DNA of 63,942 nt, counting the filler, from Reticulomyxa filosa (taxonomy: Eukaryota > Protista > Foraminifera), in assembly GCA_000512085.1 (NCBI GenBank). It is 20 parts of 20 records of this genome, joined end to end, with 100 filler letters (N's around TTAATTAATTAA, not from the genome) between each part and the next. Parts side by side here need not be neighbours in the genome. Positions count along the whole stretch, not along the records: positions 48,555 to 50,892 come from ASPP01030168.1; 19 more parts are not named here. The stretch is one strand, 5' to 3'. Made by a program: the position numbers and the translations under genes. Positions 1 to 63,942 of this stretch are shown here, piece after piece (the first letter of the stretch is position 1; each line of letters begins with the position of its first letter). The notes under the pieces are model-generated. The model was not told the DNA's origin. It saw only the letters and a list, made by a program, of their open reading frames with translations, and made no database searches.

Positions 1-39
1 ATACATACACACCACACACACACACACACGTATACGCAC

Positions 40-1340
40 AAAACTATCGTCGACCAAAGATTTATTTCGTACGCGCGCATGCGTGGACTCTCTCCTTTCC
101 AATTCGTCATTGCCTTGGATCGGCGGCATATCGGGGAAGCCAGCAAGGAGACTTTCGACCACTGAGTTGGTTTTGTTGGACGGGATGGCCGGCGCCAAAG
201 CGTCTTTCATCGACTTGCGGTGAAGTTTTTTGAGCGATTCTCGCGGGGACATTGGCGAGTGCAACAGCATGTCCGGTTTGTCCAGCGCACTGCAGCTGGA
301 AGAGAAGCGCGACGTCGCACCCACAGCGATTGCAGAAGCGGAAGCTGATGCTGACGTCGAAGCCGAAGCTAAGGCTGAAGTCGCTGCGGTAATGGCATTG
401 CTCGCAGCAGCAGCAGCAGCAGCAGCGGTCTGTGCCAATGCCATTGGGCTAGCCACCGCCCCTGACGCACGACCACTGGCCAGGGATGACGTGTCGCTAT
501 CATCGACAATGGCCGAAATGCGAATGATATTGTCGTGCTCGTCTACAAACTCGCCAACCAAATCCGAAATTGTAAACGGGATAGTTTGATGCTGCGAAAT
601 GCGGTCTTCTTCGTGCAAAGGAGATTGCAGACTCCCAGTCGTCACAAGCTCGGCCCCACTTGGCAATGCATTTCTAGTCTTATCTAATCGCGCGCCAAGT
701 TCTGATTTCTGTTCTTACCAAAACACATGGTCCACAATAGGTACAACATGGTACAATGCAAATGTAAACGTATATACGTATAATGCAGCAAAAAATAAAA
801 AAAAATAAAAAAAATTAAAAAAAAATTTTATTTTTTATTTTTATTTTTTTTTTTTTTACCAAGTTAAACATGTTTCGTGTGATTTCCTCCGTTTCCATAA
901 ACGACGGCGTCAGAAAAGATTCAGTCTTTTGAGTTGCGCCAGTGTAGGCGGGTGTTTGTTCCGCGTCCTCGTCCAAGGTGGACAGATGCGAGACGGACAA
1001 CTTGGACAGAAGCCCACGAGACACGACCAGTCCCAAGTGGTACAACAAAAAGTCCAGCTCGTGCAAGTCTGTAAACTTGAAGTCCTCTCGTTCAATGCAC
1101 AGCTTCCACTCGTCAAACATCACGTTCAGTTCTTGGTCGGTCAGCACTGTGTCGGGCTTCACCTTACGTACACTCTGCATAAACTTTTCCAAACTTATTT
1201 CGTTCAGCATGTCTTTGTGGTCTTTGATGTATTTCCGCAATTCTGCGCGGTGGATTCTCCGGAGCAATGGACTTCCATGTGCTACTAGTCCATGTTGGCT
1301 CACTCGCATAGAATGTACTCGTGACAACGAATTGTTTCTT
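40..1340 (-). CDS. Partial multi-exon hypothetical protein with an Ala/Ser-rich segment
   Basis: GC-richer open exons at ~860-1340 (RIHRAELRKYIKDHKDML...) and ~40-700 (HQTIPFTISDLVGEF...AAAAAA), separated by an AT-rich intron with a GTAAAA donor near 859. Confidence 0.55.
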
Positions 1341-1435
1341 TTATTTTTATTTTTAAAAAAAAAATAAAAATAAAATTTAAAAAAAAAAAAAAACAATAAC
1401 AATGCCTTGGAAATTGAGAGAGAGAGAGAGAGAGG

Positions 1436-1535
1436 NNNNNNNNNNNNNNNNNNNNNNNNNNNNNNNNNNNNNNNNNNNNTTAATTAATTAANNNNNNNNN
1501 NNNNNNNNNNNNNNNNNNNNNNNNNNNNNNNNNNN
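1436..1535. other. Artificial contig linker N44-TTAATTAATTAA-N44 (first of 19)
   Basis: Identical 100-nt spacer with stops in all six frames. It also starts at 2581, 8346, 13559, 16554, 18167, 20216, 22475, 25655, 29739, 45982, 48455, 50893, 52542, 56886, 58436, 59795, 61217 and 62562. Confidence 0.99.
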
Positions 1536-1894
1536 AAACACAAGATATTACCTTTATTGATATTTTCCAAGTGCAATTGCCAATCTCACAGCTACGAATA
1601 TTATGCGCCGTCCGTCTAGTTATTCCAACCATTTGCGCCATTATTTATCTATACAACAACAAAAACATATCTTATTATTATTGCAATGACAAAATAAAAT
1701 AAAAAATAACTTGACAAGACCACAAGGGTCACGTGTTAATTTGGATGCTGATGTGAATTTTTTCATGTTGAGCAATGAATGCGTGTGTGCGTTGTGAGAG
1801 CATAAATGCTTGGATAGACCATGCCTTGTGGAAAGTAGCTATGCAGCACAAAAAAGGTTTGGCATCACCACTGACTTACAAATCGATTGTCCGT

Positions 1895-2500
1895 CAGTTG
1901 TGTGCACAAATCCTTATTTGCGCTAACAGCGCTTCTACCACAAAGGCAGGTGCTGATCCATGATGGCGGCTGATTTTCCACCAAAATTTGCACCAACACT
2001 TGCAGCCGATTGGGAAATTGACAAAGTCCAATATCATGAATGTTTCTTTTTTTTGCGCCAAATCGTACGACATGTCTATTTTTTTTTGTTTGTTTTTAAA
2101 AAAAGTAGTAAAAAAAAAAAGAACATAACATTGAGGTATCGAAAAGTATTTAAAAAGTGTTGCTTACCAATTGATTTGTGGTTGAAGAATAGCGAATGGT
2201 AGTGCATGGCAAAATTGAACGTGTTGACAATGATAGCTTGGACGGTGACTTTGGACTTTGAATCGCCATTCTTTTTGATTGGAACGCGATAATTTGTAAA
2301 TGCAAAATTTCTGCCATTGTATGCATAATTGATAGCCAAATTCGGCGTTCGCGCCATCGTGGTACTGGTGCAATCTATCACAAGCCATACGTCAAATATT
2401 ATATGCGTTTCTGGCTGTCCAAACCATTTGTATAATCCATTCGGGTGTTGTGCGCTTATCACTATTACACCCACTTCAACTTGAATGCTGGTACATATAC
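1895..2500 (-). CDS. Partial hypothetical protein, two exons
   Basis: Exon VIVISAQHPNGLYKWF...HKSI, a GTAAGC donor at ~2167 and an AATAG acceptor at ~2076 give an in-frame continuation DMSYDLAQKKETF. Confidence 0.35.
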
Positions 2501-2949
2501 TATGTGTTTTTTTTTTTAAAAATCCATTTTAAATCAAATACATCATACGTATAATACATCATCCCCCTTATTTTTTCTTGNNNNNNNNNNNNNNNNNNNN
2601 NNNNNNNNNNNNNNNNNNNNNNNNTTAATTAATTAANNNNNNNNNNNNNNNNNNNNNNNNNNNNNNNNNNNNNNNNNNNNCAATTTCATATTTAAAAACT
2701 ACAATACTTGTAGATATTTTTTTTTAAAAAAAATTATGTCTAAATGTTGATTTTTATGAGAAAATCAATTATCATCATAATATATGTTTTATGCGTTCAG
2801 TTTTCTTTGCAACCTACTGTATTAGAGAATGAACGATTTGCTAATGTTGGCATTATACATTTGCAAACCTTTTCATTTCAACATTTTAAACTTGATTCCG
2901 AACATATACTACATAATTGATCTTAAAACAAATCTAAACAAAAAGGACA

Positions 2950-3901
2950 AAGAATTTTGGCAGGAAAAATTTTATAAATGACCTAATGTTGATTTGTGTA
3001 AAACTAATTTTTGGAATGGATATATATAAAGATGTCAGCCTTCTTCATGCAGGCTAAAGTAAGGCAAAAACGAACGTTGGTATACCATTGTCGGTAATAC
3101 TTTGTTACCGTTTAATAACTGTGCTTTCTGCAGTTAAATTAAAAAAAAAAAGATAGGTTTGTATATTTTCGATTATTAAACATCTTTCAAGGACACACAG
3201 GCGCAGTAAAAAGCGTAAGATTTTTGAACAGTGGCAGCGAGACTGTCATCATTGTGCGATAAAACAATTCGAATATGGGATATTCAATCGGGAAAACAAC
3301 TTTAAATTTTCAAAGACATTCTAACCACGTAAATTTGGTGGATTTTCTCCTGATGGATTCACGATTATATCATGTTCACAAGATAAAAGCATACGATTGT
3401 GGAATGTAGAATCAGGAACAGAATTGCTGAAATTATAAGGGCATTTGGATGCAGTATAGTATGTAAATTTTTCTCAATGGAAAATATATTGTATCAGGTT
3501 CATATGATAAAATAATACGATTGTGGGACGTACATTCTGGAAAAGAGATTCAAAAATTACAGTGGTATTTAAATGGAATAAGTAATGCTCAATTTTTATC
3601 AAATGGTAAAATGATTGTATCAGCATCTTTTGATAATACAATTGATCTATGGGATATACAATCAGACAAAATAATTCACAAAATATATGGACACAAGAAT
3701 TACTTGTCATGTACAAAATTTTCTCCTGATTGCAAATGTATTGTGTCTTGCTCACATGATAGAACGATTCGTTTATTGGATTTGAAAACAGGACAAAAAA
3801 CACAAAAATTGGAAGGTAATTCAAGTGTATATAGAATCGGTATTTCACAAGATGGAAATATGATTATTTCAGGTTCTCATGATAAGATTGTACCAGTATG
3901 A
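2950..3901 (+). pseudogene. WD40-repeat protein pseudogene
   Basis: Repeated GH...FS.DG..I.S.S.D.TIRLWD units. In-frame TAA/TAG stops and frameshifts occur at 3200-3480, and only the 3521-3901 part is open. Confidence 0.85.
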
Positions 3902-3960
3902 ATGGTCGAAGATATAACAAAGTTTTTTTAGTGAAAAAAAATAATAGTAATTAATAACTT

Positions 3961-4184
3961 TGTAGGGCAAGCCCTTATCACACATAGTTGACTTGTATGG
4001 AACTGAGGAGCTCCCTTTGGTTAAACTTCCTCAGTTAACTACTTCTTACTTCCTTGTCTTTTCTTACCTTCCTTTTGTCATTAATTCTCTTTAATTTACT
4101 TTCCTTTTATTGAAATTGTTCTTTTGGAACTAAGTTCCTTTCATATTACATTTAGTACAGATTCTCCACAGCAGACTCCCCACA
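3961..4184 (-). mobile_element. Solo-LTR-like element (224 bp) with 4-bp TSD ACTT
   Basis: Begins TGTAGGG and ends CCCCACA. ACTT flanks both sides (3957-3960, 4185-4188). It shares its termini and the motif TTTCRTATTACATTTARTACA with the element at 24541-24757. Confidence 0.75.
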
Positions 4185-4884
4185 ACTTAATACTTATATT
4201 GTTTTCTTAGTGGCTTTATTCCATTTGTGCTTTTGATTTTTTGTAAAAAAAAACAAACTTGTATTAGTTGCTATTAAATTCTTAGAAATTTCTATAATAA
4301 GGAACATTTAGTAATTTTATAAGAGCATACTCGACTATTCCAAAGCAATTAAATACTCTGAAATTACATTAAAGATGAAAAAGAAAATTTTTGGAAATAC
4401 GGGTGAATAGACTGCTAATGTTTGTTACGTCATTTTGGGCAGTTTAACTACATCCCTCACAATCAAACAGAAAAAAAAGCAAACAATTGCACATTATCCA
4501 ATACTGTCAAATTCTTTCAGCTTTTTAACGAAGAAAGAAGTATTGAAGGATATGTGAATATTTATTTTGTCCCCAAATAAATGCCCTTTTTTTCTTTGCG
4601 ACATTGCTTATCCAAATAACACTAATTACTTTTCATTTCATTCCGTTCTTGTTGTGAAAAACATAGTCTCACTTTCTCAAAAGATCCAGTTTACCAAAAA
4701 CTTTCAAGAATACAAGATTAAAATATGTCTTAAAAAACGTTTCCCAAAGACCTACAGCAATGAAAGTAAATTTCAAAAATTGCGCTCAACATTCTTTATT
4801 ATTGATGTACTTTTAACTAAAAGCGAAAAAAGTGTGTTTACGTTCGAGACTCGTACAAAGAATTTTTGTGTTTCAGGGTGTACG

Positions 4885-5851
4885 ATGAGCAAACATGAAG
4901 CTAAGCAGAATGAAAATAACAAAAGATCGAAGTCGAGATCCATAGAACGGCAAAGAGATAAGGACAGAAATAGAACTAGAGATAGGGATAGGGACAGAGA
5001 TAAAGCTAGAGACCACGACCGAGACAGAGAAAGAGATAGGAACAGAGACAAAGATCGAGACAGAGATAGAGATAGGGACCGAGATAGAGACAGAGACCGC
5101 GAGAGACACAGCCATCGACACTCAAGCCGAAGTCATAGCCATCGCCGTCATCACCGATCAAAGCGCGAGCGTACCCCCGAAAAATCAAAGAAAAGTGCAA
5201 GTCACAGCGACAGTAAGAATGTCCAACAAGAACATGCAACCGCGGCCGATGTGACATCCTCCAAGGACCCTTACCAAGTCCAAACTCAGTCCCAACCATT
5301 ACAACAACAACAGTCTCAATCCCAAGATCAAGTGCAAGAACAAACACAAACAAATCCAAAAAAAAATGAGATTATTGAAAGATCAAATAACAATAATAAT
5401 AACAATAAAAATAATAAAAAAGCCGACACAAAGAAGAAAACACAAACAGTGCAAGAATTGTTAGAAAAAGCAAGAAAAGAATTGGACAAAGAAACTGAAA
5501 AGAAAAAAAAATCCTCTGTTTTGTCTTTTTTTTTTAAAAAAAAAAAAAAAAGGTGATTTATGAATTTTATTTAGTTTATATTTGCATTTGCTTTGTCTTA
5601 AACAAATGTAGGCGGTAAGAGATATGGAAATGATTGAAATCACACTAAGTGATAGATTGGGAACAAAGACGAGAGTAAAGTGTTGCGAAAGCGACACCAT
5701 TGGAGATCTCAAGAAATTGATTGCGGTGCAAATTGGCACCAGACCCGAAAAAATCAAACTGCAAAAGTGGTATCAAGTTTTCAAAGACCACATCACTCTC
5801 GGAGATTATGAAATTAAGGATGGAATGGGTTTAGAGTTGTACTATGAATAA
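4885..5851 (+). CDS. UBL5: RD/RE-repeat low-complexity protein with a C-terminal Hub1/UBL5 ubiquitin-like domain (exons 4885-5517, 5612-5851; ~290 aa)
   Basis: 5624-5851 is a clear Hub1/UBL5 domain (MIEI...DRLG.K.RVKC...[43 protein letters not shown]). A phase-0 GT..AG intron at 5518-5611 joins it in frame to the upstream RDRD exon. Confidence 0.85.
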
Positions 5852-6098
5852 ACTTTCATATTTTATTTTTTCCAATTATTTTGGAGAAGGGGCGGGGGGC
5901 AAAGCCCCCCCTTTTTTTTATTTTTTATTTTCTTATGTTTCCACTATCCCTATCCTCATATACTACTATCTCCACTACAAATTATGCAAAACACAATTTT
6001 TACCACAATTTCGTATCCATCTTTGAACGAGAATCAAAATAGTGTTTCTAAAAAAAAATAAATTGTGAAAAGCAAAAAAAAAAAAGGCAATGAAAAGC

Positions 6099-6693
6099 TT
6101 ATTGACACGTATAAATCGAATAAAATTTGTAAGAATCACCAGAACAACCAGAAAAAGTAGTTTTTAAAGGCACGCCTTTGCAGTCGTTAGTGGCGTACGT
6201 GTACTGTGTGACGGAGCTGTTGTCACAAGTCCATTGCGTGCTAATGTCGTTGCCGTTGTCATTATAGGATAAACATTCGTTTACAGCTAAGGCCAGCTCT
6301 TCAAAGTTGTCAACGCTCGGCTGTCTGTTCCTGCAGTTGATTGACCGTGCAGGTCCTCAATGTGCAATAACGACTGACACGACGTATCTTGCGTGTCGGC
6401 GTTTTTGCAGTTCATTTGAAAGACCGTGGACGGGAATATGTCATACTCACTATGTATTGATTCCCTTGGCAGTCGGATGTTTGGGGAAATACACGGTACT
6501 CGACCGTGTTTGTCGATGGATCGCATACATAAATACTTGAACGTGTCACGTTCACACGCTGCGTATTCATGCACATACCGGTGGCAATGCCATAGCTCAA
6601 ATCTTGACTAAATTGAATAAACCCACAAGAAGAGGCAGCCAGCAAAAAAAAATGGCATGCTAACACACTTGTTATCAAATATAACGACATCAT
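6099..6693 (-). CDS. Secreted cysteine-rich protein, interrupted reading frame
   Basis: Signal-peptide-like N-terminus and two similar C..C..DC.G modules (VCDPSTNTVEYRVFPQTSDCQG; TCDNSSVTQYTYATNDCKG). The coding signal is spread over three frames. Confidence 0.55.
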
Positions 6694-7289
6694 TTTTAAA
6701 CTTTTTTTTTTTTGTGAGAAGGAAGCACGTTTGGTTTTGAAGCTTGGAAGTGTTGTAATTTTACAAACACAACCTGTGTTTTTGACTGTCGATCTTTTAT
6801 CACTGCAAGTATTTGCACGTTATTTTTTTATTACAATAAAAAACGGTATATTACAGTGTCAACAAGGCTAACTGTTCAAATTACTTTATTGCACATTATT
6901 TAAGACACAAGCAAGAACAAATATTTTTGAATGAATTTGATATTGTAAATATGTTATATTTTTTTAGCTGGGAAATGTATTTGTTTGATGATTTTATCCA
7001 ACCTCTCTTCATCGTCCCAGAAAGCAAAAAGAAATAGCTAAATGCTTGCATTAAGTTTTGTATTTTATCTCAATAGTTTTTTTCAAAAACGACATCTTTT
7101 GGCGGATTATAAAAAAAGAAACACTTTTTGGAAATTTCAAGCCACTTGCAGAATAAGCAAAGAAAGAATACAAAAATCTTGCAAAATTTAATCAGTATAG
7201 GCCAACACATTTCGAAATGTAGTCGTTTACGAACATTTTACAAACAAGAATGACAGTAAATTTAAAAAAAAGTTGATGACATATAGTCA

Positions 7290-8318
7290 CCCCCAAATTT
7301 AAATGAGGCCTTTGTATGAACCATAACATAAACTACAACTATTTGATTTATCATTGTCATTTCTTTTCTTTTTCAATGATAAAAATTTTAAACATGTTAA
7401 TCCATCGACTTCATTCTTGTCTCCTTTGATTGCATATAATTCATTTTTATTTGATTGAATATCACAAAAACGAATTGTATTATCATATGATCAAGAACAT
7501 ATTACCACCAACTTCGTTACAGCTCTTAACCACAAATGGTGAATATTCAGCAGTACACACAATATGTATATATCCATTGAATACTTGAATTTGTTCACCA
7601 AATCGAATATCTCACAAATATCGACCACCATTAAATAGAGAGAATTCAATTCCACAAACGCAACCACTGTGATCATTGTAAATCTGTACTTGTTGATCAT
7701 GTTTGATATCCCAAAAACGAATAGTACAGTCATTTGATGAAGAACAAATAACATTACGACGATGATTGTGATTAGTGATATGGTGAAAATTTCACACAAT
7801 ACACTGAATCCGAATGCCCTTTGAACGATCGAATTTGTTTGTTGGTATCAGCATTCCATACACGAACTGTTTTATCATCTGATCCAGAACAAATTAATTA
7901 ACCACTATCGAATGTTGAAATATCAATACGCCACACAACTTCAGTGTGTCCAGTGAATGTTTTGAGTAATTTAGATGACGAATGAAATGTATTAAATATG
8001 AAGATGACAATTGCGTGTGACAAGTATTATAAACAACAAGCAAACAAATGAACATTTAAACATAATATAGTTGACAACAAGCTCGTCAAAATCCTGGATC
8101 CATCCAAATGTAATGTTTAATACTCGAATCCAATGTTGAATAATTATTCGAATATATTCTTCTTCAAACTGGTTTAATCAAAGATCACATATGATCAGTA
8201 CAATACAACATAAAGACAGACAAGAAATGAAGCTTATCAACGCTAATTGCTTTGATGTTTTTCATTGTTAAGCTAACCGTTGTTTCAACTTCTTTTGCTT
8301 CTTTTCTTGTAAGCATCT
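7290..8318 (-). pseudogene. WD40-repeat protein pseudogene (Reticulomyxa-type N-terminus)
   Basis: IIIQHWIRVLNITFGWIQDFDELVVNY, SSKLLKTFTGH and ICSGSDDKTVRVW motifs, with stops and frameshifts. Confidence 0.85.
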
Positions 8319-8533
8319 TAGATGGAAAAATGTTTGAATTTTTTTNNNNNNNNNNNNNNNNNNNNNNNNNNNNNNNNNNNNNNNNNNNNTTAATTAATTA
8401 ANNNNNNNNNNNNNNNNNNNNNNNNNNNNNNNNNNNNNNNNNNNNTTTTTTTCACTGTCGTAAATGTATATACATATATATACATATATGTATATACATA
8501 TATATACATATATGTATATATATATATGTATAT

Positions 8534-10777
8534 GTGCAAATTGAATCTCGCAGATATGATGATCCCCAAATCAAAGCGTGGTTTGAGATTGAGTTGAAGC
8601 CGACCCAACCCCAGTCACCAACATTGAAAACCATTGTGAACACGACAGTATGGGAAGAGATGGAAAAAATTGGAATGGAAGCAGAAAAGGCCACCAAGTC
8701 GGTGAAAAAGCATTATAAACAAAGCAAAAGCAAGGGCAAGCACAAACATAAAAACAAAGACAAAGACAAATATGGCGTAGAGACACAACAAACAATAATC
8801 CATCCGGAAGAACTGACCTCCACTTCGTTGTCTGCCGTGCTTCCACAAATTTCAAAAAGCGACGAAAAACAAGACGAATTTGACGAACCAATGACATCGC
8901 TGTCCCCAGCACCCAGTGATCCCCTTTCCCCGAGGTTCGAGGAAAGTTCCCAGAACGAACGAAGGCCAACTAGTCGTCCACGTATTCGTAAGAAATTCAC
9001 TTGGGCAAAGCAAATTGGAGAGGACAGCCAAGTCAACGAACTGCCCTTATTTCGAAGGGCTACGCGCTATCCGTGCAGTCCGATTCGCATTTCTCCTTTG
9101 AACAATGGACAAGAGTACTCGATTCAAATCAAGGCGGTCACATTGACCGAGATCAAAGTGACCAAATGGAGTGATCAAGTGATCCCGAAAGGAGTGCCGC
9201 CACCTCCAAGTATCACCAAATTGCTGCCGCGGCAGAACAGTGCTATGATCGCCTTCGACTGTGCAGATTTTGGTATTGAAGAATTCCGCGCTAAGTATGA
9301 CGTGGAAAGCATCCCCGCCACCATTCCTATGAAAGACTGCATTCATTCTCCAATCGTCTTCAAAGGCTTGCGAAATGGAGTCAATTACAAGTTTGTCGTG
9401 TGCGCCAGGAATAAAGAAGGCAAATCACAGTGGAGCCAACCAAGTGTGGGTATTACTCCTTTAATGGTATGTAATGTGTGGTATATAACCATGTGTTTTG
9501 TTAACTGTAACAAATAACTTTATTATTTGTTATACTCGATTGTGGTTCATTCCAAATACTACTATATTACAAAAGGTGCCTCCACAACCTGTTTATCTCA
9601 CATGTGTTCCATTTGACTCGGAAGTGGCTCTGTTCTGGGCGTGTGAAGAATTGGGTATGCCCGAGTATCAAGGGTGGTACGAAGCAGTGAGCGATCCTCC
9701 CACTTATACCATGATGACAAATCGACAACAAGCACGCTTCCGCTTTTTAAAAAATGAGTCGTCGTATACGTTCAAAGTGTATGCAGTGAACCCTGTCGCG
9801 AGAAGAGAGTCAGAGTGGAGCTCTCCGTGCCAACCGACCAATGGAGGCACCAAAACAGCGTATCTGAGAGAAAAAAAACGAGTGGCCTGTTTAATGCGTG
9901 AGAGGGTTTTGCAAGACCGAAAGTTGCGATTGCAAAGAAAGGCTCAAGAGAAGCAAGCGATACACCAAAAGAAACGAGAAGTGTTACAAAATATGGAAGA
10001 GAAAGAGAGCAAAAGTGTGATCCAAAAGAAATTAGATCGGAAAAAAAAAAGGAAGTAAAAATTGCTGAACGAGAAAAAAAAATGGAGCAAGGTAGAGCGG
10101 AACGACAAAAGAAAATGGATGGTATGCAAACTATATTTTATGGTGTTAGGGTTGTTTTTTTTTTTTTTTGAGTGGGAAAGAAAGAGAGAGAGAGAGAGAA
10201 GAGGGGGGAGGGAAAAGAAAACAAAACAAAAACAAAAAAAAAGACGGAGAGGGACGCTATGGTGGCCAAAGTGATGACAATCTTCGGATGAATAGAGCAA
10301 CGGAAAAAAGTATTGTTGAACAAACGACGAATATCGATGCTCCATCAAGAAAGAATTGACGCAGTGCAATTCCAATGGAATCCGCATGGAGCCAACACCA
10401 GACTACTGTCAATTGCCACTGAACCCAGTATAATGGCAGACGCGCAAAAAGCCAAGCTCAAGAACACCAAGTCGGGAACGAAAACACCCAAGAACTCGAT
10501 GTCACCTACTTCGCCAAAAACCAGGTCGAATCAACAGGACCAGCAATTAACAATTAGATTGAATCAGTCAGAGAGGTCGCCAAAGTCTCCCTCTTCTCCC
10601 AATAAATCCCCCTCTTCTTCCAATAAATCCCCGACGTCGAACCGTTCATCCAAATCTCCCAAGGTAAGACAAACTCAGCTGTCACCAACCAAATCAAACT
10701 CTCGTGAGAAATCACCAAAGAGAGGTAATCCAAAGAAAAATGGATCTGACATCAAGGAAGATGAGAAAATCGACTAA
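8534..10777 (+). CDS. Fibronectin type III repeat protein with a coiled coil and an S/P-rich tail (5' partial, multi-exon)
   Basis: Three FN3 C-terminal signatures (PLNNGQEYSIQIKAV, GLRNGVNYKFVVCARNKEGKSQWS, FLKNESSYTFKVYAVN...SEWS). Introns near 9467-9575 and ~10122-10250. Confidence 0.8.
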
Positions 10778-11272
10778 ATAAGAAAGTTGTGTGTTAATTT
10801 AGTGAGCTAATGCAGTGCAACATACGAGGTTTATTTTTTTTGTTTATCTTTTTTTCATGTCATTAGCGTGTCGCGTGTTTAAAGAAAACGAAATAATCGT
10901 TTTTTCTTATAATTTGTTTTGTATGTTTTCAACCAAACTGTAAATCTCATGTCATATTCCAAAAAAATGTGCCACCTCAAGAAAGTTCACAAATTCAATA
11001 AAAAAGCCTTCATATACTGTGTTTGTCACGGCTCTTCCTTCAGGCTTTGAATGGTAATGCAAACTGAAGCCATTCAGAAGTACGCCTCCAGGAAAACTTG
11101 AAAACTTGCATTACACACAAAGCAGACACATTCAATTTGCAAACATAATCCACAGATCTACAGTACAAATGCAGGTTTTTCGAGCAACAAGCCGTTCCCG
11201 AAAAAAAATGACGAATAATTATTGAAAATTAATTTGGGAAAAAAATAAAACATATTTATTTTTGAAACAATT

Positions 11273-11988
11273 TCAGAATTGTGTGACATTTGATTTGCTC
11301 TTGTTGACATCCTTCATTAAAATTCCGTCATTCTCATCAGATGACTGATACGCATATTTGAGCAGTCTGTTATCACTTTGTTCAGCTTTGCTATCGTCAG
11401 TAAACAGTATGTTCCGTTTCTTTGAAATAAGGTCATTCAGAATAGTAATCCTGCGATATAAATTTGATAACCTTAGGCCGTAAATACTCCCCAATGATAA
11501 TAATATGAACAATAAAGGCGCTAAGCTCGCTACCAATGCAAATACTGATTGCGGAACACACCTCGACTGATCTTGGGTGGTATCCGGAGAGTCACATAAA
11601 CTATGGTATTCAATCAAATACCAATATATTAACACGGTACTAAATAAGGATACTATTAGGCCCACCGATTGAAGCAATGAAAATAGTGTAAAAACTAAAA
11701 TAATGCGAGAGCGCTGTTGCTGTTGTTTAGTTCGAATGCCATACATCCCTAAAAAAAAAGAAATATACCTACAAATACTGCCAAAATTATATACCATCGA
11801 GGATAAATACACTCAATAATTCCACCAATTACAAATACCAATAATTGTATTTTAAGGACATTTGATAGTCTTCTTATGTTTTGGCTGATCCACGTGCAAT
11901 GCCGACTTAGCATCATGTGATGTTGATGTTGCTCAGCATTATTTGGGCTCCAGTCTTGTGAGATTATTTGTAATGGTTGTTGATCCAT
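11273..11988 (-). CDS. Four-TM membrane protein with a Cys pair in the large loop; frameshift in a homopolymer at ~11750
   Basis: ORFs 11749-11988 and 11273-11812 join across a T9 run. Four hydrophobic segments and the loop CDSPDTTQDQSRC. Confidence 0.6.
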
Positions 11989-12930
11989 TTTTGTTCTGCT
12001 TTGGATTTTTGAATGTATAAGAACGTACAGATTTCACCTCCTTTTTTTTTGTAAACTATTGTCGTTGAAATCAAACAATGTATGTCTTAAAAAAACATGA
12101 TATCAAGTTAAGTAAAACTGGTCAACGAAAAATCAACTTTTTGTTGAAAGCAATGTTACGCTCATTTGTTAGGGCATCACATTTATATTAAATTATTCGA
12201 GATAACACCCTCATCGAAAGCGTAACCCAACACACAAAACATATTGTCCAAAAAGTGGCGAGTACTTAAAAAAAACAAGTCAAAAAAAAAAAGAAAGAGC
12301 CACAATGTGAAGCGCACCAAAGACTGGCGGAATAAAAGGGTTTTTTTTTTTTTTTCCCCATAACAACAAGATTACCAAACATTGACTGTATTTGTCAAAA
12401 ATTTGATGTAATTTCGAAAACACTAAAAACTCTGTGCTGCTGAGGTACAACACTTGAATCTTTATTTCCACCTTTAACAAAAAAAAAAAAAGAAGAAACC
12501 ACTTATACAATCAGTCATGGTCACAATCAAAAACTATTAAAAAAAGAAACTATTGTTTGTGCCCACATTGTGTATTATTTATTGTGTTAGTACTTTATTT
12601 TATTTTATTGTGTTTTTTTTTTTTTTTTTTTTTTAGTTTGGTACTTTTAATATTTGCCTCCTCTTTTTCTCTTCGAAACAACATTTTTTTTTTTTTTTTT
12701 TCTTCCTGCTATTAGTTTCCACAAAGTGGAGTTTCCTGTTGAGAACATTGAGAAATGTAGAGGACTTACATATGTGTATGTGAGAGGGAGGAAGGGGGGG
12801 GGGGGATCAAGAAAAAAAAAAGTATGGACACGAAATATTTGAGTAGTAATGGCAACTAGCAAACACCACCAAATAATATTATACACAAAGTGGTGCGGGA
12901 GGAAAAATTCCATAAAGCTCAGGATAGAAG

Positions 12931-13515
12931 TTAATCGGTCCCAGTGTTTTTCTTCCCTCTTTTGGCAGCAGGTGATTTGACCGACTCCATGTTATTTCCG
13001 ACTTCCAAGAACAGTGCCTCCAAAGACGTGTGAGGAAGGGAGTCTTTGTGAGGTCGGTTGACTTTGAACGGAGTGAGGTCGAGATTGGAAAAAGTGCGAG
13101 TGGCAGAACGAGAGCCATCTGCGGTGAAAGAACGATTCCACACGTCTTCGTGATGATTATGCGTGGCCTGGATCAGCTCCGAGGTTTTATGATTGAACAT
13201 GGGATGCAAGTCCACAGAGGGCTCGCTTTTTTCATCCAATGACAGCTTTGGCTCTCTGCGATACGTATCTGGAGGAGACCTCTCTAACCACCTGCTTTTT
13301 GCTTCGCGAGCGTCGACTTGTATCGGCAATCCCATCAAATCTCCGGTGCTGTCTGCCATGTCCGCAGTGTCGACATCTCCCCAATCGATTAGTAAGTTCT
13401 TGTCCATGTCGCTCGGTCTGCTGGGCTTGCCCATATTCCATTCCATCACGTACGGCGTCTGCACGTCTCCATATATCACCTCCTCCGAGTCTTCGCATAG
13501 AAACTGGAGCTCGGC
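12931..13515 (-). CDS. C-terminal exon of a hypothetical protein
   Basis: GC-richer open frame (~190 aa) that follows a poly-A acceptor region at the contig end. Confidence 0.55.
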   Translation of the reverse strand, partial: AELQFLCEDSEEVIYGDVQTPYVMEWNMGKPSRPSDMDKNLLIDWGDVDTADMADSTGDLMGLPIQVDAREAKSRWLERSPPDTYRREPKLSLDEKSEPSVDLHPMFNHKTSELIQATHNHHEDVWNRSFTADGSRSATRTFSNLDLTPFKVNRPHKDSLPHTSLEALFLEVGNNMESVKSPAAKRGKKNTGTD

Positions 13516-13558
<43 letters not shown>

Positions 13559-14656
13559 NNNNNNNNNNNNNNNNNNNNNNNNNNNNNNNNNNNNNNNNNN
13601 NNTTAATTAATTAANNNNNNNNNNNNNNNNNNNNNNNNNNNNNNNNNNNNNNNNNNNNTTATTTAACGGATTTTGTGTATGTATACGTATGCACTACACT
13701 CCATTCCCCCTTTTCCTCTTGCCTTTGCAAAGCATGATCAAGTTTTAAACGCGCCCCAGAAATATTTTGAAGATAATAAAACAAAGTATTGACAATGTTC
13801 GAAACACTTGCAAGAGAAAAGTTTTTTTTGACAGAAAAGCACTGTATTTTCTTATTTAACAAATTCGGTAATTGCTTGTTCCCTCAACATACATATCCTA
13901 AAATCAGCATGTTTGTTTTTCTCAAAGACACCAAGAATATTTTAAAAGTGATACAGGTTACCTTTTTGGTTTTCAGACACTCTTAAAACTACAAAAAATT
14001 GAAAAACTGTTTTCAAAGTTTTTGTTGAAAACCTTTTTGAAAAACAGCTTGTAATTTGCTTGCCTTACTCGTTTTGGAAAAAAAAGAATAATGCACCAAA
14101 TTGTAATCAAAACTCATTGAGTAATTTCCTTTCTTATTTTCAATATTATTATATAATACCACAGCCATAAATAGATTCTCAATGTGTGCTGGACAAACAT
14201 GAACTCTTCGTTGTGGAGGCTCTAAACAGATTGAGAAAAATAAAAAAAATTGAAATATTGATTGTATTACACAATGTAATGATTATAGTCAACAAGATTT
14301 TTTTGAAAGTGCAGAATGTATTTAATACTATAAAGAAGAAATTTGGTTATTCAAAAAAAATCATTTTTGCTTGAGTGTTTTGATTGTTCCATATTTCGGT
14401 AATCTTGCAAAAAAAAAAAAAAAAGATACTTACTGATGAATTGATTTCATTTTCTTTCAAACAAAACATGACCGTTTCAATAACAAAAGAAAAATTACAT
14501 CATTTTGACATTAATGATTTCTTTAAAAAAAACTAGCACTTGAGCATAAAAATCACTTTATTATCAAACTGATGACATTTATTTTTTTTTGAAATAAAGA
14601 AATCAAAATTGAACTAAGTAAGAAATGTAATCTCTCCAAAAAAAAAAAAAAGCGAA

Positions 14657-14830
14657 AATGGACAATGACAAAAAGTGATGGAAAAACAAATGAAGGAGAA
14701 AATAAACAATATTATCAAATGTTGTTGTTTTGTGAAAAGACAGGATTATTAATTGAATATGATGAAGATAAAAACACTTTTCAATTTCATAAAATTAGCT
14801 GTTTGTGATGATATTACTTCTATTCGCTTT
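14657..14830 (+). pseudogene. Kelch-like family gene fragment
   Basis: YQMLLFCEKTGLLIEYDEDKNTFQFHK...VCDDI resembles the expanded Reticulomyxa kelch-type family. The fragment is truncated. Confidence 0.45.
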
Positions 14831-14949
14831 TCCATTGATACTTATCCTTGAATTTAAAACAAATCAAGACAACAAAGAAGAGGAAATTAATTAATTGTAT
14901 AATCTTTAACAATTGTTTTGGCTCCAAATTATGATAACAAATATAAAAT

Positions 14950-15560
14950 AGTGATAATTGATGAAAGAAAATAAGTTATAAAAAATGAAGGAATTGTTAT
15001 TTGAAGAACTCCTTTACCAAACCTATAATTGTTTGGAGTCAAACACTTTCCAAGAAGTCAACAATGAAAACTTAGAGTTGCAATTGTTTGATATGAGGAA
15101 TAATATATATATTGAATCGAATGAAGCTGTTATGAAAAAATTTGAAAGTAATGAGCCCACATTTAGAATTGTTTGGACTTCGTTTCAACAATCGTTAATA
15201 CTTGCGAGAACAAAAAACAATCAAAAATGCATTGGTAATACTAATTGCTATAAAATGGAATCATTTGAAGATCTTCCAAAAATTTTTATTATTGATGCCG
15301 TAGTGAAAATGAACTTGCAATGCGAGGAAATGAAGCATTATATGAACATAATGACGATGGATTTTTAATTATTTGGTCAACTACAAAAGGACATCGAGTA
15401 GCTGACTTGTCATTTTTGAGTGAATGTATGAAAAATGTTGTCATATAAAAATATAAAAATGATTATCCATTCAAGCAAATGTTGCAAGATATTAGGACAG
15501 AGATTCGTACAAACAAAAGTAGTGAATGGTATTGTGTGTAAAGTCAAGATGACATTACTT
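14950..15560 (+). pseudogene. Caspase-like (peptidase C14) pseudogene
   Basis: LPKIFIIDA immediately before a disrupted (C)R(G/S)E site. Downstream DDGFLIIWSTTKGHRVAD and KQMLQDIRTEIR. Frameshifts and stops are present, and the His-containing segment appears deleted. Confidence 0.7.
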
Positions 15561-16653
15561 TCAGCAAAGGAAGTCTGTGTAAAAATTTGCTTTTTTAAAA
15601 AATAAATGAATGGGTTATTTGGGACTTTTTTTTTGAATTGACATTGTTTGTGTTTTTGTCTACGTTTCAAATGGTTGGAAACATCCAATAGGTTTAATTA
15701 CTTATTTTATTGATAAAATAACTATTCATACATTGAATGTAGGACAAATGCATATCAATTAGTTTAGTCATTATTATATAATCTACAAATAACAAGTATG
15801 AATTTCATAGTGAAATTTTGTTAGTCTACATTAGCAGTCAAAAATGTTTCAGTGTTGTGTTATTTTTGAAAAAATGAAACTTTTGGCCAATGAAATGTAT
15901 ATTTTTGTGAACTTCATTGTATCTCTTTTTCAATTGTCTAATCAGAAACAATGTCATTCTTATATTTTTTCATTTTTTATTTTTCTAATCACTTTTGACC
16001 GAAAATACGCTAAAAAATATTTTCAAAAAAATTTAGGTGCTACCATATTGTGTAGTCACCTTTAGATTTTTCACTAAAGGTAAATTTGGATGAAATAAGG
16101 AATATTCCTGTTTTAGATTATATCAAAGAAAGCAAAGAATAATGAAAGTTTTTTAAGCATTAATTTAGTGCATTTTGTCAATCCAAATTACTCAATGAGT
16201 TTTGATTGCAATTTGGTGCAATTATTTTTTTTTTCCTAATATACACAATTTATTGGCTGTAGTTTTTATCTTCTTTTTTTATATCAACAATAATCTATTC
16301 CATATCAAGAAAATAAAAATTTACATTCATATTTGTATGGAATATCAATAAAAAAGGACTGTATTTATTTATTTAATCCAAGACAAAAAACTTGAAATGA
16401 TTTTTTACAAATTTGCACTCTTTTAAAAAATAAAAATAAAAACTGCACACACAAGTGACAAACATCATCTTGAACTTTTAAAATTTTGAATATTTTGTCG
16501 CAAAGAATGATCAGAAAAAAGCTCTAAATTTCCATCTGTCATTAAAGAATCATNNNNNNNNNNNNNNNNNNNNNNNNNNNNNNNNNNNNNNNNNNNNTTA
16601 ATTAATTAANNNNNNNNNNNNNNNNNNNNNNNNNNNNNNNNNNNNNNNNNNNN

Positions 16654-18110
16654 ATGCCTCGTCGTCGATAGTTCAAATGGTTTTGTATTTTGTCAAAAGA
16701 GTTTGGAGGACGACCTGCTATACATCATTCCCACGACACAACCGATGGTAAGCAATGGGACATAGAACAATGTGAACAGTGTGCCACTGACTTGGATGTT
16801 CAGGGATGGATTGTTGATACAATACGCGGACAGCAGTGGCTCCAGCATCGTGACCTCCGTTACCACTAGAAACAGGATCTCGCCTTTGACATATACATAG
16901 GATCTGGCAATGGACCGAACATAGAAATGCAGCAGATCGTGTCTGGGCTTTCGTATTTTTTCTACGTGAGTGGGCACTTCATTGCGAGCTACGTCTTTGC
17001 TGCTCAAAAAACTTGACAAAATTACATACAAAGTAAGTTATATACATACATATATGTACACACATATATGTATGTATATATGTACATGTATATATAAACT
17101 TTGCAAAAAGCAGCAACAGCAGCAACAAAAAAACAAATGCCAAGCATTGCCCCATCCACGACGTGGTAGTGAAACAGAACGCTTCCAATAGTCGGACCTA
17201 ACAAGAAGCCGATCCCGGAGGCCAGCATATCTAAACTTGGGGGAAGTAGGGCCAAAAGAATATCGAGCACCCACGCACCACACGCACAGCGTGTATTCGC
17301 TGGTCTGATTGTACAGCTCAGCCAGGACAAACTGTGACGCCGACATAATGAACAAGTCCGCAACACTAATGGGACACAGCACCAACATACACTTGCGAGA
17401 CTTGCGCCCCACGTAAAATGACTGCTTCGTATATATCGCGAAAGATCGAGGCCATCAAAATGTAAGCGTACGAGTTGTGAATGATCCCGTGCGAACTCTG
17501 AAATCAGTGACACGGGATACAATATGTTCATTGCCGTGATCGACCACAAAAAAGGCTGCCATGGTGCTATCGATCCTTCGAACTTCACCCATGTGTCTTC
17601 GACCACGTCGCCGTCCTGAAAGCAAGAGGGCAGCGCGTCGTATAGTTCGTCGTATAATCCAAATGACAAGTCTCAATCCCAATCCCAATCCCAATGCCAC
17701 AATGACGGACCAACACGAACGGTGCGGTCTTCTATGAGCGCTGGAGCTAACTTGTCTCCTCTTTTTTTTATTTACAAAAAAAAAGGCATTCAAATGATAT
17801 GTGGTATTCAAATGACATATACATATATATGTATATATATATATATGTATATATGTATACGTCATTTAAATTGTCTCATTAGACTTTAAATACATTCACA
17901 AAGTAATACACACACATACAAATAAAATTGGTTCATATTATATCCTTTTCCAGTAGAAGTGTTAAAAGTGGCGGGAATGTAGGATTTACTAAAATTACTT
18001 TCATTGTCTTCCTCTGTAATGATCGGAAGACCCTTCAATTCAATGTCATTTCCCTTGTCCACTGCCGGCGCTTTTTTAGATTTTTTATTCGATTTCTTAT
18101 TTGGCAAGTC
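16654..18110 (-). CDS. MFS-like membrane transporter (partial, frameshifted)
   Basis: GIGFLLGPTIGSVL resembles MFS motif C. Several hydrophobic segments lie in alternating frames, with introns. Confidence 0.5.
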
Positions 18111-18266
18111 CGGGTTGTCATTATTTCTCCTGTTTTTGTTTTGCTTCCTCGCACAGTTTTTTTTTTNNNNNNNNNNNNNNNNNNNNNNNNNNNNNNNNNN
18201 NNNNNNNNNNTTAATTAATTAANNNNNNNNNNNNNNNNNNNNNNNNNNNNNNNNNNNNNNNNNNNN

Positions 18267-20185
18267 GCGGCAATAAAGAGTTGTCTTGCACATACTGGGG
18301 TGGAGACAAATCCCAATCGTCCATAGCACTGGGACGAGCATGACGATAACGATGTTGATGGCGATGTTGATGGCAATGCTGATGATAATGATGATGGTGA
18401 TGGTGATGATTGCCATCACCACGTATACGCAAGTCGTGGATTTTGCCTCGACTCACGACGACCATGGCAACTGGGGAAGGAGTTTTGCTTATTGAATGCA
18501 TCTTTGTGTCCGTTGTGAGCTGCTGTTTGCTTGGGATCAATATCGCTGGAGGGATGGAAGTTGGCCGTTGAGAGACGACAATTATTTGGTTCTCGTTTTC
18601 TGTTATTCCTTGCGATTATTTGTTTGTTGATATTTGTTTTGTGCTTCAATCCCCTTCTCTGCTTTTCCGTTAGAAACACACATACTCAAAAAAAAAAAAA
18701 AATATATATATATATGTACATATATGTATATATATATTATGTAAAGGAGAAACTTCGCTTGACGCGAACAATAGGCGGTGAGTGAGTAGTTTCACTATAC
18801 GTTGGATGAAGAGAAGTCAAAGAAGGGGGATTTCGAATATTCCTTTTATCACTTGTTGTTATTTCATTTGGGATGGAAACATCGACAGCAGGACGTTGCG
18901 ATGCGCCTGTAAGTCGTTGCGACAGCGGGGCAAACGTTTTTGCCTGTTCAATGGATGGAGGCGAAATGTCTGCATGTGTGATTTCTTTTTCGTCCATTTC
19001 GTTGCTCCATTGCTTCTCCGACTCACGCCAGTCCTCATACCTCGACACCAACTTCACCCATTCGCTTGCCGACAGATATTGGACCTTGCGTTTCCGAATT
19101 ATCGCTTCATTCGATTTTACGGGCGGCGGTCGATGATGCCAATGCACATTACTTTTTTTTAAAAAAAAAATTTTTATTCAAAAAAAAAAAAAACAAAAGA
19201 AGGAGGGGATACAATTTCGAAGTGAACGTTGGAAGGGGGGAAGGGAGGAGAAAGGCACACCTAGATGCAGGTAGACGACAACAAACATCCGAAAAGTTTT
19301 TGAGACAGCCCCTGGAGTAGGGCGACACATATGCAAATAAGTTTCTCATTTGTTCATATGTGGTTTGATTGGTGCTCATCAAAAAGCAGTGATAGAGAAG
19401 CAAGAGAGAAGGAAACCACCCCGCCAAGATGTCCAAGCAGATTAATGCGAATGCATATGGACTGCTACGTATCATCTCTCCCAAAGTCGTGAAGAACTGC
19501 CCCGAGTTTTTGTCATCGTGAAATGCCTCATTCAACAGCCACAAGCACCAAAACCCTAACCAAATGCATAACATACTTAAACATACTAAAAATGCTATAA
19601 AATACGAATAATTTCTTGCTGCGATGCAATTACCGATCCAAGGACAATCTTTTTTTTTCCCCCCCCCCATCCCAAAATACGTCACGTATACACAAATCAC
19701 AATATTATATATTTGTATATGTGTATACGTATATGATTGATGTACATAGAGTATACGTAAATTAATTAAAAGTGCCAAAGAGAGAAGAGAGAAGAGAGAA
19801 GAGAGAAAAATACACATACACACACATAAAAGCTAAACGATGATCAAATTTTTCAACACAATTATCGCAAATAGCACAATGAAAGGATCTCGGAGGTCGA
19901 AAAACATTGCAAGAGAAGCAAAATTTGAGTTGAGCTATATTTCCGCCGATGATAACGTGTTGAATCGAGGGTTTATTGACCTTTGGCGATTGCAAGAGGT
20001 CGAGCTTGGGAGTCAAATCTTGGCAGGAGCTATAATCCTCCGCCTTCTCATAGTCCTGGGGACGAGGGATTATCCCAGGGTCCATCATTCCCGTCACCGT
20101 TAAAAACGATATTGTTGTTACACCCAATAGCAGGCATATGAGCATTGCATACTCATAGCCTTTTTGCCACAATTCCATTCCTACT
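18267..20185 (-). CDS. DHHC zinc-finger palmitoyltransferase (partial)
   Basis: DPGIIPR, KFCFSCNVFRPPRSFHCAICDNCVEKFDH|HCPWIGNCI..RNY and TNQTTYE motifs. Intron 19649-19838 splits the DHHC codons. Confidence 0.95.
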
Positions 20186-20366
20186 TTTTTTTTTTTTTTA
20201 ATAAAAAAAAAAAGTNNNNNNNNNNNNNNNNNNNNNNNNNNNNNNNNNNNNNNNNNNNNTTAATTAATTAANNNNNNNNNNNNNNNNNNNNNNNNNNNNN
20301 NNNNNNNNNNNNNNNAAAAAAAAATTCACAAATCCTCCACCCCCTCACATCAAAGAAAACGTGAAA

Positions 20367-21206
20367 TTATTTGTGCTGTGTTTGAGGTGCGGCGGCTTCA
20401 GCAGGCTTTTCTTGTGGTTTTTCCTGTGCTTGTTTTTGTTTCTTTTGTTTTCTCTCTTCTATTCGCGTTTTCGTTAATTGTCGTCTTCGTTCTCTATCTT
20501 GAGTGAGAGCCTTTTTGGAAATTGTAGCGTATTTATGAAATTTGCTGCCTGGATTTTTGCCGGTCAATGCCGATTTCAAATTGATACTTTGAATTTCTGC
20601 TGGCAATGATACAGTGGACGACAGCACCGCAAATTTTCTTTGAGGGAATTTCTTGATCAATCGCTTTTGCTGTGGAGTTTTCTTAAAACGTAGTTGCTGT
20701 GGCAAGCGTAATCTCTCTCGACGGGTCAATTTTGGTCTCAAATCCAAAGGTAATGATTTCTTGTCACCTTTTGCATACTGCTCCCTGGCCTTTTGCTATT
20801 CACAAAGGACATACTTTTTTTTAAAAAAGATTTATTTATTCAAAAGTCCTTCCCCTCTTTTTTCTTTTGCCATCAACGTTCGCCTCTGTTGCGGATTTGC
20901 GTGGCAGTTTTATGGTTTTACCACCCTTGAATGCAAATAGGAACAAACACAACAACAAAAAAAATTCACACATTATACACGCCACGAAACTCTTGTCACT
21001 TGGGTTAAAATTGTCAAAATTCGAGCAATATTTTTACGCAATGTTCGAATTTGTGCAATTTTGGCAGGGGCACCGTCACTTGCTTGTTGCACACGCAATG
21101 TGTGCAATTCCTTCTTCAATTCTTCTAATTTTTGAAGAAGATCTTTTTTAGCTTTGCCTCGCAGCTCTTTCATTTCCTTTGCTTTGAATTTTTTTGTCGT
21201 CGCCAC
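20367..21206 (-). CDS. RPL35: 60S ribosomal protein L35 (uL29) with a C-terminal extension
   Basis: ELRGK.K.DLLQKLEELKKELHTLRV...IRTLRKNIARILT and PLDLRPKLTRRERL...FPQRKFAV. Intron 20796-20990. The start codon is uncertain and possibly split by an upstream intron. Confidence 0.93.
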
Positions 21207-21701
21207 TGTTGTTTTTTAACCGCCCCGTTCGTAATACATAACACGGTTTCAAAAAGCAAATCCCACACATATTGTGATACATAGTTTTGTTTTGACTTTT
21301 TTTTGAACAAAAAAAAGAAATGCAAGCTTTGGTAGCTTTGTTTCAGGAGCGAAAATTCTCAACTCTTAAGCTTTGATTGCAGCTAGAAACGGTTGGCAAC
21401 TAGTACAAAGAATGTTTATGTTAGAGAGAGGGAAAAACAATGAATTGAGTGAACTTTTTGCTTTAAACATAAAACTATTAGATTTTGCAAACACAAGTCT
21501 TTTGCACTTGCAAAGTACCGATTTCAACTCTTCAAATACACAAACAAGCTTCCAACTTGCAGTACTTGAGAAGTTTCTTTTCTCAAGACGTTAAAACCAA
21601 TAAGTTTAAAAAACGTGTGACGTCACCTTGCAGTGTACGGTATTTGTCTAATGTTTAATGCTGAAGCTTATGCTTTGAAAGAAATTAACAAAAACGAACA
21701 A

Positions 21702-22390
21702 ATGAAAGAATCACAACAACAAAGTATTATCGCAATTCCTGGCATAATAACATGGTCACAAGTTTATCGATTGAACCAGGTACTGTTATCAACCAATAAT
21801 TGCATGATTTATTGGTTGATGGATAAAATGAATAAAAAAATGATACAAACAATCAAATCTTAGAGTCAATTTTTATTAATCTCTTACGGTCTTAATAATC
21901 GATTATCACTGTTAAATATCCATTCAACTTCTGCACTTGCCTCATTGGAAAAAACTCCGATCCATTACAAATATGGAGGTAATTATTGCAACATTGATGT
22001 GAACGGTGATTATGCACTTGTCTCTTTAAAAGATGGAAACTTCATTCGGTGGCACTGCGACCAGAAGAATGAATTAACAATGATATCATCCCCAACGTTT
22101 TCGTGCACTGAAAATGGTATCATTAAAAAACAACTTTTTTTTAGTAACCTTTTGTACGTTTTCAAATTGAAAGAGCAATACATTTTCTCATAGGTTACAG
22201 TGACATACGTATCAATCCAAAGGGGAACTCTATTTTTGCCCGAATCAAAGATCAGGTGTATTTATGGTGTTCCAAACCAAATGATACAAAAGGTGAGTGG
22301 TATACTGTTCAAGAGCGCATGATAATGCCTCACTATGATGCAAATTTGAACTCTTCACTCTACAGTCGAACTATTGCTTCAGTAGCAGTT
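21702..22390 (+). CDS. Hypothetical beta-propeller-like protein N-terminus (partial)
   Basis: Exons YALVSLKDGNFIRW and YSDIRINPKGNSIFA, divergent from RPL35. Weakly reminiscent of the Vps18 N-terminus. Confidence 0.35.
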
Positions 22391-22574
22391 AAGAATTTTT
22401 TTTTTATTTTTTTTTTGTATAAAAAAAATTGCATTATCTGTATCGAGTTATCAATTTTTTTTTTTGGGGGGGGGNNNNNNNNNNNNNNNNNNNNNNNNNN
22501 NNNNNNNNNNNNNNNNNNTTAATTAATTAANNNNNNNNNNNNNNNNNNNNNNNNNNNNNNNNNNNNNNNNNNNN

Positions 22575-23267
22575 AAAAAAAAAAAACTTGGTCTTGAGCA
22601 CTGATGTTTTCTACATTATCAATTTCCATTGATTCTCTTTCGTAGAGTTGGGACGAATGCAAGCGTACTTGACAGGACTATATTTTATTATCATGCCAAA
22701 GTGTGACACGTTTTTCAATTCTTTATGTTTTGTTCATTCCGATTTGCAATCTCTTTTTTTTTTCAACCAAAAACGAAACTTGGCAGATTTTACTTTGAAT
22801 AGGATTTTCAAAATTACACTTGGGACAACTTTTCTTCAGTCCGTCACTCTTCAATTGTTCCCCACAAGCTTCACTATACAAATCCCAAAAAAAAAAAAAA
22901 TTTTTTTTTTTATTGGTCACATTTCCTTTCTTCTGTAAAGCGTCTTTTTTTTAAAAAAATTTGGATTGATGCAAAGATTTTTTTTGTACGTATATGCGTT
23001 TGGAAATAGATTTCAAATACCAAATTTCTGCTTCGGAAACATTTATAAAGGTACTATTTGACACAACATTACACGTTGTTGGACAGGAGAGGAAACAACA
23101 GAGCTAAAATATTCCTCTCCTAAAAAAAAACGTCAGAAAGAAGTTACGAGCCAATTTGGACACTTAGGCAGGCCTGGTTTTGCAGTTTCACAAAGTTCAC
23201 AGAAATTATTCTGTGCTAAATTATCGCACGAACAGAAAGGGCATTTCCAGCCTGCTTCAGACGTCAT
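22575..23267 (-). CDS. RanBP2-type zinc-finger protein (5' part)
   Basis: WKCPFCSCDNLAQNNFCELCETAKP matches W-x-C-x2-C-x3-N-x6-C-x2-C. A second finger is SCPKCNFENPIQSKICQ. Confidence 0.75.
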
Positions 23268-23488
23268 TTCGTCACGAAAGCTTGCAAAAAAATTAATTTT
23301 GGGGGCTACACGACGTTGCAAAAGACTCCGGAAAAAATTCTGTTTTACTTTGTCTTAGAGACACAACAAAAAAAAACAGATCAAAATTTTATCACAACAG
23401 TTAAAATAATCTTATTGACGTTTGGTTTCAGTTTTTATCTTAAAAAAAAGACCCCAGTAAGCATCAAAGCTTGATATTAAAAAAAAGG

Positions 23489-24400
23489 ATGGCAGGAAAC
23501 GCCAATATGTATGGTTTCTTAACATTGCTGGGCACAGATGGCAACACTATTAATAAATTGCGTTTGGACCAACAAGAATATATCTTCGGAAGAGACGAGG
23601 CACAGTGTGATTTTATAATAGCTAAAAAAAACGTATCGCGAACGCACGCAAAACTGTGGATAGACAAAAACTCTCAAGTTTGGATATCGAATATTTCGAC
23701 CCGAAATAAGTTGATGAAGAATCATGACCTGCTCGAAATAGGTGACAAGGCGATGGTGTCAAACAATGACTCGATAGTGATTGGCGATCGCACATTTATT
23801 GTTGAGTTGCTGCCAATCAAGCAACAGCAGCAATTGGCGGTAGACAAAAGCACGGCATTGCCAAACAGCAAAAGCGAAAGTGTATGGAACGATGGCACTG
23901 GCAATTACCAAAGCGGAAAAATCAAAAAATTCGGACTTGCAAAAAAAATTAATTCGCCAACCAAAGAACTTGCGATACCCCGTTGCCTGTCAAACTCATG
24001 AAAACAACACCAGAAGAAAATAAAATAAAAAAAAGGGGGGGGGCTTCCTTTGTTATGTGTGATGATAATAATCCTCATCATCAGCATAGTGATATCACAA
24101 TAAAAGCAAATCGAAATCCAATTGCAACAATGATTACACTTACAGCAACGATGACAATGCTGACAATGACAAATATGAAAACGGTTGTCCAAGGATGCAA
24201 AGAAATGTTTCAACAATTGGCCGATTCTTTGCAAAAGGTTTTTTTTTTTTCATTTATACAATATACATTATATATGTATATAATGTAATGTATGTCTCTG
24301 TGAAGGTGTCACCAAATAAAGTAGCGAAAATAATCGCCGAAAAAGTATTTTATGGGATGGCTCAATTAAAAAAGTCTTCTCATGACGATTGAGCCAAAAC
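23489..24400 (+). CDS. N-terminal FHA-domain protein (Ki-67-like FHA)
   Basis: FGR...CDFII...VSRTHA...NISTRN...DSIVIGDRTF FHA signature. The downstream frame is disrupted. Confidence 0.8.
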
Positions 24401-24540
24401 AAAAAAAGGAACTTGTGACAAAAAAAAAAAAAAGTGCTAGTGGTACTGTGACAAAAGATTGATATTTCCATAAGAGATTCTAGTTTTTTAATTATTATTA
24501 GATCAATAGATGATCACTATCTTTGCAATCCTCATCATAC

Positions 24541-24757
24541 TGTGGGACGTCAGCTGGAAGAGGTTGTATTAAATGTAATACGAAAATGGTTTTGCTCAAG
24601 AAACCAATGTTCGATAAAACCAAAGTGAATTAAATAAAAGAAAGATGAATAACTCAACAAAAGAAGAAACAAAACAACAGAGTAAGTGAAGTTGGTTGCC
24701 CACTTGGGACTCCCAGATTCCTTCAACGTTCATATAGTTATAGGGCCTTGCCCTACA
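24541..24757 (+). mobile_element. Solo-LTR-like element (217 bp) with 4-bp TSD ATAC
   Basis: TGTGGG...CCCTACA termini, ATAC on both sides (24537-24540, 24758-24761), an internal AATAAA, and reverse-complement similarity to 3961-4184. Confidence 0.75.
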
Positions 24758-25132
24758 ATACATATCAATTATTATTTATGGCTACACTCATCTTTGTATC
24801 AAATTCAATTGTATTATCTTTGGGTAACAATTATTGAAATTTTTGAAGTAATTGCTCATATTTTTTTGTAATTACTCATGTGATCTTCCAATTTTTGCTC
24901 TTTTCTTTGGTAATGTTCCTTCATTTTATTAAGTTCTATTTCGTACAAACGTTGCTGGGGTGTGTCTCCGTGATTGATCGGAGTTGTAGTGACCATGATA
25001 GAAATAATAGTGGTAAGAATTGTTGATTGTTTTTATATTTAATTAAAGTTGATTGTTCTGACAAGAGACTCCTTTGTTGTTCTTGAAGATTTTTTTTAAA
25101 ATCGAAAAAATTAAATAAATTTGTATTGCAAC

Positions 25133-25337
25133 TGTAGGGAGATTGAGGTCAGTTACTTTGCACCAAACAAGTATAATACCAAAGGAAATAGCTCTTTTGA
25201 GCTAATTTCAAAATAAAACAATTTGATAAAAAGAAAACAAGTGAGTTAGAGTGTTGGTTTTGTAAAAGAGTTTAACTCACTGAAAGTTCCACAGTTCTCT
25301 TGGAACTCTGCTTAACACTGTAGGACTTCATCCTACA
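25133..25337 (+). mobile_element. Probable diverged solo-LTR-like element (205 bp)
   Basis: TGTAGG...CCTACA 6-bp inverted termini, similar size and an internal AATAAA. The flanks (CAAC/TAAT) are not a perfect TSD. Confidence 0.4.
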
Positions 25338-25862
25338 TAATATTGGAATTTTTTAAAAAAAGGGCCGAGTCAGTTCAAAAAAAAAAGGAGTTTTGAAGAT
25401 ATCTTTGAAACTTTAGTTTTGGCCACTTTTATTTGTTGAAACTTACCTTACTGAACATGAAGCTGACAATGACAATAAACTCAAACTTGACAACTTTGAA
25501 GGCTTTGAACTCTTTGACAAGTCGAGCTTGTTTGACTTTTGAAAGAAAACGGTTTGTAACAAAGAAAGATAATGTATCAACATTTGGTAATATTAATATT
25601 ATAACGGAAAAGAAGAATTTAATAATGATAACAATGAAATGCATTATTTATTAGNNNNNNNNNNNNNNNNNNNNNNNNNNNNNNNNNNNNNNNNNNNNTT
25701 AATTAATTAANNNNNNNNNNNNNNNNNNNNNNNNNNNNNNNNNNNNNNNNNNNNTATATATGTTTATATGTATATTAATGTATTGTGTCAATGGACAATC
25801 TATTTCTCCATTTCCATTCGTCTTAGATTAAACACGTATAAAAATAAATAAATAAAAAAAAG

Positions 25863-26272
25863 GCTCACAACTGCAAAGTAGCTTTTGGATGAAAAAAGAA
25901 GGATCATTCATTGTGGAACTTCTGCCCTGCTGTGACGCTCCTGAAAACGTAAACAGTCTTGACAAACCCACAGTCATTGGACAAACTTATTGGGACTCAA
26001 AATTCAATTACGTCGGGCTCCGATTGCCCGATGACAGTCGTATCCCTCAAAACAATGTGGATGCCACTTGGGAGGATTTCGACTTTACGGTAGAGTGGAC
26101 GCAGTTGCGCTTTGTTATTGATTTTTTAATGGTCAAGGATGGTGGAATGTGCAACAAATTCCAATCTGCCAATCTTATTCAAATACCTTCAGACTTACAA
26201 CACTTTGCTATTTACAATGCATTTTGTCCTCAAACTCCAAAAGTCATTTGGCACTACACCAATCCAAAATAA
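25863..26272 (+). CDS. Last exon of a hypothetical protein
   Basis: Open, coding-like frame after an AAAAAAAAG acceptor. Confidence 0.5.
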
Positions 26273-26889
26273 AAACAACACATGCTTTTTTTAAATCTTC
26301 TCACGGCTGACTTCTCAAATAATATAAAAAGTTGTCTGCTCCCTAATTTTACATATTTTTTTCTTCTTTTCTCTTTCTGAGGATTTCCTTCAAATTCATA
26401 CCATTTATGCAGTGATCTTGTTCGTGTTTACGTTTCTCAATTCAAAATAGACTTTTTCAATATTTCATTTAATCCTTAAAAAGTGATGAGCCCCATCTTA
26501 AACATTGTTGGCACGTTTTATTGTTATTTTTCAATTAGATTATATAATTAAACTACATATTTTTGTGCATGCAACACATAAAACAAATTTCACTGCACTA
26601 ATGATTTCTTTATCAACCAATATTTGTCTGCCATTTTCTAATGTTATTGTATTTCTGCATTGTATCATTTGCAAAATTCAGAAAAGCAACTGACATCCAA
26701 AATAAATGCACATTTTTTGCAAAAAACTTGTTTGCTAATACAATACATTTTGCAAGAAGTAGTGCTAACATTAAAACTTCATTAAAGAAGCTGGTAAATT
26801 TTTACTCCCTTGACAGGACTGGGAAAATTAATATTAACATCAAATGCTCCTCGCACATAAATTTTTGAGACGATCACATCTTCCTGTTC

Positions 26890-28349
26890 ATGTTCTCAAA
26901 AAGCAAACCATTCAAGTTTTCAAGATCAGGCACTAAACTTGCCTGCGGCTTGCTGTGTTGGGTATTCGCAATGATAGTGATCCGCCAAGCACTAGCAAAT
27001 TACCATTTCGATCATCCTCAAGATTCGCAAGCTGTGCATGAACGTGAAGAATTACATAGTAAGCTGTTATCGAATCCAATTTCCAGCGCTCATTTACGAT
27101 ACTGCAATACGAATGGCACATATTTTGATACCAATTGGTCTTGTCCATCCAACCATTATTATTTGGAACAGTTGATAGTGATCAATCGTCATGGAACAAG
27201 AGAAAGTGTGAATACAGGAGCAGCAAACTGGAATGAACATTGCAAATCCAAGTTTGTTTGTTTTTTTTTGGAGTGCAAGATACAAAAGAAAAGAAAAAAT
27301 ATGTACATATACATATACATATATTATAAAAAGAGCAATAAAATCGAATGGCTTGGATTTACACGCAGCGAGCAGTTATCGCAAAGACAAGCAACACTTG
27401 TGTTTGACCAAGGCCGGCTTGGTGCAGGTGCGATCTGTCGCATCTCATGTGAAAAGATATTCGGCACTTTGCCACGGCGACTTTGTAAATGTGATCCAAG
27501 CGTCGCAAACGGCACTGCTGAGTTCATCTGCCAATCGTGCATTCGACACGGTCGCAGAGTTTGTCCAAGTGTTTTTAGGGAGCGGTATGTATCGCATTTC
27601 CATAGCCGAGCCTGCTGGGGACATCTTTCAACCTTGGCTGGTGTGCAGTCGCAGAAATGCAACCAATTTGATTGGATGGATCAACCACCAGTTATCCAAG
27701 GCCAAGTTATGGGAAGTTGAGTTAATAACCGAACCCCCTTTTTTTTTTTTTTTTTTTTTTTTGATAACGAAACGAGTCATTATAACAAATGAAACAGACA
27801 TTCTCTGTTGGACGTAAACATTTGTGTGACACGATTCAAACCAAATTGACATCGAAAGACTGTCTGGACTTGACAGAGAATGTGATGATGCCCATCTGCA
27901 ATGAAATGAATAACTTGACACTGGGTTTGGATTCGACGCAAATTGAAGCCATGTTTCAAATGTACGAAGAGTTTCACGAACATTTGTTTAAATCGCCAAA
28001 GGCAAGTATTACTGCCAAAAAACTTGTTGCCCCAATGCTTCACAAAATTCGTGAAATCATTGGGAAAAAACACGAGTTTAAATTGGTAATCATCGGTGCA
28101 CACGACTTCACTTTGGCCCATTTCTTTGCCAGCTTAAACATGGACAACTGGCATTGGCCTTTTCTTGCTTCCAATACTTTGATTGAGGTTTTACGAGATG
28201 TTCGAACCAATCAAATTTTTCTTCGCTTTTTACAGGATGGAAAAGTTTTGAGCGAAATGTCATTATTGCTTTTTGAAATGGCTACAAACTGGGCCATCCC
28301 TTTGCGAAGCTGGACTTGTCCGCAGCTCTATCGTGTTTCTAAAACTTAA
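26890..28349 (+). CDS. Histidine acid phosphatase (branch 2) with an N-terminal TM anchor
   Basis: RHGTRES catalytic motif, LTKAG, SS..NRAFDT, GAHD proton-donor motif and PFLASNTLIEV. Two introns. Confidence 0.9.
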
Positions 28350-28705
28350 ACTTACACTTACACTAAACGTAGCCGTCGTCAATCCTTTTATCTGTTGTTT
28401 TGGTGTCCAATTGGTTTCATTTTGTTCATACAACCACAATTTCAAATGTCTAATGAAAAAAATCATCACTGTGTGGAGAGAAAATCCAATGAAGCATCTA
28501 TTTAATCTTTTGAGTTGTAGATCCATTGTATCTTTTTATATTAATACATTTGTTTGTTAGCTTTTTGTTTTCTTTTATCCTGTGTCCCATTCTAATATTT
28601 TGTACAAGAAAGCAAGCCAGTTAGAATTGAATCTTAAAACACGTTCTGTTTCTTGTCTCAACTCAAGGAAGCACAAATATAAAAAAAAACTTGGTTGCAA
28701 GTTGG

Positions 28706-29640
28706 ATGCTCGAATCTGGCGATATAGAATGGATCTGCCAATTTTGTGGTACTGAGAATACCTCTAACCCGGACTCATTCATAGGTTTTACACCCTGTGT
28801 TAAGTGTAACAACCGGCCGTGGAGTGGGTTTTCAGTATCGCCAAATGAAGAATTGGAAAATGAGAAGCAATCAGTGAAAGTGTGTTCGTTTGAATACATC
28901 AAAGATGCGATTATTTGGAAAGAGCCAAAGTTTTGGCATAACAAACAAGGCCAAAAGAATGAGATAAGTTTGCTACCTTCGCATTTTGAAATCGTGTTAA
29001 TTTTGAAAGAATATCTAATATTCGAGTCGATTTTGCCAATAGCGGAATGTGTTGAATACGACACGGATGTAAATTACCTATTGTTAAATATCGCATTGTA
29101 TGCCTATACTCCGAACACACAATATTTATTGAACTGTCAAAGGTGTTTATACTATGTAATCCACCATAAATATCGAATAGAATTTGTGGAGGACGTTATG
29201 AAGGAAATTATTTCCTTCATCCCAAGTTGCTGTTGAAGTTTGTTGTTTTTTCACAAAAAGAACAAAAGAAAGAGAATGTGTGTGTGTGTGTGCTAACATT
29301 GTCGGGTTGTTTTGTGTTACGTCATAGCCATGTCATGGAATCGTTCAATCATTCGCGATCATTTTCAAAAGCAATTATCGTTTCATCATCAACAACAAAT
29401 GGTGACATTTACTAAGCCACAGAGCGATTATATTTGCATATGCTCCAGTATGCCAATCATTGGAGATCAAATGTTGGTCAATTTTTTATCCCTTCGAAAG
29501 GAGATGAAATGTGGCTGGGACTAGCACATCGTGATGTTTATGTGGAAAACACTTGTCTTGCTCGGAGTAAACGTACCATATTTTATTATGGAGCCAGAGA
29601 AAGTGGCATCAATTGTCAAGAGCGAAATCCATTTTCATTT
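28706..29640 (+). CDS. Hypothetical protein with a zinc-finger-like N-terminus and a possible SPRY-like C-terminal part (partial)
   Basis: WICQFCGTEN...CVKC, followed later by KGDEMWLGLA...IFYYG. Confidence 0.4.
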
Positions 29641-29971
29641 CCAAGTCTTTTTACTTTCTTTATTTTTATTTATTTATTTGTTTATTTGTTTATTTGTTTA
29701 TTTGGACATTGAACAAATTTCTTTATTTTTTTTTTTTTNNNNNNNNNNNNNNNNNNNNNNNNNNNNNNNNNNNNNNNNNNNNTTAATTAATTAANNNNNN
29801 NNNNNNNNNNNNNNNNNNNNNNNNNNNNNNNNNNNNNNGTGGAAGTTATCAAATGAAAATTGTATTTTTTTTTTTTATTATCATTTTTGTGAATGGACTA
29901 AAAAAAAAAAATTACAAAATAATATATCTGTATATTTATCTTTTTTTTTTAAAAAAAAAAAAAAAAAAAAA

Positions 29972-32900
29972 GAATTAACTGAATTCAAAAGTGGTGGCTT
30001 TTGGAAAATTGACAAAATTGTGAACCCAAATAATCGCAATCCTGCGCTGGAAGAAGATGAGGACCCCTCGCGGTATGTACGCACAAAGCCACCGACGATC
30101 AAGCCGGAAGGCTATTTCAAGCTAATGTCTCCTCACGACTTTGAGACGGAATTGACGCTGGAGTTTGCGCATATGCTGCGCGATTACATGAAAGATATCC
30201 TCAAAAAAAGAGAAAAGATTGCCAGCTATGCCAAGCAAAAAGAAAAGGCAATGGCCAGGATCGGCAAGTCCATGCAAGACGATATCCCGTCGGCCATCGG
30301 CGGCACGCCCACCGTCCCTGCTGCTCAAGACAACAAAGCCAAAGGTCTGACGCCCTTCCAACAGAAAAAGTTACAAAAACAAAACACTGTCGCTTCCATC
30401 GCCATGCCCACGACCGCGAATGATTCTTCGTCGGATATGTCTGGTCCCACTTCCAAAGCGAAAACACCCTCAACTACTTCCGCTACTGCTACTGCTACTG
30501 CTACTGCTGCTGCTGCCAAACGCAAGTCCATGTCCAATATCCCGCTTGACAGCGTTATCCCGCCCTCCAAAAATACAAAGGCCAATACCCCCAGAGCGAC
30601 GACCATGAACAAACAGCGACGGAGTGTCACCAACGTAAACGATGTTGAAAGTCTCCCCAATAACAATAGCAAGCCTGCAAAAGGCTTATCTTCCAAAAGT
30701 CATACTGTCATGGACGTGACAAACGTCGACAATGCAAAAAAAAAAGACAACAAAGAAAAAAGAATCCAGCCCAAAGGAAAAGTGGAAATGCCTTCCAAGC
30801 CTGTCCAAGGTAATTTAATTAATATCTCTTTTCCTTGTTGTACTAGTTTTTTTTTTTTTTTTTTTTTTGGTAAGCTAAAAAAGAGAATTTATTGCACATG
30901 CATATTAACATATACAAATATATATATTTATATATTTGTATACGTATGTGTGTCTATGAATGTAATATGCACATAATAATGCATGTGTGTGTGTGTGTGT
31001 GTATGTGTGTATTATGACAAATTGTGTTGTAACAAAGATTGGAGTATATCGGACGTACAAGAGTGGCTAATGCATATATCAACCCGAAGACCAAAATCGA
31101 AGAAAAAAAAAAAGAGGTGCCAATCGTTTCTTTTTACGAGGAATGCGGAGGACAGTTTGAAAAGCATCGCATTGACGGCCCCAAATTACTCTTGCAGACC
31201 CGAATGACATTGGCCAATGATTTGCTCGTCAAAAATCAACATCGGCCCATTTTGATGGAGTTTATTGACGAATTAAAAGAAGATACAAGCGGGGTATCTA
31301 TTTTATTGCAAATACTTTTTTTTTTTTTTTTTTTTTTTTTACGCATAACAAATACTATTTGATTTTGAATTCGAAAATGAAAATGTTGTAAAATATATCA
31401 TATATTTTTATTTTTTTTTTTTTTAGGAGAATGCGCAAAAAAGAAAATCAATCAGTCGTGGGCCAGACAATGCAGGCCTTGGTGTATCGGAGGCAAGCTC
31501 TCCCGCTCCAAGTCGAACTAGTCCAGCAGCAAGTGCGTCAGCATCTCCCAACGTGGATTCGCAACAGGAATTTTTTGCGGAGGAGAAAGAAAAGGAACGA
31601 GAGACATGGCTGATCGAGAGGCAAAAGATCGAAGAAGAAAAACAAAAGTTGGCGCAAGAAAAGAGAAGAATGTCCGAAGCGCAGATCGATCAAGAATTGA
31701 TCGATCGTGCAAAGGAAAAGTTGGAAGAGGAAAAACTTCAATTCGAACAAGAGAAAATCGAAACCGCAAAACAGCGTTTGGAAATTGAAAAGGAAAGAGT
31801 TGAATTTCAGTCGATCCAACAAGAGCGAAAAGAACTCGAAGCCCTGAGGTCTGGTGTGTGTATACGTACATATACGTATAAATATATATTTATGTATATG
31901 TATGTGTGTTGCTTTGTCTTTCTCTCGAAATTGTTCGTGTCCAATTTGCACATTACACTCCATGGCATCTGTGTGTCGTTGAATGTATGCAGAAAAACGC
32001 TCACTGTTGAAAGGGAAAATTTCCAAAGGCTGTCGAAAGAATTAACGGAACAACAAGCAACGACTTTGGCCCAAGAGCGAAAAAATGGGAAGACCAAAGG
32101 TATTCTTCCTTTTTTTTTTTTTTGCTGTGTGATAATACGTCTTGGACATGGGACACAACATTCAAAAATCACAGAGAAAAAGAGCGACAATTGGTAGAGA
32201 AGGAATTGACTCACATTGCAGAATTGAGAGCTCTACTCGCCAAGGAAAGACGAGAAGTTGAATTGCAGAGACAATCACTTCAAGAAGAAACACAACACAA
32301 AAAAGATCAAGACGATGTTTCACCTCTAAGGTTTATTGTATATACATATATATGTATATGTATGTGTATATATGTATGTGTATATGTAATAAATAATTAA
32401 AAGATTTGATTCGAAAAAGATTTGTTTAATCTCAACACATATGTGCAATAGCCAAGAAAATACAGAGAGTGATGCACGCCACACGTCAAGGACGCGAGAG
32501 CCGAGAAAGCATGCTGCGCCTACGTCAACTGCACAGACGACGGAGGAACCCAGCCAAAACACGACAAAGCCTTTGGCGCTGATAAAAGGTGATGCCGATG
32601 ACGAGGAGCACCAGCAGAGATTGGACACGTTGGAGGAAGAAAGAAAGCAATTGGAGGAAGACACAAAGCAACTTCAGAATTTGCGCGTTGAGCTGGAAAA
32701 AGAGAGAGCACGCAGTTCATCGAGATCGCGAACAGCAAATCGAAAGAGTCCTCGCAATGATTTGAGCTCCAACGAAGTTACTGTGGCAACCACTTTACAG
32801 ACGCAAACACAAACGCAAACACCATTGCAAATAGCAGAGCCATTGGACGTATCCTCACCTCATGAACATGAGCTTGGAAAAGATGAAATAGAGCCACGCT

Positions 32901-33361
32901 TTTCGCGCGGTCAAAAGAGTCCTAGTCAACCACTCCCCGTTCTTGCGCCGGCAAAACCCTTGGCTGCCGTAAGCACTCCTTCCAAACACCAAGACACTCC
33001 AACCGAAGCGAGAAAGTACTCGATCCAATTCTGCTGCCAGGCGTTGTGGAGTGGCCAAACACCGTCCACCCAAGTCGATGTTGATGAACTTGGAGGCCAA
33101 TTGGCTCAACTGTGGAGTGGAAAAGGAGAGGTGCAAAATGTCATTGCAAAACCTTTGAAAAAAGAAAATGGGGTGGAATTGAAGTTTGATGTCCTTGTCT
33201 CTGTTCGCACTGATCAAGGGGAACATCCCAAAGATTTCATTAGCCAGTTTGAAGGGCTGTTGACGGATGGCACTTTTGCAGAATCAGTCGCTACTGGGGT
33301 CAATACCAATGACAAAGTCTTTATTAAGTCTTGGGAAGCTACCTATTCTACTGTTCGTTGA
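29972..33361 (+). CDS. Multi-exon protein with a SAM domain and a long coiled coil (5' partial)
   Basis: WSISDVQEWL...FEKHRIDGPKLLL...LMEFIDELK SAM pattern at ~31040-31280. E/K/Q/R-rich heptad region at 31550-32700. Confidence 0.7.
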
Positions 33362-33930
33362 AACTTTTTTGGGGTCGAAAATATCCTCCCTTCCCTTCTA
33401 CAACTTTCTCCATCGTGTATTCGATTTTCACAGATTTTCAAAATTGAAAACACGATGTGTGTGCATGCATTCTTTTTTTTTTTTTGCACTGCATTTTGTC
33501 AAACCCTTCCTACATAAAAAAAATCCTTTGTTGTGATTCCTTTATTTCTTCTGATGGACGAAGTTAGCATTTCAGTTTATAAGTATTTTTTATCAGAAGA
33601 TTTCTTTTGTTGTTTTTACAATTTACTCAATGATTAAATCTTTTTTCTTCAACTGTGTTCAAAACTTAACTGCACACAAGAAATTGCAATTTGAATCTTT
33701 GTCTTGTTATTTTAACTGAAAATTTTTCTAAAAGTTTGTATCTATGAAACTAAATCTCTTGAAGACTGCTTTGTAGTTCCGAACATTGGCTCAAGGCACT
33801 GATCTCTAAACCCGATGTTTGTCCTTTTTTAAAAGTTGTAATGTACTGTTTCAAAAAAGGGGAAAAATAAAAAAAAAATTGGCAAATTGTCATTTGTATA
33901 TTTTGCTGTGACAATTAACAAACAAAAGTG

Positions 33931-35231
33931 ATGTCAGACCCTTTGCGTCAATGGATGAAAGAGGAAGGGGTATGGCAGTTGGACTTGTACAATATGCTTT
34001 CTAATATGGACATTGTAACAAAAGAGGACTTGCGAAAACTGCCAGAAAAGAGGTTCAACGAAGTTGTAAAAGAGGCAAAAACGACAGGATTTATGCATGC
34101 AGCGGAACTACGAGCAATTTACAAAAATGAGCCAATTTCAAAAAAAGAAGCGAGTCCAGTCCAAAAAAGCAAAACTCCAAAGGAAAACAAAAGTGAAGTA
34201 ACAAAAAATCTTAAGAGAGTAGGGGGGGGGGGAGGGGCTCTACCGACTTATTTACAATCACCAAAAAAAAAAAAAGATGCAAATAAGGTGGACATCCGTG
34301 AAGATGAAAAAGAAGCGAATAACCGTGATATGATGAAGCGATGGATGGAAAAACACCAAATCTGGCAAAAGTCATTGTATGACGTGTTTGTGAAATACAA
34401 TGTGAGTACTCCGAAGGACCTGGTGAAAATGGATGAGTCATCATTTAACGATTTGTTGCGAGATGCAAAGCAGAATGGTTTGATGGGTGAAAAAATTGAC
34501 CGGCTGATCGGAGTGAGGAAAAACAAGTCGTTGGAGGAAATTGAGGCGTCATTGGAACAAAAGAATAAAGTCACTACGAAAAAGGCACCGTCGAAAACAC
34601 ATTCCAATGCAAATAATCATGGAGACGATAGCGATATAACGATGAAAAAACAAAACGCACCGAACATCGCACTATTGAAACTGCACGCGCGAATTTGAAG
34701 CCCTGGTTGGAAGAGCACGAGATTTGGCAAAAGTCATTGCTGGATGTATTTGTCGAGTTCGATTGCTACAGTGTTAATGATTTCAAAGCATTAGATGAAG
34801 ACACTTTTGAACAGTTTATGGTCAAAACCAAACACGTCGGGCTCATGGGAAATAAACCTCAGACTTTGAGGGATTTATATTTGGGAAAGTCGTCTAATAA
34901 CAATCAGAATAAGAATAATAATGCTTCTCACAACAAAAATAAACCTTTGACTCCTCATGCCGAAACCACAAAGTCAGCTCCCAAAAAAAGTAGGGAAGAA
35001 GAACTTTCAGAAGTTAGGGGCCAACTGGAACCCTGGATGCGCAAGAAAGGGTTTTGGCAAAAAGATTTGTTTGAAGCCTTGTTTGATAAAAACGTTCGAC
35101 GCCCAAGCGACTTGAAAAATTTGAGTCGTGAGGATATCACTGAACTTTTACACACTTGTAAACTAAAAGGATTCATCGGAAAGGGCCCGGTTACTCTTGA
35201 GGAAACTTGGAAGCAACAAACTCAAAAATAA
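33931..35231 (+). CDS. Protein with four SAM-like repeats; one frameshift near 34650
   Basis: Four copies of L/M..W(M/L)....WQ..L...(F/L)........D(L/F)..L....F..L....K..G(F/L)(M/I)G. Confidence 0.75.
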
Positions 35232-35589
35232 CACTCTTCTTCTTGCATATCCTCTCTCCCCACTCTGCATTGTCTTGTATCACCTCACTTTGCGCTATAC
35301 AAATTAAAAACAAATATCACTAATTGTCGTATATTGGAATATAAGTGTATACCCCTCCTGGACATACTTTAGTTCAATTCATTTATGATATCTTTTTTGA
35401 CACTCTTTAAAAGTGTGAAAAATGTTGAAATGTCTTTTATGTCTTGTAAATGAGGTCCATGTTCGCTCAACGTGTAAAACGAAAAAAAAAAAAAAACTAT
35501 TGTCTAAGCAACAATACAAGACTCAGAATTTAAATTTGCACTTTTCTTCTTTAACAGAATTTGCCTTTAAATTCTAAGTGTAAAACAAC

Positions 35590-38500
35590 ATGGAGAAGAA
35601 CTGGTCTGCGCTTTCATTTTCATGTGTTCTTTGGGCAGTTCTCAGCTGGCTTGTTTTACTTCCTTTCGCGTTTAAGGAAATGATACTTTACTGGAGGCAA
35701 CGAAACGACGCATTTGTCCAAGGGCGTATACCGGAGCTGATGCTTCCAATATTAATCACCGTTTTGATTTTCAACTCAAGTTTGGATAGTGTGTTTATTT
35801 TCAAGTGGTCTCTGTAGGGTCCATCTAAGTTTAAGGTACAATTTTGTTGGCATTGTGTCTTGGACGGTATGTTCTCAAGTTGTACTCGCCGGGAGCTGTG
35901 TGGCAGAGGCATTTTCAAACGCGAAAGAGATCATAATAGTTTTTGGTAGTCTCGAATCGGTGTGTGTAACGACAATCGAGTTTTTGTTACTGCTTCGTTG
36001 TTGGCACATTATCAGTAAATCGCAATATTTAAAGCATCAAGCAAACAGACTGTGGCTAACCGAATACACAGATGTGGAAGTTGTTCCATTTTTAATTGAA
36101 CATTACGAGTTCCTTGGGGACATTAAAATTACCATTCGGATCGTAACATTTGTTGTCACCTTGACAACATTGTTGTGCATGTTAAGTGCACCTACATACA
36201 AAATATAAGAACAAATAAATATACACAAAAAGTATAAATGATACATACATATATACGTACGTATATATCTCACACGGGAAAATGCACACCCGAAAAGTAT
36301 ATTGCAACGTTTTTTTTTTTTTTTTTTATTATTATTATTATTTTTTATTAATTGGCAGAGTGCTGGATGTGGTAAACCCATTTTATTCTCGGTTGATATT
36401 GCTGATAATCGAAATAGTATGCGTACTTGGTTTGTGTTTTTCGATTATCAAAATCTCTGGAATTGGCGATTTGATCTATATTCGAGAAGAAATATTTTTG
36501 GACATTATCTGTATCGCCATTGCGGTTGTTATACGGGGTGTGGCACTATTCGTTGTCGACGTGAATCGAATCGACTCAATTCAATCCCTGGTGAGCCACA
36601 TGCTTTTAGCACTTCCCTACTACGGTTTATTTTTTGTTAGTACGAGATGGGTACTACACCAAAGGACCGTTATGAGTCAAACCGTGATTATTATGCCAGA
36701 GTATCCACCCGCAAAGCTCATAAAGATTCATCCGCTGTGATCGTGTCGCCACCTATTCTCCCTTCGCTGATGCAACGAGCCGCATTAGTGACAATAGTGC
36801 TAACAATAGTAGCAATAATAGCAGTGATAACAATAGTAGCAATAATAGTAATAATAACAGTAGCAGTAATAATAGTAACAGCAACAGCAACAATAACAAG
36901 GACTCGGATAAAAATGATCCACATACTGCCTTGAATGCATCCAAGAGGGTGTCCAATATTAATTTTTTGAGATTGTCTTTCAAGCCACATGAAATCAAGT
37001 ATACCAATGATCTCGGATTGCTTGACGTACTTCAGGACTCACACGTGTTTAAATCTTTTATGGAACATCTGCTTAGGTTATTTTTTTATACGTATACATA
37101 CAAATGCATCTATGTTTTAATTGAGATATATTCGTTTGATGTTCTGACAGTGAATGTTCTGCGGAAAATCTGCTCTTCGTTGTGGAATGTTGGCAGGTCT
37201 GTATATATTATAAATATTTGTGACGTCTCTTTTTTTTTTTTTTTTTGCAAAGTATAAAAAGCAATTGTTTTTTTTTTTTTTTTACATAATCGAAACTAAT
37301 AGTTGCAATGGAGTATCGCGATGAACTAGTTTTGGAATTGTCTTTGTTAACATATATTTTAAAACATTTGATAATATGTTTAAATACATACATGTACATA
37401 CAAATACATGTACATACAAATACATGTATTATTGAACGTATGTTTGCGATTGTGATTGTTGAACGTTGCAAAGTTCGGAGATAAAAGAGCAAATGAGACT
37501 AAACTATCTTCCAGAAAATTTGCCTCCCTCACGTATAATGCAACAATATCCAGTCGTTGGGTTACGTTATTTGGCAGTGTTTGAGAAATACATCGATGAT
37601 GGGTTTTATTGCAATGCTCCAGCGCAAATCAACATTAGCTGGACAAAGCGAAGTGTTTGTCGGCAAGTGTATGTACACGTGTGCAAACAACTGGGTATTA
37701 CGTTGAATGATTTTGACACTGACGATATCGTTGAGCCGTCGGTAATCCGTGGCCGAGTCGAGTCGGAAAACGCGCCAAACCGTTCCGCTGGAAACGCAAG
37801 TGTTTTCGAATATTCCGATTTCCAAAGACGCTATTCGATTACCCCAAACCCAAGTTTTGGTCCCGAAGACGAGCATATTTCACAAAAGCCAAGTGAACTT
37901 GTCTATCACCGAAATAATCAAGGCATTACCAATAAGTTCTTTTGTTGTGTGTGTGTGTATACGTCATTTAAATGTTTTTTTTAAAAAAAAAAAAAACATC
38001 ACAATAAAAAAAAAAAAAAAAAGTATGGTAACCGAACAATCTTCCCTAAAACGCAATGCCAACAATAGTCCTGTTGTTAGCGAAATACATTACGAGAAGA
38101 AAGAGAAAGACGAAACGGTTGCAGATATTCGACAAGGCAACATTGAGACGAATTTGAGTTTGCAGATGCAAGCAGATGACGTGGCAGCAAATGCAGAAAA
38201 CGTGCATGGATGGGGACAAGAGAAAACGGCTCCTCGATCGAATCCTCAGAAATGGAAGAATTCCGTACATTTGAAAGTGCCCACTTCACTAGCGAAGCTG
38301 CACTCCATTACCGAAGCTTCCAAGTCTTCGTACGGCAGACATACTAGTGTAGACACGAGTGTGGCCAGCGGGCAGTCGATCGAATCCAAAAACAGTCCCA
38401 CCCTCCGAGCTGTGCCGGCGCCGGAACACTGCATATCCCTTGAGACCAATATACATGCAGCAGCAATAATACAAGAAGCAGAAGAAAACAAAATTTCTGT

Positions 38501-39064
38501 CGACGAGCACAAAAAGCCTCGTCTCGGTTTCCTTGCGATCCGCATCGAACCCAGCCTACTTCAACAAAAACATTCAAGGCCAAGTTTTGAGAAACCGGCG
38601 CAAATGAGTAGCAATGGAGTCACAAAGAAAAAAAAGCCCCATTTGTCTTTGGACAATCAAAAGTCCCAAACCAGCAACACAATCACGTCACGGACCAAGT
38701 CTGTGTTCTTAATGGGCAAACACATGGTGGTCAAGCCTTCACAAAAGGCAATGAGTGACCATTTCATGAGTGACAAGTATAAAAAGGAGGAACTGCCTTT
38801 ATCACTGGTCATGGCCATCGCCGATGCTTTGGAACAAACGTTGGCTGACGTCTATGAAAATCTGACCGATCCGTTCTCTCGCTTTCAAAAAACAAAGGCT
38901 TGTCTTTGTGACTCTGTGTCCGTGCAGTGTACCAAACCACTCTTGTGTTTCCTTTTTTTAACACTTTTCGCACAATTATATAACTACAAACTTTTTTTTT
39001 TTTTTTTGTTGAACCCAATTTCGAATAGGCATTCATCAAGTGGGCTGAAGCATCACAACAGTGA
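35590..39064 (+). CDS. Multi-TM (7TM-like) RGS protein with a long insertion in the RGS domain
   Basis: About seven hydrophobic segments, then LLDVL....FKSFMEHLL|SECSAENLLFVVECWQ, FEKYI.....APAQINIS and VYENLTDPFSRFQKT, which are RGS motifs. Confidence 0.85.
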
Positions 39065-39720
39065 TCTTTTAGTCGTGTTTTTTCTTTGCTTTCTTTTTTT
39101 TTTTTTTTTCTTTGTTTTTACAACAGTGATTCTATGTAAACGATTTGAATAATGAAAACAGCATACATACTACCGGAGCACGTTCATTTCTTTTTGTTTG
39201 TTTTGTATCGACTCGATTTGTTTATTTTATTGGATGAAAATATCGGGAGGAAAAAAAAATTTTGTTTTGTTTTTAGACCAAGATTTATGTGTTCGATATA
39301 ACTTGGTACCTGATAAATATTTTTATTTTTATTCATTTCATTGTTGTTTATTATGACAGCTGTTTTGAACGTCAATTCGTGTTCTTTTTGGTTTTTTTTG
39401 TTGTGTTTTTTTCTTTGTCTTTTTGTACATTTTTTGTTGTTTTTTTATTTTTTGTATTTTTGAGTAGTACTCCCCTTGCTTTGGTTGTTGTGTTGCAATG
39501 GTTCGCTGATGAACGTTGTTGGTAAAAGTTTGAAATATGTACACACTGTTGTGCCAACTTGCAATCAATCCTAAACATGTGTTGTTCTGTGATGCGAATT
39601 CTTTCGGGAGAGACAAACTTGTTGTAGCCTATTATTTTTTTGCCAAGAATAAGAGTAAATCAGAAAACAATAAAAGCTAGTATTTTGAAGTAGTTCGCAA
39701 ATAAAAGAGGAGCGTTTGAG

Positions 39721-40706
39721 ATGTTTATTTCTGAACTGAAAAAATTTGAATTTGGACCGATGAATAAAGAAACATCCATCGTAATTCGGAACTCACAAGC
39801 TGCAATAGCCAAAAATAGGCTTACATTCTCAAGATATGTTCGATTTCAACCACCTTGGGGAGTGTTTAGTTGTCCAACCAAGCAATGGTCTTCTTTATCT
39901 CTGGTCCCCACTCGCAACTTTTCAGTTTTGTCAAAAAAAAGTCAATCAATCGGAAATCAGATCTATTACAATCGTAGTAGGATTCAAATGCATCAAACTC
40001 ATTATATTCCACAAAGACATCTCAGTTATACCGTTTTAGCTTTGTCTTGTGGTATCATGCTGATTCTAAAAAAATTCGTTGGTCTAAAAGTTCTTCAATG
40101 GATTGGATGGAAACGCATGTATCGAAGCTATTATCGGCAAATATGTAAAATGCTCCCACATGAACAGCAAGTCCATAAAAAAAGAAAATTCTACAAATGT
40201 GGACAGCTTCATTTCGAAAAACGGGTGCATTTGCCCAAAGACACCCTATTTTAATGCAACGACTACATACCATAGACCGATATGTCACCAATGTTGGGTT
40301 GTATCCGTTTATGAAATTTGCAAGGCTTTTTCATTTTTTCTTAAAAAAATATTTGAAATATGTTGAAGCCAAAAGAATGCGATTGCACAAAAGCAATCGA
40401 TTGAAATTCAAACCAGCGGACGTTGGAATATGGTATGGGCCATTGATGTGCAGCGATGTTGAAGTAGTTGGCGTTGTTACTGCTATCAATGCAGCAACGC
40501 ACGTCCTGAACAGAATACCTGATGGCCATGTTTGGCTTGTTTCTGGATGGTGTATACAAGCCCACGAGAATGGAGATATGCTTGCATGGAGTCAACAACA
40601 TCAAAAAAAATTGGGAGAAAACAAACAAATAAAAATTTTTGGTGATGATGACTACAAAGCTGAAAATTTTATCAAAATTGATAAAACTTTCAAATTACAT
40701 TATTGA
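39721..40706 (+). CDS. Hypothetical protein, possibly mitochondrial, with a homopolymer frameshift at ~40180
   Basis: R/S-rich presequence-like N-terminus (RNFS, RHLS), a TM segment, and two overlapping ORFs. Confidence 0.5.
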
Positions 40707-41239
40707 GGACAGGAAATTGCTGGTTTCTTCTGTGGCCAAGTTTCATTCTTATGAAAATTAAGGCAACATAAAATGTGGATGTTTTTTGTTAACAAATTTT
40801 TATTTTATCGCTTTGTTTTCCCCCAAATGATATGATTCATTGATTTCGGGAGAAAAAATTTTGTAAAAACCCAGTCGACGAATAGGTGGAACCAATATTT
40901 ATGAAATTTTGCTTGTCGAAAAGTCAGTTGCCGTACTTGAAATTTTTACTTCAATGCTAACAAAATGAATGACCCCTAAATTTTGAGAAAGTTCGGAGTA
41001 CCAAATAGGAATTTGTTTTAAATTCTTTTTTCGTAAAAATTTTGAAAATAAAACTTTGTTGTGTTGAATGGAGCAGAGATACGATTTGTGAAGGAAAACA
41101 AGTTTTTTTTGGAAAAAAAGAAAGTGAATTTTAAGAGGCAAGTCAAACAGACAAAAAAAAAAATCAAATTGCTTTCGAAATGAAACGAATCATTTTATTA
41201 AATCAAGCGAACACAAAATAAAAACAGCAAAAAATCGCG

Positions 41240-43450
41240 TTAATTCCCCTTGGATTTCATGTTTGGATTTGCTTGCAATAAATCAATTTGGTCATAACCT
41301 CCACTATCAACTTGTCCAGTTTGATTCAGCTCTTCTTCGTTGTCAGACTCATCCGCATCGGCATCTCTTGTTCTCTCTTTTTCATTATCCTCATCCTCGT
41401 CCTCGGCCTCTGCAGTTTCGAGTTCGCAAAGCCAATCGGCTAATAATTTGAAGGCTTCTCTTTTGGCATCCGTCAACATAGTAGTATCGTTTCTCCATAC
41501 ATCGACATCTTGCTGGGAAGCCATCTTGCCATCGACCAAGCCTTGTAACAATGGCAACAAACTACGATGAACTCGATTATCTGCATACGACCTTTCCACA
41601 CACAATTCAATGAGATAAACGGAATGGCCCAGACATCCATCAATTTCGCCAGATCCTTTTATGGCATTGGAACAAACAATTTTAAAGCAGTTCAGGACTT
41701 GAGGCAAAAGATCATCAGTTGTTTGGGACGCGAACAAGTGTGTGGTGCATACATTGGCAATGATGCGAAGAGTTTCGACATTGCAAAAGAATGTCTTTTG
41801 TTTATCGAGCGCCTTTAAGGATTGAGTAAGATCAGCAACCGATTGAGGAGTGGACGACAATTGTTCTAAAACAGAAGTTTCAACAGGGAAAAGGTATTGT
41901 AAACCATACTCTTTGAACTCCTTTAAGGCTTGTCTGTGAAATTTTTCGGTGGGTGCCCAATGGTCTTTGTTGGTTCTCAGCCACGCAAGTAATTTTTGTT
42001 TGCCAGCCAATTCGATCAAATACAAAGGTGAGTGAGAAGATTCCAAGCTCGACAGTGCTTCCAGCATAATTTCGAGGAAAGCATCCGGTTGCGATTCGCG
42101 AGTCAGTGTGAGTAGTTGCATCAACGTTATCGTTTTGCAATTGTCGAGCGTCCTTGCAAACAAGGCGCCAACTTTTTCGGCAAAGGAAGGATCAGAACTT
42201 AAATTGGGATTTTGCAATCCACAGCGAATTATTTCCAAGTCAGACACGGCTTTCTTCTCTTCAAGGCTTTTCATAAACTTTTTTTGCTTTTGTTTCTTTT
42301 CCTTTGCCTTTGTCTTTTCATTTACTTGCGGTGCCGGCGGCTGCGGTTGCGCTTGTGATATTTTTTTGCCTTTGTTTTTGTTTGTGTCCTTCTCCTGTTC
42401 GTCTTCTGCTTCTCTCTCGCTTTTTTCCTCTTTCGCTTCAGTCGTTGCTTTTTTTTCTTTCGTCTTTTCGTTGTCTGCATTTGCCGACGATTGCGATTTC
42501 GTCACTACATCTTCTTTTGCTTGTGCTCTTGGCGGCGCTGCTGCTGCTGCTGCTGCTGCTGTTGTTGTTTCTTCTTCTTCTTCTTCTTCTTCTTCTTCTG
42601 CTTTTTCTTTGGATTGTGCGTCGGAGAATGTGTCTACTTTTCGTGCCGGTTTATCCTCAATCGGACGAGAAAAGCGCGAAGAATTCTATCCCCCCCCCCA
42701 AATTCCAGTTTATCCCATCCATTTACATTTATCCCATGTTTAAACATTTTTTATTGTTGCAAAAGTATTATACCGGTCAACCACACGGTACGTATACAAA
42801 ACTCATCTCATCTTCCCCCCTTTTTTTTTTTTTCCCCTCCCAATACATACACGACCAACACAGATAAACCTACAATTGGTGTTGTGTTTTTTCTGACGAG
42901 ATCGGCCAACCCTCCTGAACCTTGTCCGAAGAATTTACTTGAGCCTGCTGCATCGCCTCCTGATCCTTGTCCGAATTTACTTGGACCTGCTGTATCGCTT
43001 CCTGATGCTCTCGGCTCACGAAATGGCTTCGACGCATTGCCGAAACGGCCTGACGACGATGACGACGAGCCACCACTACCGAACCGATTCGACGACGATG
43101 ACGACGAGCCACCACTGCCGAACCGGTTCGACGACGACGACGACGATGACGACGAGCCACCACCGCCAATCGACGTGTGGGCGAACTATTGCCGAAACGA
43201 GACGTTGGTCCTCCTTGACCACTTGATTCCGCAGGGGCTGCGACCTTCGTGGACCTGCGCGCCAATTGCTGACGTCTTCGTCTTTGTTTATTCTTGGCGG
43301 TCGTTTATTGAAACCTCTGTCATCTCTGCGTCTCTCGTAAGACCTGTCAAAGTGGCCTCGGTCTGAACGACCTGTATCACTTTTCAATGTCAATTCGTCG
43401 TCTTGGACGCCAAATTGGACATCCAAAGGTTTCCATTGCTTTTTGCTCAT
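41240..43450 (-). CDS. Translation-factor-like protein: R/D/G/S-rich N-terminus and a C-terminal W2 (eIF4G/eIF5/eIF2B-epsilon type) domain
   Basis: LLQGLVDGKMASQQDVDVW...AKREAFKLLADWLCELETAEAEDEDE matches the W2 aromatic/acidic boxes. Intron at ~42665-42868. Confidence 0.7.
43040..43170 (-). repeat. Coding tandem repeat, ~39 bp x3 (GGSSSSSSNRFGS)
   Basis: GACGACGATGACGACGAGCCACC recurs three times. Confidence 0.85.
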
Positions 43451-44029
43451 GTGAAAATTCTGATATGCCTCAAGCTAATAAAGATTAACTCACTCTAAAA
43501 AAAACAACGGAAGTTCCTTTTCCCCCTCACCCTTCTCTAACCTGTAAACGCGAATTTTGTTATGCAGAACTTGTCAAAATTGCAACACAATTGATTCCAT
43601 CAAACACGGGAGTAGAGCAAAAACACTGCTTACAAAACAAGACAGGTGTCGTAGTGTTTCACCAGCAAAAAAACTAAAATAAATACGCGAATCAAATGAA
43701 AAAAGGACAACGTGTCAGCTGTAGTTACTTGTATGAACAAGCTCAAAAAGTTATTAAATGGCAGTTTTGTTTTTCATTGGTTCTATCAGACCAGCATTTT
43801 TTTTTCCCCCCTCACAAAAAGTAATTATTATGAAAAGAAAAAAAAAAGAAAAAGTTGGAATATGCAAAAAGTGGAAAATGTCATTAGATGCTATGTTGAT
43901 GGGTTTTTTTTTCCTCCCTCATATTTGCAAAAGTGTTGAAATTCATCCCATTGAAACATTGTGTGACACAATCAAAGTAAAAAAACAAGGAATAACAACA
44001 CAAGATACAAGAGCATCTTCAGATCGGTC

Positions 44030-45147
44030 TCAAAGTAAATGTCTGTAAAGTTTTAACAAATGAAATTCGCACTCAAATAACAGTAGCATGTATGCAGTAT
44101 CTTCTTTGGCAATATCCAATAGCGCAGTTAGGTTACAAAAAAGCTGCGTAATCGCATATCGGTTTTCTTCAAATCCGAACACCGACAGATAAATTAACAA
44201 TTCGTAGAAAAGTGTAAACGGACATTGGCGCAAAGAAGATTCTTGAACTTTCAGATAGTGAAAAATGATACGGACATTGTCAAAAGCAATTTGATTTGTC
44301 TTGTTTTTGTTTTGTTTTGTTTTGTTTTGTTTTGTTTTGTTTTGTTTGTTTATTGGCTCAAATCAACAGACAGACTTTTTTTTTTTTTTTTTTTTTGTGA
44401 ATGTATATGTTTGAGTTTGAAAAGGGCCAGACACGAATACGTTTACAAATGTGATGAAAGACAAAACAAACCAATTTTCGAAGTACGTTGCATTCATCCC
44501 AAGATATGCCATGGGACTTGGCCAAGCTGTACATTACGTCATGGACCAATTGCGAATCCTGTTGTATGATATTATTGCGGGGCAAGCGTAACCAAGGTCG
44601 AGATAAAAACGCGAAAATTAGAAGTACATATACGTATCGATAATTGCTTTGAAATTTTATTGAGGATTCGTCACCACATTCATTAAACAATGTTTTGACA
44701 AAGTGTGCCGCTATTTATTTGTTTAATCTGTGCTCTTAAACAAACAAACAAATATACATATATGTAAAGTAAATATTAATACGTTGTCAATTACTAGCTT
44801 ACCTTTGGAATCAGTTAAGACTTGATCATTATCATCACTAAAGAGTAAAGGACTGGGATTGAAAGTGTGATCAGTGGAAAGGTGTTCATGCGAAAGTCCC
44901 GATAAATGCAAATGCTCTTGCTCTTGCTCTTGCTCTTCGTCGCTTTGGCTTTCGTATTCCAAGTCCGTGTGCTTTTCGCCCTCTTGGCAAGAATCGTCTT
45001 CCAAATCCCACGGGACTTGTGTGCTTTGTGTGCTGGCATTGCTTTGGGACCTTATCAACTTCGGATAGAAGGTGTATCGTTTATCCGTGCTTTTGCTCGT
45101 GGACGAACTTGTTTGGTGAGTGAGTGTTTCCATTTGTCTAATACTTA

Positions 45148-45199
<52 letters not shown>

Positions 45200-45661
45200 G
45201 TTATTGATATTATTGATATTGCTCTGATAGAAACGATGGCCATAATTGTTATGAGTACTGTCATTGTTGTTGTTATTGTTGTTCAGTCTGGATTGGTAGT
45301 TTTTTATACGTAGTTTGTCCAAATCATTGGCCAACTGTTCCTCCGTTTGCTTCATTGCTTTTTTGGTGGCTTGATATTCTGTATCGAGTGCATTGAATAG
45401 TGTGAGCTCGACGAGTGACTCATGTCTACGTCGACACGGCCGCGCTTGTTCGGCCGTCGTCCCTCCGATTTTTGAGGAGTGACATTGTTGTCGCCCAGGA
45501 TTATGCCACTCGCGCTATTGAACGTTTTGTGTTGGCTGCTTGCGTGAGAGTCCGTGTTGCTTTCGTCTGTCAAAAACTCAATCTCTGTCTGCGACAGCGT
45601 ACGTGAATGTCCAGACGATTGAGAATGTTGTCTCCATAGATTGCTACTTTTCAATTCTTTT

Positions 45662-45694
<33 letters not shown>

Positions 45695-45981
45695 CATTTC
45701 ATAAGGTAAATGTATTAGAAGAAGAAAACATGGAAGAGGGGGGGGAGAGATGGGATCATGTTGCAGAGAAAACAAAAAAAAAAAAAAAAAAAACACTATC
45801 TTGCATACCTGTGATCCCTTCGACATCACTATCGAAAATGTCGACGATATGATCGCCACCCTTTGGGATCAAAAGATGCTCACTGGACTTGAGTTCGTCT
45901 TCGCCGGTCGGCTCTTCGGCATATATGTGCGTCTTCTCGTTCGCGAGAGTGACGTCGATGTGCGTGTGGCTGTGCTGGATC
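44030..45981 (-). CDS. Multi-exon hypothetical protein with poly-Asn and a helical C-terminus (5' partial)
   Basis: Successive minus-strand open segments (45352-45654, 44723-45355, 44358-44690, 44030-44233) separated by AT-rich introns. Confidence 0.5.
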
Positions 45982-46933
45982 NNNNNNNNNNNNNNNNNNN
46001 NNNNNNNNNNNNNNNNNNNNNNNNNTTAATTAATTAANNNNNNNNNNNNNNNNNNNNNNNNNNNNNNNNNNNNNNNNNNNNATGATGATGATGATGATCC
46101 CCATACTTTTGAGACTTTCGTCGACTATTTAGAAATTCATTCGCCAAGTATCGATGCATTGTCTCACTTCCACCTAAAAACAGTACCACCTTCTCTCGGT
46201 CTTTATGTCTCACAGGCACATTATTCTCTTGGCTTCGACTGTCCTTATCACTCTCTTTTTAAAAACCCGGAATTCAAACCCTTTCGGTTCCAACCAATGT
46301 GTCATCACGACCAAATGAAAAAATGCCACGCCAAAAATTCTGTCCACGTGAACCCAGCGGGGGTGTATCTGACGTCTTCGACATCAAACAAGGAAAACTA
46401 TCCTAACAAAAATTGCTTGCGTTGTCAACCAACTTGGTTTGTCCTTCCAAATTTAAACGGACCTATTCACTTTCTTTCCCAAGAACAACAACAAACAAAA
46501 CAGCTTGTTACGGAAGCAACGAAGAAAGCACAAAAATAAAATAAATACATATACAACAAAATCCAGATAATTGCACTTCTTAAAAGGATCCCCTTCTTAA
46601 TTTTTTAAAAAAAAAAAAAAAAACGAATCCAAAATACGAGAATGAAAAAAAACTTACCTTTTTTTATTGACAATTCAATATCAAAAGGAAAGTTTGACAG
46701 AATAGTTTGGTAGTGAAATCATAAAACAAGTGTCGCCTTGTAAAACCTTTCTTTTTTAAATACTCTTACTCAATATGACAACTTAATCCTGGATTTGCAA
46801 CGAAATTCCTTTCATTTTCGCCCAACACAGTGCTCACTGCGTTTTACACCCTTTTTTTTAACGAAAAACTGGGGATCTCAGTCAAATCACTATTTTTCTT
46901 GGTGCAATCAAACTAAGAGATTAATTTAGAGCG

Positions 46934-47419
46934 ATGACTGACCGTATTCAGACACAACACGCCTTTCAAAAACAACACAATGTTTTCATCGGCTACAAAG
47001 ATCTGCGCGGAAGCGCTAAACGACGACGCTTTCCCAAGAGACGATGGTGGAAAAATATTGGTTTGGGTTTTCAAACACCAAAAGAAGCCATTGAAGGCGA
47101 TTACATCGACAGAAAATGCCCATTTACTGGTTTGGTGAGCATTCGTGGACGTATTTTCCAAGGAAGGGTAAAAACAGCCAAAATGACCAGAGCTATTATC
47201 GTGAGAAGAGAATACTTACATTACGTTAGGAAATACAACCGATACGAGAAAAGACATACCAACGTTCCTGCTCACCTGCCACCCTGTTTCCGTGTCAAAG
47301 CTGGAGACACAGTCACCTTAGGGCAATGCAGACCTTTATCCAAGACCATACGATTCTGTGTGATCCGTGTTGACAAGTCAAGAAGTGGAGAAGGACGCAA
47401 AGGATTCCAAGGCTTTTAA
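46934..47419 (+). CDS. RPS11: 40S ribosomal protein S11 (uS17), intronless
   Basis: [50 protein letters not shown] and [11 protein letters not shown]. Confidence 0.98.
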
Positions 47420-48554
47420 AAAATACGAAAAAAACTAGTTTGTGTTGTTCAAAGTTACTGTTTGATTTTTGTTTGAGTTAATTTGTTGCAAACACACGAA
47501 AATTCGAAGGTATAACTTTGCTTCAATAGTTGCATTAGTGCGTGCAAAAAAATTTCACAAACATAGCCATCCAAGTGAAAAAATTTTTACAAACCATTAT
47601 CGCCCAAGATGGGTTTTTAGGTTATGGTCGAGTTTCATTTTTCTTAAAACGAGAAGAGTAAAAAAAATATTTTTGCTGTAAACGAATTTAACTTTTTTGT
47701 GAACTTTGCGTTTGAAGCGAGAATATTTGCTATGTCTTCTCAAAATTAAACGAAAGAAAACACCCAATTTTGCTTCGAAGTTTGCAAATAAATTAAATAT
47801 ATGTGAAAGATTATGGTTAACTGTCGGCTCTGATAATAATTGTAACTTGTCAAAGTTTTTAAAAAATTTTCACGCAGTCAAAAACAAGCGATAAACATAA
47901 ATTGGTATGGATTTGTTCATTGCACAACAAACTTTTTGTCGTTTCTTCAAAATTGGGTTTGGGCACACCCAATGTCACAAAGGAAATAGAAAACCGGGTG
48001 ATGTTCATGGTTGTTGTTATGGATGTGGAAACCAAGTGATGGCATTTTCATTGATGCTTCATTCCATTCGATTCACGGAATTAATGTTGGAAACATTATG
48101 ACAATGTAGATGACAACAAGGAGCATTCAGGAAGAGCTGCTACAAGGGTGTTCAATGGAAAAAAAAAAAGAAAAAAAAACAACCAAAACATGCAATTTGA
48201 GTAACGATTTAGTTCAAAAAGCAAGTTTAACAAAAACCACACACAAAACAAAGTCAGCCAATTAAAAAAACAAATCCCACAACAGAATCACAAAAACAAA
48301 CAAACAACAACCATACATACACACAATCAAGCTTTATCATTAGAAAACAATTCCATACCAAAAACACAAGGGCAAAAAAAAGTGCGACATGCAAGTCCAT
48401 GAGGTACAGCAAGCACTGAATTTGTCATGGTTTGCACATTGTTTTTTTTTTTTTNNNNNNNNNNNNNNNNNNNNNNNNNNNNNNNNNNNNNNNNNNNNTT
48501 AATTAATTAANNNNNNNNNNNNNNNNNNNNNNNNNNNNNNNNNNNNNNNNNNNN

Positions 48555-48769
48555 CCCCGCCGATCCCACCACCGAAAGCGACATCGTCGCCCCCGCCATC
48601 GCGGTCGCCGAGCGCCTGCCGTTCATGCCGCCGACACCGATGGTCGCGCCGACGCTACGACGGCTGGCCGCACTGAAGCCGACGACGATCGTCGCTGATG
48701 CACGGGCCGACGTTCAAGGGTGATGGCGCGGCGGCGTTGGAGGAGTTGGCGGAGCACTATGCAAAGTAG
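48555..48769 (+). CDS. Bacterial MBL-fold metallo-hydrolase (FprA/ODP-like), C-terminal fragment
   Basis: Very GC-rich. TTESDIVAPAIA...PTLRRLAALKPTTI/ALMHGPTFKGDGAAALEELAEHYAK*, with one extra base near 48693. Confidence 0.7.
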
Positions 48770-48899
48770 ACCGACTCTCTACTCGTGAATCGCCAGGCTT
48801 CTTTCGGCCTATCATCTAAATATCGGCGTCTCACAACCCTGACTCGATTGCTCTAAGAAACTTCCATCATAGCAATAGCGTCCTCGGCAACGCCTTAGA

Positions 48900-49844
48900 C
48901 TAACTAATAGACGCAGGTCTGCGCGAGGCTTGGGAATAGAGCCAGTAAATGCCGCTATATCCGAGCAGGCGTAAGACATATTCACGAATTAGGTCCTGCA
49001 TATGCTCCATCAAAGCGAACATAGCATCGTGCATCGAGTTTGCTTGCAAGGAACCGAAAATGTGCTTTGTTACATTGTCGTATTCACGAATGAATCCGCG
49101 ATGAATAAGCGCATTGCGCAACCTTATAATCGCAGGAAGTGCGCCCGGCATCGCCATGCCAACATCATTGAGCGTGAGCTCGAGTAGGGTTCTGAAAGTT
49201 AGATTTCTTCCATTGCAATCGACGAACTGACCGCTGGGCCTCTCTGTGATGCCAAATCGGGCACCCTCAACAAGAGCGAAGTAACTTTTGACGCTCTCGA
49301 TGCATTGAATGCAAGTCGTGATCTGCGCTTCAAGAATTGTTCCAGGCAGGTCACTACTGACGACCATATGAAACAGAGCATTTAACCCGCGCGCTTCTTT
49401 CAGGTCTCTATAACGCGCCCATACTTGCGAAATGAAATTTACAATCTCACCATCGCCATTAGATAGGAAGGGTGGACGCCAATTATTTGGTCCAACCGGT
49501 ACTGGTATTCTATTGGCAACATCAAGGAAGCAGAAATAATAAGGAACGACTTGAGAGTGCGTTGCGAAGCTCAGCAACCAGCAAAGATCCTCCACTAGGA
49601 TCTTGCCTTCGGCCAGCGATCTGATCCCCTCTACCTCAATGACAGATGTGTCAGCTGGTTTCCCCCACAATCCCGACAGCGTTAGCAGCGCAACTGGCTG
49701 CTGCTTGATAGTGACCACATGTCCGCCAAGCGATAACTTGAACTCATTAAGCACTCTTCGCCCATTATCGGATTCCGATAAATGGTCGCCATACCCAATA
49801 AGATTCGCGACCCGAGCGCAGAAGATTGGATTATTATGCGCCAT
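48900..49844 (-). CDS. ApeA-like HEPN-domain protein (putative RNase effector)
   Basis: RNALIH = R-x4-H HEPN motif at 49101-49118, upstream CIES, and C-terminal LRLLGYSG. The N-terminal DLCWLLSFA motif is typical of ApeA-type N-terminal domains. AGGGA RBS lies 6 nt before ATG 49844. Confidence 0.8.
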   Translation of the reverse strand: MAHNNPIFCARVANLIGYGDHLSESDNGRRVLNEFKLSLGGHVVTIKQQPVALLTLSGLWGKPADTSVIEVEGIRSLAEGKILVEDLCWLLSFATHSQVVPYYFCFLDVANRIPVPVGPNNWRPPFLSNGDGEIVNFISQVWARYRDLKEARGLNALFHMVVSSDLPGTILEAQITTCIQCIESVKSYFALVEGARFGITERPSGQFVDCNGRNLTFRTLLELTLNDVGMAMPGALPAIIRLRNALIHRGFIREYDNVTKHIFGSLQANSMHDAMFALMEHMQDLIREYVLRLLGYSGIYWLYSQASRRPASIS

Positions 49845-49940
49845 CCTCAATCCCTGATTGAACCATAATTAATGCCTGTCAATCAGCAAAAATTGCGACT
49901 TAACTCTAGATTGAGACAGACTTAACTAGCAGGGGCAATT
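49845..49940. promoter_or_regulatory. Divergent promoter region with inverted and direct repeats
   Basis: Inverted repeat CTGATTGA/TCAATCAG (49854-49861, 49879-49886), direct repeats GACTTAACT (49897-49905, 49919-49927), and RBS-like motifs for both genes. Confidence 0.5.
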
Positions 49941-50892
49941 TTGAGCAAGATTGAATTAGATTGGGATTCATCTGGCGACTCAATGCCAGGATTTAACATC
50001 GCCATGGCTGTTGCCAATTGCGCAAGGCATTTAGTTGCCCAACAGAAGCCAGAACTTGAGGATTTGCTACCTCTCAATCGTCAGTTTCACTTTCAACATC
50101 ATCGCAGCAACAATGGCTGGTTCGTGTTGCGCGTTCAATTTATTGCAACAGCGCAAATGATTGTCGGCCCTAAAATGGACGAGCCGGACATTGAGTTTGT
50201 TAGAGAGAAAATCGGGACACAGACACTCTCGTCCCTGGATCAATTGCACGGTCTTCTCGGAAATGAGTGGGTTGGCTTTAATTGTTTTACCTATGTTGGG
50301 CCATACAATGGGGATCATGTCTCCCTGAAGAATATCCAAGAGCGTGTTGTAGAGTGGCTCAATATAACCGTCTTGCCACTTGCTCTTGAACACAACCGGA
50401 AACGTATTCTGCAGGCCATTCCGGCGCCTCCACAATTTGAGCCGGGACCAATCTGTAACTCTCTATGGGTAATCGAGTCCAACGATGGCTATTTGCAAGG
50501 CACAGGGTTCGATCTCGCGGAAGTGGGTATTGTGACGTGCGCCCACGTCCTCGGCACCACGCCCTACGCATTTCGCGCGAACAATTTCGCAAAGAAATAT
50601 CCAATCGAGATACTAGCAAGTCATAAGACAATCGACTTGGCGATCGTAAAGGTCGCAGGCGAAATGAGTGTCGGGCTCCGTCGCGGAAGCGCTGCAGCGC
50701 TCCAATTAATGGATCACTTGCTCGTTGCAGGCCATCCTAACTACTACATTGGAGACAGCGGCTTTCTAATGCCGGGGATTGCGGTGGGTTTTCGTACAAA
50801 ATCCGGCATTCGGCGAATTGTAACCAATGCTCCAATTGTGAGGGGAGCCAGCGGCGGACCTGTGGTTGATGCGAGCGGCACGGCGATCGGAG
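49941..50892 (+). CDS. Trypsin-like serine protease with an unknown ~160-aa N-terminal domain (3' truncated by the contig end)
   Basis: QGTGF, VTCAHVL (His), IDLAIV (Asp), GHP and GASGGPV (Ser). TTG start with an AGGGG RBS. No signal peptide. Confidence 0.9.
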
Positions 50893-50992
50893 NNNNNNNN
50901 NNNNNNNNNNNNNNNNNNNNNNNNNNNNNNNNNNNNTTAATTAATTAANNNNNNNNNNNNNNNNNNNNNNNNNNNNNNNNNNNNNNNNNNNN

Positions 50993-51733
50993 CACACTAA
51001 TGATGTTTATGGTATTGAATTTTCACAATTTAGTGGTGGTAGATATTTGTGTTCTGGATCATATGACAACACAATTCGTTTATGGGATGTTGAAACATCA
51101 AAATCATTAAATGTTTTCAATGGACATGAAAATGTTGTTTGGTGTGTTGATATTTCGCCATTACAAAGCAATAATAATAATGATAATAATAATAAAATGA
51201 ATAATATTGGTATGATTGGTGGAAATGGATATACAATTTGCTCTGGATCATTTGATAACACCATTCGAGTATGGGACATTGAAACAACCAAACAAGTCAA
51301 TGTACTCAAAAGACATACAGATTATGTGAGAAGTGTAAAATATGGATCAAATGAATTAATGAATACAATATTATCTGGATCAGATGATAAAAGTGTTCGT
51401 TTGTGGGATATTCGATCTGATAAACAAATCCAAGTGTTCAATGGACATTCAAGTAATGTGATGTGTGTTGAATATTCACCATTTGTAATAAAGAATAGTA
51501 TTGGTAATTCAAATGTGACATGTTCTGGATCATTGGATAATACAATTCGATTTTGGGATATTCGATCAAATAAAAATGAATTGTATATGATCAAAGGATA
51601 TGATGAAGAAGATTGTGGAATAATTTGTCTTAAAATTGTTGTATTGAAAAAAAAAGAGAAGACGATGAATGTTAAATATGACTTGCATTTATGTTATGGC
51701 TCAAGCAAAGGTTCCATTTGTATTTGGGGATAA
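50993..51733 (+). CDS. WD40-repeat protein, C-terminal part (Reticulomyxa-type)
   Basis: LCSGSYDNTIRLWDVET...DISPLQSNNNN...IGGNGYTICSGSFD...LCYGSSKGSICIWG. Confidence 0.92.
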   Translation, partial: HTNDVYGIEFSQFSGGRYLCSGSYDNTIRLWDVETSKSLNVFNGHENVVWCVDISPLQSNNNNDNNNKMNNIGMIGGNGYTICSGSFDNTIRVWDIETTKQVNVLKRHTDYVRSVKYGSNELMNTILSGSDDKSVRLWDIRSDKQIQVFNGHSSNVMCVEYSPFVIKNSIGNSNVTCSGSLDNTIRFWDIRSNKNELYMIKGYDEEDCGIICLKIVVLKKKEKTMNVKYDLHLCYGSSKGSICIWG

Positions 51734-52344
51734 TTGACTTTTTTGTTGAACAGAAAGAAAGTGTTTTTGCTTGAAAAGTTTTATTAAAAGAAAAGTGTTG
51801 CGATATTAAATTTTATTTGATTTGATTGAATGCTAGCATTTAAAGATGTTTTTTATCTTACTTTGTTGTTTAAAAAATTGAAAAAGCTGCGTTCAATGTT
51901 TTTGAAGAATTGAAAATTATAATAAATAAAAATTTTATCCAAATATTAAAATAATTTGCAAAAGATTTTAAGTATTGATATAATTGAAAATCTTTGAAAA
52001 TAAAGACGTTGAAAAAATATTTTTCAAAGAATCCGTTTACATTCATTCCTTATGTTTTTGGTAACAAGATATTTGTAATAGAAAAAAAAAAAGATAAATC
52101 AAAAAGCTTTATTCACACATGTTAATCCCCAAACATAAATTGGGCCTGATTAATGATATCCTAATTAGTGATGTATTTAAATTTTCATTTATATTTTTAT
52201 TTTCCTTTAAAACACATATTACAATCGTGTTCAATCTGTTAGTTTTTTAAAATTATTTTCGAATTTTGATAAAATTGTCTTTGATATATGACAGTTTATT
52301 AATTTTTTGAGTTTTTACTTTAACAATTGTTAGTAATTGTTAGA

Positions 52345-52455
52345 TAATTCTCCCCTGCAATCAGTGTTTCATTTATTTCTTCATGTTGTCTTCATCAATA
52401 TATTTCCATTGTCTCCATGTCCACAAATAATCATAATCAAACCATCATATTTATA
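52345..52455 (-). pseudogene. Caspase-like fragment
   Basis: KYDGLIMIICGHGDNGNIL (His-Gly motif) followed, after a deletion, by DCRGE. Confidence 0.6.
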
Positions 52456-52644
52456 TATATTTTCATGAAGTTATAATTTACAACTACAGTGGTTGCGAAG
52501 AAAACTGAACGCCTAAAACGATATCCTATGATGATAATTGANNNNNNNNNNNNNNNNNNNNNNNNNNNNNNNNNNNNNNNNNNNNTTAATTAATTAANNN
52601 NNNNNNNNNNNNNNNNNNNNNNNNNNNNNNNNNNNNNNNNNCAA

Positions 52645-52677
<33 letters not shown>

Positions 52678-52729
52678 TAATAAATAAAACAACAAAATAA
52701 AATAATACAAATTTTAACTCTCCCAAAGA

Positions 52730-53420
52730 TAAATTACCACAATGCTTTTTGGCTTTTTCTCCAAATTCCACAAACTGTTCCATTCACAATCATTGTGAAA
52801 CACACAAATCAATGCATATAATGCGGTCGTTCAAAGCTTCATTTTCAACTCAAGTCTTACACATAAACCTCATTGAAAGACATACCGCAGAATTTTTCCC
52901 TAATTTTTGAAGGCGATTGCTGGCCTTTTCGTGGTTATTGCAATAACTTTTTTTTTTATAATTTTTATTTTGTTCGTTTGGTTGAGTAGTATTCAAATGC
53001 TATCGAAAAAACTCAACTGTTGATACATTTTGAAGAAAGGGGTGAAGGTCAGAATGTTCGGACCAATTTTGGTGTTTGCATTGTCAAAATGTTCAACCTG
53101 CTGCTTTAGTTCTTGCAAAAATACCTTACTACAGTTAATGATGCTGGTGATATCAGGTGGAAATAATGTTGCGTAGTCTTCCTTACTCAGAATGCTGGCT
53201 GATTCCAATGGCTTGATAAAATAGGTTGTCAATTTTCTAGGCGATCTACATAGATCTCTTCACTACTTATCAATTCCATTACAGCCTTATTATTATTTTT
53301 TTTTTAATGTTGGTTTTGTATATTTTGCGGGATCGTTAATAAATGAAGAAAATAGTGTCACCTTTTCGCGGATTGCTGCCGCTTTTTCGCTGTTCGTAGG
53401 CTCGCTGTCGTCATGCAAAC
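52730..53420 (-). CDS. RhoGEF Dbl-homology (DH) domain protein (partial)
   Basis: IREK|AVMELISSEEIYVDRL, YFIKPL...LFPPDITSIIN....FLQEL, IG..IL...PFFKMY, YCNNHEKA and CGNLSL. Confidence 0.88.
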
Positions 53421-53762
53421 ACACACATGTTCATACACATGTGAAACAGGAGACTGAAAGATAAGGGAAATGAGTGAAATCAAACCATGTGGACATTATC
53501 AATCAAAGGGGCTTTATTTCTTGGAAATATCTCGAATAATTGTTGAATAAAATAGCTCATAATACAAAACGTATTAACAAGAGATTTTGCAGTAAAAGAG
53601 TCATTTACTGCGAAACAAGTTTAACAAAAAATTTCAAAACTTTGAGATATCGGTCACATAGAAAAACTGAAATCTTTCTGAGAAGGCATCACAAATATTT
53701 TGTGCCATCCGTCTTGTTGTTATCTTGTTTTTGCATTTTTTTTTTTCCCTTTTAAAAAAAAT

Positions 53763-55246
53763 TTACGCTTTTCCAGAGTTATGACCAGATTCGCTCCAAC
53801 CTTCATATTCGGTAAATCTTCCCAAAACCCAAACATCATCAATTTTTTGAGGGGTTTGTGGCAGTGCTGTTCTTAACGAGTTGGTGCAATAAAAGCGGAT
53901 AGCGGACTCAAGTGAGCAAGCACCTTTTTCATCTACAGACGGTGGATGATTGTAAATATCGGTAAGATTTAATTTGACCAAAACGATTTTGTCCAAATCG
54001 GCGTCAGTGTACGTACTTTCGTTGCCCTTTTTGAGTGAAGGACTGTCTTGTGTAGATTTGAATTGCGTGACTTTGGAGCCACTGACGTGTTGAAACAGTT
54101 TCCATCTGTCATAGGTGTTATTTTGTTTGTCGTCTTTCTCATTGTTGTTGTTGTTGTTTGTTTCAAAAGGATTGTGTCCAGTTTCGGTACTCTGTGCAAG
54201 TTCCTCTTCGCTGGCCAGCTTCCATTCCACACAAGAAGTCAGATATTTCAAATTCCTCGAAGAAGCTTGGATACACTTGTTGCAACTTTTTTTTTTTTTT
54301 TTAAAATAGTAAGGATAGTTGCAGTTATGGTATGTATGAATGTGATGATGAATGATGTTATGGAAGAGATACGAAAAAAAAAAAAAAAAATACACTTTTT
54401 GAAACTGCAAAAAACTCTTATTTTGTTCTTCGTAATAAACGCTTTGATGAATCAACGAACAACCCAAGGTATTACACTTGTCATAAACGACAAAAAGTTG
54501 ATCTTTATTCTTCCGCGTGACGAATAGAAAGGAGTAATGTTGACGATACGGAGGTATGCCGTGGCTAAAAATTTCCAATGTCGCCTTCGGACACCGCAGC
54601 AGATCGCGCAGTTTCATCACGGGGACGTAGCCATTACCGACGATCTTCACCGGAGTAAATTTCCCGCAAGGGTTTGGGATCATATTCATAAAGGTCAGCA
54701 ACGCTTCCCAATTGTGTACCTTCCCTGCCATTGGCATCCACAATTGTCTTATTTGCGTCACCTCATTCTTGTTCACGCTTTTGCGGATTGGGAGATTCAA
54801 TACACACTCAACCTATTCTCCTTGTACACGATTGCCATTCCAGTTACAACAACATCCAACACACATGCATACATTATCACAGCAGTTTGAACAGCATCAT
54901 CCATATACATACATATATATATATGTATGTATGTATATGTGTATATGTGTATATGTATATATGTATATGATCATCATCGGATTAGACATTATTATAAAAA
55001 AAAAAAAGAGGGGGGGGGGGGAAAAAAAAAGTTCATGGCCAACTAACTTCCGGTTCATTTGTTTTGGTGTTGACAGAAGGCACCAATTGAAAGAAAAGAT
55101 TATTAAGCGGATTTTGTGTGTCCAAATTGAGATACAACATTTGGTTTGAACGACCCAAGAGTTTTTGAAAGAAAGACTGAGTGGTCAACACTACTTTGAT
55201 TTGATTGACATTGAGTCCAAGTGTTGGATCGTTAGGACTGTCATTG

Positions 55247-55299
<53 letters not shown>

Positions 55300-55928
55300 G
55301 GGAAGAGTTGAAATCAATTCAATCTTTGACACATATGGCCTCTTGTAGTATTGCCATTGTTGGAAAATAGTGGCCCAATGGCGCTTCCCCGAATAAATGA
55401 ATGCGACAAATAAGGTCGCCGCAGCTATGGAACAACCCAGTGTAAAAGGGTAATACCAATTTCCAAAGTTTTTTGCTACAAAGGCTTCTCTGTCGTATTG
55501 GGTCAATAGATTGGCCAGAAACAACGGGACTGCTCCTCCAAAAAATAGTGATAACACTCCTATCGGTAGCCAATTTTGCGTGTCTTGCGTGCGCAGTTTG
55601 CACTCGTACAGTGTCCCTTTGTGCAACTCGCACTGCTCCTTATACCGCACCGGGTAACATAACAACGACGATGAAGGATTCGATTCTCGAACTTCTTTTC
55701 TTGGTAGTCTTGTATTCGGTTTAAATCGTTCTTTCGCAACTTGTACCGAAATTTGGGGCTTTTCACGCACAACTGTCTTTCCCTCTGCTTCTCTTTTTTT
55801 CCGCTTGTCTGTTGGACTTGAGAAGTAAAAGAGGAAAGAGACGATATGTATGGCTTCAAAGGACGACCGAATAATACCAAATGTCGTGGAGAATTCTGGA
55901 TCTGACTTACACTTGTCAAAGCACGCAT
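53763..55928 (-). CDS. Hypothetical, probably mitochondrial two-TM protein with a TMEM70/186/223-like N-terminal half and a long C-terminal part (may be two genes)
   Basis: Presequence-like start, two TM segments, RPYVSKIEL...LTTQSFF, and poly-Asn. In-frame intron 54286-54393. Confidence 0.45.
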
Positions 55929-56173
55929 TTCTATGAACAGTTTTTTTTTTATTACGCGTTTACCTTTTTTTTTTTTTGAAGAGCTTAAAAAAGAATGACG
56001 AGGGAAAAAACTATAAAAAGTGTATTCTTTTTAATGAAACGCTACAAAGATATACTTACTGTGTCGGGGAAAGAAAATTTTTTTTTATTTGCATATTGAT
56101 AATCATTTCTTTGAGTTAATTTTGATTAGAGCATATTTTCGTTCTTAAGAAGCAAATAATTATCTTGATAGAA

Positions 56174-56790
56174 ATGCGAGCACCACCACTGATGCCAACG
56201 GAGCCGGTGATACGTCCAGCAAAAGCGGAGCAGCGTAACTGCTGTGGAAAGATATCGCAATCGATAATGAATCGTTGTATTAGCTGCGGTGCTCATGGTT
56301 AGAGGGTAAAAAAAAGGAGGGTGGAATGAGCGAGAGTCAATTTATGTTTGCTTGTCTGCTTGTTAAATGTTGTTTTGGGCAATTGTGAGTGTGATTGGAG
56401 ACAGATGATTTTAAAAAAAAAATAAAAAAGGATGGTTTTTTACGCTATTTTGTGGATACATACTGGTTTCATCGTTGCCACGTATATTAGCTATTGTGGA
56501 CGTGATTATTACACTGTCAATTTTCCTGTCTAGTGGAGGTATCTACGAATGAAAGGGAGGAAGGTTTATTGTGCACAAGAAAAGAAAACAAAACAGCGAC
56601 ACAACAATCACGACAAAACAGAGGGGTCTTCAGTGTTGAACCACGTCCGAAAAGATGTGAAAGACTTTGGTTTTGAAAGAAGCACAATAGACGTGTGTGT
56701 ATTGGGATCGTTCGAAGTATAATATTATTCATTTGTTTCGCCTATCGATATCAACGTGAGGGCTATCGAAAGAATATCTATGTTATGTTA
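56174..56790 (+). CDS. Membrane protein N-terminus (partial, frameshifted)
   Basis: MRAPPLMPTEP exon, then hydrophobic ILAIVDVIITLSIFL and FGFERSTIDVCVLG/IVRSIILFICFAY. Confidence 0.35.
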
Positions 56791-56985
56791 TGTCATGGCA
56801 TTTTGTGTGTGTGTGTGTTAAATTTCTCTTTCATTTATTTATTTTAACCTTTGGGTAACGGTTTTTTTTTTTAAAAAAAAAAAAANNNNNNNNNNNNNNN
56901 NNNNNNNNNNNNNNNNNNNNNNNNNNNNNTTAATTAATTAANNNNNNNNNNNNNNNNNNNNNNNNNNNNNNNNNNNNNNNNNNNN

Positions 56986-58120
56986 TTTTTTAGTTTCCCT
57001 CCACAATGGTCCAAATGCGGTCGACGACACGGTAGTGTATTGGATGGGTCGGCATACGCTCGAACTTTGAAATAAGATATGTGTTCAAATACCAATTATA
57101 TTCACTAATCCAATTCGACAACGTTTTTCTGTCCAATACAAACAATACTGAATATTTTTCGTATTTGTATATTGTGTTGGTCTCTTTCACATCTTGGTCA
57201 TTTCCAAGCAAAACAAAAGATGTATACGTTGTAATGGCAACATAGCAAAAAAAAAAAAAAGAATAATACATGAAAATAAAACAATTTTATATTTTTGAAA
57301 AAGTATTTAACTCGTTGCTGTAAATCTCTTCATAATCAAGATAAAATCGCCCACTTCGAGAATATTTCTTCATTGTGATTGTCATTTGACAAATTATCTC
57401 TCTTGTGACAAATAAGACATGATCCTTTTTGGTGGTAAATTAGTTATTGCCGTTGTGATCCTTCATGTTGAATTCGTCCAATTCAATGTCAAACCGATTG
57501 TCTTTCCCAATGTATTTGATCACATCTGCAAAAAATCAACAGATTGTTTTTTTTAAGCTGTCAAAAATCGATATGCGATTCAATAAATGAAAACTAGAAA
57601 AAAGGGATTACAACATAACATAGACATGTATATATTTATATTATGTGTACATTATTTATACTTATGTATACATAATATGTACATATATTTAAAAAAAACA
57701 AATTCGCACTCGATTACCGTGTCTTGATTTTAAAAACAATTGCAAACTTTGTTGGAATTCATTAAGTTGACTTCTTTCCATTGTTAGGGGTTCTATAGGA
57801 TAGCCCTTTTTTATTTTTTTAAAAATAAATAAATTATATTTGCTAATCCGGTCACCACTCCTGCAATATCCAGAATTATGATTTTTGTTCCAATAGTATT
57901 AAGTTGAAGATTTACGTGCTTTGATAATGAATCATCGGGTTGATTGTGTTGTACACCTGCCTGTGGTTTTTCATCTATTTTCTTGGGTTTGGTATTAAAC
58001 ATTTCTCCCATTGATGATAATTCCGAAAAACAAGAACTTCTTTCTTTTTCGGTAATTGTTGCAGTTTTGCAGAAGAGCGCATTAAAGAAGGAATCCTCGA
58101 GAGGAGCTCCATGTTGTATA
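56986..58120 (-). CDS. Multi-exon hypothetical protein (partial)
   Basis: Coding-like segments (TKIIILDIAGVVT; YSVLFVLDRKTLSNWISEYNW) separated by introns. Confidence 0.35.
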
Positions 58121-59544
58121 CGTTTGGCTTGTCAGGTTGTTTGAAGAGAGAAAAGCCAAAAAACCACATTTGTAATGTTCAAGAGAACTTTTTCTAAAAA
58201 GGGAAAACTTTTTCTCTGAAAAAGAAAAGTCGTTACTCAAGAAAAAGTAATGATTATTCAAAAAAAAAAATTTGAATTTTTAATGATCTATTTTTGGAAT
58301 CACAAATGAAATAATAAACAAAAAATGTGAACAAATATTTTTTTCAAGTTATTTTGTCAAAATATTACAAAAAATTGTAAATTTACATCTTTTTAAATAA
58401 ATATTTATTAGTTGTGTGTTTACGTATTACTTAAGNNNNNNNNNNNNNNNNNNNNNNNNNNNNNNNNNNNNNNNNNNNNTTAATTAATTAANNNNNNNNN
58501 NNNNNNNNNNNNNNNNNNNNNNNNNNNNNNNNNNNTAATGCTTTACCATTAAAATATAAAGCTATGATTTGATTAATTTTTTCACACAAAAGACCTTATC
58601 ACGTTCAGCGTCTGTTACTATTTTTATGAATGTGTACATATCTTCTCCATATTTTTTGGGAATATTTGATCTATGTATTCGAATCTTATTGTGCAAAGAG
58701 TTGCTGCGTAAAAAAAAATTTGGGGAACTTTCTTGCCGAAACTATTTTGAATTTCATCGATAACATTACGTTGCGTTCATAGTAACAGAATAAATATTAA
58801 TAAAAAACAATCCTTAGAGCGCAATTGCGCAGCTGATCGTGATCACAAAAGTAGCAGGTCAAAAGCGTATCCAAGTGGTTCGCTACAAATTGGGAACAAC
58901 AAGAAAACCTCATCACTTTTTAGTTGGCTCACTATGCCAAAATTGAGCATCCGTAATGTTTCGACAATTGATTATCGATCGACGATACGTGTTCACAATA
59001 GAAGGGCAATCGAACATAAAAAAAGACAAGAGTTGAAAAAGGAGAAGATGTTGAAAGCCTTCGCAAAGAATGTGGCTGATGTAAGTGTATTATTGCATAA
59101 ATGTCTATATTTTACTACCGTTCGAAGTCGATTGGATTGTCTTACATGACGATACCCTTTCTCCACACATTGAACTAAAGAATGCATTGGTAAGGAGTTT
59201 TTGTAGTTTTTAGTTTTTTTCTGAAACAAAACTCTTTTGAACTTTCTGCAAATTTGTGTTAATTCAAAATAAGTGAAAATAGTTAAATTTTAGATAATTC
59301 CTATTTTTGTACTTCGTCAAGCAAAAAATCTTTAATCTTTTATATGAAATATCAATAAAAAAGCTAATTTGAATGTTTGTTTGAAATTGGTCTTTGTTTT
59401 AAAAAATTTCAAATCCTCATTTTGGGCAGGAATTTCCCGTGCCGTCACCTTTTCTCAATTTAAGGTCTATTTCAAGTGGAATTTCAAAATATGTATTGTA
59501 AATATCTGAAAGCGCTTAAATGTAGTTTATTTGAATTCATGTGA

Positions 59545-59755
59545 TATTAACTGCAAAAAAGGAGGTGTCTTTGGATTTCAGGAGCGCTTTGAGCAGATCA
59601 TAATCTCTGATAACTCTTTTTTTCAAGCAAATGTTGAATGATATCCCGACACTAAGCAGAAACGTTGTCTGGAAATTCGGAGTTGTAATCGAGAATTTTT
59701 TCATACAGTTTGCGATGTGGTTATGATGCGCGTCCCGAAGGGGGCCTTTGCCATC
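59545..59755 (-). pseudogene. AGC-type protein kinase C-lobe remnant
   Basis: LYEKILDYNSEFPDNVSA*CRDIIQHLLEKKSYQRL*SAQSAPEIQRH matches kinase subdomains X-XI, with two in-frame stops. Confidence 0.65.
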
Positions 59756-59894
59756 ACTGTTTGGATGATTGAGATCCTCACTTCTGTTACTTGTNNNNNN
59801 NNNNNNNNNNNNNNNNNNNNNNNNNNNNNNNNNNNNNNTTAATTAATTAANNNNNNNNNNNNNNNNNNNNNNNNNNNNNNNNNNNNNNNNNNNN

Positions 59895-60680
59895 TTCTTA
59901 TTATTCTTGTTATTGTTGTTGCTATCATTTTTATTATTTTTGTTTTTGTCTGCATTAGCATTAGCATTAGCATTAGCATTAGCATTAGCATTGGCATTAG
60001 CATTGGCATTGCGCGCGTTTTTGTCTTTGTTGGCTAAAAATGGGTTGCCAATCACTTCTCCACCTTTATCTACAGATTCAACTGCATTTACTGCTTTTTT
60101 CTCGCCCTCGTGTCCATTTTGAGCTGCATTGTTGCCTATTTTATTCAATGTACATAATCATGTATGTATATATATGTGTATATAATATATTGTAAAAGCA
60201 AGCACACGAATTAAAACCTGGATTTGGAATATTGTTATTATTGTTTGCGACGACAGTTGGGATATTGTTTGGATTTTTGTCATCTCTCACTGTGGATTGA
60301 GGTGGTGTATGTATGTGTGTATGTTCTTTGTATTATGGTAAAAAAAGAAAAAAAAAAAAAAAGTAAAGGAAAACAAACCACAAATTTTAAGCCAAGAAAC
60401 TTCCCCCGTTGGAGAGGACTCAGTGTTAATCCCGCCCCTCAGCTGATACACATTGAGTGTGGCCGACGCTTTGATGATGCCCGTGCACAAGTCGTCGATA
60501 TTGCATTTGGCCTTGGCCACCTCCATGTCGTCGATATTCGCACAATTGTCCTCCGCACATCCCGGCAAGTACCCTGCTTTTGGGCCTTCATACTCGCACC
60601 CTGCCTTGCAACAAAAGTTTACATCGCAACCAAATATTTTATGTTACCCCTCAAATCACAGTTCACTAGTTCTTGTAAAC
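59895..60680 (-). CDS. Cys-rich extracellular-type module plus an Asn-Ala repeat (partial)
   Basis: CEYEGPKAGYLPGCAEDNC...AKAKC....LCTGI...YQLRGG...SPTGEVSWLKIC, with an (NA)n tract at 59950-60012. Confidence 0.45.
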
Positions 60681-61489
60681 AAGTATTAAGTATATGTTTA
60701 TATGCATATACATATATATATATATATATGTATATGTATATGTATATATAGAATGATCAGAAGAGGAGAGAGATTAAGGATTGCTTCCTTTTGCATAGTT
60801 TGGACAAGTGTCCTCAACTCATTGGTATTGGTGCTTTATTTTTTTTTTTTTTTTTAAATTTGTTTGTATCAACCAACACACAAAATTTATTTTTAAAAGT
60901 ATAATGATCCATTTGCATTGTGTCTTCAAATTTTTGTTCCAACGCACACACAAAAAAAAAAAAAAAAGTGCAGTGCATGCACAACATCATAGTTTGATGC
61001 ATACATACGTCCTTTGGGAGGTGGCATTATTTCATTTGGCTGAATTACATGTCGAAAGTCTATTGTTTTTTGTTTTTTTTTTTTTATACAAAATTATCGT
61101 CAAAAAAAAAAAAAAAAAAAACCTAATAATAATATAACAATTATGAGATACCAGGCATTTTGTCTCGTGGCACTAATACCAATTTTCCATTGATTACTAC
61201 TTGCTTTGTGTCTGTGNNNNNNNNNNNNNNNNNNNNNNNNNNNNNNNNNNNNNNNNNNNNTTAATTAATTAANNNNNNNNNNNNNNNNNNNNNNNNNNNN
61301 NNNNNNNNNNNNNNNNTGTTTTGTGTTATACTATGAACGTTTTCTACATTTGCAAGTTTTTGAGGAGGAACCCCCCAGTGCATGGAGGGGGAGGGAATTT
61401 TTCGCATGTAAAAAAAAAAAAAAAAAAAAAAATTTAAATAATAATAACTGTAATTATAATGACAACATACAAATATACAAAATAAAAAA

Positions 61490-61726
61490 TGCAATGAACG
61501 AAGAATTCGACAAACAGACACGAGGCGCGACGATCATTGGCATTGGGATTGAGCACAAAGCAAGATATCAATTCGTTAGCGAAAGAAGGGATATACAAAA
61601 CTCCGATGCAAGCAATGAGGGAAAACTTGGGAAAGTCACAACTCAAAGATACTATGAAACATGAACTAAACGCTCGACCAACTCTCTCCTCTTTGGAAGA
61701 AGTGGGTATGTGTTTTTTCAATGTTT

Positions 61727-61761
<35 letters not shown>

Positions 61762-61884
61762 AATTTATTTATTTTATTTTTTTTTTATTTTTTGTGATTG
61801 GTTTGTTAAGTCAAACAATGTTGTGTTTGTCAACTTTAAACATGCGCAAGAAATCACGAATAGGAGATAAGTAATTTGCTCATG

Positions 61885-61915
<31 letters not shown>

Positions 61916-62532
61916 ATATATGCAAACAGGGATATTGAAATCTACAAGACAAGTGACGAAAGAGCAGTTGCAAAAATCCATTGTGAAGGACTCATTGAAA
62001 CAAGAAATGAAAGAGAGAATAGAGCCGGATGAATTGATGGAAGCAGGTTGGGATGTGTTCAAAGAAGCAACATTATAGCCTATCCTCTTCTATCGCACTA
62101 GTCTTTCTTTTTCCCAATTCTTTTTTCAATTTTTTAACTAAAAAGATCCAACTTATGAGATAATCAACCTTGCTAAAAAAAAAAAAAAAGGAATATTAAA
62201 GACCCCGTTGCAAGCTGTGAAAGAACAACTGCAGAAATCGCAAACAAAAGATCAATTGAAGTATGAAATTGAAGATAGAGCTGATTTAGAGGAAGTTACA
62301 CAATCAGGTGAGTTTTATGCTAGCAAAACAGTTGTATATTTCTTTTTTTTTTTTTTTTTGCTTTATGGACAAGTGAGAGAAAAAAAACAAACATCATACA
62401 CACACACACACACAGGTGTATTGAAAACTCCAATGCAAGCTGCGAGAGAACAATTGCGGAAATCACAAGCGAAAGATGTAGTCAAAAACGACTTAAACAC
62501 GCGCTCGGAAATTGCTGAATTGGAAGAATCAG
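61490..62532 (+). CDS. RPEL-like repeat protein (partial), one 39-aa repeat per exon
   Basis: L..R(P)...EL...GIL(K) repeats. Exons 61930-62046, 62191-62307 and 62416-62532 are each 117 nt. Confidence 0.8.
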
Positions 62533-62661
62533 GTGTGCTTTGTAAAAAAAAAAAGTTTCAANNNNNNNNNNNNNNNNNNNNNNNNNNNNNNNNNNNNNNN
62601 NNNNNTTAATTAATTAANNNNNNNNNNNNNNNNNNNNNNNNNNNNNNNNNNNNNNNNNNNN

Positions 62662-62697
<36 letters not shown>

Positions 62698-62734
62698 TCA
62701 TATTGAAAACAATGTAAACCTGCTCCATTCGGAC

Positions 62735-63410
62735 AATAAATGCGATGTAACGCGGATATATGTTGTGCAAATGCTTGATCACTGCTGTCGCATTGTAGTC
62801 CTTCACAACGTGGACAGTACGACATATACTCCATCTTCATTCCGTTTGATTGACGCGGGAGTATATACATATATGTACATATACATATACATATATATTT
62901 TTTACGACGTATGCATAATGATATACATATATATATATATAATGTATATGTATACGTATGTTTTTATATACATGCTTATTTTAGTTGCAACGTGCACACA
63001 CACATACACAGACGGACATACAAAAATCTCCTAAAATATTAAAATAGACACATGCATCAATTGCTCTAGCGTTTCCTTTTGTAAGCGTGCAAACATGTGT
63101 TATAAGTCCGATTTTATTTTGTTAAGTCAGGTTTGTTTCGTGTGTGCTTTTTCAACTCAAAATGTTACTTTTTTAAAAAAAAAATTGTTTATAATGTACA
63201 TGCTCGCACATGTGCCTGTGGCTGCATCGATGTGCTTTTGGTGTTGGAGGGAAGGGGGTGACTTATAGGCGGCTTTTTTCAAAAGCATAGACAACTCAAT
63301 AATCTTCTGAACTTGATGAGCGCTTACAACCGGAATATAAAGTAACGGTCGGATTCTTATCGCGTTTAAGTGAAAATCCGGGCCCATTTCGTCAAAATAT
63401 GTTCTCATGT
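62735..63410 (-). CDS. Multi-exon hypothetical protein (partial)
   Basis: Coding-like segments MRTYFDEMGPDFHLNAIRIRPLL and KDYNATAVIKHLHNIYPRY between microsatellite-rich introns. Confidence 0.35.
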
Positions 63411-63942
63411 TTGGACCGCTTTGTTTGTATTATTTTTTTATTTTTATTTGTATTGTCAGTATTATTATTTTTTTGTGGCCCCTTTTTTGAAATTTCAAGT
63501 TTGTACTCACTACATAAAGTAGGTTCATTTTATTAAAAACGTTTCTTGTTGCAAAGAAAATTTTTTGTTTCCAATATATACTATGTATAAATATATGATA
63601 ATGTGACTGAGATTTTGATTATTTTTTTTCCTTCAAAGTTTTTTGTGATTAAGTCAGAAGATATCTGCACACTCGTTTTAAGAGTAACTTCACCTTCTAT
63701 TTCATTTACGACCTGAAAGAGGAAAAACCAAATGACACGTTCCCCAAACAAACATTAACGCATCACTCTCGAGACACAATAGCAACAAAACAAGGACTCA
63801 AGTCAGGAATTCCACAGAAGAGATAAGAGGAAAAAAGAAAGAAACAAATTCGAGAAGAGGAAAAACCGATCGAAAAGATTATTATCATAACTTTTTTTAA
63901 ACAACTAAAAAAAAAAAAAAAACACCGTTTTTAGGTCAATTC

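Follow-up and report, generated by a model that had tools for sequence, protein, structure and literature searches.

A low-GC islet carrying a short ApeA-like HEPN gene and a retron XI-type protease gene, probably as two independent single-gene cargo genes

Experiments have established ApeA as a HEPN defence protein that works as a single gene (bioRxiv 10.64898/2026.01.26.701840; 10.64898/2026.03.20.713152). Its canonical form is a protein of ~580 aa with three domains, in which the N-terminal helical domain and the HEPN domain together form the pocket for the activating ligand (10.64898/2026.01.26.701840), and it is characterized by phage protection that depends on the HEPN arginine, cleavage of tRNA or phage RNA and a doughnut-shaped oligomer. 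A second group of described systems comprises the protease-effector modules (trypsin-MBL, Pepco, EACC1 and alpha/beta-hydrolase), in which pairs co-evolve and recur across many systems, the genes are co-oriented, usually with the effector upstream, and the protease is fused to a recognized sensor (PMC12799240; bioRxiv 10.1101/2025.11.14.688446). HEPN proteins are absent from the ten effector classes surveyed there as protease-gated. The third point of comparison is retron type XI, a single-gene system that joins a reverse transcriptase to a cytoplasmic protease domain without PDZ (PADLOC RT-Protease_XI; Mestre et al. 2020, PMC7736814).

The window analysed here is a stretch of 63,942 nucleotides assembled from 20 records of the Reticulomyxa filosa assembly GCA_000512085.1, in which the piece from ASPP01030168.1 occupies positions 48,555 to 50,892 and cuts the second gene of interest at its right edge. 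The piece carries two divergent open reading frames, gene A and gene B (49941..>50892, plus strand, 317 codons inside the piece), whose starts lie 96 bp apart (Table 1). Both starts are backed by the N termini of homologues in alignments, gene A reading 314 aa from an ATG or 316 aa from a TTG at 49850. The GC content of the two genes (0.49-0.50) departs sharply from that of the flanks (0.69), which consist of an ODP/MBL-fold hydrolase gene on the left and an aldo/keto reductase gene on the right. The hydrolase gene has a weak Pfam match to ODP (E 0.004) as its only family match, and an extra T (+1) at 48692 relative to a related contig, L092, shifts the frame of its last ~25 codons. The spacer between genes A and B contains a direct repeat, GACTTAACT, present twice (49897-49905 and 49919-49927), and two inverted repeats of 8 nt each; a promoter and terminator scan identified nothing within its 96 bp, a match to the sigma-70 consensus included, and gave no excess over shuffled sequences. 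It is a possible shared regulatory region. Genes A and B share a common composition as well as this repeat-bearing spacer, and may have arrived together.

Table 1. Features of the piece from ASPP01030168.1, in window numbering.
Feature	Coordinates	Strand	Basis or remark
3' end of host ODP/MBL-fold hydrolase gene	48555..48768	+	GC about 0.69-0.70; flank, outside islet
Low-GC spacer at left islet edge, host gene to gene A stop codon	48769..48899	.	GC 0.49; L092 homology resumes at ~48759
Gene A, putative short ApeA/YopA-like HEPN protein, 314 aa	48900..49844	-	Open reading frame, family, predicted model, ESM Atlas
HEPN Rx4H motif codons, R243-N-A-L-I-H248	49101..49118	-	Sequence; R243 and H248 invariant, N244 nearly so
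Divergent spacer, 96 bp	49845..49940	.	GC 0.41; direct and inverted repeats
Gene B N-terminal domain, aa 1-165, predicted alpha/beta	49941..50435	+	Kept across the ~350-aa family
Gene B trypsin-fold (S1C/HtrA-like) protease domain, cut at residue 317 of 349	50436..50892	+	Trypsin_2, RT-Protease_XI and Deg/HtrA structure matches

The predicted model of gene A (pLDDT 91.8) shows an N-terminal beta-rich domain (aa 1-113) that packs against a C-terminal HEPN domain (aa 129-298). The predicted fold and the conserved R-x4-H motif together place gene A in the HEPN superfamily: neither R243 nor H248 varies among 34 close relatives or 111 family representatives, and E183 is likewise invariant among the latter. 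Superposition with VIA-align over aa ~146-298 retrieves HepT and other HEPN toxins, AbiA and Csm6 at Z values of 5-6.4, about 6 being modest for helical domains, and the nearest solved HEPN structure is the minimal HepT toxin, as it is for ApeA (10.64898/2026.01.26.701840). Over its whole length the model resembles ESM Atlas clusters that carry HEPN_Apea (PF18739), ApeA_NTD1 (PF18862) and YopA_M/C (TM 0.80-0.87, and 0.75-0.87 for ApeA and the YopA_M/YopA_C proteins overall), and the Atlas's own model and language-model features concur (feature score 0.97-0.98 to the same clusters). Clusters with ApeA_NTD1 in 32-44% of their members give TM values of 0.77-0.80 and a feature score of 0.97, with predicted models on both sides of the comparison.

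Profile searches place gene A less directly. The protein has no match at E<=1 in Pfam, NCBIfam, PADLOC or PHROGs; PDB sequences return chance-level rows only, with the protein or the family profile as query, and a Foldseek search of the PDB with the whole model returns nothing at E<=1e-3. The family numbers 1,027 representatives at E<=1e-3, nearly all of ~290-310 aa and matched full-length. Among 111 representatives, 12 match HEPN_RiboL-PSP, 7 match DUF3644, itself a HEPN family (PMC3710099), 2 match HEPN_Apea (best 6e-6) and 1 matches ApeA_NTD1 (E 0.0025); a HepT-like profile is also matched among relatives. Since gene A itself matches no HEPN or ApeA profile, its link to ApeA is drawn from predicted-structure and language-model similarity and from a few weak profile matches in relatives. 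Searching the literature for YopA together with HEPN returned nothing.

This evidence supports describing gene A as 'ApeA-like', in the sense of a short two-domain form predicted from its model rather than a canonical 580-aa ApeA. Like ApeA and the YopA_M/YopA_C proteins, it has a C-terminal HEPN domain with an R-N-x3-H motif and a predicted non-HEPN domain packed against it; like ApeA, it is a single gene found in defence-island contexts, with no neighbour conserved across about 20 distinct loci with flanks. It differs in its size and domain number (314 aa and two domains, compared with about 580 aa and three), in falling below any Pfam HEPN_Apea or PADLOC ApeA model, and in lacking the N-terminal helical domain of the canonical ligand pocket, so the same trigger is not to be assumed. 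HEPN-MNT and other toxin-antitoxin readings of gene A were considered and rejected, there being no MNT-like gene and no conserved small neighbour.

The complete gene B can be read in contigs L006 (436-1485, minus strand) and L007, both 99.9% identical to the piece; its protein has 349 aa and ends ~45 residues past the catalytic serine. The triad is formed by H202 in TCAHV (50544-50546), D232 in IDLA (50634-50636) and S304 in GASGGP (50850-50852), all three residues being invariant in 35 homologues. Trypsin_2 is the sole Pfam match (E 1e-14). By sequence, the nearest counterpart of the protease domain is the effector part of retron type XI RT-proteases: the domain matches PADLOC RT-Protease_XI at E 1.3e-25 and 3.6e-24, over profile positions 334-481 only, and shares 42-51% identity over ~175 aa with RT-fused proteins. 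A quick tree, to be read only coarsely, resolves the ~350-aa family and the RT-fused proteins as separate groups. The reverse transcriptase is missing from gene B, RVT_1 matching neither the protein nor 25 family N-domains; a 165-aa domain stands in its place, and no ncRNA is implied. This N-domain is acidic and predicted with confidence to adopt an alpha/beta fold, from which gene B is judged to be probably cytoplasmic, without a signal peptide; for residues 1-165, neither Pfam nor the PDB sequences yield a match, and the Atlas gives none that can be used.

Among solved structures, residues 163-349 are most similar to Deg2, Deg1, Rv0983 and DegQ (Z 22-23, with Deg/HtrA chains as a whole at Z 20-23; Foldseek E about 1e-13). 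Gene B thus shares the S1C fold and the H/D/S triad with HtrA, DegP and the Deg proteases. It differs from them in lacking a PDZ domain and probably a signal peptide, in its unrelated N-terminal domain and in its patchy, mobile distribution, and NCBIfam HtrA-type models score far under their cut-offs.

An earlier note on this DNA had described a head-to-head pair separated by 96 bp, with an intact HEPN motif (RNALIH) in one gene and a complete trypsin triad, without a signal peptide, in the other, and had pointed to the RT-protease fusions of retrons; each of these observations stands, the last at the level of the effector domain. Its label 'ApeA-like' for gene A is supported, in the sense of membership in an ApeA/YopA-like HEPN group as predicted from structure and Atlas comparisons; gene A does not have the canonical three-domain form and matches no ApeA profile.

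The same note had proposed that the two genes may form one module, whose protease would license the HEPN nuclease by cleavage. That proposal is not supported: homologues of the two genes do not co-occur and lie in unrelated contexts, an outcome that the note itself had named as refuting it. The divergent pair is not conserved among homologues. No relative of gene A lies within 10 kb of the protease in any of 49 protease genome loci, and at the distinct gene A loci with flanks no protease relative occurs beyond the window's own element. The protease homologue nearest to gene B (P0040, 50%) also has no gene A nearby, and the same is true of two further homologues. The same divergent arrangement is seen in contigs of several samples, which include runs of one hydrocarbon-metagenome sample and may therefore not be independent. 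At the orthologous site in contig L092, a gene A of 65% identity lies between the same two flanking genes and the protease is absent; the ODP/MBL gene is 96% identical in nucleotides, with one 1-nt gap, the aldo/keto reductase gene is 88% identical, and flank homology stops exactly at the protease stop codon. No insertion that could serve as a proteolytic gate sets the gene A of the window apart from its protease-less homologues. Since relatives of either gene are found in the other's absence, in a related strain even at the same chromosomal site, genes A and B look like independent single-gene cargo.

The gene A alleles are 65% identical and their flanks 88-96%, a contrast that would also fit the exchange of the entire islet for a donor cassette in which both genes were already present.

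The explanation that probably applies, taken as a whole, is that a low-GC islet of ~2.2 kb (~48760 to ~50990) was inserted between two GC-rich host genes, and that genes A and B are independent cargo, each a single-gene unit, and do not make up a new anti-phage system of two genes. The earlier note had kept independent defence genes as its fallback, and it is this fallback that is favoured here. Gene A would be a self-contained and normally latent RNase that dimerizes through its HEPN domain to build a composite R-x4-H active site. On infection it would become active and cut RNA, either tRNA or phage RNA as for ApeA, and phage growth would thereby be halted, perhaps at the expense of the cell itself; this RNase activity, its triggering by infection and the role in defence are inferred. 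Gene B would be a serine protease acting separately in the cytoplasm. Its catalytic domain would be the sister of the one that serves retron type XI RT-proteases as effector, and the 165-aa N-domain in the place of the reverse transcriptase plausibly senses or regulates. Gene B appears to travel alone on integrative/conjugative elements and small islets, and a role in defence is suggested for it only by its retron XI-like domain and these mobile contexts.

The genomic contexts of the two families bear on whether either gene is immune at all. Relatives of gene A occur in defence-island or mobile surroundings, with AbiE, RelA_SpoT and SLFN_AlbA_2, with a serine recombinase and IS66, with ThiF, SIR2_2 and DUF2971, with DUF6602 and RES, or on a D5_N primase element. 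The neighbours of gene B relatives are mostly integrase, T4SS coupling protein, relaxase and ParA rather than named defence genes, and some copies stand singly amid housekeeping genes. The latter contexts, and the lack of any PADLOC model matching gene A, would suit a reading in which gene A is a selfish toxin or addiction HEPN RNase or an RNA-processing enzyme, the protease serves mobile-element maintenance, exclusion or quality control, and the two are neighbours by chance in a recombination hotspot. This is unlikely given that gene A relatives adjoin AbiE, RES, SIR2, SLFN_AlbA_2 and similar genes, that the nearest characterized groups for the two genes, ApeA and the retron XI RT-protease respectively, both belong to defence, and that no adjacent antitoxin-like partner is conserved across the loci of either gene.

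Distinctly less probable is a genuine lineage-specific two-gene system, in which a protease that senses through its N-domain is activated by infection and cleaves the HEPN protein, either to license it or, by degradation, to restrain it. The resemblance to protease-effector modules lies in a trypsin-like protease adjoining a potentially toxic nuclease-type effector, and the licensing of effectors by proteolysis is an established principle (PMC12799240; bioRxiv 10.1101/2025.11.14.688446). The head-to-head arrangement on a repeat-bearing spacer, the same atypical GC within one tiny islet, the identical arrangement in several, perhaps not independent, samples and allele identities that allow arrival as one cassette would all fit such a system. 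However, the adjacency is confined here to one element, with divergent genes and with relatives of each found alone, whereas the known modules co-evolve and are co-oriented, and a HEPN effector would fall outside the surveyed classes. The lack of co-occurrence at the protease and gene A loci, the absence of a conserved neighbour for either gene, the gene A-only site in L092 and the want of any extra segment in gene A count further against it. Slightly more doubtful still, if anything, is a new protease-gated RNase system that would have arisen in this lineage from the N-domain protease and the short ApeA-like HEPN protein, with infection activating the protease and the protease cleaving or freeing the HEPN enzyme. 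A known trypsin-MBL module formed by the protease and the upstream, same-strand MBL-fold gene, with gene A inserted between them, is very improbable and was rejected despite the wide occurrence of such pairs as defence effectors (bioRxiv 10.1101/2025.09.03.673762; PMC12799240), because the MBL-fold gene has the GC content of host DNA (0.69 versus 0.50 for the protease), is retained at 96% identity in the protease-less L092 and matches, weakly, the ODP (oxygen-binding di-iron) type, and because no neighbour is conserved among 24 full-length protease loci.

If the two genes are independent cargo, there is for the most part little unusual about the locus, which would be a hotspot for defence or cargo genes carrying two passengers of one gene each. 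The family to which gene A belongs comprises ~1,000 representatives of a ~300-aa ApeA-like HEPN protein. Judged by the gene A protein, the family escapes Pfam, NCBIfam, PADLOC and PHROGs, and defence annotation pipelines therefore miss it. Because gene A lacks the domain of the canonical ApeA ligand pocket, it could reveal the way in which a minimal RNase of the ApeA type becomes active. The ~350-aa family of gene B indicates that the effector protease of retron type XI also exists without a reverse transcriptase, on a different N-terminal domain, and so offers a natural comparison for finding what the type XI protease cleaves; this combination of N-domain and retron XI-type protease may represent an undescribed single-gene defence system. 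Should the protease-gated reading prove true instead, HEPN RNases would join the proteolytically licensed immune effectors.

The piece of the window that carries the two genes (48555-50892) has a GC content of 0.71 at its left end and of 0.42-0.55 over the remainder, and contains two long divergent ORFs, gene A and the trypsin-like protease gene B (see table). Both starts agree with the N termini of aligned homologues, which bears out the head-to-head arrangement, 96 bp apart, described in the earlier note. An exact look-up of the gene A product retrieves five short contigs (L006-L010) with 99.9% identity to the piece, which complete the protease to 349 residues; the sequencing runs containing the stretch are of a hydrocarbon metagenome. 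The pair is flanked on the left by a GC-rich ODP/MBL-fold gene, present as its 3′ end, and on the right by a GC-rich aldo/keto reductase gene. Since gene A (GC 0.49) and gene B (0.50) lie between host genes at 0.69, they form a low-GC islet of ~2.2 kb. Just past the right edge of the piece (L006:425-436), the reductase start codon follows the protease stop by 10 bp on the same strand, so that read-through of the protease gene may now extend into this host gene. In the ODP/MBL-fold gene, one extra T relative to L092, a related contig, puts the last ~25 codons in a different frame; frame 2 stops early (...ADARADVQG), while the conserved C terminus (LMHGPTFKGDG...HYAK) runs on in frame 3. The extra T is common to L006-L010 and is therefore either a real change or a shared assembly error. 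The repeats of the divergent spacer may represent operator-like sites; a promoter scan of the spacer found no sigma-70 consensus match.

Features of the islet and its left flank (window coordinates)
Feature	Position	Strand	Details
ODP/MBL-fold gene, extra T	48692		within 48555-48768
ODP/MBL-fold gene, frame 2 stop	48723		
ODP/MBL-fold gene, frame 3 end	48768		
Gene A	48900..49844	-	314 aa from ATG
RNALIH	49101-49118		gene A residues 243-248
Divergent spacer	49845-49940		96 bp, GC 0.41
Inverted repeat, 8 nt	49854-49861/49879-49886		
Inverted repeat, 8 nt	49889-49896/49935-49942		
Direct repeat x2	49897-49905, 49919-49927		GACTTAACT, in spacer
Gene B	from 49941	+	TTG start; 317 codons, then edge of piece
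Gene B N-domain	49941-50435		residues 1-165
Gene B triad			TCAHV = H202; IDLA = D232; GASGGP = S304

Gene A has no match in Pfam, NCBIfam, PADLOC or PHROGs, and none by sequence in the PDB. A word search finds 38 relatives at 29-65% identity, mostly from soil metagenomes and unclassified Bradyrhizobium, and among 1.84 billion representatives a profile search finds 1,027 family members at E<=1e-3 (190 at E<=1e-30), the best 150 of which are nearly all ~290-310 residues long and aligned over their full length. E183, R243 and H248 are invariant across 111 representatives, R243 and H248 being the first and last residues of the RNALIH motif. The AlphaFold model calculated from the family alignment is of high confidence (pLDDT 91.8, pTM 0.90) and comprises a β-rich domain (residues 1-113) and a helical domain (residues 129-298). 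A Foldseek search of the PDB with this model is blank. An exhaustive VIA-align search gives Z values of 5-6.4, over residues ~146-298, to the C-terminal region of AbiA, HepT and other HEPN toxins (8xdj, 7ae2, 5yep), minimal HEPN proteins and Csm6; these values are modest, yet nearly all rows over this region are HEPN proteins. In the ESM Atlas, gene A matches clusters over its whole length (TM 0.80-0.87) whose members carry PF18739 HEPN_Apea, PF18862 ApeA_NTD1 and YopA_M/YopA_C, and the Atlas's own model and language-model features concur (scores 0.97-0.98). Among the 111 representatives, 12 match HEPN_RiboL-PSP, 7 match DUF3644, itself a HEPN family (PMC3710099), 2 match HEPN_Apea (6e-6) and 1 matches ApeA_NTD1. 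Together these structure, feature and profile matches support the assignment of gene A as an ApeA-like HEPN protein. The likeness does not extend to the three-domain type: studied ApeA proteins are ~580 residues long, and their extra N-terminal helical domain forms an activating ligand pocket with HEPN (bioRxiv 10.64898/2026.01.26.701840); they form decamers or dodecamers, and their cleavage targets are phage RNA or the anticodon loops of tRNA (bioRxiv 10.64898/2026.01.26.701840; 10.64898/2026.03.20.713152). Gene A, by comparison, is a short form of 314 residues that lacks this extra domain, and an ApeA-type ligand pocket in the same form is impossible in it.

Gene B matches Trypsin_2 (E 1e-14), and its complete triad, as first read, is invariant among aligned homologues. 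Its best named match is the PADLOC model RT-Protease_XI (E 1.3e-25, protease part only). In its model (pLDDT 90.9), residues 163-349 resemble Deg/HtrA proteases with Z values of 20-23. A word search finds 186 relatives, most of them ~350 residues long and from many phyla, and RT-fused proteins align at 42-51% identity, confined to the protease half. Fusion of an RT to a protease of this kind is what defines retron type XI (PMC7736814; PMC13712802), whereas gene B has no RT; its 165-residue N-domain, an α/β domain conserved across the ~350-residue family, sits where the RT sits in retron type XI proteins. Sequence searches of Pfam and the PDB and a feature search of the ESM Atlas find no match for this N-domain. 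A quick tree built on the protease domains separates the ~350-residue family from most RT-fused proteins and pairs the protease of the window with P0040, its closest homologue.

The earlier note had proposed the two genes as a candidate undescribed anti-phage module, a proposal that genomic context does not support. By tblastn, no gene A relative occurs in the protease loci (49 genome loci and three more), and no protease relative in the gene A loci (six further relatives and 25 metagenome loci) except in the window's own element. Clustering of flanking ORFs reveals no conserved neighbour of either gene. Gene A relatives lie in defence-island or mobile settings: beside a serine recombinase and IS66; ThiF, DUF2971 and SIR2_2; DUF6602 and RES; a D5_N primase element; or, in a defence-island-like stretch of Bradyrhizobium (L001:3882-10511, JAUEYO010000024.1), AbiEii/AbiEi on one side of the gene A homologue (48% identity) and, on the other, a 1,007-residue RelA_SpoT-domain protein and then an SLFN_AlbA_2 protein. 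Protease relatives adjoin integrases, T4SS coupling proteins, relaxases and ParA, or stand singly among housekeeping genes. A divergent AbiEi-like neighbour is common to L001 and L064, another contig with a relative. P0040 (50% identity; L089:888-10179) is followed by an RNase_T protein with a faint BRCT match, with Peptidase_M78, IstB_IS21 and a 326-residue RVT_1 protein <=7 kb away; no gene A relative occurs at this locus. On the strand opposite to a cyanobacterial protease homologue, and directly downstream of it, lies a 1,422-residue ORF that has no Pfam match (L037:11119-15384).

The closest relative of gene A (65% amino-acid and about 70% nucleotide identity) lies on L092, flanked as in the window's element by the ODP/MBL gene (96% nucleotide identity) and the aldo/keto reductase (88%). 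The protease is absent, the reductase and gene A starts being 166 bp apart, and flank homology to the window's element ends exactly at the protease stop codon. At the corresponding site, therefore, gene A occurs with no protease beside it. An alignment with protease-less homologues reveals no extra segment in the window's gene A as a potential proteolytic gate. The cargo of the intergenic site between the ODP/MBL and aldo/keto reductase genes varies: gene A alone in one genome, and in that of the window a 65%-identical gene A allele together with the protease (L092:1-1627 compared with L006 and window 48760-50892).

Licensing of MBL nucleases, α/β-hydrolases, Pepco and EACC1 by trypsin-like proteases is established; such pairs recur, co-evolve and depend on recognised sensors, and HEPN is absent from the surveyed protease-gated effector classes (PMC12799240; 10.1101/2025.11.14.688446). 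In contrast, recurrence, co-evolution and a recognised sensor are all missing from the gene A-gene B pair. A functional link specific to this lineage seems improbable, even though the genes have a common composition and share the repeat-bearing divergent spacer, and the 65% allele divergence inside 88-96% identical flanks would fit replacement by a donor cassette with both genes already aboard. A trypsin-MBL partnership with the upstream MBL-fold gene is rejected, that gene being host-composition DNA, present in L092 without the protease and, by weak resemblance, of the ODP type.

The most likely picture, held with reasonable confidence, is a small variable islet with two independent single-gene conflict genes: gene A, a candidate short ApeA/YopA-like HEPN RNase, and gene B, a relative of the retron type XI protease that has no RT. 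We infer the RNase activity, and likewise the defence role and the triggers.
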